A stretch of 64,000 nucleotides of DNA from Takakia lepidozioides (Eukaryota > Plantae > Bryophyta). The stretch is taken from assembly GCA_030704615.1 (NCBI GenBank), contig CM060732.1:62186001-62250000 (forward strand). Direction: 5' to 3'. How positions within the stretch are numbered: position 1 is the first letter of the stretch; every line of letters starts with the position of its first letter. Positions 1 to 64,000 of the stretch are shown here, one piece after another. Below the pieces are notes generated by a model that saw only the letters and a list, made by a program, of their open reading frames with translations, did no database searches and was not told where the DNA came from. The position numbers and the translations under genes were made by a program.

Positions 1-2000
1 AAGATCTGGGAAGAAGCTCAAGGGTGACACCAAGGGAGATGAACCAAACAAAGCAAAGTATGGAGACATACGAGATTCATAACGAGAAAGTGCTGAAGCA
101 TCTCTTAATTGTGCTTCCTGCAATATCTGGTTGTTGAATCTATTTCAGCTAATCTTGGCAACAGGTCTCGTCGAGTACACCAACGGACTTAGGATCAACA
201 GTGGGATCAACTCTCTTCCCGCCAAGCTTGTAATTTTACCTCGAAAGTGGGCACTAGATGCCAGCGACACCCAAAAAAGATGGAGAAGCCATGCAAGTCT
301 GGTGAAGGTGGCTGATCCACTGTTGCCTCAGGTGCACTTGTTACACCATAAGAATTCCAAAACCCTAGTGACCTCCTCATGTGTTCCTCTGCCAATTAGT
401 GTTGAGGTACAGTTTTCTGCATAAGAGTCTTAGGTGTTCAGAATTCCCACAGGCTCTCTACCTGTCACTTTCTATCTATAATACTGCATTCTAATAATGG
501 AACCCCAATTGTCCAGGCATGCAAGAGGGAATTGCACAAGAGCAGCCACTTACATCATCGCCAAGTGGGATTCTGCCGGCAGCTCTCAAGAACCATCAGG
601 TTGGAAGAGATCCAACCTTTGAGGACTCAGTATTTAGGGAGATAGTCTCTCTACTACAGCTACTGCACCTGTAAATGTATGATGTTCTGACGAAGGGGAT
701 GAGAAAAAGATCTCTGATTGGTTAGATGTCAAAGACAGAAAGAAAGATAACATCCACGAAGGGCCAAGGGCGTGAGACAGGGACAGCAACTTTGCAGAGT
801 GACTTCACAGGGCTGAAGCCTTAGAATACTGACAATAAAGATGTATATACTTTGTACGACACAGTTTTTGTACAGCTGTTGCAGTCAGTGAGGTAGGATA
901 CCCTGTTTTGGGCTGATAGGCATGAATTCTCTTTTTGTGGATTTGAAGACGTGAAAAGTTTCTGGAACTCATTAATACTCTAAGAGGATGCTCTGGAGGT
1001 TGGAATGGAATGGATCTTGAGCGGTATGTTTGTAAAGGACAGTAACTGCTTGTTCTGTTGTGCTTGGTAAGCCATGGCCAATGAGTTTTGTGTGGGGAAG
1101 GGTGCAACAGACCAACACTGATAAGAACCTTCTCTGCTTTGTCATCACTAATACATATCAGCATGATCAATGTGAGTGAGTTTGGTAGTGTTGTCTCATA
1201 GACTTCATTGGTGCCAGATATGTGCTGACCTGCTAGTGTAGCAACTAGCTTCACATGTAGAAGCAAACTTTATTGATCTACTCTCCTAGTGTGCACCATT
1301 TGCTTCGAGTGCCTCTCTCATTAGCTGAAGTCACGATGCATAAGACGCCGAGCGGCCACCCGACCGGCCACCCACCTGTCAAATATGTCACATATGAATT
1401 CAATGGCCTCCTCCCCTCACTGTCCACTTCTACTAAATCAGCAGTGACACACCCTATAACTATGACTCATTTCTAATCTAAAGATTTGGTCTAAAGATGG
1501 CCCTCTCTGCCAAAGAAGTCCAGCTCCTTATTAGAATTCGCTAAAGAGTTCAATGAAGTCCGTATTGATGAAACCCGTCCCTCCCTGCCACACAGCAACA
1601 AGGCCGACAGACACTTTAAAGATTGCAGTAGCGCACTGTTTCGATTTTCTCATTTCGCCATAGATGCAGCTATCATTGTGCAAACCCACTTTTGACGTAT
1701 GAGAAAAAAGTACTCTTTGGGAGTGCACAAGATCTTGGAAACACGCTTTTCCTCTAGACATTGCTGTGTTGCTCCATAAGAAAAATTGTACGTGGATTCA
1801 AGGGCACGCTGCCCCAACACCAAGATGGAAATCGGCACTTCTTAGCAGAAATCGAACTAAGAACGACGAGCAATGTTTTGTCAAATCGCCTATGAAAGAT
1901 CCTCTAAGACCAGGCAGATGTAGGAATGTGATGAGGGTCTATCTTCACCCCTTGTGTGTGTAGTGTAAGAACGGGGTAGTGGACAGGGATTGAGTTTTGA

Positions 2001-5000
2001 TTAATGGGGTTTAACTTTACATTTATAGAAACGAACTGTCAGGGCAGTCAGAATTTGGAGGAGGACGCAGTACATAGCCAGAACGAGCATGTCTATCGGG
2101 ATTCGATGATGATTCAAACTCCGGTTTGCCTGCAGTTGAGTCCATACGAAAATGTTTTCGGCATCTCTCAGTCGGGGGCAGTCGCATCGGAGACATGCAC
2201 TTGGATCATTAAGGCATGCTGCATTTCGCCCCCCCTTCAAGCATTCAGGCTTAAAGGTGTCACAGAAGAAAGCTATGGAGGTGAGGCTGTTGAGCGCGTA
2301 CTGGAGAGGGTTTGTCCAGAAGACCCAGATCACGGATTTCAGAATTTCTCGTTTAGGAATAACAGAACCTCCTGTGGATGTCCAGAAGCTGATGAGGATG
2401 GGAATGACAACCGCTGCAAGCTGCGCAGGGACAAACACTCATTAAGGTATGCCATACTCAGATATCTGCATATGTACAGATAGAAAGGAAATGAAATGAA
2501 GTGGTACTCTATAACGTCCATGGAAAGCTCAAAGAGCTTGTGGGACAAGAGACAACAAGAAACGAGAAAGAGATGTGGTTTAGAAAGAACTGAGACTTTA
2601 TAATTGGAGAGCTAAAAGAGCTGAGAGAATGCAAGAAATAGAGAATGTTTGTTCTGAAATTATTGACCACTGCACATTATACTAGAACTGGTCTTCGAGA
2701 GAAGGGGAGAAAGAATTGGTGAGGGCAACACACTGTCAAGTAAGGGAACCTGGCATTGAAGGTGACCATACCTGTGGTAAAGGACTGACAAGTGCAATGA
2801 ATATACCCAGATATGAGATGACCAGAGTGAATTCAAAGAGGAGAAACCAGAAGCTGAAAAAGGAGGCTGCTGAGCCTGTTGCCATTTGTGCCATAAGGCA
2901 AAACACGGAACAGAAGATGATCGTAGCCACTGCCAAATACGGTACCTGTTTGAGACAGGTGGAGGAGCTTCAATCACACCCTTGTGAGAGAAACATAAAA
3001 TGTCTAGACGTAATGCATTATCATCACACGCTCTAGCTTTGCCCCATAGTTCCCACATGAAAACTCCATGTTGGATGACACCTCTCAGAATAAAACTCCC
3101 AGGCTCCTCAAAGTCAACATCAACTATTTGCTTAATTGAGCTGTCAGACACTTGCTAGTTTCAAACATGAATATGGGAATTAGTGGGAATTGGAAGTAGA
3201 AGAAAAGAATTGGAAGACATGATAATCACGACGTGCAGGGGTGGACCAAAAAGGGGTTACCTCAGCCAGAGCCCATGAAACATTGTGCCAAAAGACGCTG
3301 AATTGGTTTTTGGATTGTTCGCTTTCCTTTGTGACAATCTGCCTTAGGACTTGGGGAACCACATATTGTGCATTAGTAGCTCCCAGTAGAACACAGGCCA
3401 CAAACAGACTTTGAGACTTCACATTCATACCAACTGTTGTGCGGTAGTCGAGGTTGAAATAGATGGAGCCCATGGCCAAACCCAGAGCTAGAGTGGACGT
3501 CATTCTACCAAAACTATAATCCACATTTCGCCAGTTCAAGTGCTGCAATTTCATGTGAATGTAATAGGCCATCAATGCATAAGGAGCTTGATAACCTGTC
3601 TCCTTCAGCTCTGGTCCAATTTCTCCCTTAGAACAGCGTAGATGTTGCAGTTGGATATGGTTATGGAGGGCCAATTCACTCAATCGATACTGAAAGGCAT
3701 AGTCCCTCTGAGCCTTTTGACCAGCAGCACCATCGCCAATCACATCGATTGCGTAGGTTGCAGGGCTCTTGTTTGCTGTGCACAGAGGGGTACCTGGGAT
3801 AGCTTCAAAATATTTCTGCATCAAACAGTGGATTTCCAGCTAGTTTGTTAGCAAATTACGAAAAGAGTGAATTGAACCATCACGCTTGCACTAAGAGATC
3901 ACTGTTGAGAGGTTTCCCTGGAAGATACTCAGGGATCACCTAGCCCCTGTTCTCTCACTCTCCTAGCTTTGTTGTTCTGCTCTGTTCCTCCCATGGGCCT
4001 TCTCAGCCTCCCATGGATATTTCTCCGAGGGCCCAGGGGCTGTTTGGATCATATCTTTACTGTAAGCCAGATTATCCAGGGACGGAAAAAAGAAGGGAAA
4101 CCCACTTTTGTCTTTTTCTTGGATGTCAAAAAGGCTTATGACACAGTGTGGAGAGATGGTCTATGGCTCCGACTCTGGTCATCTGGGATCAAGGGATGCG
4201 GAGAGTGGTCCATAACTTGTATGCTAACACCAAAAGCTGTGTCACTGTTAATGGACAGAACTCTTAACTTCTTTGACATAGACCAAGGTGTAGCTCAAGG
4301 ATGTAACCTCTCCCCTCTGCTCTTCAATGTTTTCATCAATCAACTCCTCGAGGATGTGGAATGTGAGGGATTTCGGTTAAGGGTGGATGCCACCATACCA
4401 GCCCTTATGTTTGCGGATGACTTCGCAGGCACAGGGGAGACTCCATCCAATCTCCAGGAGTTGATTGATTGAGCAGAGAGATACTTTGACCTTTGGGGGC
4501 TAGAGGCTAACATCAGTAAATGTACAGAGGTGGCATTCAATGACCGAGGGGAGGGAGGAGGTGATCTCAAGTGGCAGTGGGGAAGCCAAGAGATTCCGGT
4601 CCTCCCTACCTATACATACCTTGGCGTTGAGTTTTCCTCCAACTGTAATTGGGATGCACATATTCCATGCTTTGCCGCATTATTAGGCCTGCCTTAGAGT
4701 ATGCATCTGCAGTATGGGTTGATAACTCTGGCTAAGTCTCAAGAATCCATTCAAGTGGGGCTGCTTAAGGAGTGCATGTCATCGTGCTCCAAAACAGCCA
4801 ACGTGACTGTTGGGGTTGAGTTTGGCATCCCTTCCTAAAGCTCCCGATGGGATGAATTCAATGTCGGATGGTGGGGTCAGATGCAACATATGTCTAATAT
4901 GAGATATCCTAAGTTAATCGACTCTATATCTGGGAAACAGGATTGCAGAAGAGATTCTCAAGGATCTGAATATAAGCCCGCAAGTCTTGTCTCTGCTGGA

Positions 5001-8000
5001 TAAATCTGACTTAGAGGCTGTAGTGTCCAAAGCCATGCCATGTCTGTTGCCATGTCTGTTGTCTGATGAAAATGAAGTTAGGCAGAAAACTTCCCTGAAC
5101 TTGTTTCCAGTCTGTGACATGGGAGAGGCCATCATGGATGACCTCAAGGGTTTACCCACCCTCGGCACTAGACTGAAGTTTAAACTCAGGGCGCGAAGCC
5201 TACCTTTGAACAGCAAACAGATGCAGAGTGGCGACAATCCCGGATGGACGCCAAAGCATTGGATCTAACACGAAATTGGTTCTGGGGTTGCAAAAGACAG
5301 ACCATTCTCTGGTCCGGTATGGTAGAGCATGGAGTCATTTCGAAAAAACCACCCCTAGTCCAGAAGCAAGGAGGGGTACAGCTTTCAGCACTTTTTGTAG
5401 ATTCGCATGCTGAGCCAGGGGAGGTATCACGAAAGAGGTGCGATGACACTCTCTTCAGACTTTGCGAAGAAGGCAAGTTCCCAAAAAGGGGGGGAGGAAC
5501 AAGAAACAAGAGAAGAAAACAAAAAGCTATAGTAAATTACTCAACGAGCGACAAAAACAGAAGCTATAGTAAAATACTCAAGCAGAGCGACCCTCCCAGC
5601 CAACAGCCTGGAGGAGATCAGGCAAGGAGATAGGCAAAGTGTCAGGCAGAGGCGGAAGACGAGATGACGCGGAGCTAGCCACATCAGCCTAATGCAAAAT
5701 AGAGATGGCTTGTGCTCTCTACAAAGCAACTGAAACACGTTGTCGATAGTAGGCGACAAGGACAGGAATTGCAATTGCCCGTTGTGTGGGAAACCTGAAG
5801 ACAATATTCATTTTCTGATTCATTGTCCTGGGTACTCTCATGAGAGAGACACCCTCTTCAAATCCATCAAGGGAATTGTGCCTGAACCTCTGTTTTCCAA
5901 CTTGGAAAGTCACGAGGCTGAGCCAAAAGCCCAGGCCCTTTTGGGGCCTGGTTATTTGGCAAACCACACACAGCAGATTGATGCTTGTGTGAAGGGATTT
6001 CTAGAGGATATCTGGAAAACTTGGATTAATAGTCTGTTCGAAGGTAAAGTCATACTACCGGCAGAGTAAACTGCTTCTCTTCTTACGGTACACCTTGGAG
6101 GCATGGAAAGGTGCAAGGGAAGAATTCATGTGCATTAAAGATCCAGCAACTCCAGCCTTTTTATGAAATCAAGTTGGCATGTGGTGGCATCTTCTAGAAA
6201 CCCTCGGAGTTGAGAGAGCTCTCAGGTTGGCATGAGGAAGGTCATCCAGTCACTGACAAAAAGAAATCCTCATGAAAAAGGACTTCCCCTTGGAGGCCCA
6301 AAGTGTCCAAGGGACACTATAACCACCTCTTCTAAGGTCATTGGGGATGGTTTAGGGTGGGCTCCCCACAGTCTGCAGATAGAGGGTGGTAGGTGGGACA
6401 ACCTGCGGTGTGCTGACCGCTTGCGCCAGAGATGACAGGAGGGAGATTGAAACTGAAGATCATTTCTTCTTTGAATGTCCTCTCTAATATGAGATCCAAG
6501 GGAGATACTATTGCCTATTCCGAGATAACCAATCCGTTACTAACGAGGATCAGAAATGCTCAGCAGCAGATCTGAGTGAGGTGTTACATGTTGACGATCC
6601 GTTCAGTAGTGGGCAGCTTGTTGAGGGCCCTAAGCTCTTTCTTGTTTCCCACTTTCTCTTTCTTTACTAGGAGAGCCTGGATCCTACCCAAGATCATACA
6701 TGTCCTCTCTAAGATGTTTTGGATTTGCAGATGCTTAGCCTATCAGCTTGCTGGAGAGGTGACTTTGCTACCCAATATAAGCTGAAACTCTCCACGTGCA
6801 ACGCAAGACAGAAAGGACCTCAAATTACGATATTCTTGAATGCCATCTGATCCTTCAAAATAAAACTGAGAACCAAGGTGTTGACAATCAACTCAATAAA
6901 ACGACTTGAAACTGTGACAAGACATGTTCCAAGCGCATGGCAGAGCTTCAACGAAGTTCTTTGTGATAGTTCACGCTCTTTATATTGTGTCATTCACTTC
7001 ATTTCTCCTTGTTTGATCCACAGTCCCAGCACATGAGCTCATCACCCTTACTGTGGACAACATAAATTTTCTTTCACTACTACTGTCCATTCAGAGCAAT
7101 CCATCACGGAGGTCTTCTTACGAGGATTAGAGTAGCATTTCTAATAAGGCCCCCCGAAGTTTGAGAATCGCTCGAGATTGAATTGTAGTTACTTGTTGAG
7201 GGCCTAATTTTCTTCTTGCCATAAGCTTTATAAGCTTCACGCAGATATGATGAAGTTAACCTGTCTACAGCTATATCTCTCTCTTCTGAGGGGCATTGGG
7301 GAGGGTTAGGGTGGGCAGTCTGCGGATAAAGACGTGAGGACCACCTGTGCCCCACTTGCACTGGAAACAACAGGGAAATTGAAAGTGAAGAACATTTCTT
7401 CTTTCACTATCCTTTCCAGTTTAAGATCCCTGGAGATTATATTGTCTACTTTGAGATAGCCAATCCCTCACACAGGTCGTCCATTACAAGGGTCAGAAAT
7501 GCATAGCAGCATATCTGCATGAGGCGTTGACTCTTAGACAATAGCAATTGTTGTTTTTGGGCTGCTTGTGGATGGTCCCTCTCTTTCTTGTTTCATGCTT
7601 TCTCTTGCCCCATGAGCTCTTTGAGCTTTCCCAGCACGCTAGAAAGTACCATTTCATTTCTTTTGTAGCTCCAAGGTTGTGGTGGCTGGCTGCTGGGGTC
7701 CCCACTTGTCTGTCTTGTTTTCCTTTGGTTCCATAGTCTCTTAGCTTCCTGTCGATGGTATGATGTTCCTTTCTTATGTATCTGATTCATGATGCCGATA
7801 ACATTATATAATATCAGGCTCATGTCACCATGTCTTTCATTGGGGAACCTCTTCGTCTTGTTTTATTCAACTGAATCACTCCATCAAGGCCATAGCACAG
7901 GCAAGGGCATCAGCTCAGCCACCTGTCAGCCAGGCTTAAAACCAGCAGGCGTCTGCACAAGACTCTTGCTTTTTTGGAGAGGACCCAGTTTGAGTGAGGA

Positions 8001-11000
8001 AGAGATAAGGATGGGAATTGAGGAAGACAGTAGGAGAGAAAATACCCGGACAAGATCTGCATTGTTTCCAACAGGGCCAAAGTAGACAGTTTCACCCCCT
8101 TTCTTGAGAATCTGGAGGGTACTGAAAGCTGCAAGCTGCTGTAGACTTGGCTGCTGCAGTGCTGCTATCACCACCCTTCCTGTGCAGGCAATTTTCTGCA
8201 TTTGACAAACCCACATACACATTTAAAAAAGCATCGGGCCATATCTCATTGGGACAGAAAGTGATGAAACCATTAAATGCATTTTAAGTGTCAGGATCTG
8301 ACAGCAAATAACTGGCCTTAACAATTTTGTTTTGTGATTTTTCTATTTTGAAGCTTCCAAAAGGTAGTTGAGTAGTTCAGGCATCGGAGAGATACTGTAC
8401 AGTCGTGACCTGCATTGGAGGTTACACAACATAGTACACATCCCAGCCATGGGTAGGGGTATAATCTCGCCAATTCGGTATTTTCAACTGTCTAGGGATT
8501 GACCCCAGAACATAACGGCGGTCACAGGGAATCAATTACAGATTTGGTTGCATGGGACACCCACCTTTAGGGTTTGGATGATACTGCTGGATGCATGACT
8601 GTCAAGTCCTTTGGTGGGCTCATCCAAAAACATGACACTGGCATTGCCTGCCAGCTCCATGGCTATGGCAAGCCGAACACCTTGCTCCACCGTGATATTT
8701 TTTTCCCCTAGGGATCGTAGCAGCTTATTTGCGATATGCTTGATCTGCACCAGCTGCAGAACCTGCATCAACCAAAACAATGTCGAGGTTAAGTGGCAGG
8801 AAGAAATGAAAGGAAACGACATGAGACTTAATAACATCCAAGGAAAGAGCTCATGGGACAGAAAAAGGTAACGAACTTTGACACATCACATAGAAACAAA
8901 AGGAAGGAAATAAGAAACACTCATACCCGGGAGGCTCAAAAGGGCCCAATTCACACAGTATAACACATAGAAAAGATAGACAAAGGAACAATAAAACATC
9001 CCATGCCGAAAATTGTTAACAAGCAAAAGAAATGGGAAATGTGGCCTAAATTGCTGGATTGCCCGAACAAGAAAGAACAAATGAAATGAAATGAGAACAC
9101 TTATGACATCCCTGGAAGCTCAAAAAAGCTTACGGGACGAGAAAGCAGGAAACAAGAAAGAGAGTGGAGCCCGCAACAAGCAGCCCAAAAAGCAACAACT
9201 GATGACAAGGGATTGCCGCTTTCTGCAGATAATGAAGCTCTAATACAAGGGCCTCCAAGAAGCCATGGTACAAAGTAGAACAACAAGAAAGACCGAGAGG
9301 GGGAAGATGAAAACACCTCTTCAACAAAATCCCTGCGCTCCTCCAGGGAGTACAATTTACCAAGTCGCATCGCAGCGCTGAATTCTAGAGCTTCTTGCAC
9401 TGTCATATGTGGAGGATGTGCACTCAGATTCTCTACAAAACCCATCACATTTACAAAGGTTTCCTGTTTCTTGGGGTATCCATTCACTAAGATTTGGCCC
9501 CGGATTCGCCCCTTTGCTACTTTCCGTCCTGGCATCAGATGTAAACAACCACACCTGTATAGCTTCAGAAAACAGTTCAAGTCGAGAAAATATAGTAGGG
9601 ATATAGACCTAGATAAGGAACCACACAAACAGAAGAGGAGTGATGTTAACTCATACCGGCAAGGCAATTTAACAGTGTAGTTTTGCCTGCCCCAGTGCTT
9701 CCAACCAATGCAACAATCTGCCCTGGCTCAGCCCAACCAGACACATACTTGAGAATGGTGTGGGGTTGTCCAATTTCAGCAATCATGATGTCAAAGCTTA
9801 GTTCATGCCAGGATAGAGTGACAGCCACTGGAGTATGAGAAAGCTCTGCCACTGCAGAGCCCCATTCTTCGTCTTTCTGCATAAGTTCCTCCTTACAAAG
9901 CTTCACCTACACGGCAATCCCCAACATGTGCTGACTCAGTGACTTTACCCCATCTCCTTGCGTGTGATTCAACCCGTAGTCTTTAAAGATAGGACAGACT
10001 CAAACATAAAAATTCAGAGAATAGGATGTTGTGTGTCACCTCCACATCAGATATTGTTATCCTCTGGGGTGCATGCTGAAGCCTTGCAAGAGAGAAGTAA
10101 GCCCCAATGTTGAGGAGTAAAAACCAGCCGACCAACACCGCAATAGAAATCCCTATCCAGTGACTGCCTGTGTAGAGCTGACTTTTGGCCAGGAAGACAT
10201 CACCGACCGTGTGTTGTCGTCTCCCGATGCACTGGGGAATATTTGCCAGGTTTGGGACCTGGCTGCAGACCATGCTATAGCTTTTGGAGTTAAATTCATT
10301 GATAATAAGTGCTGTCATGCCCCATTGCAACGGGTCCAGATAATATGCCCAGATCCAGTAGTGGGGCACAACAAAGCGAGGCACCAAAAACCCAGCAAAG
10401 AGGATAAATATTCCTGTCAACAATCCTGCAGGCAAATATGGATGCTTTAATCATTGATGTGTCTTAAATGGGAAAGAAATGAAATGAAATGGTACTATGT
10501 AGCGTTGAGCTCCTTCCCTTAGTTTTCTTCCCATCCCTGCTAGAGTGAAGCTCAATTCTGAAAATGAGATGTCATCGACTCACAGAGAGCCGGAACATTT
10601 CTATACTGACTAATCCAACCAAAACGTTCCTGTTGCAGCTATAGCATGTGCAATCTGTAACCCTCCCACATTACTCTCTTTAAGTTCTTTGCATCATAAT
10701 AAGACCATAGCTAGCGATATGTTACCAATAATCCGATTTGCTGTGTCACGGTCAGGGGCAAAAGCACTCATAAACCGCACCAAGGACGCTCCATTCAACG
10801 CTGTCAGTATCATGATGACATAGTATACCCAAAAATGCCAGCCCCCATCTGTAACAGTGAGGTTTGTCATAAAATATACTATAAGAGTCCAGATAGTTGC
10901 CTGCAGACACCAAGATCATATTCTGTTAGAACCCAGTGGTGATAAACTAAGTATTGCTTACTGATTGGGATGCTACAAAAATGAGTCATTTATCACTAAT

Positions 11001-14000
11001 TTTAACTCATAGATGCTCAGAAAAGCTAGCCAAGAGGTCTTAGGAATTTTAAGTCCACAAGAACTGAATCAAATGGAGATTTTCCCCAAGAAAGATAGCT
11101 CAAGGGACATACCCTGTGGGGTGTACTGCCCAACAAGGGGCATGGGAAGGACAGAAGTCTGTGGACCAGGTAGCCAGCTAAATGGTCTTTATAAGGTCTG
11201 TGAGAAGCGCAAAGAACTTATGGGACAAGAGGAAGACATGAAATGAAATGGTGCTTTGTAACGTCCGCGGAAAGCTCATAGAGCTTATGGGACAAAATGG
11301 AAAGAAAAACATGAGAGAAAACAGGAAACCAGAGTCAAAGATAAGAACTATTGTTCGAGTGATTGTCTAAGGGTGAATGCCTCGTGCAGGTAGGCTACCA
11401 AGCATTTCTGATCCTCATAGTGAAAGACCTCAGTGAGAGATTGGTTTCCACGGAATAGACAATGGAATCTCCCACGGATCTCATAGTATAGAGGGCAATA
11501 GAAGAAGAAGTGTTCTTCAGTTTCAATTTCCTGGTTGCGCCCTGTGCAAGCTGGACAGAGGCGGTCCTCCCGCTGAAGGTTTTCCCATCTGCCAGTCTCT
11601 ATCCGTAGGTTGTGGGAGCCCACGCTGAACCGCCCCAAAGCCCTCAGGAGAGAAGGAGATAAAGATGCCGAAAGGTAATTGCGCCGCAAGATTCTATCAT
11701 CTTGTAGAACCAAAAATGTTTCTCGATAGAAATGGAGAAAGAAACAAGAAGAGAGAGGGCCCCCCCACAAGCAGCCCAAACGCAACTATTGCTCCGGCAA
11801 TTGTCTAAGAGTCAACGCCTCATGCAGGTGCTTGCCAAACATTTCTGATCCAAAAGAAACTTATAACGTCCACCATGAGAAGGTAACGAGAACAGAACCT
11901 CCAAGAGTGTGAATGGTAGACCCCCGAAAATCTTGGCGAAGAGGTACGATTGGGGACGGAAAAAGCGGGCACCCTGCTGTTTATAGTAGATTGCACGTTC
12001 TTCCATAAGAGCAGGCAGCTGCCCTAAGTTGAACAGCATGAGATTCATCAAAGAGATGAAGAAAACACTGCAGAGTAAATTGATATCCAGTTGGTTGGGA
12101 TCATTCTTGACTCCAAAAAACACCATGCTTGTGAACAAAGACATAATCAGAACCTGTCATAACAATTCCAAACAGGGCACGGTTCTTTAGGAACTAGAAA
12201 CCGGATCCTTTCCCGTCACCCTTCCATCTACCTCCTCACCCTTCTCCACTCGTTGCTATGCACCATTTTATGATGAGGAATGCAAGATTGCTAGACGTCA
12301 CATCAAATCTTTACTACTTGATACCAATTCTTCTCCAGAGTCCACTAACCTTGCTCTTAAGCACTATAAGTCCCTCATTAGATCCAAAAAGAGAGCCTAC
12401 ACTATCAAGTTGCAATCTTCTTTCCTTGCTAAAATCAGATATTCTCCTCGTTCTTTTTGGTCCCTCCTTAAACCTCATAGAGACCCTCCCCCAATCACTG
12501 ACATTCACGTCTGGCATGAGTATGCACAGTCTTTGTACCATTCCCCAACCCAAACTCCCTCTCCCATAACCTCTAAACCCCTTCACTTCTCTCTCTTTAC
12601 TACGGCCAATGTCAGCAAGGCAATCAAGAAGCTGCAAAATGGCAGGGCAGTGGACATTTCAGGACTTCAGAGTGAATTCATCAAGCATGCTGCACCTACT
12701 TTAACCCCTTTTATAGCTCACCTCTTCAATGAGGTAGTGCAACGGGGCTTTCCAACAGAGTGGACAAAGAGCATCATCCACCCACTCTTCAAGAGCGGTG
12801 ACAGGCTCGCACCAACCAATTATCGTACTATCATGGTGTCCTCGTTACTTGCTAAACTGTTTGGGGCAGTAGTGGCCATGGAATTGGATGATTGGGCTGA
12901 GTCCTCTCGCATTCGTGCTGAGGGACAGGCTGGTTTCCGTCGCAACAGATTCACTATTGACCACATCTTCACTCTTCAGGTTATGGTGGAAAGTGCGCGC
13001 TATGACAAAAGAATGGTCTATGTTTGCTTCGTGGACTTTCACAAAGCCTTTGATTCAGTTCCTCGGGACCTTCTCTTCCAACGGCTCCAGAGTTCGCATG
13101 TGTACCATTGCAATCCGAGGCCCTCTTCCGGCTTCCAATCTTTCTCCATAGATTACAGGCCCTTCCACCCAAGGGGCTCGTGGCAAGGGCCCTCACAACA
13201 TCTATGAGGCTCAAAGCTGCAGGTTTCAGGAACTCCTGGTATGCTCGAGTGGACAGCTTATTTCAACGCAACGGACTCTCTACTGCTTTCCTATTACCAA
13301 TGAATCCAGATGAGGTGGACATCACATCCAGACATGACCGCAACAGACTCGTTAGGAGAGAGCTTATGGAATTACATGTCAAGAGAACTTGGAAGCTACC
13401 CAATCTCACGACAAAGCTCCACTTCTATCGAGAGACATTCTTGGTGCTCCGCGATGATAGAATCTTGAGACCAAATTACCTTTCAGCATCCTTATCTCCT
13501 TCCCTCCTGAGGGCATTGGGGCGGTTCAGGGTGGGTTCCCACAACCTACGGATAGAGACTGGCGGATGGGAAAACCTGCAATGGGAGGACCGCCTATGTC
13601 CTAGGGCGCAGCCAGGAAATTGAAACTGAAGAACACTTCTTCTTCTACTGCCCTCTATACTACGAGATCCATGGGAGATTCCCCTGTTTATTCAGTGGAA
13701 CCCAAACTCTCACTGATGTCTTCCACTATGAGGATCAAAAATGCTTGGCAGCCTACCTGCACGAGGCCTTCACCCTTAGACAATCGCTAGAGCATTAATT
13801 GTTATTCTTGGTTTCTGGATTTGTTCCTCTCTCATGTTTTTTTCTTCCATCTTGTCCCATAAGCTCTATGAGCTTTCCGTGGACATTATAAAGCACCATT
13901 TCATTTCATTTCATTTCTTTTCCACCAATTCCAGAGCCTTGAGAGGAACTCCCAAAACCAATATAAATCTCCAAGGGCCCATAGGACAGAGAAAAACAAG

Positions 14001-17000
14001 AACCACTTCAACCATCTAGAGAATGCACTCAATAAGAAGTTTTTTGCCGTAGCCTTGGATCAGAGTAGTGAGACCCTACCTGCGCCATCCGGAGCGCAAG
14101 GCCAAGTTTGTTTCGCCAGGTGACCTTCAGCTCCCGCGTTAGCAAAAGCTGAAATTCAGCTCCGAAATTTAGAACATATTCCCTGTCAAATTGTGGACCA
14201 TGAGTTCCTGTCACCTGTAAAAGGCATTCATGTTACAGGTGTGGCACCTTACTTGGATGGTAATTCCTTTTTTCCGATCCTGCACACACGCCCCCTCCTC
14301 TCTGTGTGTGTCCAAGAGCACTACTGGAATCACTCTACTAGCAACTTCCATTTGCCCCCCATCTCTCTGCCTCTTGGTGTGCCTCCAGTCTGCCTGGCCA
14401 GATGTATTAATGCAAGGCTGGAATAATAATACATCCATCTCTCACAGACTCCAACAATACAGAAGCCAACAGTTCCACCCCCATGGAAGGCAAACGTTCA
14501 TGATATTTACCTCTTCAAACGGTCTTTCTAACTGCAATCGGACAGGTTCAGCGACATGCTCAACGGCTCCAGCCAGCCCACCGAGAAGAGTGCTATCTCT
14601 TGCTCGATCATTAGTGTTAAAATATTTCAGCATTCCACCAGCACCCCCAATGGCCACCACTTCATCTCCAGGAGCAATGGCAGTACTATGGTCCATTGAG
14701 ACTTCTGCAAGACTCCCCCCTTTCTCTACCACACCTGCCACAAGGGTTGAGACTGCTTCCTCTCCTCCGCTCCCCTGGTTTGGTCGGGTTTCAGTAAACC
14801 CAAGGCCTAATGGCTGGTTCCCCTGTAGTCCCATTGCAGATCAACAGCAAACCCAAATGATTTGAAAAGCAAATATACTGTATGCTTGAGAACTCCTGTC
14901 TCTATCTCGTCTAGCCAAACCAAGCAATGGCAGATGTCTAGAGAAAGCCCTATAGAGCACATCCTCCTTCCTTATAGCTCCCTATTCAAAGGCACCCCCA
15001 AGAGTGAGAACCACTACCTGTACCCAAAGTTCCTGAAGGAGGTCAACTGAATTCACAACTCTGCGAATGTCTCTGAAGGTTGGAGACAAGAGGTAGCTAG
15101 CCACAAAATCCTCATGTGCAAGGCGGGGGAAACCTGGCTGCAGGAACTGGCTGCCCTCAGGTGTTGTCACCTCCGCGAGAAATTCGCTGACCGTCAAATG
15201 CCTGGGCTTCACATACCTACGGAATAAGCCGGATAATTGACATAAATCTTGAGCTCAAAGGGAGCGAGAAAATTCACACATGGCGGGTAAAGAACCACTT
15301 CCAATCTCTCAGAGAACTTCCAAGAAATGATGATCACCTACCCAAGGCTTTCAAAGTATGGAAGCACATCTTGACGGGGGCCCTGGAACATAACTTGGCC
15401 TTCATCAAGCAGAATGAGGCGATCAAAAAGCTCAAAAATTTCTGGTGAAGGCTGCACAAGTGATGCCATAACTACAACCTGATGGACCCGAGCAAAGATG
15501 CGAGCACTTGTCACCAGATCATAGGTCGCCGAATCATCCACCCCTACGTTCAAGGTCACATAAGTCAGAGATGGTCAGATAGAAGGAGAGGTTAGAAATT
15601 CAATGCAAAAGGAGCCAGGAGGAAATGAAATGAAATGAAATGGTTCTTTATAAGGTAAAATGGGAGAGAGAGGGAAGGTACTGAAGAGTGTGTACACAAA
15701 ATTCGAAAAAAATCAAGACAATATGACGCCCATTTGCTATTTAGTCTAATATCCTTACTTACCTGCATTGAGCTGATCAAAAATGTAGACAGCATAGCTG
15801 CCTGCCATCATTTCAGCTGTGGTTAAACGATGCCGCTCCTCCTCCGTCAGCGAAGGCTGCATCAGGCTACCAACGGGATGTCCACCTATCCTTTTCAGAC
15901 CCAACATACTAAGGGACAATTCTAGCATTGGGTCCTGCCCAGCCTTGAGAGCCTCCCCCATGATCTCTTTCATCTCCCGGCTGTAATCTTCCAGCTTGTA
16001 TGCTTGACTGCAATCACGTGCAAATTCAATTGTTTCTCTCACAGTGAGTTGGGGTAGATGGACATCAAGAGAGTTCACGACGGCTGTCAGGCGATGGTAC
16101 CGGACATCTTGCACATTATTCCCATTGTAAGTCACAGTGCCATCAAGTGCACTGCCTGGACCTAGTGGACGGCCGGCTATCACTTGGAGTAAAGCGCTCT
16201 TGTCACGTCCAGCAGGGCCTGATATATGGTGCACAGGAACATAAATAAAACATTGAGTATGAGCTTGCGCATACTTTGACACCTCAATATTAGAAATGTC
16301 TGAACAATGCCCCCGTATCACTGTGCTGTTGTTGCATAAGACTTCAGCTTGCTGCTTGCCTAGGATAATTATCTGTATCCCAGTCACTCTCTATGCATCC
16401 ATACACTTTTCTGGTTAAACTGGGCACAAGATTTCGAACTTCACAAGCCATCGGCAACAAGAAGCCTGTGACAGAAATTAGGCATACAGCAAGAAATCAG
16501 AGACAGACTGAATACAGCATATTATTGAGAAGTCATAGGTCAAGCAAATTAGGAGTCTCGGGATATTTACCTACAACCAGAGTGAGGGTACCGGGCATCA
16601 GGTACCCAGTTACATCTTTCAACACAGTCATATTCTGGAAGGTTTGCTTTTGCAATCTCAATAGTTCCTTCATCTGGCACCCCCCCCCAAAAGGAGACGA
16701 CGCATCAAAGGATAGGTCAATACTTGCCCATTGAGAAAGGAAAATTTACTCGTTCCTATGAATGTGGACTTCAAACATACTCATTAGGGGTGTTGCCCAT
16801 GTAATACTGACAGTCCTGGACCACTCATGCGGCTCGCAAAAAGCAGGGTTTGAAACTGACTCCACACCATTTTGGAGCTCATCGACAACCCACAACAATC
16901 CTGTAGCAGCTTTGATGGTGTTGGTGTGATGCAGAATCGTTACCACCTCTGCCTAGCACAGGTGTAAATCACTTGAATGTGGTTGCACTGATAAGTCACA

Positions 17001-19593
17001 GTGTTGAGGAATAGTACAGGCAAGTTTATGAATCCCACAGATAGGGCTCATGGCTGTCACAAGAGAAAGAAACAAGAGCAGAGAAGGGCCCTCCACCAGC
17101 AGATCAAAAACAACTCTTGTTCAAGGGATTGTCTAAGAGTCTGGAGAGAGGGGTCCTTATACAAGCAGCCCAAAAAACTACTATTATTCGAAGGATTGTC
17201 TAAGACTCAATGCCTCATGCAGATATGCTGCTAAGCATTTCTGATCCTCGTAATGGAAGGGGTATGTGGGAGATTGGTTATCTCGGAATAGACAATAGAA
17301 CATCCCACAATCGCATAGTAGAGAGGACAGTGAAAGAAGAAATGTTCTTCACTTTCGAAAGCCCAATGAGTTAATGGACTAGAACACATTTGAAACAAAA
17401 CCAACAGTAAAAGACTGCAGAAAGAAGAGCACCTACTGAATATAAAGCAAAGAAATGAAATGAAATGAAATGGTGCTTTATAACATCCGCAGAAAGCTCA
17501 TAGAGCTTATGGGACAAAATGGAAGAAAACATGAGAGAGGAAACAAATGAAATGAAAGAAATGAAATGAAACGGTACTTTACAACATCCCAATAGGAATG
17601 TATAACATCCCTTCAAAACCCAAAGGACACATGAATGCATTAAAAAACACTAAATACGAGAAGAAATAATTAGTGAGTGGAAAAAGTCAATTATAAAAGT
17701 AGCCCACCTTGGTGTACATGGTCTCATAGCCTGTCTCCACCTTCACCTTTGTTGAGTAGGTCAGTCCCTTGAACTTCACTATCTGTCCATGGGAGTTTCT
17801 TAGAGCACGTCAAACTTCACTCATACGTCTAATGGGGAGAATGCAGTGGGAGAGCTACACAATGACCGCTCACCCTGGCCATAGCTTCCTACCAGCTTTG
17901 ACACAATTTGTATTGACAAGTTTGCTTGTGGACTTTTGTGGCTGACAGTAAGTGTGACAGGACTCTTTCTGTCATTGTGTTTTTTGTGGTCCAGCTATTA
18001 ATTCCTGATTCCTCGCCCTCTGGTTTGAGCAAAGGTAATAGAATTCAGAACTGGGAATGGGATATCCGCCAGCCTCGTGTGTGAAACTCAGCCAGAAAAT
18101 AGCCAAGATTAAAGATTTGAACAGTGCAGAAAGAGGAATTTTCCATCTCTTATTTTGATGCAATGCGTGTCTGACCTGCTTTTATCCCAAACAAGTGAAA
18201 TGGAAGACAATGTCATCAAGCAGAGTCAAACCTGGCTGGGAATGGGAGTTAGATATGGCTGCACCATCAGCAAATACTCCAATAGACCTTCCTTCAGCAA
18301 TAGGTCCATGCCCTGTTGCTCCCGCTCTGTTCCTCCCAACTCCACCCCTGATCGTAATTTTGTGAGCAAGCTCGAAATTTGACCAGCTTCTTCCGTGAGT
18401 CCATGTTTCAGTAAGGCTTGGTGATACAGACCCACTACATGTATCAGAAAGGCTTGTGGAGCTTCTCCCAAAGCGGAATAAAAAGCTTGCGATAATTCTC
18501 CTGGTCTTCCTTCATCCCCTCTGAGATAGCGGTCATAATGTAGGCATGATCCTGATGAGCCTTTCCCAGGGGTTTCAAATCCAAGTACCGGAGTGTCTGG
18601 AGTTTCCCTGTCACCTGGCCTATAACGCAAGCCCTCCTCAGAGGCCTCTGAGAACCGGAAATCATCCCCATCTCTTTCATCCTCACCTGGATCATAGGAG
18701 GTAGATTATAAATATGTCTGAACAAAAGGGTACCTGCACTTGCCACTTGCACACATGGTCAACAGGAATTTTTAAAAAGCAGAAGGAAAGAAGTAGATAA
18801 GGCGACAGGGACCCAATTGCACAAGGTAGAATGGCATGAAACCACGCAAGAAAAACATCCAACTCCGCCTGATCCCGATAGGAAGTGCCTCATGCATGCC
18901 TTGGGGTCCTCAAAGAGACTGAGTATTCATACCTGTGCTGTATTGTACAGCACCCTGTGTGGATCCCTCTGTGTCTACAAAGCTCTCATGTGATTGCCTG
19001 GTTGTTTCAAATCTGTCAGTTAGTCTGAATGAAACTTGATCCGAGCTTTTGGCCAACCGGATATCCTCAAGCCCAAAATAGCCTCCTGAACAACCTCGAG
19101 CACGGGCACTCTCCCTCATACATTGAAGGCTGAGAGAATGGTCAAGCCATTCATCCAACCCCTCCTCGAGCAAAACTCTGGGATCAAACAACAACCCTGT
19201 TGTGGACGCTGCTCTGCTGGCACCTTCCACAATTGGACCTGAAAAGCTTACATGTGCTGTATGGCCTCTCGATCCGCTAGAACGCCCCCTCCGCAACACT
19301 GCATCACCATTGCCACATGAATTGGTGGCAACAGAGTACCGACTGGCAAGTGTCAGAGGTGGTGGAAAGTCTTGCTCTGTGAAGACACCATCACTGGCCA
19401 CTTCAGGCTCCCAAGGTGACGTCCTCACATGGCTGAAGGTAGATACTGAGCTGAGGCAAGGAGTTCCCACTTCTCCGAATGCCTCTCTGCCCAACCCATC
19501 AGAGCTGACACTCTCTGATCTCCCCGTCTGTTCTTCTATACCACTTAGCTCACTCGGTTCTCGCCTGTGTGAGCTCCTGTAATAGCCCACCAT
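2001..19593 (-). CDS. Full-size ABCG (PDR-type, NBD-TMD-NBD-TMD) transporter-like protein, 19 exons, about 1790 aa, with internal PDZ-like domain
   Basis: Exons with phase-compatible GT-AG junctions: 19593-18933, 18686-18232, 17782-17708, 16673-16571, 16218-15763, 15543-15342, 15216-15018, 14822-14511, 14214-14080, 12153-11899, 10900-10726, 10425-10040, 9906-9657, 9528-9317, 8762-8565, 8195-8046, 3815-3261, 2945-2772, 2420-2001 (5373 nt, open). PDR motifs: VLKDVTGYLMPGTLTLVVG, LTVRETIEFA, QPSPEIFELFDRLILL, EFLAEVTT, ERAIYYKQ, WIWAYYLDPLQWG..ALIINEF, GSTGAGKTTLL, NGYPKKQETF, FLDEPTKGLDS, GGETVYFGP, YFEAIPG. The ATG is preceded by an AG, so an upstream exon cannot be excluded. Confidence 0.9.
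2488..2565 (-). mobile_element. LINE family A extreme 3' end (hairpin plus CATTT tail)
   Basis: Reverse strand reads CCCACAAGCTCTTTGAGCTTTCCATGGACGTTATAGAGTACCACTTCATTTCATTTC. Confidence 0.75.
4035..6070 (+). mobile_element. LINE family B (RTEX-like) 5'-truncated, degenerate copy in an ABCG intron
   Basis: RT motifs RGCLDHIF, FLDVKKAYDTVWR, GVAQGCNLSPLLF, MFADD; C-terminal CPLCG..EDNIHFLIHC; frameshifts and stops; closely similar to 42458-44086. Confidence 0.92.
5229..5758. mobile_element. 530-bp insertion nested in the LINE, TG...CA ends, GGCGACA direct repeat at both ends, no TSD
   Basis: Absent from the homologous LINE copies (CAGAG|AGGAAAGG at ~43673 and ~57323). GGCGACA at 5230-5236 and 5752-5758. 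Internal ~35-bp tandem duplication near 5515-5592. Confidence 0.75.
6340..6575 (+). mobile_element. LINE family A 3' fragment
   Basis: Degenerate GSH.L.IE.GRW.NL / ETEDHFFF.CP region, similar to 13520-13760. Confidence 0.75.
7295..7660 (+). mobile_element. LINE family A 3' fragment with CATTT tail
   Basis: Similar to 13520-13916; GAGCTC-TTT-GAGCTT hairpin followed by ACCATTTCATTTC. Confidence 0.8.
8803..9200 (-). mobile_element. Two LINE family A 3'-end fragments (about 8803-8865 and 9078-9200)
   Basis: GAAATG repeats on the plus strand plus AAGCTC..AGCTT hairpin motif. Confidence 0.65.
11236..11850 (-). mobile_element. LINE family A 3' portion plus adjacent second fragment
   Basis: ORF 11348-11785 encodes GRFSVGSHNLRIETGRW...CPAC...ETEEHFFFYCPLY; tail (CATTT)n; inverted near-copy of 13415-13916. 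Confidence 0.9.
12250..13917 (+). mobile_element. LINE family A (RTEX-like), 5'-truncated, with internal deletion of the RT core
   Basis: NYRTIMV, QAGFRR, TIDHIFTL, FVDFHKAFDSVPR, then a jump at ~13093 to the C-terminal region (no GC.LSP or YADD motif). Ends AAGCTCTATGAGCTT...(CATTT)4. Confidence 0.92.
14511..14822 (-). other. PDZ-like domain exon inside the ABCG gene
   Basis: Phase 0-0 exon of 312 nt encoding GNQPLGLGF...TLVAGVVEKGGSLAE...IAPGDEVVAIGG...PVRLQLER: GLGF loop, GG.A helix, GD.VVAI strand and terminal strand in canonical PDZ order. Confidence 0.72.
17040..17600 (-). mobile_element. Cluster of LINE family A 3' fragments
   Basis: Repeated matches to the family A 3' end; GAAAT arrays at 17452-17471 and 17545-17571. 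Confidence 0.8.
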
Positions 19594-19729
19594 CTAGGTG
19601 TGGTCCTGCCCGCTCCTGGCTTCTCCTCTGGATCCTCGCAAGTTCCCTACCGAAAAAATGGTGTGTACATCGTCACTTAATGAAAATAAATATAAACAGC
19701 TAATAGCCAACCGTCTATCTGTCTCTCTT

Positions 19730-19850
19730 TGTTTGTGGGCTGCTTGTGGAGGGGCGCTCTCTCTTTCTTTCTTCATGCTTTCTCCTGTCCCATAAGCTCT
19801 TTGAGCTTAATTCCGTGGACGTTATGAAAAGTATCACTTCATTTCATTTC
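19730..19850 (+). mobile_element. LINE family A 3' end
   Basis: CCCATAAGCTCTTTGAGCTT...GGACGTTATG...CATTTCATTTC. Confidence 0.75.
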
Positions 19851-21673
19851 TGCCTCTCTCACTCCCGTGGAAAATTTCGCTCGTTCGTTCTTTCTTCCTT
19901 GTTGGTTCTTTCAGTTTGTGTTCGTGACCAGGTAGAGAAAAATTATATCTAGAACTTGCATCCTGCAGGGCTAATGACTGGTTGGCTGAGGCATTTCTGT
20001 AGCAGCAAAGTATGACTCGTAAGAAATCTCTCCGTCCCACAGCCATTCCTTGACCATTTTAGCACCCAACTCTGTTGTACCCAAAGGTCGTCTAAAATAA
20101 CAGAACTAGCGCCCAACAGACAAGGGATCAGTAAAGCAGGCCAGCGTCGTGTCTAACCCACTGACCTGAAGTCGTCAATAATATACCAGAAGACAGTGTG
20201 GTTACACCAGAAGTTGCAAAAATTGATACAATCATTGCGACAGAATGCAGAGTGAACAATTCTGTACCACTACTTCAGAACGTATATCGTGTTGTAAAGC
20301 AGCCCAATAGTTGACCGCACCACTACAGCAGGTGCAGCAGGTGCAAAGGAAGTCTACCCAGGTGTCGTTTTGGAGGAGGACTTACATCCAGTTCTAAGTG
20401 TGGATTGTTGAGCGAGAAGACCTCTATGTACAAAGTACAAAGCCAAGTGGTATATATTCACGAAAAAATCAGTACTTGGGAGAGAAAAGGAAGGAAGGAA
20501 CTCTATAACGTCCACTGGAAGCCCCCAGGCCCATGCAACAAAAAGAGAACAACACCTGGTAGAACCTGTAGCACTTCACTGACTGTTTGGATCTAGACTG
20601 GTTTGAGTGACTGCTACCCTCAGAACGCAGCTCAATTCTGTTGAAAATGCTCACTTCACCAGCTCTGTTCACGTCCCAGCTTCACTCAGCCACCTTCGCA
20701 TTCTGTGAAGTTGAGCCACCTCTCTTTCTCCAAAAATCCAACGGTTACGAAACGAAGACAAATTCCTCTGCCAATTGGCCTGTTTCCACAACAAAGACCC
20801 ACCTGCACCCCAACTTCCCCCTCCAAATTCCAAACTTCCCAACACCCTCTCTCTCTCTCCCCACAGTGCCGGCTCTGTATACGTCCAAACCGTCGAATCC
20901 ACTCCAACCTTCCCCCTTCACCGCAGTCTCACAAAAACCCAGCTCCCAAGACCACCCACCTGCAGCTCCTCAGTTTCAAGAGCCACCGGACAGAGTTTGC
21001 ATCCCACAAAATCCGCCATTTGCTCGCGCAAAGTTGAGGGTCAGGCCATCCCGACATCACAGATTCCTCGGACCAATAACAACTTTCTATATTTATCCTG
21101 ATTCTCTTCCACATTGTAGAGTGGCTATGAAATAAGTATCCGACCACCAGCTCGTAAGCCGGCTGTACCGAGCTGTGTGCTGTTATCTTTAGACTTTCTT
21201 CCCCATCCCATCCCTCGGGTGCTGTGCTCACTGTCACTCCCAGATCTCTTCGCATATTCCTTGGGCCGACAACAACAACAATTGATTTGAGATGCATAAT
21301 CTGAGGCCCACATCTCACTCTCAACCTCGTCATTATCTGTCTACTTACTACAATCAAGAGTCTAGTCCCAAAACTTATCATAAAATACTCGGAGGCTGCA
21401 GTGTACAGTACATCCGCAGATATAAATTCAGTACACAGAGAGTTTGCAACAAACTTGGAAGGCTGTTGTCAGAGAGTGCGAGTGTGGCACAGTTATCCAG
21501 ACAGTCGGTTTGCATGGGATGGGAACAGAACGGTCCCTGAAACTAAGTGCTCTGAATTCACGCGTGTGTAATCCCTTGCCCCCTCTTTTATGCCCATGCC
21601 CTGTCAGTGGTCAGATGACAGAGAGTGGCTCATGCATGAGCATGTAACCCTTGGGGTGTTGAAGGGTCTTGTG

Positions 21674-21820
21674 CAGTGTTGTGTGGTTCTCGCCATATTG
21701 AAGGAACCGCCGATTCCGGTTCCTTGGTATATTTGAAGAGGCGGTTCCGGTTCCAGTACCGGTTTCCAGGAACCGGAACCGCCGGTCCTAACCCGCCTAA
21801 GCGGTGCCCGCACAACACTG
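21674..21820. mobile_element. hAT-type MITE, 147 bp
   Basis: TIR CAGTGTTGTG / CACAACACTG; perfect 8-bp TSD GTCTTGTG (21666-21673 and 21821-21828); internal GGAACCG/CGGTTCC repeats. Confidence 0.93.
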
Positions 21821-24206
21821 GTCTTGTGTCTTGTCCATTTCATGAGATATGATGTACAGTATGTAGTAGCATCACAGGTCTTTGCATAAGTTAGTAAACA
21901 GTCTCCCACTTCTGCAAAGCACCTGGGAGTCGCAGAGCAAGATGCTCCTTAGCAGAGGTATGATTGGAAGGAATGATCAGTCCATACACTATCTTCTTTT
22001 TTTTCTATTTTCTTTCCCAAACAAAGGGGGAGATTAGGCTTGCATCACTGACTGTGTGCCATATGGTGTGTGTAATCAGGGGTTTTAATTTTTTCCCCTC
22101 AATAATTCCAAAACAAGCGGCTAGATGCATATCCTCTTTGCGAACAGTGAAATCTACTTTCATCCATCATAAACCTAAAAATTCATCCATTTATTTTCCA
22201 TAAATCATTCAATAAGAAAGATGTTATCGTAGGGAGGTATTACCTTGAGAAGCATATGAGGAAGTAGTTTTCAGGAAAAGAGAGGAGGTACCGCCTGGGG
22301 AAGGCACAACAGGGGCTTAGCGATTTTTGAGAGAGATGTGTGGTCTCCTCTTCAGCCTTCCCAGCCTTCCCATAGTTCCCTGTTTCTTTCAAAACCAAAA
22401 AAAAAGTAAAAAAAAAGGGGGAAGATCAGTGTTTTTTCTTAATTTGGAAAATAACAGGAGTTGGCTACTGAGTTTTGCAAGAAATAGCCATATTTTCTGT
22501 TCATCCACTGAAATTTGGATTGAATCATCCTCCTCTGTACTTTCATCCATGTATATCATCCATATTTGGCAAATTCATCCACAGTTTATATTTTATTTGG
22601 AGAAGTTTTGCGATTTCATCCATTAGAAAACAAGGAATTTACGACAGAATATGCCATTTTATTTTTGTGAGGTCGAAATATTACGAAAATTCGCCAGAAA
22701 TAAAAACTCGGGGAGAGATTAGGAGATAGTGGAAAAAATGACCATGAAAGAAGGCCACTCTTTCCCGCAGAGCAAGTCCCACTTCAATTTGACCAAGCTG
22801 GCCACAGTTGAAGCAAGCGGCTGATGTAGTTTCCTCAATGATTCGGATAGTGTAGTAATTCCCTTCCTCATCAATAGGTTGTAAAGGGAAAACCAGTGCC
22901 AATAAAACCCTAGGGGTTTATCAAATGGATGATGGGCGGATGGAAGTATGATGCAGTTAGAAGGTGTGGGCATGGGAAACAACAATGAATGTGCGAAGGG
23001 CAAGTGCGGATGAAGGGCATGGTAAGGATGAATGAAGTTAAGGATGCTTCACTGCGATGACGGATGAACGGGCTATGAACACTGAACAGTCAGCAGCGAA
23101 AGAAGTTCATCGGTGGGGGCAAGGGTGAACACTCGCTCTGATGTATCCCTCATGGACCTTCACATGGTTATTTTTTTCATGTTTTTTAATTTGAATTACG
23201 GGCCTCCGTCCCCTTTTTTCTTTTTCTTTAAAAAAAAAAAACTATGATACGGTGTGTGACTCATGGTGTACTCCATAGTTTTAATCTTTTACTCTAATAA
23301 TCCCAAATAAATGCTCCATCCCCTGTTTCTAAGACTTAAGATAAAAATAGAAATAGAAGACTAAGTTTAGTTGGGTGAGAAAATTTTAATTCTATGTGCA
23401 GTTAAAGTTTTTTTTAATGGATTTTCAATCGCACTCCTTATTTTTTAGCTTGATTTCAGCTCTAACTTTCTAGAGGATAAAGTACACCTACTAAGGATAG
23501 GCCCTACTCATCCAAATTGGATGAAGTTTTGATGCCCATTCATCTGTAAGATCTGTTGTGGTGGGTCAAAAGTCATAAGCACATTTTTTTTAAATTGCAA
23601 GGACAGAGCCGAAAAATTTAAAAAGTGAAAAAAAACTATACCAGGCCTAGTCGGAGGCCTACATAGGGGTATCATGAAATTCGTACCGTAGATTTGGGAA
23701 ATGTAATGGAAATGGTGGTTTGTCACGAATGAGTGGAAGTGATTCAGATTCAATGATGGGTTTGCGAAATTAATCTTGAAATCTACGACAAAAATTGTTG
23801 GACAATGTGGTGCTTTATAGTACAAATTTTGCAATATGTGATGAAATGGATTGACGGAATCAATTGATCCACTAAGAATATCTCATGCAGCACGGTAAAG
23901 ACACCCGGCCAACGCCAATATAGTCCCCGAAGCAAAGGGTGGGGCCCAAATTAAACCCCAATTGCAATAACACCAAATAATTTGTGGTGGGGCCACTAAA
24001 ATTTGCATTTCCCCGCCAGATTTGCCTAGATACGGGCTCCAAACCTAGTCTGCCAGTATGTTTGGATCCCTTTTATGACTACACGTATCTCCAAGCGAGC
24101 CAGCGTGACTACTGTGCGCACGTTGCCATGGCAGCAACTCCATCCCAAGCTAAAGTGACGAGAGCACCTACTTGCGAAAACGAAGAAGACGTTCAAACGT
24201 GGCCGT

Positions 24207-25200
24207 TAGGGGATTCCAAAAGGGCCTTGATGTGAAATGCCTCACAATTCAATTAATCACCCACTAAAAGTGTCACAAGCCACAAAAGGTACATAATGAC
24301 CTTGCAATGACTTCACCCTTTTAAGCATGCTCAACATAACAGCAGTTATGAGATCAAAAGCCATACCACACCAGATAAGGAGCTTGTTCGGAATTTTCAG
24401 AATTTCTTTCAGGCTTGGGGCAGCCTTGCTATCAATCCAGCAGGAATCCTCTAGAAGGGCACCAAAATCCTGCCATATACAAGAAGTATATTTCAAGGTT
24501 ATCATCTGAGAAACATACATATTTGTGGACTTTTGTAAATAACAAACAAGCATCTTGCCTATCTGAGATGATCGTGTTCTTAGTCACCACAAGCTATCGT
24601 TTTCCATAAGCTATCGTTCTTAGTGATGCAAGGTCATTTGCTTTGGAAAGAGAAGTTGAGAGTAACAATCCAGAAGATGTCATGAAACCCTTGCTGCACC
24701 TACGGGTGCCAATTTCTCCTGTTCTATCCTGCCACAAAGAGCAAGCCATCAGCTCCTTGCCAGGCATTTCAGACTTCAGTTGTAAAGATACATGATAAAG
24801 GTGCATGATAAATATGGATGGTAACGGTACATGATAAAGGTACATGATAAATGTGGATGATAAATGTGAAGTATGCAATGACTGAAAAATAATAATTAAT
24901 TCTACAGAAATAGGCATCTCCTGCGGAAATATGTTCTGTATGTTCGAAATAAACACATGACGTGGCGTGGCCTGGGCTCATAGGCTCACAAGCTCACCTC
25001 CAGGCTCACGATCTAGCATTCCCCGTGTTCTTATGAATGCAATACCTTATCTTCCATAAGTTAATAGTTATATATTATAATTTAATTGAATTGCGAGTTG
25101 ACAATTCACTTGAATTACGAATTTGTAATTCAATTGAATTCTTAATTCTTAATTCAATTAAAAAAATTGCAATTCAATTGAATTGATCAGCTTAATGGTG
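24207..25200. mobile_element. Older, degenerate relative of the foldback element at 25495
   Basis: 24207-24275 matches the left terminus of the 25495 element; AATTCAATTGAATT arrays at 25080-25190; short ATGATAAA tandem repeats at 24790-24868. Confidence 0.55.
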
Positions 25201-25204
25201 CAAT

Positions 25205-26850
25205 TATCTTCTCATATATTTGAATCTGGCCTTAGGTTTTTGGTAGGTACCATTGATAGAAGATTCCAAGGAGACAACTACGTTCACGTGTAAGTATAGC
25301 ACGTTTAAGTGTGAAGCAATGTCGTTTGGTCTCTGCAACGTTGTGGCCATCTTTCAGAGATTAATGGATGTTGTACTTGACAATCTAAGGTGGGAATGTG
25401 CACTAGTTTACATTGAATATGATATCAATGTATATTCTGCAGACTTTGATTCTAACTTTATTTAACGGGTGTTGTGCCAACTTAGGGTTCCATGTAGGGA
25501 ATTCCAAAAAGGCCTTGATGTGAAATGCATCGCAATTCACTTGATCACCCCCTAAAAGTGCGCAATTCAATTGAATTGCAAGGGCAATTCAATTGAACTA
25601 ACCCTAATTTGCAATTCAATTGAATTGTCAACTAGCAATTCAATTGAATTACCAATTCGCAATTCAATTGTATCGCTAGTTGGCAATTCAATTGAATTGC
25701 TGACTACAATTCAATTGAATTGTAATCTATAATTTTTAACTTATTTCTGTATATAATATTTATTTATTTATTTATTTTAAATTATACATATATACATACA
25801 CAGGTATAAGCTAAAAATACATGTTGCCCGTCTATTCTTGCTGTCCGTCTGTCAATCCTTTGCCCGTGGTAAGGCTTGAGCCCAAGATAAGCCTAAGGGA
25901 GAGCGAGAGAGAGAGAGGAAGTCACGAAGCGCTTGTAAAAGCGGGATTGTCTCTCTTTGTGGATGTTGGTGCCAATATATGGCTATGTACATATACCAAA
26001 CATGATACCAATGTAAGAGTATCAACGTGTAAGAGTTTGATATATTAAACTTATATGGAACACACATCCCAACTTCAACATGATACCTTTGTAAGGGTAT
26101 CTCAAATTTTGATAATTCTCAAGATGAACATATTTTTTGTTTTCTTTGTCCTGGGCCAGATACTAGTGTTAGGGGACTACATGGTGATGCAGGGGAAGCC
26201 TTTCATCAATTGTCAGGTTTGATTTTGTCTGTTTTTTTCGGAGCCAACCATGTTTCTTTTGCCAGTGAATCACAGGAAGCTGCTAATCTGTCTCCGTCTC
26301 TGGCTCTCCCTTTCTCGCTGAGGCTGAGGGTGGCTTCACAACTCCACAATTTCCTCAAGGGCACAAGAAAGAGGGGCAGCAAGAATAGATGGGCAACATG
26401 TATTTTTAGCTTATACTCTTATATGTGTATAAATATAATTTGAATATATACATGTACATATATATTTTATATTATATACAAAAATAAGTTAAAAATTATA
26501 GATTACAATTCAATTCAATTGTAGTCAGCAATTCAATTGAATTGCAAGTTGACAATTCAATTGAATCGTGTGCCGACAATTCAATTGAATTGCAAATTAG
26601 GGTTAGTTCAATTGAATTGCCCTTGCAATTCAATTGAATTGCGCACTTTTAGGGGGTGATCAAGTGAATTGCGATGCATTTCACATCAAGGCCTTTTTGG
26701 AATTCCCTATTCCATGTCTAAAGGTGAAAGCCAAGAATTGTGACTTATGTATGGCTAAACTACGGTTTCCAGGTCATGTCTTTTGTGGTGAAGGGTTTAA
26801 GCCTAACCTCACTAAAATCTAGGTTGCGTGGAACTTCCCACTCCCTCGTG
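25205..26850 (+). mobile_element. Ty3/Gypsy reverse transcriptase relic, split by the foldback element
   Basis: GFW*VP...TTFTC...MSFGLCN...FQRLMDVVL...ALVYI (25235-25460) resumes after the insertion as LKVKAKNC...LRFPGHV (26718-26790). Confidence 0.8.
25495..26709. mobile_element. Non-autonomous foldback-type TIR element with ~350-bp TIRs
   Basis: TAGGGAATTCCAAAAAGGCCTTG... and its reverse complement at the right end; TIRs contain arrays of the palindrome CAATTCAATTGAATTG; TTCCATG duplicated on both flanks. Confidence 0.92.
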
Positions 26851-26879
26851 ACAAACACTTGGTTTATGTTTTTCTTGGC

Positions 26880-29235
26880 TTGGCTTCATATTATCGCAGG
26901 TTTATATCGGGTATTACTTTTTTTAATACCAACCGGGTCTTGGTATTGAAAAGAAATTATTTTTCAATACCAGCCGGTTCCATAGTATTGGAGGATCACT
27001 TAATTTTAATATCCGTCGGTTATCAATAGTAGTATGATTTTTTATTTGCGGGTGTGTATCAATAGGATGGGTATTCCAATCATAATACTAGCTAGTTATA
27101 AACCCGGATATATATATTAAAATTAAAATTAAAATCACCAATAAATCATTAATATGTCTTTTATTAAATTTAGAAACATACTTGATTTCACAAAGAAATT
27201 GAATATTCTGTTGTAAAATTCAGACTTTGCATTATATAATATTGTTGCTGATTTTAGTATGCAAGTGAAGCAAGCTTAATTAAAAGAAAACTGATTGCAA
27301 GCCTCGTCGTCAAACATGCCAACATCTGCAAAGAGGTCCTCATATTTGATGTTCAATGTTCATCAATCATATTGTCTTCCGACAGAAAACCTTGATCCAT
27401 TGCTCAACCACCTTGCAATCCATCCGCACATCATCCGGCCAATTCTTTAAAATTAGCATCAATGCGTCAAGGTTGTCAATGTCAAGTCGACATCGTCACA
27501 TACTACTAATGAGTCCAGCAATGCTAACGATTTGTTCGGTCTCTATTTGCGAATCCACAATCCCAAAAATTGCTCTAGCAAAGAAACTGATGCTCGGAAA
27601 TTAAACCTCGTGAACCTTCCACCACCCAAGGAGACATTTACATTCATCAATATTGACATCTATCCGACGGAACAACAATAATTCAGATTTGAGAAACCAA
27701 TTGTGGCTTTTTCATTTGAGGTGGTTGATCCAAATAAAGAATCTTCAAAAGACACATCTTGTAAAAAGAGAGTATGATGTTGACCCGGATTCAAGCGCTT
27801 AAAGATGTTGGTCAAAAGTGGAAATGGCAACCACATGTGTACCGCTAGATGTCCCTGCCCACATAATCAATAATCAATGATAGGCCCTTGTATCGGGGAT
27901 CAAGCATGAGGGCCAACATATTGTGTGCCTTATCCGCTGAAATGAAACTATAAATGACAAAAATGGTTGTATCATGGAAACAATCAGTTAGCCTACATGC
28001 AGACAGATAAAATATCCAACTTAGAATCAAAATCCCCAAGTTAGCAATTAGGGTTCATATTGGTCATTTGCGTGAAATTTCATTGCATCGTCATAGACAA
28101 AGAAATTGTTGCAGCAAGTGCATCAGAAAGTAGTCAATATCCCCGCGATTGATTCATAATACATTGATGAACCACCAAGGTCAGGGCTTCAGCTTTGTAG
28201 CTATATCCCATCTGGCAAGTTGGGCGGCGCCGCACTCACAAATTTGCCAGCTTGTGGGCTCGGTACAGGTGATTGGAGTGTCAAGCTTTGCCGCCCATAA
28301 TAAAGGTTTATTGCATCACGGTATTCCAATGTCTCTTGAAATAAAATCATCTTCGACGCAAAATCTGGTCTTCACGGATGTTTTGAGTTTCGGAGGTGAC
28401 AGCCCTGCGTCTATGCATGCCTTCGCCCATTCCCGTTGACCCTTTCCAGATTTCTTGGTCCAAGCAATTGTTGTTTGAAGAACAACCTGGGCATCTTTCA
28501 AAAAAAAAAAAAAAAAAAGACTCCGACCAAAGCCAACGACGTGACTAAGAGCTCGTGAAAAATCTCGAGTCTTCTATCGTGCGAGGGTAAATTGGATGCT
28601 GGTATGACAGACATTACTACAATAAACTGGAACTAAAAATAAGATGAAAAATTGTACCGGAGACTCGCACCGCCTGCCGCCATCGCCATTGGTAAACAAA
28701 TGCGGCGATTCTGGTCCTTGCAAGCGCGCTCTCCTTTCGTAGGAGCTCAATAACCGTCACTGCACCCGAAACCGACATCATCTACCGTTGGATTACATTT
28801 CACTCCATGAAATCTACAAAATCCATAGATAATGTCGAATTCATGTACAATCACGGATTGTCACCATATCTGAAACGGACATTATCTGCGATTTTTGTAT
28901 ATTTTATGCAGCGAAATGTAATCATCCGCTAGATGATATTGGTTTTGCGTACAGTGACGATTTGGATATGCACATCTTACGGTGTTCAAACCCTAGCTCA
29001 TCATTATGCTCCCCCATAACTGGTTGAGTATGTATCTACTAACGACTGGCTCACTGGACGCTTGTTACAGACAGTAACATGCGACCCTCACAAAATTTGA
29101 TAACCTTCTTGTGCATGGATGTAAAGTATCGATAACCGAGCTGGACATGGATGTAAAAAAATCGATAATTGGGTTGCGCATGGATGACTGTCACTCTCTC
29201 GATGTTTCGAAAACCCGGTTATGTCCGGTTACCTA
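26880..29235 (-). mobile_element. Degenerate hAT transposon (transposase pseudogene); boundaries approximate
   Basis: Minus strand encodes TIAWTKKSGKGQREW...LKTSVKTRF, AHNMLALMLDPRYK and the dimerization domain WWKVHE..FP...ARAIFGI..SQIETE...NLDAL....KNWPDD, with stops; subterminal repeats at 26900-27110 and 29110-29235. Confidence 0.85.
28755..28959. repeat. ~205-bp imperfect palindrome
   Basis: CGTCACTGCACCCGAAACCGACATCATCTAC...GATTACATTTC...AGATAATGTC pairs with GACATTATCT...GAAATGTAATC...TAGATGATATTGGTTTTGCGTACAGTGACG; centre ACAATC-ACG-GATTGT. Confidence 0.85.
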
Positions 29236-30280
29236 GTCCATTATGTTGCAGTATCCATCCACTTCCTCTGCGCCTTTTGTTTCTCGAGCCCTCCGACTTT
29301 TTTCCTCGTACTCGCTTCTCTTCTTTTCTTGCTGCATGTTCTTACTTTACGTCCGGCATGTCCACTTCCACGCACGTCCCCACCCAGTTAATTGGTAGCA
29401 GCTTGTGAGTTTATTTTTGCTTAGTTACAGTACTTGTGTAGGTGACATTTCATGTTTCCGACTCTCCGAGGTTGCGGGGTTTTTAAAGTCTGCTTCTGCT
29501 TCTGGAGAGGAAATCAAGGTGATTTGAGGCGCGGAGGTGCACTTGAGGTGCGCAACATTATTTCTTTGTTTCTGGATTCATGTTTGTGGTTTGTAGAATA
29601 AGGTAGGGCTTATTTTCTTGTACAAGTTTGCTGATGGTAGGTCTCGTTCTGTATTGGGGTTTGTTGTTTGCAACAGAGGTTTAGGGCTAGAGTTTAGGGT
29701 GAGAGTTTAGGGCTATTAGGATTTTAGGGTTTACAAGTATGGGTTTTGCTTGCTTTGCGATAGCGGTTGGGGTTTGGAGAGACCACGAAAGAAGAAAATT
29801 CGCAAACGTTGATGAAATTTTGATTGTTGCTTACAGAAATGCCTCTGAGGGACTACTTAGAGGTGGCTACTGCGCAGCTATGCAATGACATTGTTCTCAA
29901 AGCTGGTGGTCGCATTGAGAAGGACAAGCTTTGGAGCCAGTGTGTGCATGGACATGATGTTATTGATGTACATAAGAGCCTGCATATGTGTGTCAAGATT
30001 CTGTTGTTAATCGGCCAAGCGTTGACAAATGATCGAGATAGACTTCAAATGAAGATGAAGAAGGCTGTGGCCAGAATTGAGGAGCACATATTGCCTCATA
30101 GTTCACACGGTGAAGAAACAATGTCTCAGATTAAGGATGACATTGAGAGTTTCTTAAAGGACAACGGTCTCCAACCCACCATCAACCAGCAAAAGCAGTT
30201 GTTCCAACTTTGAAACCGGGAGCAGAAACTTCGAAATTGAACATCTTCATGTCTGCCTATGTTGTTTCGATGAGGATGCC

Positions 30281-31100
30281 CACTACAGGAAAAGGGGTGG
30301 GGGGGGGGGGGGGGGGGTTTCGACGCCAGGGCCACGCCGCAATGTCGGGCAGGGGGGAGGAACCAAATTTGCGACGTCCGAGGGTTACAAGCCCGTCGCA
30401 AGGGCGTCACCAAAAAAACGTCGCAAATTTACGACCAAAGGGGGTCGCAAAAAAGCGAAACCGCGTTTTGCGACGCCTGGGCGTCGCAAAAAAAAAAACC
30501 CTACTCTGCATTGCAGAATTAGCACCGTCCGAGGGTCGCAAAGTGCGATATCCGGACGTCGCAATTTAAGGGGGTACATTCGAATTTAGGCGGGAAAATT
30601 TGAATTTCAAAAATTTGTTGACCATTGACTCCGGCGTTGACCATTGACTCCAGTTTTGTCTAATGGAGATATGTTCATTGATTTACATATATCATGCAAT
30701 GCATACTTGAACGTAAGACCTCCACGTTATAACAATTCTAAGACACTGCAGACTAACCAACACACATGCGCTACATCTATGTATCACAAAAACAATCTAA
30801 TTATATATATATATATATATATATGAAGATTTATTTCAAGTTCCTTCTAAGGGGGTCCCTCTTGTGACGCCTGGGAGTTGCAACCTCCACAACCTTAGTG
30901 CCCAGCCCCAGCCCCAGCCCCAACGTCGTCGTCGTTGTTGCACCCCCCCCACCGCCAGACACCCCAAGCAACGTCCTTAGACTACAATATCATTGCGACC
31001 CCCTGTGGCGATGCCGTTGCGACCCCCTGGCGTCGCAACGTTGACCGTCCCAGCGCGGGGCGCCCCAACGAGACTTTTGTGAAGTTGAGGGCCGCAAAGC

Positions 31101-31144
<44 letters not shown>

Positions 31145-31437
31145 ATTGTGGTGATGTTGTTGCAATGTCTTGGCGTCACAGATGCGCTGGGGCGCCCTCA
31201 GTGACTTTTTGAGACACCGGGGCGTCGCAAGAAAAAATATCTGTCATAGCGAGGGCCCTCTTTCCGCCTTCATGCCACCTTGCAATGGCTGGGCGTCGCA
31301 ATGGTGTCGCAGCGGGGGATTGCGACGCCAAGGGCGTCGCAAAAAAAGCGCCGCGGGCTCGGCGTCGTGGGCTTAGCGCCGCGTGGGGCGTGGGGGCGCG
31401 GCTGGCGTCGCAAAACCCCCCCCCATTTGATGTAGTG
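30281..31437. mobile_element. Non-autonomous CACTA (EnSpm) element
   Basis: Termini CACTACAGGAAAAGGGG / CCCCATTTGATGTAGTG; many GCGAC(G)/(C)GTCGC subterminal repeats; internal (TA)n and poly-A; flanks GCC/CAA do not form a perfect 3-bp TSD. Confidence 0.88.
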
Positions 31438-32303
31438 CAAAACTTATTTCTACATCTATTGACGGCTGTCTACCATCGTCAAACATATCCTGCACCACCA
31501 CATGAGGTGTCTTTTGAGGATTCGTCTCCTGATGTCCTAGATGAGGAGTTTGATGGTGTTTGTGACACGAATCGGTCTTTTCAAGGATTCAACGTTTCGG
31601 GTGAAACGATCTCTTTTGTTTCCAGGCCTCTTGATGACAACATAAAAACGGTTACACCAGTTTCTGAACATGGTACCAATGCTCTTATCATAGTTGAGGT
31701 AACTAGCCAAGGTGGTCAAATGTTCAAAAAATTAGCTCAGCTGGAATAAGACCTCGAGTATGCTCGAATCCAGACAAAACTGAATTGTATTCAAGAAATT
31801 CATGAAGTATATTCCATCTCTTTGGAGGATATTGCAATCAATTTCAGTACGTATCAAGTCATGTGAACGAACCAGAAAGACAGATTCCTTCAAATTTTGT
31901 AATGTTAATTCTGCCTAAACAAGAGATATCAGAATACCTTTGTTAAACCGTTTGAAGCTTGACAGAAGTGGCGACCTATCTATGTTTGAGCTATCTTGCA
32001 TCAGTCTTTTTCATTTATGTTATTTGTGGTTTACTTGATGTTTGTGTCACATATCAATCATTTGTTATTTGACTCGGTTGTTTGTTTCATAGGTGGTGGC
32101 ATTTGCGGGTATCAACACGACGCAGATTCATTACTACGGGGATTACTATGATTTTATGTTTGGTAAGATGGTTATCTCTTGTTTTCCAGAGTATTTTCCC
32201 CGGCTTTATCACATGACGGTCCTACTGGAGGACTTTTTTTCTTCTGCAGCAATCATAAGTGATTCTATTTCCATTCTATTTCCAGCTACTTAGATGTTTT
32301 ATA

Positions 32304-32381
32304 AGTTGAAATTGCATTATACACTAGTTCTTTGCATTCACTAGTTGAAATTGCATTGTACATTAGTTCTTTGCATTCACT
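32304..32381. repeat. 39-bp tandem duplication
   Basis: AGTTGAAATTGCATT(A/G)TACA(C/T)TAGTTCTTTGCATTCACT x2. Confidence 0.85.
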
Positions 32382-32382
32382 A

Positions 32383-32591
32383 CTTTGATTATCCCTAATA
32401 GTGAAGGCGGGTTTATGATGCGGGTGGGTAATTAGTGAAGGTGATACTGAATTTCATTGTGATGTAAAATTAACGTGATATGAAGATTTCAGCCACTCAG
32501 TAAAAATTTCAGCCCTTACTAATTTTGAAATTTGCAAAATAGTGTGTGCTTTTGGAATTAGTGTCACACGCACTATTAGGGATAATTAGTG
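32383..32591. mobile_element. Tc1/mariner-type MITE
   Basis: TIR core ATTATCCCTAATAGTG / CACTATTAGGGATAAT; TA on both sides; the empty site restores the CACTAGTTCTT unit of the adjacent tandem repeat. Confidence 0.8.
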
Positions 32592-34689
32592 TAGTTCTTG
32601 CATTTACCTACATTTGATTTTGATTATGCAGGTCGTCCTAAGTTCAACGTTCAAACAATAGCTTGGAGCTTGCCGAAGCTTGATTTCTGATGTGAAGGAG
32701 ATCCTTGGAGAGTTGATGAAGGTTAAGAGACAACAAGATATGAACTATACTACCTTGACGAAGGTGCAAAACTGGAACTATATTACCTTGGGAGTTATTG
32801 TTATAGGTTTCTTGGCAATATTACAGTTAAGAAAGTAACCACTAGGAGGCCTTATTAGCTTGCCCATCACTAGTTCATGAGTATTTACAACTAGTCTTAG
32901 AAACATGAATGGCTCAATTGTTGCCTTCTCCCACATGTAAATGTTACATTTTTCAAGTAAAGAGAATGCTATCAGGCATTGCAATTTTTTCCCTGAAATA
33001 ACATTTTGCAAGTATAGTGTACATCCTTGTTCCTCGGATGGCATTTTGATGGGTGTAGGAGTTGCGACGGGTTTTTGCTGCCAAGGACGTGATGGGGAAC
33101 ATGCTTTGTGGCGTTGCACTCCAATTCTCCAAGCCTTTTTTTTATCAACGACTCCATAACAGTATAGTTCGTAGATTTGAGTCTAAAAGCTGCTCATCTC
33201 CATTCTTGAGTGCGATAAACTTTCATTGGTGAATAGATTCCTTTCATCTGCTGATACTCAAGTCTTATGGAGGCTCTAAAGCCCTCAGAACTTAGTAGTA
33301 ATTTGAGTAGCCTTACCTGGTGCCTTCATTCAGTTAAACCCGTGAAGTGGAATAATGCACTAAGAAGAAATTGTGTGGAACATGTAGCTCATTCATGAAA
33401 GTGGATTCATTTTGGATTCATTTACACTTGATGTAAGTATCTCATTGCCTCCACTTGCGGAGGGCCCAATATTTATATTATGTTATTTAAACAACAGAAG
33501 ACTCTACAGAAAAGCCTGAAGTCTTATTACTCATGTCACGGTGATTAATGTCAAGGATAATTAATTGAAAGTTCTAAAACTGATATTAAAATAAAGCTCA
33601 AAGTTTCAGACACAGGGATGGCAGATGCAATATTGCATTCATTCAAGGAGCTTGGGAGGCTGGGTAAATATGTAATGTTCATAATGTTGTTGTGCAAGTT
33701 ATATAACTTCAAAACATCTTGTTAACGTGAATCATATTGTTGTTGTGATGCTCGACTAGTGTGCTTTGTGTAGGAGAATAATGTGTACTTATTTTGTACA
33801 ACATGACAGCAACCGACATTGAGTCTAACATGAGTCTAACAAATCTAAGTTCCTCATTCTAGCAACTCTCCAAACTGGCCTACCATAAGTTACCACAATC
33901 TCCTAATGGTCCACAATTCATCATTCACTCAACATTGACCACTCGATTGCTAATTTTGTATAACTTAATAAGCTCGTACTTTAGAAACTATATAATTTCT
34001 GAATTAGCTCTTAATATCATGGGCAAGCTCCTTAATAATGTTAAATACCTGTTGTTTGAACAATAGAAGAGAGATCATAGGCCCATTTTCTATGTCGTGT
34101 AGAGGCTGAATGATGTTGGTTTGAAAGTACTGGAAATCTACATTGACATATATATGTTGTTTTAACCTGCAAAGTGCAAAGATCAAACACAGGGCCGGAT
34201 GCATAAATGATAATGCATTGCTCACAACTTGCACAACTTGCAAAACTTAACTGCCAATGTGTCCCTCTTCTTCGCAAGTAATGTTTCCCAAAGATAAAAC
34301 CAAGGGATAGCCACTGACCTTTCCATTGTTTGAGTGATGTCTAATCACTATAGAATATTAGAGGGGCTATGATCCCACCCAGCCAACCAATGTAGCCTTG
34401 CATAAATCGCCACCAATTGCAAGTGCTTGGGACAGAGAGTATGAAGGTTGTCTTGTACTAGATGATGGAACCAACGATGGTGGACCCAGGTCAAAACCCT
34501 CACTATTGGCACGGGCTGAAAAAAAATGTGGAAACAGCTACTGAACCAAATACTTCAGCCCTTGAAGGAGCTAAGCTTCAAGTAACATTCTATTAAACAT
34601 GATATGTCGTCAATAATATTTATTGAACTGATTTCCACATAATTTAGAAACTATTGGTGACAATGACGATTCATATCTCAATTGTGCAT

Positions 34690-37600
34690 GTGCAGAGGAA
34701 CTATCATGATTAATCCCCATGGGGTTGAGCACTTCGTTTTTCCGTTTTTTTTTTTGCGTATGTATACGATCATCCGGAAGGGTGCAAGGTAATTATGTTT
34801 TGATAGATAAAGTGAATTGAACGCTTTTCAAATTCCTACATGTAATATTTGCTTCTCAGACTTTGTAGCCACATTGTCTTTGACTTACTAGGGAATTGGC
34901 CCTCCACAGAAATGATATTGTAGCAAGGATATTCATTTGCCATAACTCAAACTGAAAAATCGCAGGTAGTGTGTTGAGGTTGGCTTTGATGTTGTTAATG
35001 CTATTATGTACTTCGTCTATTCACAGGTCACAGGGACCCACGATACACAACGGCCTTGTAGCTTGTGATACTATGCTACCAGTGGTTTATCAGACTGAAA
35101 TGGAGATGAAATCAGTCGTCAGCGCCATGAATGAAGCACAATCACAAGTTCAAGCCACTGAAATCTCAAAGCAGTATTCTTTACATGCAGTTGAGGTATG
35201 TGAATGTCATATTTTTTGAATAACAGATTCAATTATTTTAGTGGGTCCAACTTAGAAAAAAAATGGTAGATGCAATAGGTCAAACAACCTCTAACTTAGT
35301 AATTCTATTTGCAGTGTGCTTTGTGGGGCTTCAACGGAGGTGAGACTGAGATGGCCGGATGCCCATACAAGTGCATTCATGTCGATATTTTACATCAGTC
35401 AGATCTAGGAGTCTTTAAATATTGGTGGGCATTCTTCAAACGTCAGATAATACTCAGAGCTGGAGCCTACAAGAAATGGATCGTCGCCTCTTAAACATCA
35501 GAAGGACCTCCCGCTACCAGACATTTCGGATACCTGACACTGAAAGAGGTGGCTACTTCTGCTCAAATGCTCATTTCGCTGCCTTTGAACACTGAGCGGT
35601 GATGCAAGTCTTAAATACATCATTGAATTTCTATGTTCTATCATTTCAATTTTCGTGGAGTAGTAATACTTGATGTGCAATAGTCGTTCAATCTAAATTT
35701 GCATGGCTTTTGATGGTCACAACTTGTTTGATGGCAGGTTATTGTTGCATGTATGGTGGGTCTCTTTGCGGACAAGTATATCACAACCATCATGAAATTT
35801 CTTGAGTGATACAAGTTAGCGTGCCCATATACGTGAATATTCTGAATCTAAATTATCAGAAATGGATGCACGTATGCACCAGTAAGACCTCCCTCACACA
35901 GTAGTAGTTTGAATAATCTGATTATCCCATACAATCGCGTATGAAGTTCATCATCACTCAAGAAACCCACTAGTTCATCAAGCTTTTCGATCTCAGGAGG
36001 ATTGAACTTACGCCGCTTCAAAATAGGGCTACTCATCGATTCCAGTGGATGCTTCCCTCGCATGTCCAATATTCCCTTCTCAGAATCAACGTCCGATATT
36101 CCAAGCTCGTCACTTAGAAAGTTCTGTTAATAGCCCACAACATTAGCCCGTGTATCAAACTCATAAGACCAGACAATCAAATCGTCCATCCAAAAGAGCG
36201 TCCAGCTTTCACCAAGGTCTATCAACATAGCCACTAGTTTCAAGTCTTTTGAAGCAACATTCGTCAATGCTAAGCGCAATCCTGAGCAGGTTTAGGATTT
36301 AAACTCCTGTCAGACACTCCTGTCTGATATCTGACAATTCACTTCGTACATGGATTGTGATGCAGAATTTGTATTCGGATTGTAGATGTACACTCCATAT
36401 TTTTAGTCTTCGAAGACGAGCGAAGCTGTCATGAGAGGGAGTTCACCTGACAGTGTGCTCACCATGAATATCAGTAGACTCATCAGATTGACAACAACTT
36501 TGTAGGAAAGAGAGGGCATCGTCAGTATGGTTTCAGATGTACTAGTGCAAGAAATCTCTCTACCCTAGAATGCTCAGTATGCTTATTTTAGGGATTCTAC
36601 GTATTTATCTAGTTATATACAAATTTCAGGGCCATCCTACATTTCAAGATGAGTTTGCAGGAAGCACAAAAATCTTCTTTTAACCTTGTCAAAGTCCATG
36701 CAATGAGGCACTTTAGTGACTCTATAAGACGCTCAGGATCACCTTTTGAATATAACAACAACATATACGAGCAATTATACATCAGCTTGATGAAAGCCGT
36801 GTACGAGCAACCGACGTGATTATACAGGCCAAATCTTAAAGCACAACTCAAGCTAGTTGCAGGCTTACAGGCGACGAATGAGAGAATTAAAGGCTTTTGT
36901 GGCTACGACAAAGATGGTGACTGCTCTAGATCAGGTGAAGTAAATCAAACCTCACTTTTGAAATGGAGCCTCTAAGGAGCCTCTAATCATTTGGTCAAGA
37001 CTCAAGGCATATATTGACAAATGTATTGACACATGCTGATTCATCTTTCTTCTTTGTAGGTTGCGACCATGGGTGAGAACATACTGTCTAGTACCAATGT
37101 CAACCTACGAGTTTTTTGGCTGTGTCCCGCCTTGAGTCCAATTCCTGGGACTGCGGGAGAGTTTGCTTTGGGTACTATACCAATAGAGGGTGAGGAAATT
37201 GGTCTGCTAGTATATAAGGTTATCAATAGTCTGGGTTTAGTTTTCATTCCCGTCCATGTATATCTTCAAACAATTTCGCAATTCAAAAAGGTCAAGCTGA
37301 GAGGTAAATGCATTGCAAGGGGGTGAGGTCTTGCAAGTATCTACTTCTCATGTGGTGCCTGTAGGCCCCGTAGATCGTTTTGGGAACTTACCATTGTATG
37401 CGAGAGCTTCACACGACTCTTACGGAGGCCCATACTACAGTGATGTGTCTCTTCAAATGGAAGATCTACGAAGAGAGGAGATAACTCAGTATGCACAGCT
37501 CCGACTTTTTTTTTTCGAGCATCATTCATGGATTCAACAAGTTGGAAAACCGTGCAAAGAGAATTGACGTTTATTCGATTGTACAAGGAAATACCCTACA

Positions 37601-37770
37601 ACAAGTTGAATATATTCTTGTAGAGTTGAGTTCACATGAGCATGCAAAGGCGTTTGAAACGTCCTCAAAATACGGGTCCCCGCTTTCTTGTTGTTGACAT
37701 TGCAAATATTCTTCGCGTGGTCCATGTATTGCCAAATTTCATGGAATATGACAATTTTTTCCTGAATTGA
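34690..37770 (+). mobile_element. Plavaka-type transposase pseudogene with introns
   Basis: VDILHQSDLGVFK, EMDRRL...F....FAAFEH..VMQ, FNLVKVHAMRHFSDSIRRSGS..EY....YEQLYI...K, RASH..YGGPYYSDV...YAQLRLFF, ILRVVHVLPNF; many stops and frameshifts. Confidence 0.75.
35848..36570 (-). pseudogene. Crinkler-like (REase-fold) gene relic nested in the Plavaka element
   Basis: Minus strand: LALTNVASKDLKLVAMLIDLGESWTLFW, resembling the L..A...S.....V.LLTDL...W.F.W motif of Crinkler C-terminal domains; followed by ORF 35848-36069. Confidence 0.4.
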
Positions 37771-40128
37771 AGAATTTGAATTGAATTGACAAGTGTGGAT
37801 TGGTGTCACCGGGTATTGTTACGTCAAGTGGTTCTTGACAACATTCGAGACAATGATGAGGCTGGGACTCATTACCGCTAGGTATCCTACACCTCTTGAG
37901 GTATCCACCAAGGATGTTGTGGCTGTTTTCGTCGAACGTCTGTCCATTCAAATACCAAGTACTCTATGTTTAAGCTGTTGTATGGCAAAACATGTCACAG
38001 TCCTTTACATAATATTCCTTTTATCACAATGGCTACTGACCCCGTGGATTGGGATTCCTTCTTGGCTAACATTAGTGCTAAGCAGTAAAAATTACAAAGT
38101 TCCTGTGACAAGACTAATATTGCAAAAAACGGGCCAGCTCATGCAGGCCAAGAATTACAATCGCAGGGTGTGCTACTCAAATGAATTCTTGCAGGTGTAG
38201 TCTGTCTGTGTTAGACTACAGCCCGGGAAAATCATTTCTAAGGCCTAAAAAAGGATTGAGGGGCCATTTTTTTTATTGCAGAGACTTTACGTGGTCGGCA
38301 ATATCGTTTATTCCCACAAGACCATTTTGTCCCTCCTACTGTACATTTGGACTCCCTTGTGCATTACAAATTGGTGTTTGATCTCACCTACATCAATGTT
38401 GAGGGACACTACGTAGTTCTGACACCTGGACGTGAATGAGTGCAGGTGATCCAGACCTGATCTGCTCATTTTTGGCCATTATTCTCGCATAACAGTTGGC
38501 AATGCAAGTTGAGGATTTTGATTGGATTGTCTTCACCAGTTTTAGTATCTACATACCATTCGGAAGAGAGGTCATGGCGGCTTAAGAGGTAGACAGTAAC
38601 ATGATTGGGGTTTTTTCTAATGAAGATTTTGTCCATTACCCAGTTTGTAGGGTAAGGTTTTCCCTCTTAGGTTTTTTCATCCCTCTCATATCGGATGCGT
38701 AGTATTAGCTTTGGATGTTGGCTTGGTGTTTGCCTCGGTGATCTTCATCTCACTACTCAGGGGCATATGCCCTGGGTAGAGAAGTTAAGTCTTACAAGCT
38801 CTGCCTGCCGTGTCACCCCCTTCCATGTCGCTCTGTTCATGTCACCCCATTCTTTGTCACCCCAATCTGTGTCACTCTAGAGGAAGATTTGAATACAAAA
38901 GAATAGCTAACTTTACTTCAACAGAGCTGCCATATCAGCTGCTAGGTTTGATGTGTGAAGGTGGGGACACTTGGTTCCGAGAGAGAAGGTGTGTGAGGCA
39001 GAAGGATGATGGGGATGGTGCGCGTTCCAATCTCTTGCCCTCGGTGCTGTGGGAGTTCAGAAGGAATTCACCAAACCCAGTTTGTGAATGCCTCTCTTTT
39101 CACGGCTTGCAACGATGCAGCATCGGCAGCAGTGGTCAGGTTGCGCGGGGGAGGCATCCAGCTGGGAATTAGGACAGGGAATGGAATGGGTGAGGGTATA
39201 CTTAGCAGTCGGAGGTCACTTTGCGGCTTGCGTGCAGGCCACTCCAAGATTGGTTCATATGAAGGGGATGCCGGGCTGCGGGACGGACAGAGTGATGCAG
39301 GTGTGCAATGCGAAGAGCAGCCTGCAATATCGTCGGCTCTGCATGAGGGAAGTTCGCAGGCAAGTTCTTCGACTTATTTTACGGTGGTTTGTAGAAAGGA
39401 TGAAGAAGTCGTGTGTTTGACTGCGGTGTTGGTTCGGTGGGAGCTGGAACACCAGGTAAACCCTCGAATAGACATTCCCAGCCGAAACCCCTCTCTGAGG
39501 AAAATCCATCCGTTACTTTCTTGATGGGAGTCTTCCCAGCTGGAAGTAACTGGAAACACCGCTTCCGAATGCCATCTAAAGCGTAAAGAGAAATCACCCT
39601 CAAAGGCTCATCGATAGGTTGGATTCTTTCTAATGCTTCTGCTTGCATTGGACAGACCCGGATTTTGTGTAGAAAGCCAGACGGAAGACACAATTTTCCC
39701 CATTGATTCTTATAATCGAGAATATCTAGTGATCATTCTGATTACAAAACGGATATCCTAACGCATAGGAGCGTGGCAAGTTTGAACCTCTGGTTGTTCA
39801 AAGATATTGAACGACCCAACTGTCTTGGCAATCCAGATTCGTACACTTTCGATTGGTTTTTGAAGCTTAACACCTTCAGACTCTCGCAGGGGCCAGCTTT
39901 TGACTCGTGATTTTTAACACCCACACTGCATCGCCAGGTAGCGAGAGCTGCAAACATAAAAAAGCGTGACTCCCCCTGAGGCACTATGTGCACTTCTATA
40001 ACGATGGGAGCTGATTTTCACTAAAGTAGAAGTTTGTTTTTCTTTTCAAGGAAAACACTTCAAGCATTTAAGAGGTAATGCAGATCATGACACATCTTTG
40101 AATTTGGGCTCAGGTTGTTCGTCCCGAA

Positions 40129-40512
40129 ATGAGTGTAAGCACACCCCAGAATGGTGGCACCACAAGCCTGCCAGAGAACCCCCCGCAAGCTACAGGAGAA
40201 ATTGAGGGACCCCCTCTGGTTGTGTGGATTGGACTTACATTTGTTTATATCCTCCTGTATACCTGTGCATTTACTGTGTTCCCCATCCTTGCACCTCTAG
40301 AGCCTCTACGTGTTCCTTTGCAATATATCTACTATGCAGTGGTCTTGATTCATGTGTTGGAGGGTAGCTACGCCTGGTATCTTGCCCGCAGAATTGACCC
40401 CTCCAATGCTACCAGGTGGTCCTTGCAAGCTTCTTATGTGGGCTATTTCTCTCTTCGGCTGCTGCTAAGAAGGGTCAAACACAACAACTCTGATGATACT
40501 AGGAAAGACTAG
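40129..40512 (+). CDS. TMEM254/DUF4499-family small membrane protein, 127 aa, single coding exon
   Basis: Hydrophobic segments plus IHVLEGSYAWYLARRIDPSNATRWSLQ...GYFSLRLLL motif. Confidence 0.85.
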   Translation: MSVSTPQNGGTTSLPENPPQATGEIEGPPLVVWIGLTFVYILLYTCAFTVFPILAPLEPLRVPLQYIYYAVVLIHVLEGSYAWYLARRIDPSNATRWSLQASYVGYFSLRLLLRRVKHNNSDDTRKD

Positions 40513-41732
40513 GTAGAGGGAAACCTTAATACCTCTGAGTGCATAATTTGTCATCTAGACATTTAGAATTCCAGTCTTTTCGTCTCGTATCTGCCATCCA
40601 TCTTGTTTTGTAGTCTCTCTGTCCTTCAACACAAGAGTTGTGTTTGGACTTACCATTGGCTGACAGATGAAGCCATAGCCTTCTTGGGCCTTCTGTGTAC
40701 CCTAATGCGAATTGGACTGACCACAATTGTAAATTGCCTCATTGATTCTGTTTATCAAGGCAGTGGCGAACGATTATGCAACGGTAGACAGGTCAGGTCC
40801 ACATTTGATAGCGATGGGATTGCAATAGCCACAGCCAGCAATGATCACAGGGCCGGGTCCCACACCGTTTATGTCAGGATGGCCTGATAGTGCTATCCAT
40901 GGTCGTGTTTATGGAATATATTCTAGGCACTTGGTGATGTCCACTATTTTCCCCACATCTTTTGTGACTGATGTAAGGGGTATAAGAGGCCTCATGCCTA
41001 TACACGATTTGGGGTGATTTGGTCCACCAAGGAAAATTATGGGTTTTCGAAGTGGTATAATCAGCCCTTCAGCCATGAAGGGGCATGTGCAAGGACAGTT
41101 TCTGCCATAGATTCAAACATGACAAACAAATGTGTAGGTTTGCTTAACTTACGTTAAAACCAGATTGGCAAATTTTCGCAAACCTTGTCTTCTAACTCAA
41201 AGTTGTGAGAGTACTCTGGGCAAGCCTGGCTAGATTCCAAGTGGCTGTAAGGGAGATTAGTGAAGAGTCAAGAAAGAGAAGTGTGCAATGTTGTTGTACC
41301 ACATTGTCATTCACAGATTTACACTTCATAGATTGTTTGATCACTCTCAAGCCCCTAGCAGGATGAAGATGTTTGAGCAGGAGATTGACGCCATCAAATA
41401 AAGCGGCGGGCATGGTAGGGTCACATGAGGAAGTTTGTATTTGGTTTACTCGCCGCTGTTTGTGGAAAACTGACCTAGCACCCATCCATGTCACTATCCA
41501 CAATAATCCCAGGCCTTGCTAACAGACTCCAATTCTAGAAACAACTGGGCATTTTTCTGCTCTTAAGAAATTGTCTGCATGCTCCTAGAAGCTTGCTTGT
41601 CATTGGTTGCAATCAAGAAAGGAAAGCCCAGCAGTGATTGTTACTCAAAGAGAGGGGAATCTAAGAAAAGATATTATGAGTGTTAACATTTAGAGGTAAT
41701 GACCAGCAATGATCCCAGACTCTAGAGTAAGA

Positions 41733-42035
41733 CATGAAATGAAATGGTACTTCATGGCTTCCGCAGAAAGCTCAAAGAGCTTATAGAACAAAAGGAAACA
41801 AGAAACAAGAAAGAGAAAAAAAACACAAAGAGGGAGCCAGAAGCAACCCCAAAAGCAACTACTGCTCAAGGGATTGCCTAAGGGTCAAAGCTTCATGCAG
41901 GTTAAGCTGCCAAGCATTTCTGATAACGGAAGACTTCTGTGAGAGATTGGGTTGCGCAGAATAACAGTTGTATCTCCCATATTTAATAGTGGAGAGGGGG
42001 TAAAAGAAGTGTTCTTCAGTTTTGATACCCTGGTT
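41733..42035 (-). mobile_element. LINE family A 3' fragment
   Basis: GAAAT tail, AAGCTC..GAGCTT hairpin and remnants of the ETEEHFF region. Confidence 0.8.
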
Positions 42036-42457
42036 GCGCCTGGTGCATGCTGGGCAGAGGCGGAAGAGGGAAAGAAAGAGAGAAATTTCATGAAGTCCAT
42101 AGGAAGTTCAACTTGGAAAAAGAGAGGTAGAGAGATGGTACAGTTATCTCCAAGGGCCTCCTAGTAAGCTAAGATTGAAAGGAAAAAGGACTGTCTATAA
42201 TCAATGCAAACCAAATACTCATTCAGAAGAAACTCTGAAATCCAAAATCCCTTGTGCTCCAATATTTGAATCTATTTTGTCAAAGCTGTTTTGAAGTTTT
42301 GCAGCTGACTTGTAGATCGCTGTGTGTACATGGGGTCGGTACAAGCAGCTATGGGCCTCTGCTCTAGGCCTCCGGTTTCGTTCAACTGGAAAACCAGCTG
42401 ATTCGCCAAGGGTGTAGAGCCGCTCCATAACTCTCTCAATTTGATTCTCTACCGGCT

Positions 42458-44086
42458 CTTTTTCCTGGATGTCAAAAAGGCTTATGACACAGTCTGGAGA
42501 GATGGCCTATGGTTCCGCCTCTGGTCTTGTGGGATCAAGGGAAAGATGTGGAGAGTTGTCCACAACTTGTATGCTCACACCAAAAGCTGTGTCACTGTTA
42601 ACGGACAGAAGTCCAACTTCTTTGACATAGACCAAGGTGTAGCTCAAGGATGTACTCTCTCCCCTCTGCTCTTCAATGTTTTCATCAATCAACTCCTCGA
42701 GGATGTGGAAAGTGAGGGATTTGGGTTAAGGGTGGGTGATACCACCATACCAGCCCTTATGTTTGCGGATGACTTCGCAGGCATAGGGGAGACTCCAACC
42801 AATCTCCAGGAGTTGATTGATTGCGCGAAGAGATACTTTGATCTTTGGGGCTGGAGGCTAACGTCAGCAAATGTGCAGTGGTAGCATTCAACGACAGAGG
42901 AGAGGGAGGAAGTGATCTTAAGTGGCAGTGGGGTAGCCAAGAGATCCCGGTCCTCCCTTCCTACACTTACCTGGGCGTTGAGTTCTCCTCCAATTGTAAT
43001 TGGGATGCACATATCCGGAAAGTTGTTCAAACTGGCAAGGGCAAAGCTCTGGGGCTCACTAAATTTTTCCACTGCAGAGGGGTCAACTCTGAGGTTAAGA
43101 AAACCATGCTTTGTCGCGTTATTAGACCTGCCTTGGAGTACGGATCTGCTATATGGGTTGATAACTCCAACCGGGCTAAGTCTCTAGAATCCATTCAAGT
43201 GGGGGTGCTTAAGGAGTGTATGTCAGCATGCTCCAAAACAGCCAATGTGGCTGTTCGGGGTGAGTTTGGCATTCCGTCCTTAAGCTCCCGACGAGATGAA
43301 TTCATGGTCAGATGGTGGGGTCAACTGCAACATATGCCCAACACCAGATATCCTAAGTTAATCGACTCTATATCTTGGAAACAGGACCGCCCTGTCAAAC
43401 AGGCTAAGTCCTGGCAGAAGAGAGTAGAAGAGATCCTCAAGGACCTGGACCTGGATCCGCAAGTCTTGACCCTGCTGGATAAATCTGACTTAGAGGCTGT
43501 ATTGTCCTCAGCCATGAGATTGTCTGATGAAAATGAAGTTAGGCAGAAAACTTCCCTGAACTTGTTTCCAGTCTGTGACATGGGGGAGGACATCTTGGAT
43601 GACCTCAAGGGTCTACCCACTCTCGGCACTAGACTGAGGGCAGGAAGCCTACCTTTGAACAGCAAACAGAAGCAGAGAGGAAAGGGAGAGTGCAATTGCC
43701 CGTTGTGTGGGCAATCTGAAGACAGTATTCATTTTCTGATACACTGTCCGGGGTTCTCTCACCAAAGAGACGCTCTCTTCAAATCTATTAAGGGAATTGT
43801 GCCTGTACCCCTGTTTACCAACTTTGAAAGTCTCGAGGCTGAGCCAAAAGCCCAGGCCCTCCTGAGGCCTAGTTTTTGGGCAAATCACACACAGCAGATT
43901 GATGCTTGTGTGAAAGGATTTCTAGAGGATATCTGGAAAACCCGGATTAATTCTTTATATGGAGGTAAGTCTTACTACCAACGTCAGCCCCTGACAGAGG
44001 TAGGTTCTGTCCCTTTTGTTCCCGCTCAAACTGGGCGCGGGGTCAATGGCCACAAGGCTACGGCAAACAACTCCTTATGAGTACAA
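42458..44086 (+). mobile_element. LINE family B (RTEX-like), 5'-truncated, with 12-bp TSD
   Basis: RT motifs FLDVKKAYD, GVAQGCTLSP, MFADD, YTYLG; CPLC..EDSIHFLIHC; one frameshift near 42845; TSD TCTCTACCGGCT at 42446-42457 and 44087-44098. Confidence 0.95.
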
Positions 44087-44210
44087 TCTCTACCGGCTGC
44101 TCTGGCTGTGTTTCTTGCGGTTTTGAGTGTGTCACTGTCTCTCTATCTATCACTTTCTCTCTCAGACCTGGTCCTGTTGGCTCTCTCTGTCTCTCATCCT
44201 GCTCTGTCAG

Positions 44211-46239
44211 TCATTCACGTGGGCTCTCTGGCCTTGAAAGACTACTAGGCGAGATGGAGTCAATCTCTTTCACAGAAGTGTAGATCTTCCGCTCCTCTTC
44301 TCTTATATACATTACCTGGTTTGTTCGACAAGCGGAGTCTATCTCTCTCATAGCACAGTACATTGTTTGCTCTCTCCGCCTAGAATCTGTCATTTCTCTC
44401 AAAGCAGACTCTAATCGCTTTCCCCTCTCTACAGCTCTGATCAGCTCATGTATGACGGTTAATCTATCTGTTTTTGGTGTAATTTGTCGGAGAAAGGCAT
44501 GTACATACGTGTCCTGGAGGGCCTTGCCAAAAACATCGCTGAGAACATTACCCGATGTCAGTGATGCCCTCAATAATTGCAATACCTGCCATTCCACAGT
44601 CAGAGTCTCAATCTCTCCATTTCCATCAGTGGGCACAAACACTATGATAGCACATCACTAAAGAATCCACTAGAGTTTGTCTATTGCGAAGCTGACTGGG
44701 TACCGAACTTGTAGGCCATTACCACCAGTGGTTGAGGCACATTTGACCCCAGATGACAAGGCAAATGCCCTCAATGCCCCACAGTGCCCCTACAAAGTTC
44801 AAAATGGTTGAAAGACGATGAAGATTGATGCAAGGCTCATTCAAGGATCTTAAACTACAAGTTGCATGTGTAAGCTGTTGTGGTGGCATGTCACTTTCAG
44901 CAACCACACCAGACCAATTTATGTTGCACCCTCAGGGATTTTGCAGATCGAATATCCTCTGGTAGTCCCTCTCTTTCTCACAAATGGAGCAAAGAAATTA
45001 CCTCATCAGTGCCAACATGAATGTCAAGACTGTCAAGTGAACTCATATGTTCAACCCTCAATTTCTTCAACAATGCCAATGAGTAAGAGCTGGGGAAAAT
45101 CTCAAGATTGTCAGTAATGAAAAACTTGCTTCCATCTTTAACGTAGCCATCTCTCATGCTCTTTGTCATGTGAGGCACCTCATGGCCTTCCAACATTTTG
45201 CATGGAGTCTGCATTCTTCTTCCATGGCGTGGGCATTTTACTCCAAACCTAAAGGGCAATTCGACAAAGGGTAAGTCTCAGCTTCTCCAGTCCTTCCAAT
45301 CCTTCTAATGGAGCATATGACTCTTTATTATTTGCTCTTGTTCCCCTCCGATAGAGTGGGAGAATTATCTCTAGACAACAGCTAATTTCTGAAGGGCCTG
45401 GCAGCCTAGAATCACACAACATTGTCCATGTAATTGGGTGCCAGAATGAACAACAAAAGTCCATAAGCAATGAGGTGGGTGAGTACATCATACACCAACT
45501 TCGGACACCAATGATGTGGTTTGTACGACACAAATGGCCTTGGAAATTACTTGGTCGTGACGTAGCTGCAGTGAGGCACCATGTTGCAGCCATAATAGGA
45601 AGGGGACGAGACTGCAGCATCGGGACCGTTTATACTGTCAGTATCTATCACCAAATACTTTGAGCCCAGTCCATTCGTTGGCTTTGGATTGACAAGAAGT
45701 TTCTTGTTGGCGCACATCCTTTCCTCGGCTTCCAGCCTCTCAACGCTCTCAAACACATTGGCAATGCCCCCCACTGTCTTGGGGCTGACTAAAGCGCCTG
45801 ACCCACCAATTGAGAGAAGAGTTATTCAGGAAAACCTTGACGGATTCTAGTACCACATTCTGTGGGCTCTCTCTTGTCAGGCTTTGTCAGCCAATAGGTG
45901 CATGATCTGTGGCCATAAGTCGACAACAACAATATCTATCTGAGTGGATTCCTCTCTACCAGTAAGGCCAAATTCCCTGAACAAAGAACTGGTAAACAAA
46001 TTTCTTGAAGGTTTTACTGGTGGCATGTAGGTGCCATTACTTTCAGACAGTAGTTTGATGATGCATCCGATCGGCAGTGTTAGAAACCCCATGACCAGAT
46101 CCACAAAATCCTTCCCGGCCTCCACGAACAGAACCTGCTTGCTCGTTTTGCTGAACATAAGAGTCACAGGGATGCCTTTGTGGCTATCACTGGGTGAATT
46201 GAACTCCATTCGCAGGTGTGTTTTCGCAGGTGTAGCCAT
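44211..46239 (-). CDS. DUF674-family protein, 4 exons, about 382 aa
   Basis: Exons 46239-45960, 45797-45551, 45248-45002, 44585-44211. Motifs KQVLFVEAGKDFVDLVMGFLTLPIG.IIKLL, GGIANVFESVERL, GYVK...FFITDNLEIFP, VG.DEVLQLLRASLTS.NVLSDVF. The exon 1 donor is the least certain junction. Confidence 0.88.
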
Positions 46240-46938
46240 GGGAGGCGAAATTAGATGGAGAAAGAGAGGTGCAGGAAAATGGGACTCAATCCTAATGATC
46301 CAAGAAATAGCCTACAACTTTCAAGTGTGTGAAACTTGAGATAGAGAGTGGATTAACAAAGAGACAGAACAGAGGAGGGTTGAGATGATGAACCTCAGTA
46401 GCCTAAGAACCCAAGGCCTGGATAGAGAGAAGAAAGAACTTCGTGAAGAGTGTAAGATAAGTACAAATCGGACTTACTAGCCTTGAGAAACTATGTGGTG
46501 TGTGTATGTTTGTGAGATCAGAGATATCAAACGGGCTTTGGGTGGGTTCATATCCAGCATTGCCGATGGAGTCTCAGTCACAATGGGGATCCAAATTGGA
46601 GAAAGGATTTGCCGTGGGTCTGTGTGTGATTTGTACCAAAAGGATGATAGTGAAATGGAGAGGGATTAGTGGGGACGAAGGTCCCTTCTCTTCAGCCCCC
46701 TGCATGAAGCGGTGAACAGATCAGAGCCCTTTGGAGGGAAAGGGAAAGGCAATTAGGTAGGCTAATAAGGAGTCAGTTAGTGAAGGGAAAGATAACTACT
46801 GAGGGTTAACGAATTAGTTAAAGACCACTTTCAGCTGACATAGGGCGGTTGGACGAACGAGAACCATGTCTGGAACGAGACAATTTGGACGCACACAACC
46901 TTCACAGAGGTTTCATCCACACCCAGCATCCATCCATT

Positions 46939-46966
46939 CAGGGTTTAGGTTTCAGGGTTTAGGGCT
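46939..46966 (-). promoter_or_regulatory. Telo-box-like repeats in the shared DUF674/UTP25 promoter
   Basis: AGGGTTTAGGTTTCAGGGTTTAGGG (AAACCCT-type on the minus strand) about 90 bp upstream of the UTP25 ATG; telo-boxes are typical of plant ribosome-biogenesis genes. Confidence 0.5.
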
Positions 46967-47051
46967 AGGTTCTGGAGGAGCAGAGAAAGAGGGAGAGCGA
47001 GAGAGTGAGAGAAGGGAGGGGAGAGAAAGGAGGGTGCTTACTTAGAGCACA

Positions 47052-50000
47052 ATGAAGAGGAAGGGTCGGCCGCCGCAGCGGGGGAGAGGGGGAGGGAGAG
47101 GTTCTCGTGGTCGGTTCAATGGCGCTTCCAAGCGCGGCCGTCATCATCTTACAACAGTGTCGGAACCCCCCGGTTGGTACTCCACCTCCTTTTCTGTTTG
47201 GTGTTAGGGTTCTCATTGGCCAGATTACGTAAATGAGCTGGAATTGGAGAATTTTCTTGCGCCTAGCTGACAACAATCTCTTACATGGGGTGATTGTGTG
47301 CCCCATGTAAGAATGGAAAGCACAATGTCGAATCCATCTCTGCTACTGTAGCCCTGTTTGTTCAGAGATGTGAGAGAGCTTTTAGTATGTGTGCGTTCTG
47401 AGGGAGAGGCAATGGGAGAGAAGGGTCACGTTATCTCAGCAATTCAGATTGTTTTGGCATGGATGAACTTTGTAAGCATTCTGGACCTCTAAAATTAGAT
47501 TGCAAGGAGAGTACCCAGGCCATGTATCCCTCCTTTCCCACCCTTCATAGACACTGTTCGATCTCATCTGTGACTGGGTCTGAATTTACTTGTAGTTACT
47601 CAGCTCACGGCAGGCCTGCATTCAGCCTACAGTTGCTTTATAACCAGAAAGATGTAGCACAACCGAGACATTTGGGGCACAATTGGTGCTTGGACAAGGG
47701 GCCGGGGAAATCCGTTCCTCCTCGCCACGCACGCAGATTGAATTGTCGATCAATGCAGCTAAAAGTATAGCCTGAATTAAGCACCATTTGAGTATTTAAT
47801 GAGGCAGAGATGTCCTGACAGCTGTTGTTTGAAGTTAATAGTCGAATTGTGATCCTTTGAGATTACAGTAGGGTGCAAACTACAACATTTAGTTGTGAAG
47901 GTATTTCTGAAGTTTCCTATTGTCTAATGCATGCCACAGAAGGATATTTCTGCGGTGCAACTGAAAATTATGGCCCCCTTTTCATTATACATCTGGACTG
48001 TTTGATTGAACAGAACCCGAGAAGGAGCGTGCCATTGACGAGGACGCCAGTGATGAAGACCATGAGTTGGTTATGGAGGAACCTGACAATGCTTATTCTG
48101 CCCTCCTACAAACCTTGCAGGAAACGAGTGGAACATTTGCCCGAGCTTATGCTCAGCGGTGTGTATGCATGCAGAGTTGAGAGAGAGAGAATGAAATGAC
48201 ACAGATGGAGAATGAATAGGAAGCACCGTGACTGCCTGCGAATGGTGGCTATGATGCACCCTTCAGGTCATTGTCCCAGCAGGCAAGAGAGTTGTCCCTT
48301 GGAAAAGGGGAAAGAGGCAGTTCCACCTATGCTTATCATTGATATATCACGTGGTGTTTTCAAACAAAAACTCGAGAGAGAGCATGACAGGTTCCCAAAG
48401 GCATTCTCTAGATTACAAGGATGGGTCTTCATTTGTCAGTCATTGCATGCTGGCAGGCGTAGGGAAGAGCAAGGAGGGGGCACCAGCAGTTCGGAGGAGG
48501 AAGCAGCAGGCGGTGATCTAGAAGCTGACAGTAACCCTGACACTGATTCAGAATCTCAGTCTGAGATTGATGCTGGTACACCACAAGTTTCACAGCATCT
48601 TTTCAGTTCTTGGCACTTGAGGCATAGCCCTTTAAGGACCTCAATTGCTCAGGATGTGGATCCGTGATTTGCGAATCCGTTAAAGCTCCTGTGTGTAAAG
48701 GTACCCTTGCACACGGGGATGATCAACATTGGCATAATATCACACAGAATGTGGATTCTTCTCAGAAACACATGGTTTCTAGATGGTGCTAGTCTTTGCA
48801 TTTGTGATCCTGATATACTTCCCTTCCAAGACCAGGAAGTGATGCAGTGCATTAAGGTTTGATTGCAAGAACTGACATAACAAGTCTCAGCTCCTGTAAA
48901 ACTGACTCGCGCTTATGTGGACAGAAAGTGAAGGGGGGCATGGAGACAATGAAGAGTTGTCAGTTGCTGATAAAGGGGCAGATGCAATGACAAATGGAAA
49001 ATGGGGAGGTGGATCTGGAGAGAAGGAAGAAAGTGATGGCGACGATGAAGATGGTCTGTCGGAGGCAGAGAATGATGAGGAAGGCGACCTCGAAAGGTTG
49101 GCTAGCGGGGCAAGTGCAGGCACATGTATTGAGTAAGATGCTCCTTTCCATCAGTTTCATTTGTTCGGTCCCAACTCTATGGTACTTCTTTATTAAAGCA
49201 AACGACACTTGTTTCAGAAGTCGTCCTGAAGTATGGGTAAATTAATTACTTCCTATGTGTTGGAGTATGTGGTCAGGTACGTGTTACAGAATGGGGTGTC
49301 CCTATGTTGTACAGGTAGGTAGTATCGATGTCACTTCTTGGATCTCGATTGGCCTTGCCATAAAATTTAACGGAATTGATGCACAACACTGCAGCGTTGT
49401 GCTTGCAAAGGCAAAGCTCTCACAGAAAAGGGATGTGTCTTCACTATGAGGCCATGTGAGTGGAGCAATGTATTTGGTCAAAGAACATGATGTCTTTGTA
49501 GGTTCCCATTCAGAAGGACCCTTCGTCAGTTGGGAATTACAAACGTGACTGAGTGTCCCCAGCCCATTCAAGACTCAAATTGAGCACGAGTTGAATGAAG
49601 CTGAAATTGCCAAGCTGGTGGAGGGGGAGGGGAAGGCCAAATTCAAGGCAAAGGTTGCAGCAGCAGGGTTTCCTGAAGGAAAGTGGATCACAAATGTTCT
49701 TGCCTGTCCCAAGGTGGGCAAGTCCCTTTCATCTTTCATCTTCCTTTGTCGTCCTGGCTCTATGTTTTGTTCTGTCCATTTGAATATCTAGTGGCTCATA
49801 ATGTGGCTATAGTCGCTATATATGAACGGAGGTGAAGGTTAGTGTCGATGGTATCGTCTCTGAACTTGACTCTGCTGAGTGCACTTGCAGGTAGAGAAGA
49901 GTTTAGACATGTGTGCAGTGAAGGTAAGGCTTCAAAAGCATTGGCAAGGCCTTCCCGGGCACATGCAATGGGGGGACTTCGAATCAGAACAGCAAGCCCA

Positions 50001-53000
50001 GTTCTTCTCTTTCTGTACGATCTTCCATTCTTGATACTTGGGCACACCTGATAGTAATTTGTACAATGTTTGGACAGTGATGGAAGGGTCCAGGTTCCCT
50101 CTATTAACACGTTCATTCCCTTGTTGAGTAACGTGAGGTCCTTATTAATTCCTTCTCCTTCTCCGAGTCTCTGAATCTTGAAGGTCTTTTATGAGATAGT
50201 GGTGGCATGAGCAGGCAATAGCTACAAGGACATCTTGCATTCAAGAAGGCATGGGTCTCAAAGCAGATTGGACTCGGATCAGCAACACCAAACTACTATG
50301 GATGCATATGTGCTTCATGTTGTAAGTCCATGAACATCAGAGGCATAATTTAATGCTAACCAGTACCAGCTTAGAGAGTGTGTACCAGCCGGGGGGATAG
50401 CCCGGTGGGTAGGACATTGGACTGCACTGAAGGTCTTGGATTTAAAGGCAGAATGACTGAACCATCAAGTTCTAGTCATTGCTGGCAGCCTATGTTGGAG
50501 GCTTCATCACCCAATCCACCTCGACTGTGACAAAGGCATCTCCTTGCAAAATTGTTTTATCTAGGGACGTTCAACCCTCTAGGACAAGGGCTGGGGAAAG
50601 AACGTGTCCATCTCTGTACAGGAAGGATTGGACTGGGATAAACAAGGCACATAAGCTGTGTCATCGTAGCTTGCTTGAGTTTGTATGGTGTCCCTTCTGC
50701 AGAATGGTTAATATGAGGGTTTCTCCTCTACAATCTGAGCCAACCTCTTTTCTGATGTGGCGTATGAGGTGCAGCTAAACCATGTCTTCAAAACAAGGGA
50801 TCATGTCACTCACAATAATGAAAAGTTGCATCGTCACCAATCGACTGGGGTTGGTGCAGTGACAGACGTCACAGACCCACCTCGAGATCAAGGGTTCACG
50901 CGTCCCAAGGTTTGGCTGTGCCCTGTTTGAATCTTTATTAATCGTACAATCCCATAGTTCTTGTCGAAAGTTCTTGGATGGCAGTGATAGCTTCCGTTAC
51001 TTGTGTTGCTAAATACTTTGTGGCAGGTGCTTATTTTGTTGCCATTACGAAGTACTGCACTGAAGTTCGTGGAACGCTTGATAAAGCTGGCACCAACCTT
51101 TCAAACGGTTTGTTATTTATCTCCCTTGCTGCCCCCTGTGTATGTTATAGAGTTGCTTTCTTTCTGAGCTTTCCGCGGACGTTATAAAGTACCATTTCAT
51201 TTCATTTCATTTCTTCTTTCTCTCACAGACGTAGTAAATTGCCTTCTGTGTATCTTATTCTGTGTTGTGGTTCTTTGTTCTATGTATGTCCCTTCAACCC
51301 TTTGGCCTGACTATGCAGGTTATCAAGTTACTTTCTTTCCCGTTTCCACACCTCTTTCCAGGTCCTAGGGCCATTTTAGAAATTTTCACACATTTTACTC
51401 GAGATAGGCAAGTGTACTCCGAGAGCAGAGTGAGATGCTAGTGTCTTCTCAGAGAATGCTCCACCTTGTCAAAGAGGCCCTAAGTGCTAGCAGAATATCT
51501 TCATACTGTGCTCCGTCTCTGAGCTTTGCTCAGATGGAATTCTCTCAATGAGAGCATTAATCTTGTTTTTCATTTAGCAATCTTTCTGGAGGTGTCTTTT
51601 GGTCCATACGATTTGGGGCTTCCAGAGGATGTAGTGAATTTCTCTTCTTTTTGGATATGGTATTACCACCATTATCAGGATTGTCTTCTCTTGGCAAGCT
51701 AAGACCAATGAGTACATCCTTTGTCTGTTGCCTGTCGCCGTCTTCCTCCTTTCTCTTTGTTGACGTGTACCTCAAGAATACTTTGATTAAATGTATTACT
51801 CCAATCTGTCAGGGGGATGTGGAGCACAAAGGCAGGTTCTTTGATGATTTTGGTGTAGAGGAGGATGAAGAGGACGCCGATGAAGGAGGAAATGAACCTG
51901 CAGGTGCTGGCACTGCAGGGAAGGAACAAGGGAAGAGAAACAGGTTAACTGGAAAGCCTGCTGATTTCCTGGCTCTGTTCAGTGGAAACAACGATGACCA
52001 TTTCCGGATTGGAATCAAGTTCACGAGGTGGGCTGAGTGTGTTACCTTTGTCTTTAATCCAAAATCGCATCAATAGTAGCCCTTACACCAACCCTCCATG
52101 TTCTGTAACTAGGCTCTGCATAATCTACGAATAGAGTTTGGCGATTTTTATACCCTGGTAGGGAAACGGCCATGACCAGCTCAGGCAGGGGTAGTATACT
52201 CAGGGACGATGCCTCTAGTTGAAGTCATGGCTACTTTCACAAACAATAGTGGATAAGTACATTGTAATACATTTCTTGGCAGCCCATTTGATTTTACAAC
52301 AAATATGACTTTGCTCATGAAACTTTTCTACTGTTCTGGCCGAGTGCCCGATGTTGACGATGTTCATCTCTCTCATACTTCCCTACTCCTAATTCTCCTT
52401 GTGTCCCTAGAGAGACACTGGTGGTTGCAACTTTTGCAGCTTTCTCTTCCATAGGGCCCCTAAAGGAATGTCATAACAACCATTCACATTGACTGGTAAG
52501 TGCATGCGTTCGTTGTCTCTACCCAGCATGGGAGAGACCATGCATCAGTGCAGAAAGCATCTTGGAATCAATTTGGCCCCACATTCCTCGGGGGTTCCCA
52601 GTATGGTTATTGTAGTTCTGATATGATCCCGGTAGGGTTTGAGAGGCAGTCCATCCGCCACTTGATTTTCTTTCTCTCCCTTCAACTCTTCAAATTCTTC
52701 TGAGGGGTCATGTGTATGATCAATAGCTATAACGTTTGTGTGGAGTGTTTCTTTCAGGAAAAGCATAAAACTCTACAGCGATTTCTATTCATCTGACCTC
52801 ATTATTGCTTCACCCATTGGACTTGTGACGGTGAGAACTTTATTGACAGTGTGATAGTTGAGTCTGCTTGTGTTGTAAGACTTGTCTTTATCCTAGCAGA
52901 GTTCACACATGTGAGAAAGATTCTGTAACCTGTCCTCAAATTGTAATCTAACAGGAAGAGGGGACATTCTGGCAAGGAAGTAGTGGCTTTCTCACTCACT

Positions 53001-56000
53001 TTGTGGTTTATGGTATCTGTAGCGGATTGGAGAGGCGGAGAGTGCTAAGAAAGAAGAGAAGCAGGATATTGACTTCCTCTCATCCATTGAGGTGAGCCGA
53101 TTTATAGTGCAGCTCTACATGCTGATGACTAGACTTTTCTTTTTCACTTGCTTTCTGTCTCCTTCATGTGACGCATGTCATTGGCTGTCCTTTGGTGCTT
53201 TGGGTCCCCTGGGGCCCCATGGACATAAGTGATTGCTGTCATGCTATCACTCTTTCTTTCCGCGGACGTTATAAAGCACCATTTCATTCATTTCATTTCC
53301 TTTCAGGGTTCGTTGGACATCATAAGTTTGCTTTGTTCCCTGCACATTACAGAAGTTAAATTGTAGTGGATGGTGGTTGTAGCTTACCATCAATGTCATA
53401 AAACTTTGTTCCACTATGAGGATCAGAAATGCTTGGCAGCTTACCTGCACGAGGCCTTCACCCTTAGACAATCACTCAAACAGTGGTTCTTATTCTTCGC
53501 TTTGGTTTTGTTTCCTCTCTCATGTTTTCTTTCCATTTTCTCCCATAAGCTCTATGAGCTTTCTGCGGACGTTATAAAGCACCATTTCATTTCATTTCTT
53601 TCTGTGTCTGGTCTTTTTGTGGATGTTATTGTTTCTTTCTGTATCTGCCTTCTCCATGGATGTGATCAAGTTCCTATTTTCAGACGTAATAAACTTCTTT
53701 CTATTTTCCTTTCTCTTTCCTCTCTCACACGCACGTAACCTCCAATCCACTAACTGGAGTGCCATCTGTTGTGCGACAGCTACATTTAAGGTCTGGCTAA
53801 CTTCTATACTGTGGTGGTAGCAAGAACTTGAGCTGCTCCAGTTTATTTGCCAGACTCTATTGTTGCTACTTATGCCATAGCAAAGTGAATAGTCCATGAG
53901 TAACGCATTTTGTCTCTTCCTCTTTCACACCTTTTCCCCCATGTTATCCATCACTATACTTAGATTTGGAAAAGGTTGGTGCACTGTATTATGTCTTTGG
54001 ATGTTGTTGACAAATCAAGAGGTTTGGTGTTGGTCACAGATAGTGGTGCTGGACTACGCAGATGTTATACTGATGCAGGTTCCTCCCCCCCTTCACCACA
54101 TAGCTTCCACTCAAATGAATGTTGTTCTCTGAACAAGCATCCGTCTCTCTTTGTCTGTCTCTCCCATTCTGCTTGTCTCTCACATTTATATCCACCCTTC
54201 AAGACAGAATGTGTAGTGCAAGAGTCAAGGGGGAACCGAAGCTCTGATTTCACTGCCACCTTAAGTCAGTTACATTGCTGCCGTTCTTCATTGCCATGTG
54301 AACCTGAAAATATCAGAATGGGGTTGCAGAATTGGTCGCATGTGGTGTCTGTTTTTGATCACCTCAATCGCTTACCTACTCAACAGCACGGCACTGACTT
54401 CATGCGCATCCGAGAATGGTGGGTTGTGTGGGATGGTTTCGTCTCTGTTCTGACCTAAAGTATTTTCTGTCACTTACATATGTTGGTAATACATGTACAG
54501 ATATACAGAAATGTGTTTTTGTATGCTTGCTTGTTTATATGCATGCTATGATGATTCTCATGGATACATGTATGTGCAAGTGTCATGAATGCTAGTACGT
54601 GTGGTTGAGCCTGGTTGTGACAGGTATCTGAATGGTCATGCACGTCATTATCGCCAAACGATCGTTCTTTCTGCTTTTCCTGATGCAGGTTGGAACTGTC
54701 GCTGTTGCAATTTCCAGTCGCATCTTTCTTTTGGAGGGATAGCAAAGATGTGAGGAGTCAGAGACAGAGGTTGTCAAGCACAGAGGCGGCAGCCAGTGCA
54801 TTCAAGTCGTTTCCCAAATTAGTAATGTAGTATCAATTCTGGAAGGCATGCCAGCAGATGGAGACCAGAGTTATAGAGAAATGAAATGGTACTTAATAAC
54901 GTCTGTGGAAAGCTCAAGAGCTAAGTGGACAAGAATGAAATGAAATGGTACTTTATAACAAGAGAAAGCATGAAACAAGAAAGAGGGGGCCCTTCACAAG
55001 CAGCCCTAAAAACAACTATTGTTCCAGGGGTTGTCTAAGAGACAACGCCGCGTGCAGATATGCTGCTAAGCATTTCTCATCCTCATAATGGAAGTCGTCT
55101 GTGAGAGATGGAGTACCTCGGATCTCATAGTAGAGAGGGCAGTGGAAGGAATATTCTTCACTTTCGATTTCCCTGTTTTTCCACCGCAAGCAGGGCACAG
55201 CAGTCCTCAATTGCAGATTGTCCCACCCACCAGTCAGTATCCGCAGACTGTGGGAGCCCACCCTAAACCTCCCAAATACCCTCAGACGAGAGGGAGATAA
55301 ACCTGCTGACAGGTAATTGGGCATGTTTGCCTGACATAAGTTCCATAAGTTCTCGTCCGATGCATCTGTTGTGGTCCTGCTTGGACAAATTTCCATCCCC
55401 TCAATATTTTGTGGCAGTAGGGAAGCAACGGTGCGTATGTGATGCTCAAAAGAAACTACATCTGCAATCCCCAAGGGATCTGTAGGGATGGCAGGACGTT
55501 CAGAGTTCAGACATTACATGATAATCTTTTCTGACTTGTGCATACAAAGACTGATCCATACAAGTCAGCTGAAGATAATCTTTTATTTGTGTAGGTGTGA
55601 ATGCGCTCTTTTATCGAAGTTGTCCCAATCATGCAGGCAAGGTATGCAGTCAGACACTTGCAGTCACCTTGTTATTTCAAATAATTGCTGAAGATGTGCT
55701 ATTTATGTGTCACATTTTTGAGGAATCAAATTTGAAGAACTAGAGAACAGTAGAGAATGTAGTCAAAATTCCAAAGTTGGCTTACTCTTGTGTTGAGGGT
55801 TTGTGCACCCTTGGATCACCAGGTCAGAACTGAGAGAGAACCACCTGAACAGATGGTATAGTTAGCACTTTCAACGTTTTTTCATTTGAACCAGGGGGCT
55901 TTGTGCCTTTTCAACCCGGATTGCTGGCTAATGACAAAGTAGCTGTGGGATGACACTGATAGATGACTGGATCTGAAACAAAGCCCAAGATTCTAGACCG

Positions 56001-59000
56001 ATTTGGAAATGCATATGGTTACCACCTTGGTGACAGAGACAGACAATCATTGATCTTATGGAGCTCTGGGTGACCATCAACTTGTGGTTTTATAATGGCA
56101 GATAAAGTTGCAATGTGACAGTACTGGAGTGCTATCCAAAGTGGTGCTCCAAGTGCGCCAGGTCACTCTTGCCTTCACCTATTGCCCTCTATTCTTCTGT
56201 GCTGTCCTTAGTTTGAATGTTGTCAGATTTGCCACACTATTTGAGGCTTATTGGTGTTAGCTGTATGTTGGTTGGCAATTGTGGGCTGTGGTAGAACTGT
56301 ATATATTGTTAGTCTTTGTCATATGCACTGGCACTTTCTTGTCTGACATGAGCTACATGCTGGTTGTAAGATTTTATATCTGCAACTCACTTGATGTGGA
56401 TCACCATACTGACAGGCTATTTTGATTCCAATAGAAGTATTGTGGCTTCATTAACATTTTGTCAATAACCCGTGAAGCCAGATTACCCTGAACGTATTTT
56501 GTGTGGCAGGTGTACGAGAGATTTGATTGCCAATCAATTACAGACGTTGATGATGCTCGTTTCAACGTTTTTGTTAAACAGGTAGTGTGGGAGGGGTTTC
56601 ATTTCTTCAGTTTCAGAGCACAAGCAAGGCAGCAGTAGTAGAATTTTCCCCTGACAAGTACACCAGCCTGTTGGCTTCACTGAGGCAGTGACTTCATCTA
56701 GTGACCTCCATTTGATTTCATGATACACTCTGTTTGGCTCTGTGACATAGTGGCCACTTGACCTTTACTACTGACATAGTGACTGAAAAAATGCACTGCT
56801 TAGTAACTTGCCAACTGCATGGGTCCCAAAGTGAATTAGGAATATTAGTGGCCCCAAGATTGTAGCACGGTTGTGTTTCATGGAGATAGAAGGCATGTAC
56901 TGAAGTATGGAATATTGTCTCTCTGGTTGACCTGCAGGTTTTTCCACGCATCAAGAATTCTTTGCAGGTCCTCAAACACTCCTGTCTCTTGAGGCGTAGT
57001 CCTATAATTTGGTTACTGTAATTATGTCCTCACAATGCCAGATCCACCAATGTGTGGACACAGAAGTTAGACTCGGCCCTGTGAACCAAAAATTTATATT
57101 CTCTCTTGTGTATGCTTGTTCAAACTGGGCAGTGTCTATGGCGACAGGGTTCTGGCAAGCAATGTCTAACAATCTGTCTTGCTGTTTCCCTGAACTTGTT
57201 TCCAGTTTGTGACATGGGTGAGGACCCTAAGGATCATCTGAGGGGCCTACCTACCTACCCTCAGCAGTAGACTGAAATCTAAACTGCGGGTTGGGAGTGT
57301 ACCTTTGAACAATAAACAGATGCAGAGAGGAAAGGGAGATTTTCATCGTGGGGGGGGCCAAAGACAATATCCATTTTCTGATACAATGTTCGGGTCTTCT
57401 CATCAGAGAGCGAACCTCTTCGTAGGACCATCAAGAACATAGTCCCTTCACCTCTCTCTGTTCACCCACTTTCAAAATCTCGAGGCTGAGCCTAAAGCCC
57501 TCCCCCTGTTGGGTCTAATTGCTGGGCAGTTCACACACAGCAGATTGATGCTTGTGTGAAGGGCTTTCTTGGGGAAATCTGGAAAGCCCGAACCAATTGT
57601 TTATACCAAGATAAGTGCCACTACTGGAGTGAGCTCTTGTTCTACTCAAACTAGGCACGGTGTCTATGGCCACAAGTCTACGGTCAGAACATCTCAAGAG
57701 TACATTCTCTCTCCCTTGCTGTTTGCAGGGTGGGGTAATGCTTTTCACTCGGTCATATTTTGACTTTGTTCGGCTACGGAACTTTTTGAAATCTGAGAAT
57801 GCCTCATTTTGCCTGCTTGGAGAGTAAGTCATCTTTTCCCATAAGCTATGGACATCCATTTCATTTCTTTCTTTCTCTTAGATTGTAAAGTACCATTTCA
57901 TTTCATTTCTTAGATTTAGAGTGCTCAAGCATTTCATTTCTTATTCTCCATCTTATTCGGCCCAGAGTGGGTGCAGGCAAGGTCTCTGGCCACAAGGCTA
58001 TTGTAAACAACGTCTCACCAGTACATTCTTATTTTTCCATCTTCTGATGACAACATCATTCTAGCTATGTAGTTGATAATTCATCATACTATATAGGCCT
58101 AGATATCGTTTATCCGTAGAGTCAAGCATAATTGAGGGTTGCAGCAACATTTGTGGGCCTTATGTTCTTAGCCTTATGGGCTGGTGATACTTGGAGCAGT
58201 GCTGTGTTGTCACAGTCGAGCTCCTCTTTTTCTTTCGATCTAGCGATGTCTATGTTCTCATCAGCTTTGTGATCCAAGGAAATATGGGCGGTTTCATACG
58301 CAAGGAGAGAATAATTAAACAAGAAAGGAACTTCATGTCCATAAAAATGCAAAGAGCTTTTGGGAGGAAGTCAGAAGAAATCTGATATGCCGGCAGGAGA
58401 CAGATACATCCGATGGCGATGGATCGTCCATGGTGGAGTCACTAGATTGAAAAACAGAGACATATGCTAACGTCTGTAAGTTTACTTGTCTTGGTTGTGC
58501 TGGTTTGGCTTGTGAAGGTACACCAAGCAAAGTGACATATCACGGGGCCGTTCATGGTTTTATCATGGCAAGCGGCGGATAATGGTGTATACTGAGCGCT
58601 CCCATTTCTACCACCGTTACAAGGTGTCTTTGCCATTTGGACTTCAGCCCCTTCCACAGTTGAATTGCAGTTGTATGCTTAAAGTGGCTGGTTGTTGGAG
58701 GCCCTACTCTCCTGTTAATTATGTCTCCTCTTTTGTTTGTCCCATAATCTCTTTGAGGGAGGTTATATGGTGCCTTTCTTTCTTCATACCTTTCATTTCT
58801 TTTTGACCTGCTTAACTCGAGCAATTTTGAAATGATCAAGGGATTTCTGTAGCTCCTGTAGATAGATGACTGGTTACAGAACTGCAGCCACCCAGCCTTA
58901 GACAGGGCCACTAGAGGAAGAATCAGGCCAGTAGCCTCAATTGGTTTATGAGGCACATAAGGTTTTGCATTGGCTTGGGTGGGGTCAGTCCTCATCTTTG

Positions 59001-60450
59001 ACTATCTGAAACTGTGATTGCAGATAAGGGGCATCCGGGATCTTATCTTCTATTCACTGCCTTACCACGCCCACTTTTATTCCGAGGTAGGGTCTCATGC
59101 TTTGGTTTTGATTTGTGGTTAACAGTGTGATTGTCAGTACGGCCAAAGTATGTCACATGTGTTAGAACCTTATAGAGGGACTATACAGAATCACCCTATG
59201 CATTTTACCATGATGTTGATGTCCCCATTAAGCACTCTCGGGATTGTCGTTGGCTCCTGCAACTTTCAGGTTGAGTCTCAGTTGAAATTGCACAACCAGC
59301 TCCTGGAGGATTGTATCCAACAGGGACTACGGCCTTCCTGGTGTGACATAGCCCACTTTCACAGGAACAGGGAACTAGTACATTCTCATCTTCAGCTGAA
59401 GTCCTTCTCCAGTGACCTTAAAACTAACCGGCATTTGTGCAGACAGACTTCAGTTGCAGACATTCAAACATACAGAACCCCAAAATGCATTGTATGCATT
59501 TATCTGAATATTGAGCTTATGAGTGTTGAGAAACTTTGAATATGGTCTTTTACACTGCTTTGGTTTTGAACATCGCACACAGAAGGCCAGTTTTACCATC
59601 GTCTGTGTATAGTGTAATCTGCTCACAAAGAATGAGGGTTGATGATGATGAATAACATGGATTCCGGAGTCACTTAATTAGATTTCTAGCTTGACACAAA
59701 CAAAAGACCACTTCAGAGAACATCAAAGGAGAGAGATGTACTCCTTACTTTTGAGTGATTTGTGTTTGCATATGTGAAAAACATAACTGGGCATTGTTGT
59801 TGGTTGGTGCCATTACATATTTGTGTGGTGAAGGTAGCTTGGGATTAATTCATACTTGGGGGGTTTTCAATCTGTATTAGCAAGAGTTGGGACGTTGAAG
59901 TGAGGGAAGGAAGGAGGGAAAGGAGAACCATGTCACGTGTATGTCAAATAATGTTCCTCAAAATGTGTCGCTATAGGCCTTTTGCCCAGTTTAAACAGAG
60001 AAGAGAAGCATGAACAAGGGTGGAGAGCATAATGGACGACAGTTGCTGACAACGTACTCTAATAGTTGCTTAACTGTAGAGAAGTGTGAAGAGTCAGAGA
60101 CTAACTTTTTATTCGCACAGATCTCAAATTTGCTGGAGGGAGTTGAGAATCCATCATGCACTGTCCTATTCTCCAAGTTCGACAATCTTCAGGTATATAG
60201 AGAAGAAGATCCTGTCTGGCTCTTTCCTGTTGACCAAATTTTTTGCTTCAGCTGATGTTAAGATACTCGTTCACCTGTGCTGTCTTCTATCTGGCAGTCA
60301 TGAACCAGCTGTTTGAGGGTTCCTTCTCTTTGCATACTGAAACTCTTGAGACGAGTTGTTTTGGTGTTCAAACAGCTGGAGCGCATTGTAGGGTCATCAC
60401 GCGCACAGCGTATGCTGAGTTCAACAAATCGGACCTTCATGTTTTGTTAG
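47052..60450 (+). CDS. UTP25: U3 snoRNA-associated protein 25 (UTP25/DIEXF/NOF1), about 24 exons
   Basis: Exons: 47052-47172, 48014-48158, 48457-48575, 48925-49132 (donor uncertain), 49563-49713, 49891-50014, 50215-50321, 50775-50909, 51027-51107, 51813-52027, 52758-52830, 53023-53091, 54040-54078, 54330-54418, 54624-54688, 55595-55641, 56102-56161, 56510-56581, 56938-56967, 57729-57823, 58518-58623, 59024-59086, 60121-60192, 60376-60450. Motifs RDQGFTRPKVLILLP, FSGNNDDHFRIGIK, LYSDFYSSDLIIASP.GL, DFLSSIE, MQNWSHV, DFMRIREWYL, SYFDFVRLRNF, YTERSHFYHRY.IRG, LERIVG. Confidence 0.95.
50391..50446 (+). pseudogene. Degenerate tRNA(Cys)-like fragment or SINE head
   Basis: GGGGGGATAGCCCGGTGGGTAGGACATTGGACTGCA resembles the 5' half of tRNA-Cys(GCA); B-box and acceptor 3' strand decayed. 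Confidence 0.35.
51120..51212 (+). mobile_element. LINE family A 3' end
   Basis: GAGCTTTCCGCGGACGTTATAAAGTAC(CATTT)4. Confidence 0.75.
53255..53598 (+). mobile_element. Two LINE family A 3' fragments
   Basis: 53255-53300 tail only; 53405-53598 encodes FHYEDQKCLAAYLHEAFTLRQSL plus hairpin and tail. Confidence 0.85.
54877..55322 (-). mobile_element. LINE family A 3' fragments (nested pair)
   Basis: ORF 55016-55474 includes GRFRVGSHSLRI.TG.W and FHYEDEKCLAAYLH; two GAAATG tails. Confidence 0.85.
57150..57704 (+). mobile_element. LINE family B 3' fragment in a UTP25 intron
   Basis: Similar to 43490-44086 (CCCTGAACTTGTTTCCAG, CAGCAGATTGATGCTTGTGTG); ends GAGTACA about 24 nt before the exon acceptor. 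Confidence 0.85.
57835..58025 (+). mobile_element. Stacked LINE 3' ends (family A tails plus one family B end)
   Basis: CATTTCATTTC tails at ~57857, ~57894 and ~57930; GGCCACAAGGCTA...AGTACA at 57988-58025. Confidence 0.65.
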
Positions 60451-61102
60451 TGGGGGTGACTACACAGAACAGAACTTTGCCTGCCAGCAATAAAAAACTC
60501 CTTCCTCTGTAGAAAGTAGTAATAACAATTTGGAGCACTTCACTTGAAGGTGCCAACACATTTTTGTGTAGTTTTTAGTCTTGTGCAGCCTCAGGCTCTT
60601 TGGAGAGATGTGGGAGCTTAGATGTCGTTCTCTCACCGCCTGTAAAGCACTCATTCAATTTATCATGTTTTGTGCCAAATTCCTTCTGATGTTCTGCTCC
60701 TTTTTCCTCTTTCTGGTCCATCTCTCAAAACATCTAGGAAGGATAAAGCTGCAAACTGAGATCGATGGAGGAGGTCGGGTATCATCAAGGTTTTTCAGTG
60801 TCTGAAGCTGGAGTATGAACTAGAAGATGCTCCGAGCAAATTATACCATGGAAGATTCTATCTGTGAGCATCAAATTAAACTTTTGAGACAATTTGACTT
60901 TGTGCATTGGCTAAGAACGCCTTGTCGAGAATTTGAAGTATTCACATTCTCAGCTGCCAAGGACCACATCAAAGAAACAGAAGACCCATCTTGTGATGAA
61001 GATGCATGCAGTTTGTGAGGCGAAGATGGTATGTACAGATGATGGCAGGTGGAACGGACAGAGCTCTGGCTCGTAATGTGCGCAGCGAATTCCACGGGAA
61101 AT

Positions 61103-61479
61103 TAGAGTTATCCGTAAAGTGAGCCTGCGTTTGGTACCCTGTTTGGACCCGAGTTACGGTTTCATCCTGAGTTTGAGTTAATCCGTAAAGTGCAGAAAAC
61201 TGAGCACGAAGTCAGAAAAGAGGGCACCAAATCATAAACTGGGGATGAGGGCAACCGCTGCTATGGCGCGAGCTCGTGAGCTCTGACCGCCTTCGCCTCG
61301 AGACGACTAACAAAACTCGGCACCAAACTCTTTTCACCCCCATTTTCCTAGTCCTGGCAGTTTGGTCCCGTGTTTTTTTGTAGTCGTACCGCTTGATCCT
61401 GAGTTTCGAGTTTCATACCGAGTTTTGGCCAAACTCAGGGTTCTCATGCCGAGTTTGGGACCCTTTACGGATTACTCTA
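61103..61479. mobile_element. MITE with TAGAG termini and 27-bp flanking direct repeat
   Basis: TIR TAGAGTTATCCGTAAAG / CTTTACGGATTACTCTA; internal GAGTTT/AAACTC repeats; flanks ATGTGCGCAGCGAATTCCACGGGA(A/C)AT at 61076-61102 and 61480-61506. Confidence 0.88.
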
Positions 61480-61716
61480 ATGTGCGCAGCGAATTCCACG
61501 GGACATTGAGAGCGATGAGAGAGAGACAGACTGTGCGTGTGTGTGTGAGAGATATTCTAAAACCCTAATCTCTTGTACGAGGGTGGAAGTTGGAAAGAGA
61601 AGGAGTAGGTACATCCGCTGTCCGAAGCATTCGATGGTTCTTCCCAACTGATTGCGATATTTTGGGCGCTAAGTGCTTGAGCCCATTGATTCACAGGCCT
61701 AGTTCTTCACTGCGTG

Positions 61717-63788
61717 ATGGGGTTTAGTCTCCTGCAACAGCAGAGTTTGATCTCAAGTCTGGATGCGAGAAACCATTCTTGTGCGCATAGGAGTAGTAGT
61801 GGAAAGTCCACATTCTTCAGCTCGAAGGCGACCACTGCCGATAGTTTTCCAAAGATTCCAGAGAGAAAAAAGAAACCACTCTCGGTGGTAGCAGCAGGGA
61901 AAGAGTGTGTTAAAAAAGCTGCGCGAAAATGGCTGAGCAACCAACACCATGTTGAGCTTAGAATTACAGAGTACGGCTTCCCACCTCCACGCCTCCTTCC
62001 CCAAAAGCCTCCCACTCTTTTGTCATCTACTGCCGCCAGGTATTTGAATTCCAGCAACGTGTGTGATGATGATGCTGCCGCTGCTCATAGTTCTTGTAAG
62101 GAAAAAAAGAGATCGCTGTTTGCGAAAGCTGCCCGGAAGCTTACGAGTTCAGGTCGAAAGAGATCGACTACAGCACGCAGGGATCATGGGCTAATTGAAG
62201 ATGCCGGTGTTTTGGAAGTATTTGATGAAGGTGGGTGTGAGACGAAGTACATTCCTTGTGCAGCTAGAGGCTCTGACAAGTCCTCTGGAGGGCATTCAGG
62301 AAAAGCTAAAATTGTTCTTGGTGCGAGTGCCTCCGCAGCCCTTGCTGTGAAGGGGGTTCAACTGATGAATGCTCGAAATACTCACAGTGGGCTTGAAGCT
62401 AATCTGGGCTCCGGAAACTCTGGAAATGGGAATGGTGGCTGGGGGGGAGGGGGAGGAGGGAATGGAGACGGTAGTGGAAATTTCGATGCAGGTAGTGGTG
62501 AGAGCTTTTATGGGGATTTAGTCTACCCGGCTGACAGTCAGGACGATGACGTACCCAATTATTCAGAAAGTGGGGAAAGTTTCGAGCAGGGGGAGGTTAT
62601 AAAGCATTTGCAGGTCGAGACAGCTTTCAGAAGCAGGAATTTGGGCATGTTAGCATCCCTGAGTTCTGCTGCTGGGGAGTCCATCGATGGAGAGGCCCCA
62701 TTTGGTGACGATGGTCCAAAGGGCCGGTCTATCAGGAATGGACTCGGAGAGGAAGTCGATCACATTGCCAATCATATGAGATCCGTAGGCCCTTACACGA
62801 GTGTGAAGGTACCTTCCAAGACTCCTGGGGCTAATTTAGAGATCCACCCGGGGGGCTCAGCTGGCGGTGTTCCTGGCGGCTACTATGAGAGAGAGAGGGA
62901 AGGTGCAAGGGCGCAAGACTGTTTAAATTTCCTCGACCCCACAGATTCTGTGAATGATGGCACATTCCATCAAAAAAGTGCAGGCATTGGCGATGGAGAC
63001 CCTCGCGAGAGGGATTACAGACTGCATGATGGCTCTGCTGAAGCCAGCCCTTCTCGCCCTTCAGCATCGTCCTCCTATGGTAAGCCGAAAGTATTGAAGA
63101 AGGTTGTTGGAGATAGTCAAACCCACTGTATACCAGTCCCAATTTATAGCTGTAGGCAACCTTCTGAGAGATCCTATTCTGGGCTGCTGAACTACCTTAC
63201 AGATCACCTTGTTACCTCTGGAGATACACATGTAGCTGACTTGTAAACAAAAAGTTCCAAAAACACCTAAGTTGCACTTATTTTAATTCATGGCCTCTCC
63301 TGCTATTTCCACATTTTCCCTTCCTGAGAATCACATGCGAAGCATCCCTGGAAAAGGCAAGCTTTCATTTTTCCCGATCTGGGTCGAAACGGATATGACA
63401 TGACAGAAGGTGGGCCTTAGTTTGATTCATTTGTGCAGGGGGGGATGCCAGAGTGAGACCACATGGTCATAAACATCTACTGAGCCTCCCCAACCAGCTC
63501 TTAAAGTGCACACAGTGGGGTTCTCCGGGGGCTGGGGGCTGTATTCCAGGTGGCGGCCCTGTGGCAATGGGGCAAGACGAAGGGCGTCACTCTGACTTCT
63601 TTGATTGGTTTGCTGGGCTCTTCCATTCCGTAGGGTCGAAACGGACAGATGGGCAGGGGAGTTCCAGAGGGGCAGGGAAGGCCAGGGAACAAAGAGAGAG
63701 AGAAGCATTGGCTTTGGAGGCCGCCGAAATGGCATTGCTGTTACTTGGGGACAGAAGTGGAGATGAGGCTTTTGTCAAGCGGTCAGAG
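61717..63788 (+). CDS. Unknown protein, probably plastid-targeted, with a polyglycine stretch; 5' part, likely continues beyond the window
   Basis: Long ORF from ATG 61717 with Ser/Lys-rich N-terminus; donor G|GTAAGC after 63079 joins in frame to acceptor TGCAG|63439, with exon 2 to 63788; telo-box AAACCCTAA at ~61560. Unspliced, the ORF would stop at 63246. Confidence 0.7.
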
Positions 63789-64000
63789 GTGTGTCTCGAC
63801 GGATGATGCTTTTATCCCAGTTCTTTCACTTACTCTCCACCTTCCCACACTGGCTGAAGTTCATACTTGATGATGAGGATGTAGAACATTTTCCGATGCA
63901 TTTGACTGTGGCATGCTTTGGACAAGAGCATCTGTCCTCAGAAGGATTGATCACTTTGTCAACTTCATTTTCTAAGTTGTCTAATAGATACTTCAGTGAG

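Follow-up and report, generated by a model that had tools for sequence, protein, structure and literature searches.

The window, a 64,000-nucleotide stretch of the Takakia lepidozioides genome, carries on its minus strand a full-size ABCG/PDR-type gene (Table 1). The window was searched exon by exon, and the spliced context was read through the orthologous proteins P0026 (from Physcomitrium), P0024, P0016, P0025 and P0027. In a tblastn comparison, residues 94-1739 of the 1749-residue P0026 were colinear with window positions 19197..2016, and the exon map follows the same order. The main NBD1 exon, 62% identical to P0026 residues 383-532, encodes the Q-loop region and degenerate forms of three motifs, Walker A (GPAGRDKS), the signature and Walker B. 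The best solved relatives of P0026 were Cdr1 and Pdr5 (E 1e-51), matched in four stretches covering NBD1, TMD1, NBD2 and TMD2. The duplicated arrangement, with each NBD ahead of its TMD, and the Pfam domains found on relatives (PF00005, PF01061 and PF08370) place the protein among the full-size ABCG/PDR transporters. Introns of the gene hold transposon fragments.

Table 1. Features of the ABCG gene and elements of its putative PDZ-like domain, in window positions.
Feature	Position	Strand	Basis or remark
Full-size ABCG/PDR-type gene	approx. 2001..19593	-	About 19 coding exons; stop 2001-2003
Main NBD1 exon	15763..16218	-	GT..AG joints at both ends in spliced contig
NBD1 C-terminal exon (...ASLVQPSPEIFELFDRLILLDEGQVMFQGPRQDVLPYFESLG)	15342..15543	-	Joints 15543^15763 and 15216^15342 in X1 contigs
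Linker exon (YVKPRHL...VNSVDLLQELWVQ)	15018..15216	-	Translation and contig joints; final residues form predicted PDZ beta1
Phase-0 intron upstream of the PDZ-like exon	14823..15017	-	GT..AG joint skipping 195 nt
PDZ-like exon, symmetric, 312 nt, 104 codons, predicted beta2 through beta6	14511..14822	-	Translation, contigs, homologues
Candidate carboxylate-binding loop, P-L-G-L (x-hydrophobic-G-hydrophobic)	14802..14813	-	Column conservation 0.8-0.9 for P, L and G
Predicted beta2 (LGFTETR)	14784-14804	-	After the P-L-G-L loop; DSSP of P0026 model
Predicted beta3 (VSTLVAGV), then EKGGSLAEVSMDHST	14682..14753	-	In place of PDZ alphaA; modelled as a long loop
Predicted beta4 (EVVAIG) and beta5 (LKY)	14622..14663	-	Mean conservation 0.81; DSSP
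Predicted alphaB (LAGAVEH), would wall the peptide groove	14556..14576	-	Mean conservation 0.57
Predicted beta6 (VRLQLERP), most conserved element	14520..14543	-	Mean conservation 0.93; L96, Q97 and R100 invariant
Phase-0 intron downstream of the PDZ-like exon	14215..14510	-	GT..AG joint skipping 296 nt
Pre-TM1 segment exon (VTGTHGPQFDREYVLNFGAEFQLLLTRELKVTWRNKLGLALRMAQ)	14080..14214	-	Pdr5 and Cdr1 TMD1 alignment restarts here

Between the NBD1 and TMD1 coding regions lies an exon that a preliminary description of this DNA had singled out as a symmetric PDZ-coding exon in frame with both neighbours. Its stop-free translation (GNQPLGLGFTE...VRLQLERPFEE) contains the peptide quoted there, and the exon has AG/GT borders and is in phase 0 on either side; the preceding linker exon terminates in ...LLQELWVQ at 15018, with a GT donor directly after it at 15017-15016. 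Both predicted junctions, 15018^14822 and 14511^14214, were matched exactly by spliced transcript contigs from run X1 that were 100% identical to the window (0 mismatches) and that also splice out three more GT..AG introns upstream of the exon. No contig skipping the exon was reported in X1, a data set in which a rare skipped isoform could escape the contigs. The intron before the exon sits at the same position in a Marchantia locus (between YWVQ and GSQPWG) and is missing in a second moss, where loci L001-L003 each read as one uninterrupted ORF; the position of the intron after it is common to Marchantia (between ERPHT and NWEK) and the second moss. The exon is thus confirmed as a transcribed, spliced and conserved part of the ABCG gene.

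The location of the inserted segment was established by alignment of P0026 to the solved PDR structures, and it agrees with the placement proposed earlier. The alignment to Pdr5 and Cdr1 breaks at P0026 residues 620-623 (Pdr5 425) and restarts at about residue 769 (Pdr5 483), so that the NBD1-TMD1 linker spans about 146 residues in P0026 and 58 in Pdr5, the difference being due to the PDZ-like insert. The moss protein has the NBD-TMD-NBD-TMD order of Pdr5 (7P03), Cdr1 (9S2C) and the PEN3/ABCG36-type PDRs, and its relatives carry the Pfam domains ABC_tran, ABC2_membrane and PDR_assoc, as PDR transporters do. Unlike Pdr5, its clade has the PDZ-like insert with the longer linker, a serine-rich N-terminal region of about 330 residues, and degenerate NBD motifs.

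The exon alone was used as a phmmer query against 1.84 billion proteins and returned 11 matches at E<=1e-10, the best at 7.8e-36; judged by sequence comparison, its conservation is far beyond chance. Identity of the insert to the window was 69% in Physcomitrium, 72% in the second moss, 49% in Diphasiastrum and 33-38% in Marchantia (MpABCG27) and Riccia. Full-length carriers came from Physcomitrium patens, a JGI moss, Diphasiastrum complanatum, Marchantia polymorpha (MpABCG27), M. paleacea, Riccia fluitans and R. sorocarpa, every named carrier found being a bryophyte or a lycophyte. The PDZ-like insert has been retained since before the split of mosses, liverworts and lycophytes. Between the window and the second moss, the uncorrected pN/pS of the exon was 0.25, compared with 0.34 and 0.41 in the flanking exons, and identity to Physcomitrium was higher in the insert (69%) than in NBD1 (62%). 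The word "undescribed" in the preliminary description must be narrowed: the genes are already annotated (MpABCG27 and the Physcomitrium, Riccia and Diphasiastrum models), and it is the PDZ-like domain within them that has gone unrecognised. The architecture was indeed absent where it was sought: none of the eight full-length relatives bears a Pfam PDZ annotation, and a literature search found no paper on a PDZ domain in a plant ABCG/PDR protein. For MpABCG27 the literature found amounted to a phosphoproteomics note; workers on Marchantia have termed it an AtPEN3 homologue (bioRxiv 10.1101/2024.08.14.607940).

Structural prediction was carried out with AlphaFold2 on the orthologue construct P0026:648-782, which is 69% identical to the window over the exon. 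The resulting model was of moderate quality (pLDDT 65, pTM 0.59, with three of the five models below pLDDT 40, and low values at model residues 61-64 in the region of the loop from beta3 to beta4). Its elements follow the order b1-b2-b3-(loop)-b4-b5-aB-b6, which is the canonical order of a six-stranded PDZ fold with alphaA unformed and modelled as a loop. In a Foldseek search of the PDB the best 50 matches were all PDZ domains (probability about 1.0; TM-scores by target 0.34-0.67, mostly >0.5). VIA-align, run against 48,161 representative PDB chains, likewise placed canonical PDZ domains in all of its best 50 rows at Z 8.6-10.1, mostly with 2-4 A rmsd over 75-100 residues; 73 chains reached Z>=8 in the wide search, on a scale where models without a true match often reach a best Z of 7-8. 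A shape search of the ESM Atlas returned PDZ proteins, including streptophyte ones, with TM-scores by query of 0.54-0.65. A model of the exon alone from 20 sequences (pLDDT 53) was too weak to use; its Foldseek matches, at E 3-9, were to PDZ domains in 10 of 12 rows, and the weak ones included the PDZ domains of Prc and Ctp. From the orthologue model, the exon region likely adopts a PDZ fold, and the locus is a probable case of an unannotated PDZ-fold insertion in a known transporter family.

The exon does not hold the entire predicted domain. The first strand of the P0026 model, SVQEHWVQG, has its window counterpart (..WVQG) encoded by the upstream exon, and the symmetric exon is therefore an incomplete domain. 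Peptide binding, scaffolding and exon shuffling, all put forward at the outset, stay at the level of inference; the last of these looks weak, given this division of the first strand and the missing upstream intron in the other moss. The GLGF loop of the preliminary description stands in modified form. A hydrophobic-G-hydrophobic loop does lie directly before the modelled beta2, in a register P-[LW]-G-[LV]-x-[FI] that is common to mosses, the lycophyte and liverworts (PWGVTF or PLGVNI in the last); the literal G-L-G-F is confined to mosses and begins two residues after the start of this register. The G-D pair at 14664-14669 forms with beta4 and beta5 the GD-hydrophobic hairpin typical of PDZ domains, and beta6 leads the modelled chain back beside beta1.

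Taken together, the best explanation, to which we give a probability of about 0.6 as a whole, is that the exon and the end of the upstream exon encode an expressed, selectively maintained PDZ-fold domain, set as a hairpin excursion into the linker between NBD1 and TMD1 in a separate clade of full-size ABCG/PDR proteins of mosses, liverworts and lycophytes, where it would dock peptides. In PDZ domains beta1 and beta6 pair, so that the two ends of the domain adjoin, and such a domain can therefore occupy a linker without disturbing the transporter. The domain would hang on the cytosolic face beside NBD1 and the helix before TM1. A short peptide, from the C-terminus or an internal strand of a partner, would be added as a beta-strand between beta2 and alphaB, its end held by the conserved P-L-G-[LV] loop. 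Docking would either fasten the partner to the transporter or transmit its binding to the NBD1-TMD1 hinge, in a protein with degenerate ATP sites. The C-termini of the carriers themselves are short, basic and unconserved (…KVKPH, …NKAHH, …NRKNL, …KGKAS) and therefore offer no obvious ligand in cis. Taken by itself, canonical peptide docking is a tentative proposal, and we would put it at slightly below even odds.

The distribution of conservation bears directly on that proposal. Conservation within the domain is lowest in the elements that would line the groove, beta2 (0.51) and alphaB (0.57); alphaB is variable with indels, and in liverworts and the lycophyte it lacks several residues. Upstream of the loop, the basic residue also varies (K in Physcomitrium, Q in the window and Marchantia, H in Diphasiastrum and Riccia), and neither a conserved upstream basic residue nor a conserved alphaB1 specificity residue was found among the orthologues. 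The most conserved features are the S-M-x-H-T loop, which is family-specific and nearly invariant (M43 invariant; K34, G36, S42 and T46 at least 90%), and RLQLERP; neither is a PDZ ligand-binding determinant. An alternative built on these observations, which we consider unlikely on balance, keeps the PDZ-like fold without canonical binding of C-terminal peptides, a capacity either lost or never possessed, and casts the domain as an intramolecular structural or regulatory module. The S-M-x-H-T loop and the RLQLERP strand may be the surfaces by which such a module packs against the N-terminal region or NBD1; another possible contact, known from some PDZ domains, is with lipids of the inner leaflet. 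Points in favour of this alternative are that conservation peaks outside the groove (beta6 at 0.93, beta4/beta5 at 0.81, and the S-M-x-H-T loop), with the variability of alphaB and of the basic residue set beside it, that the insertion adjoins the pre-TM1 segment at the membrane face, and that the NBD motifs of the family are conserved in degenerate form, which suggests altered domain communication. A complex predicted between the N-region plus NBD1 of P0026 and the PDZ-like segment scored 0.00 in a run that used no alignments and in which the partner fold was uncertain, and it weighs neither for nor against this alternative. The x-hydrophobic-G-hydrophobic loop, kept from liverworts to mosses, is hard to explain without a role in binding a ligand end and speaks against a purely intramolecular module.

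A second alternative denies the fold itself and treats the insert as a lineage-specific linker, beta-rich or partly disordered, whose model hits a common PDZ shape by accident. Searches at the sequence level are where this explanation finds part of its support. No match of the window exon to the Pfam PDZ clan (PF00595, PF13180 and PF17820) was obtained at E<=10, and across 20 family members Pfam returned no significant PDZ domain (best PF00595 at E 0.076, under the gathering score); every sequence-level PDZ signal was sub-threshold, with E above 0.05. Matches to YajC, Kelch, HepII_C and PH_22 at E 0.02-0.12 in the exon and the 20 members were treated as noise. An ESM Atlas feature search with the Marchantia segment found nothing above 0.77 and no PDZ-like neighbours. 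To these may be added the pLDDT of 53-65 and the failure of three of five models, along with the frequency of best Z values of 7-8 among models without a true match. Against an accidental resemblance, four partly independent lines arrive at one fold, namely a profile search of the PDB, language-model features, two structure aligners and the ESM Atlas shape search. When the 20-sequence family profile was searched against the PDB, the top five matches were all colinear PDZ domains (E 0.15-0.5), among them LIMK2, aligned over profile positions 6-100, and PDLIM2, whose last strand LRLQLDRS aligns to the beta6 of the exon; a moss-heavy profile of 39 sequences gave weaker PDZ matches (E 0.43-1.7). 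In a separate ESM Atlas feature search every named neighbour belonged to the PDZ clan, with scores of 0.83-0.91. The two PDB structure searches had only PDZ domains in their best 50 rows, aligned over nearly the whole domain, mostly at 2-4 A and with Z up to 10.1, and the order of elements and positions of motifs (loop before beta2, GD hairpin, PDLIM2-like last strand) are those of a PDZ domain. A chance likeness is accordingly improbable to us. PDZ identity draws support from the modelled fold with its canonical strand order, and none from significant Pfam matches.

It is very improbable that SMDHSTAIAPGDEVVAIGGAGGMLKY is the relic of a WD40- or Kelch-type propeller blade and not part of a PDZ domain. 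The best PDB match of the exon alone in phmmer was the WD40 protein Sqt1 (E 0.054, residues 46-67), Kelch_6 and Kelch_4 appeared in Pfam at E 0.05-0.07 in a few members, and WD40/Kelch repeat proteins were among the non-family matches of the 1.84-billion search. The Sqt1 match is a hairpin-level resemblance only. The non-family matches were WD40/Kelch or low-complexity repeat proteins scored by summed repeats (three to six stretches in WD40/Kelch proteins, up to 13 in other repeat proteins), each stretch a hairpin of 20-30 residues. The segment occurs here in single copy, one blade cannot fold alone, and whole-domain models match PDZ domains and not propellers. Transposon fragments in the introns and degenerate ATPase motifs might point to a gene-model artefact or a pseudo-exon in a decaying gene, an idea refuted by the spliced contigs that include the exon, the conservation of the exon and its borders in Marchantia and the pN/pS of 0.25. 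The gene is also colinear with its orthologue throughout, and the exons read are free of in-frame stops.

With the PDZ-fold reading preferred, the insert can be compared with known systems. It shares its predicted fold and non-permuted order with canonical PDZ domains (Scribble PDZ1, DLG1/PSD-95 PDZ1, ZO-1 PDZ1, PDLIM2 and LIMK2), and with them the x-hydrophobic-G-hydrophobic loop before beta2, the G-D-hydrophobic hairpin at beta4 and a PDLIM2-like last strand (LRLQLDR). It differs from them in having no significant HMM match, in the replacement of alphaA by a longer loop with S-M-x-H-T, in its variable alphaB, and in lying inside a transporter linker and not in a scaffold protein. CFTR, MRP2 and MRP4 pair with NHERF/PDZK1, the transporter bearing the C-terminal ligand and the PDZ domain residing on a separate scaffold. 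By analogy, the moss protein would likewise couple an ABC transporter to a PDZ domain at the cytosolic membrane face; unlike in CFTR and the MRPs, the PDZ-like domain here is an integral part of the transporter, whose own C-terminus is no conserved PDZ ligand. The PDZ domains of HtrA/DegP, Ctp/Prc and site-2 proteases act in cis, within membrane-associated machines, as regulatory sensors of peptide ends, and are a plausible functional analogy for the moss insert. Their elements follow a circularly permuted order, whereas the best matches of the insert are all of canonical order and nearly all metazoan. To our knowledge, and within the literature and databases searched, contact between ABC transporters and PDZ domains occurs in trans only (CFTR and the MRPs with NHERF or PDZK1), and a PDZ-fold module in the NBD1-TMD1 hinge, if real, would be a new way of wiring protein-protein recognition into an ABC machine. 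Eight public gene models carry the unannotated domain. The proposal is testable in the easily edited Marchantia polymorpha (MpABCG27, Mp7g16260) and Physcomitrium patens, both of which have orthologues, as the single symmetric exon can be deleted in frame.

A more far-reaching possibility, which we regard as rather unlikely, is that the ABCG proteins of this clade, which was met here in non-seed land plants only, have ceased to be pumps and become membrane receptors, regulators or scaffolds equipped with a PDZ domain. That domain would capture the tail of a specific partner, and the degenerate but conserved ATP sites would serve as a slow nucleotide switch and not as a motor. MpABCG27 appears in a phospho-network controlled by SERK/BIR, and a kinase or channel of that network would be a possible partner; this would then be the ABC superfamily's first PDZ module intrinsic to a transporter. 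The co-occurrence of the PDZ-like insert with conserved degeneration of the ATP sites raises the question of whether the clade still pumps. Degenerate ATPase sites had been noted in the preliminary description, and on inspection of motifs this looks correct across the family: the signature, Q-loop, H-loop and NBD1 Walker B are degenerate yet conserved in the clade. By the same inspection, the Walker A and Walker B (DE) motifs of NBD2 are intact, the NBD1 signature that would complete this ATP site reads P[ST]LTxxExH[RH], and the Q of the NBD2 Q-loop and the H of its H-loop are replaced.

The insert between the NBD1 and TMD1 domains of the Takakia lepidozioides ABCG/PDR gene centers on an open exon of 104 codons with AG at the acceptor site and GT at the donor site, flanked on either side by phase 0 junctions. 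Intronless contigs 100% identical to the window were present in public run X1, and their joints fell exactly at the two junctions predicted in the preliminary description, so that the in-frame exon it claimed is present and spliced to both neighbours. The same contigs lacked three further upstream GT..AG introns and, because canonical introns had been removed, they come from spliced RNA. No exon-skipping form was reported among the X1 contigs, where a rare isoform could escape contig assembly. Searches on the window were made with single exons, and the spliced context was taken from database orthologues. By tblastn, the 1749-residue Physcomitrium patens orthologue (P0026) was colinear on about 19 exons, with the domain order long N-terminal region, NBD1, insert, TMD1, NBD2 and TMD2. 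The closest solved relatives of P0026 were the fungal PDR pumps Cdr1 and Pdr5 (E about 1e-51). Its NBD1 alignment ends at residue 620-623 (Pdr5 425) and its TMD1 alignment restarts at about 769 (Pdr5 483); this gap therefore corresponds to a linker of about 146 residues, compared to 58 in Pdr5, with the extra roughly 90-100 residues being the PDZ-like segment.

Feature coordinates in the window and in related sequences
Feature	Sequence	Position	Strand	Remark
ABCG gene	window	roughly 19200 to 2016	-	extent by tblastn of P0026
PDZ-like exon	window	14511-14822	-	GNQPLGLGFTE...VRLQLERPFEE
End of upstream exon	window	15018	-	closing residues ...VNSVDLLQELWVQ
Joints flanking the exon	window	15018^14822; 14511^14214	-	X1 contigs
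Further upstream joints	window	15216^15342; 15543^15763; 16218^16571	-	X1 contigs
Upstream intron	window	14823-15017	-
Upstream intron	L004 (Marchantia locus)	3355-3684		intron kept
Upstream intron position	L001 (second moss)	6010-6540		one ORF spans both exons
Degenerate ABC motifs	window	15763-16218; 8565-9894	-
N-terminal helical block	window	18229-18681	-
N-terminal helical block	P0016	about 181-287		residues
N-terminal helical block	P0026	about 228-335		residues
Retroelement ORF pieces	window	12410-13207; 3969-4472; 13108-13623	+	ABCG introns
Retroelement ORF piece	window	11348-11785	-	ABCG intron
Transcript-rich interval	window	15617-15717		intronic
Transcript-rich interval	window	14018-14057		just downstream of exon 14080-14214

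An exon-only phmmer search of 1.84 billion representative proteins returned 20 matches at E<=1e-3 (11 at E<=1e-10), most of them fragments of exon size from unannotated contigs. Region-restricted searches using a full-length match identified eight full-size ABCGs with the insert: a JGI moss protein (P0027, 72% identity to the window exon) and those of Physcomitrium (69%, ungapped), the lycophyte Diphasiastrum complanatum (P0025, 49%), Riccia sorocarpa (P0021 and P0022, 38% and 34%), Marchantia polymorpha (MpABCG27, P0024, 37%), Marchantia paleacea (P0023, 35%) and Riccia fluitans (P0016, 33%). Pfam records list no PDZ domain for any of the eight, and the domain is unannotated in public gene models. 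The named carriers are all bryophytes apart from this one lycophyte, the other matches being unnamed fragments, and absence of the insert from other plant groups is suggested. Compared with metagenome contig L001 of the second moss, the exon had a pN of 0.17 and a pS of 0.69, for a ratio of 0.25 that lies above the true value because pS is near saturation; the flanking exons gave 0.34 and 0.41. Relative to Physcomitrium, conservation of the insert (69% identity) matches that of the catalytic core (NBD1, 62%). In Marchantia both flanking introns occur at the same positions (between YWVQ and GSQPWG, and between ERPHT and NWEK), so the exon structure is ancient. MpABCG27, listed as an AtPEN3 homologue, showed a rise in phosphorylation in Marchantia bir mutants (bioRxiv 10.1101/2024.08.14.607940), indicating that the protein is made. 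The insertion is real, expressed, ancient and selectively maintained.

By sequence, the insert is not demonstrably a PDZ domain. Pfam found no PDZ in the window exon, and only one of 20 family members touched PF00595 (E 0.076). Searching every PDB sequence with a family profile gave five matches, all PDZ (PDLIM2, LIMK2) and colinear across the whole domain, at E 0.15-0.5; a moss-heavy profile was weaker. In a language-model feature search with the exon, the named members of neighbouring clusters all belonged to the PDZ clan (scores 0.83-0.91), while the Marchantia version returned nothing. The predicted fold gave a far clearer signal. Modelling of the exon by itself was poor (pLDDT 53), and a better model was obtained for Physcomitrium segment 648-782, which takes in the strand encoded by the upstream exon, using a 39-sequence alignment (pLDDT 65, pTM 0.59; core strands 73-83). 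The modelled order was b1 (SVQEHWVQG), b2 (LGFTERR), b3, a long loop, b4 (EVVAVG), b5 (LKY), aB (LAEAIDE) and b6 (VRLQLERP). The top 50 Foldseek matches in the PDB were all PDZ (probability about 1.0; TM by target 0.34-0.67, mostly >0.5). With a second aligner, independent of Foldseek, the matches listed from 48,161 PDB representatives were also all PDZ (Z 8.6-10.1), superposing mostly at 2-4 A across 75-100 residues, essentially the whole target domain. An ESM Atlas shape search likewise gave PDZ proteins, streptophyte ones among them. The model is of moderate confidence, three of five models failed, and the aA helix is missing. The PDZ domain claimed earlier is thus backed by predicted fold but not by a significant sequence match; we place the probability of a PDZ fold at roughly 0.8, with the elements probably in canonical order.

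Two details of the earlier description changed. Literal GLGF, taken as one of the defining motifs, is a moss coincidence; the family register is P-[LW]-G-[LV]-x-[FI] (PLGLGF, PLGVSF, PWGVTF, PLGVNI), two residues upstream of GLGF, and the glycine of this register sits immediately before modelled b2, in line with an x-hydrophobic-G-hydrophobic carboxylate loop. Exon shuffling is consistent with the intron positions shared with Marchantia but is only weakly favoured: b1 is encoded in the upstream exon, so the symmetric exon is not the whole domain, and the upstream intron is absent in the moss of metagenome contigs L001-L003, in which YVKP... through ...RPFQ is encoded by one continuous ORF.

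In the PDZ fold b1 pairs with b6, so that both domain ends meet. This pairing would let the domain occupy the linker as a hairpin excursion, hanging at the cytosolic membrane face next to NBD1 and the pre-TM1 segment. Conservation of the P-[LW]-G-[LV] loop argues for a possible function in binding a ligand end, and peptide docking is tentatively ranked first. Close behind it comes a regulatory role, intramolecular or lipid-facing, though this is in itself unlikely. The least conserved structured elements are b2 (0.51) and aB (0.57), compared to 0.93 for b6; aB carries indels, the basic residue upstream of the loop varies, and the best-conserved features are a family-specific S-M-x-H-T loop and RLQLERP. 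Each of these counts against the simple recruitment of partners by their C-termini that had been proposed. The carriers' own C-termini are not conserved ligands. A literature search for PDZ within plant ABCG proteins found no describing paper. The host proteins are a variant form within a known transporter family and not a separate kind of system.

The degenerate ATPase sites described earlier were seen family-wide by motif inspection (window, P0016 and P0021-P0026) and are conserved throughout the clade. For the NBD1 signature the family state is P[ST]LTxxExH[RH], the D of the NBD1 Walker B is followed by N, H or Q, and the Q and H of the NBD2 Q-loop and H-loop are replaced, though the NBD2 Walker A and Walker B are intact and canonical. 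The NBD1 Walker A of the window reads GPAGRDKS. These motifs fit the idea that the clade may not be an ordinary pump. At residues about 375-385 the P0026 model has LTLVVGS and GKRTF separated by a three-residue gap where relatives have G-P-P-G-x-G-K, so that either Walker A has truly lost three residues or the public model places a splice site wrongly. A conserved helical block in the N-terminal region (FYSAL..APQA.LIH.V.LYH..L..HGL ... DLLLK.GLLKY....P.LPP.P.QV) follows an extended, poorly conserved stretch rich in serine and appears to be the diverged equivalent of the plant PDR N-terminal region.

Several introns of the gene contain retroelement fragments (reverse-transcriptase-like and related), and a motif like HKL[FY]ELS.D[IV]I..HFISF is repeated throughout the window, in short ORFs of either strand. 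The two transcript-rich intervals matched very many transcript contigs in runs X1 and X2, whose loose ends were unrelated (summed depth about 2162 and 498, respectively); both intervals look like small dispersed repeats present in many transcripts.
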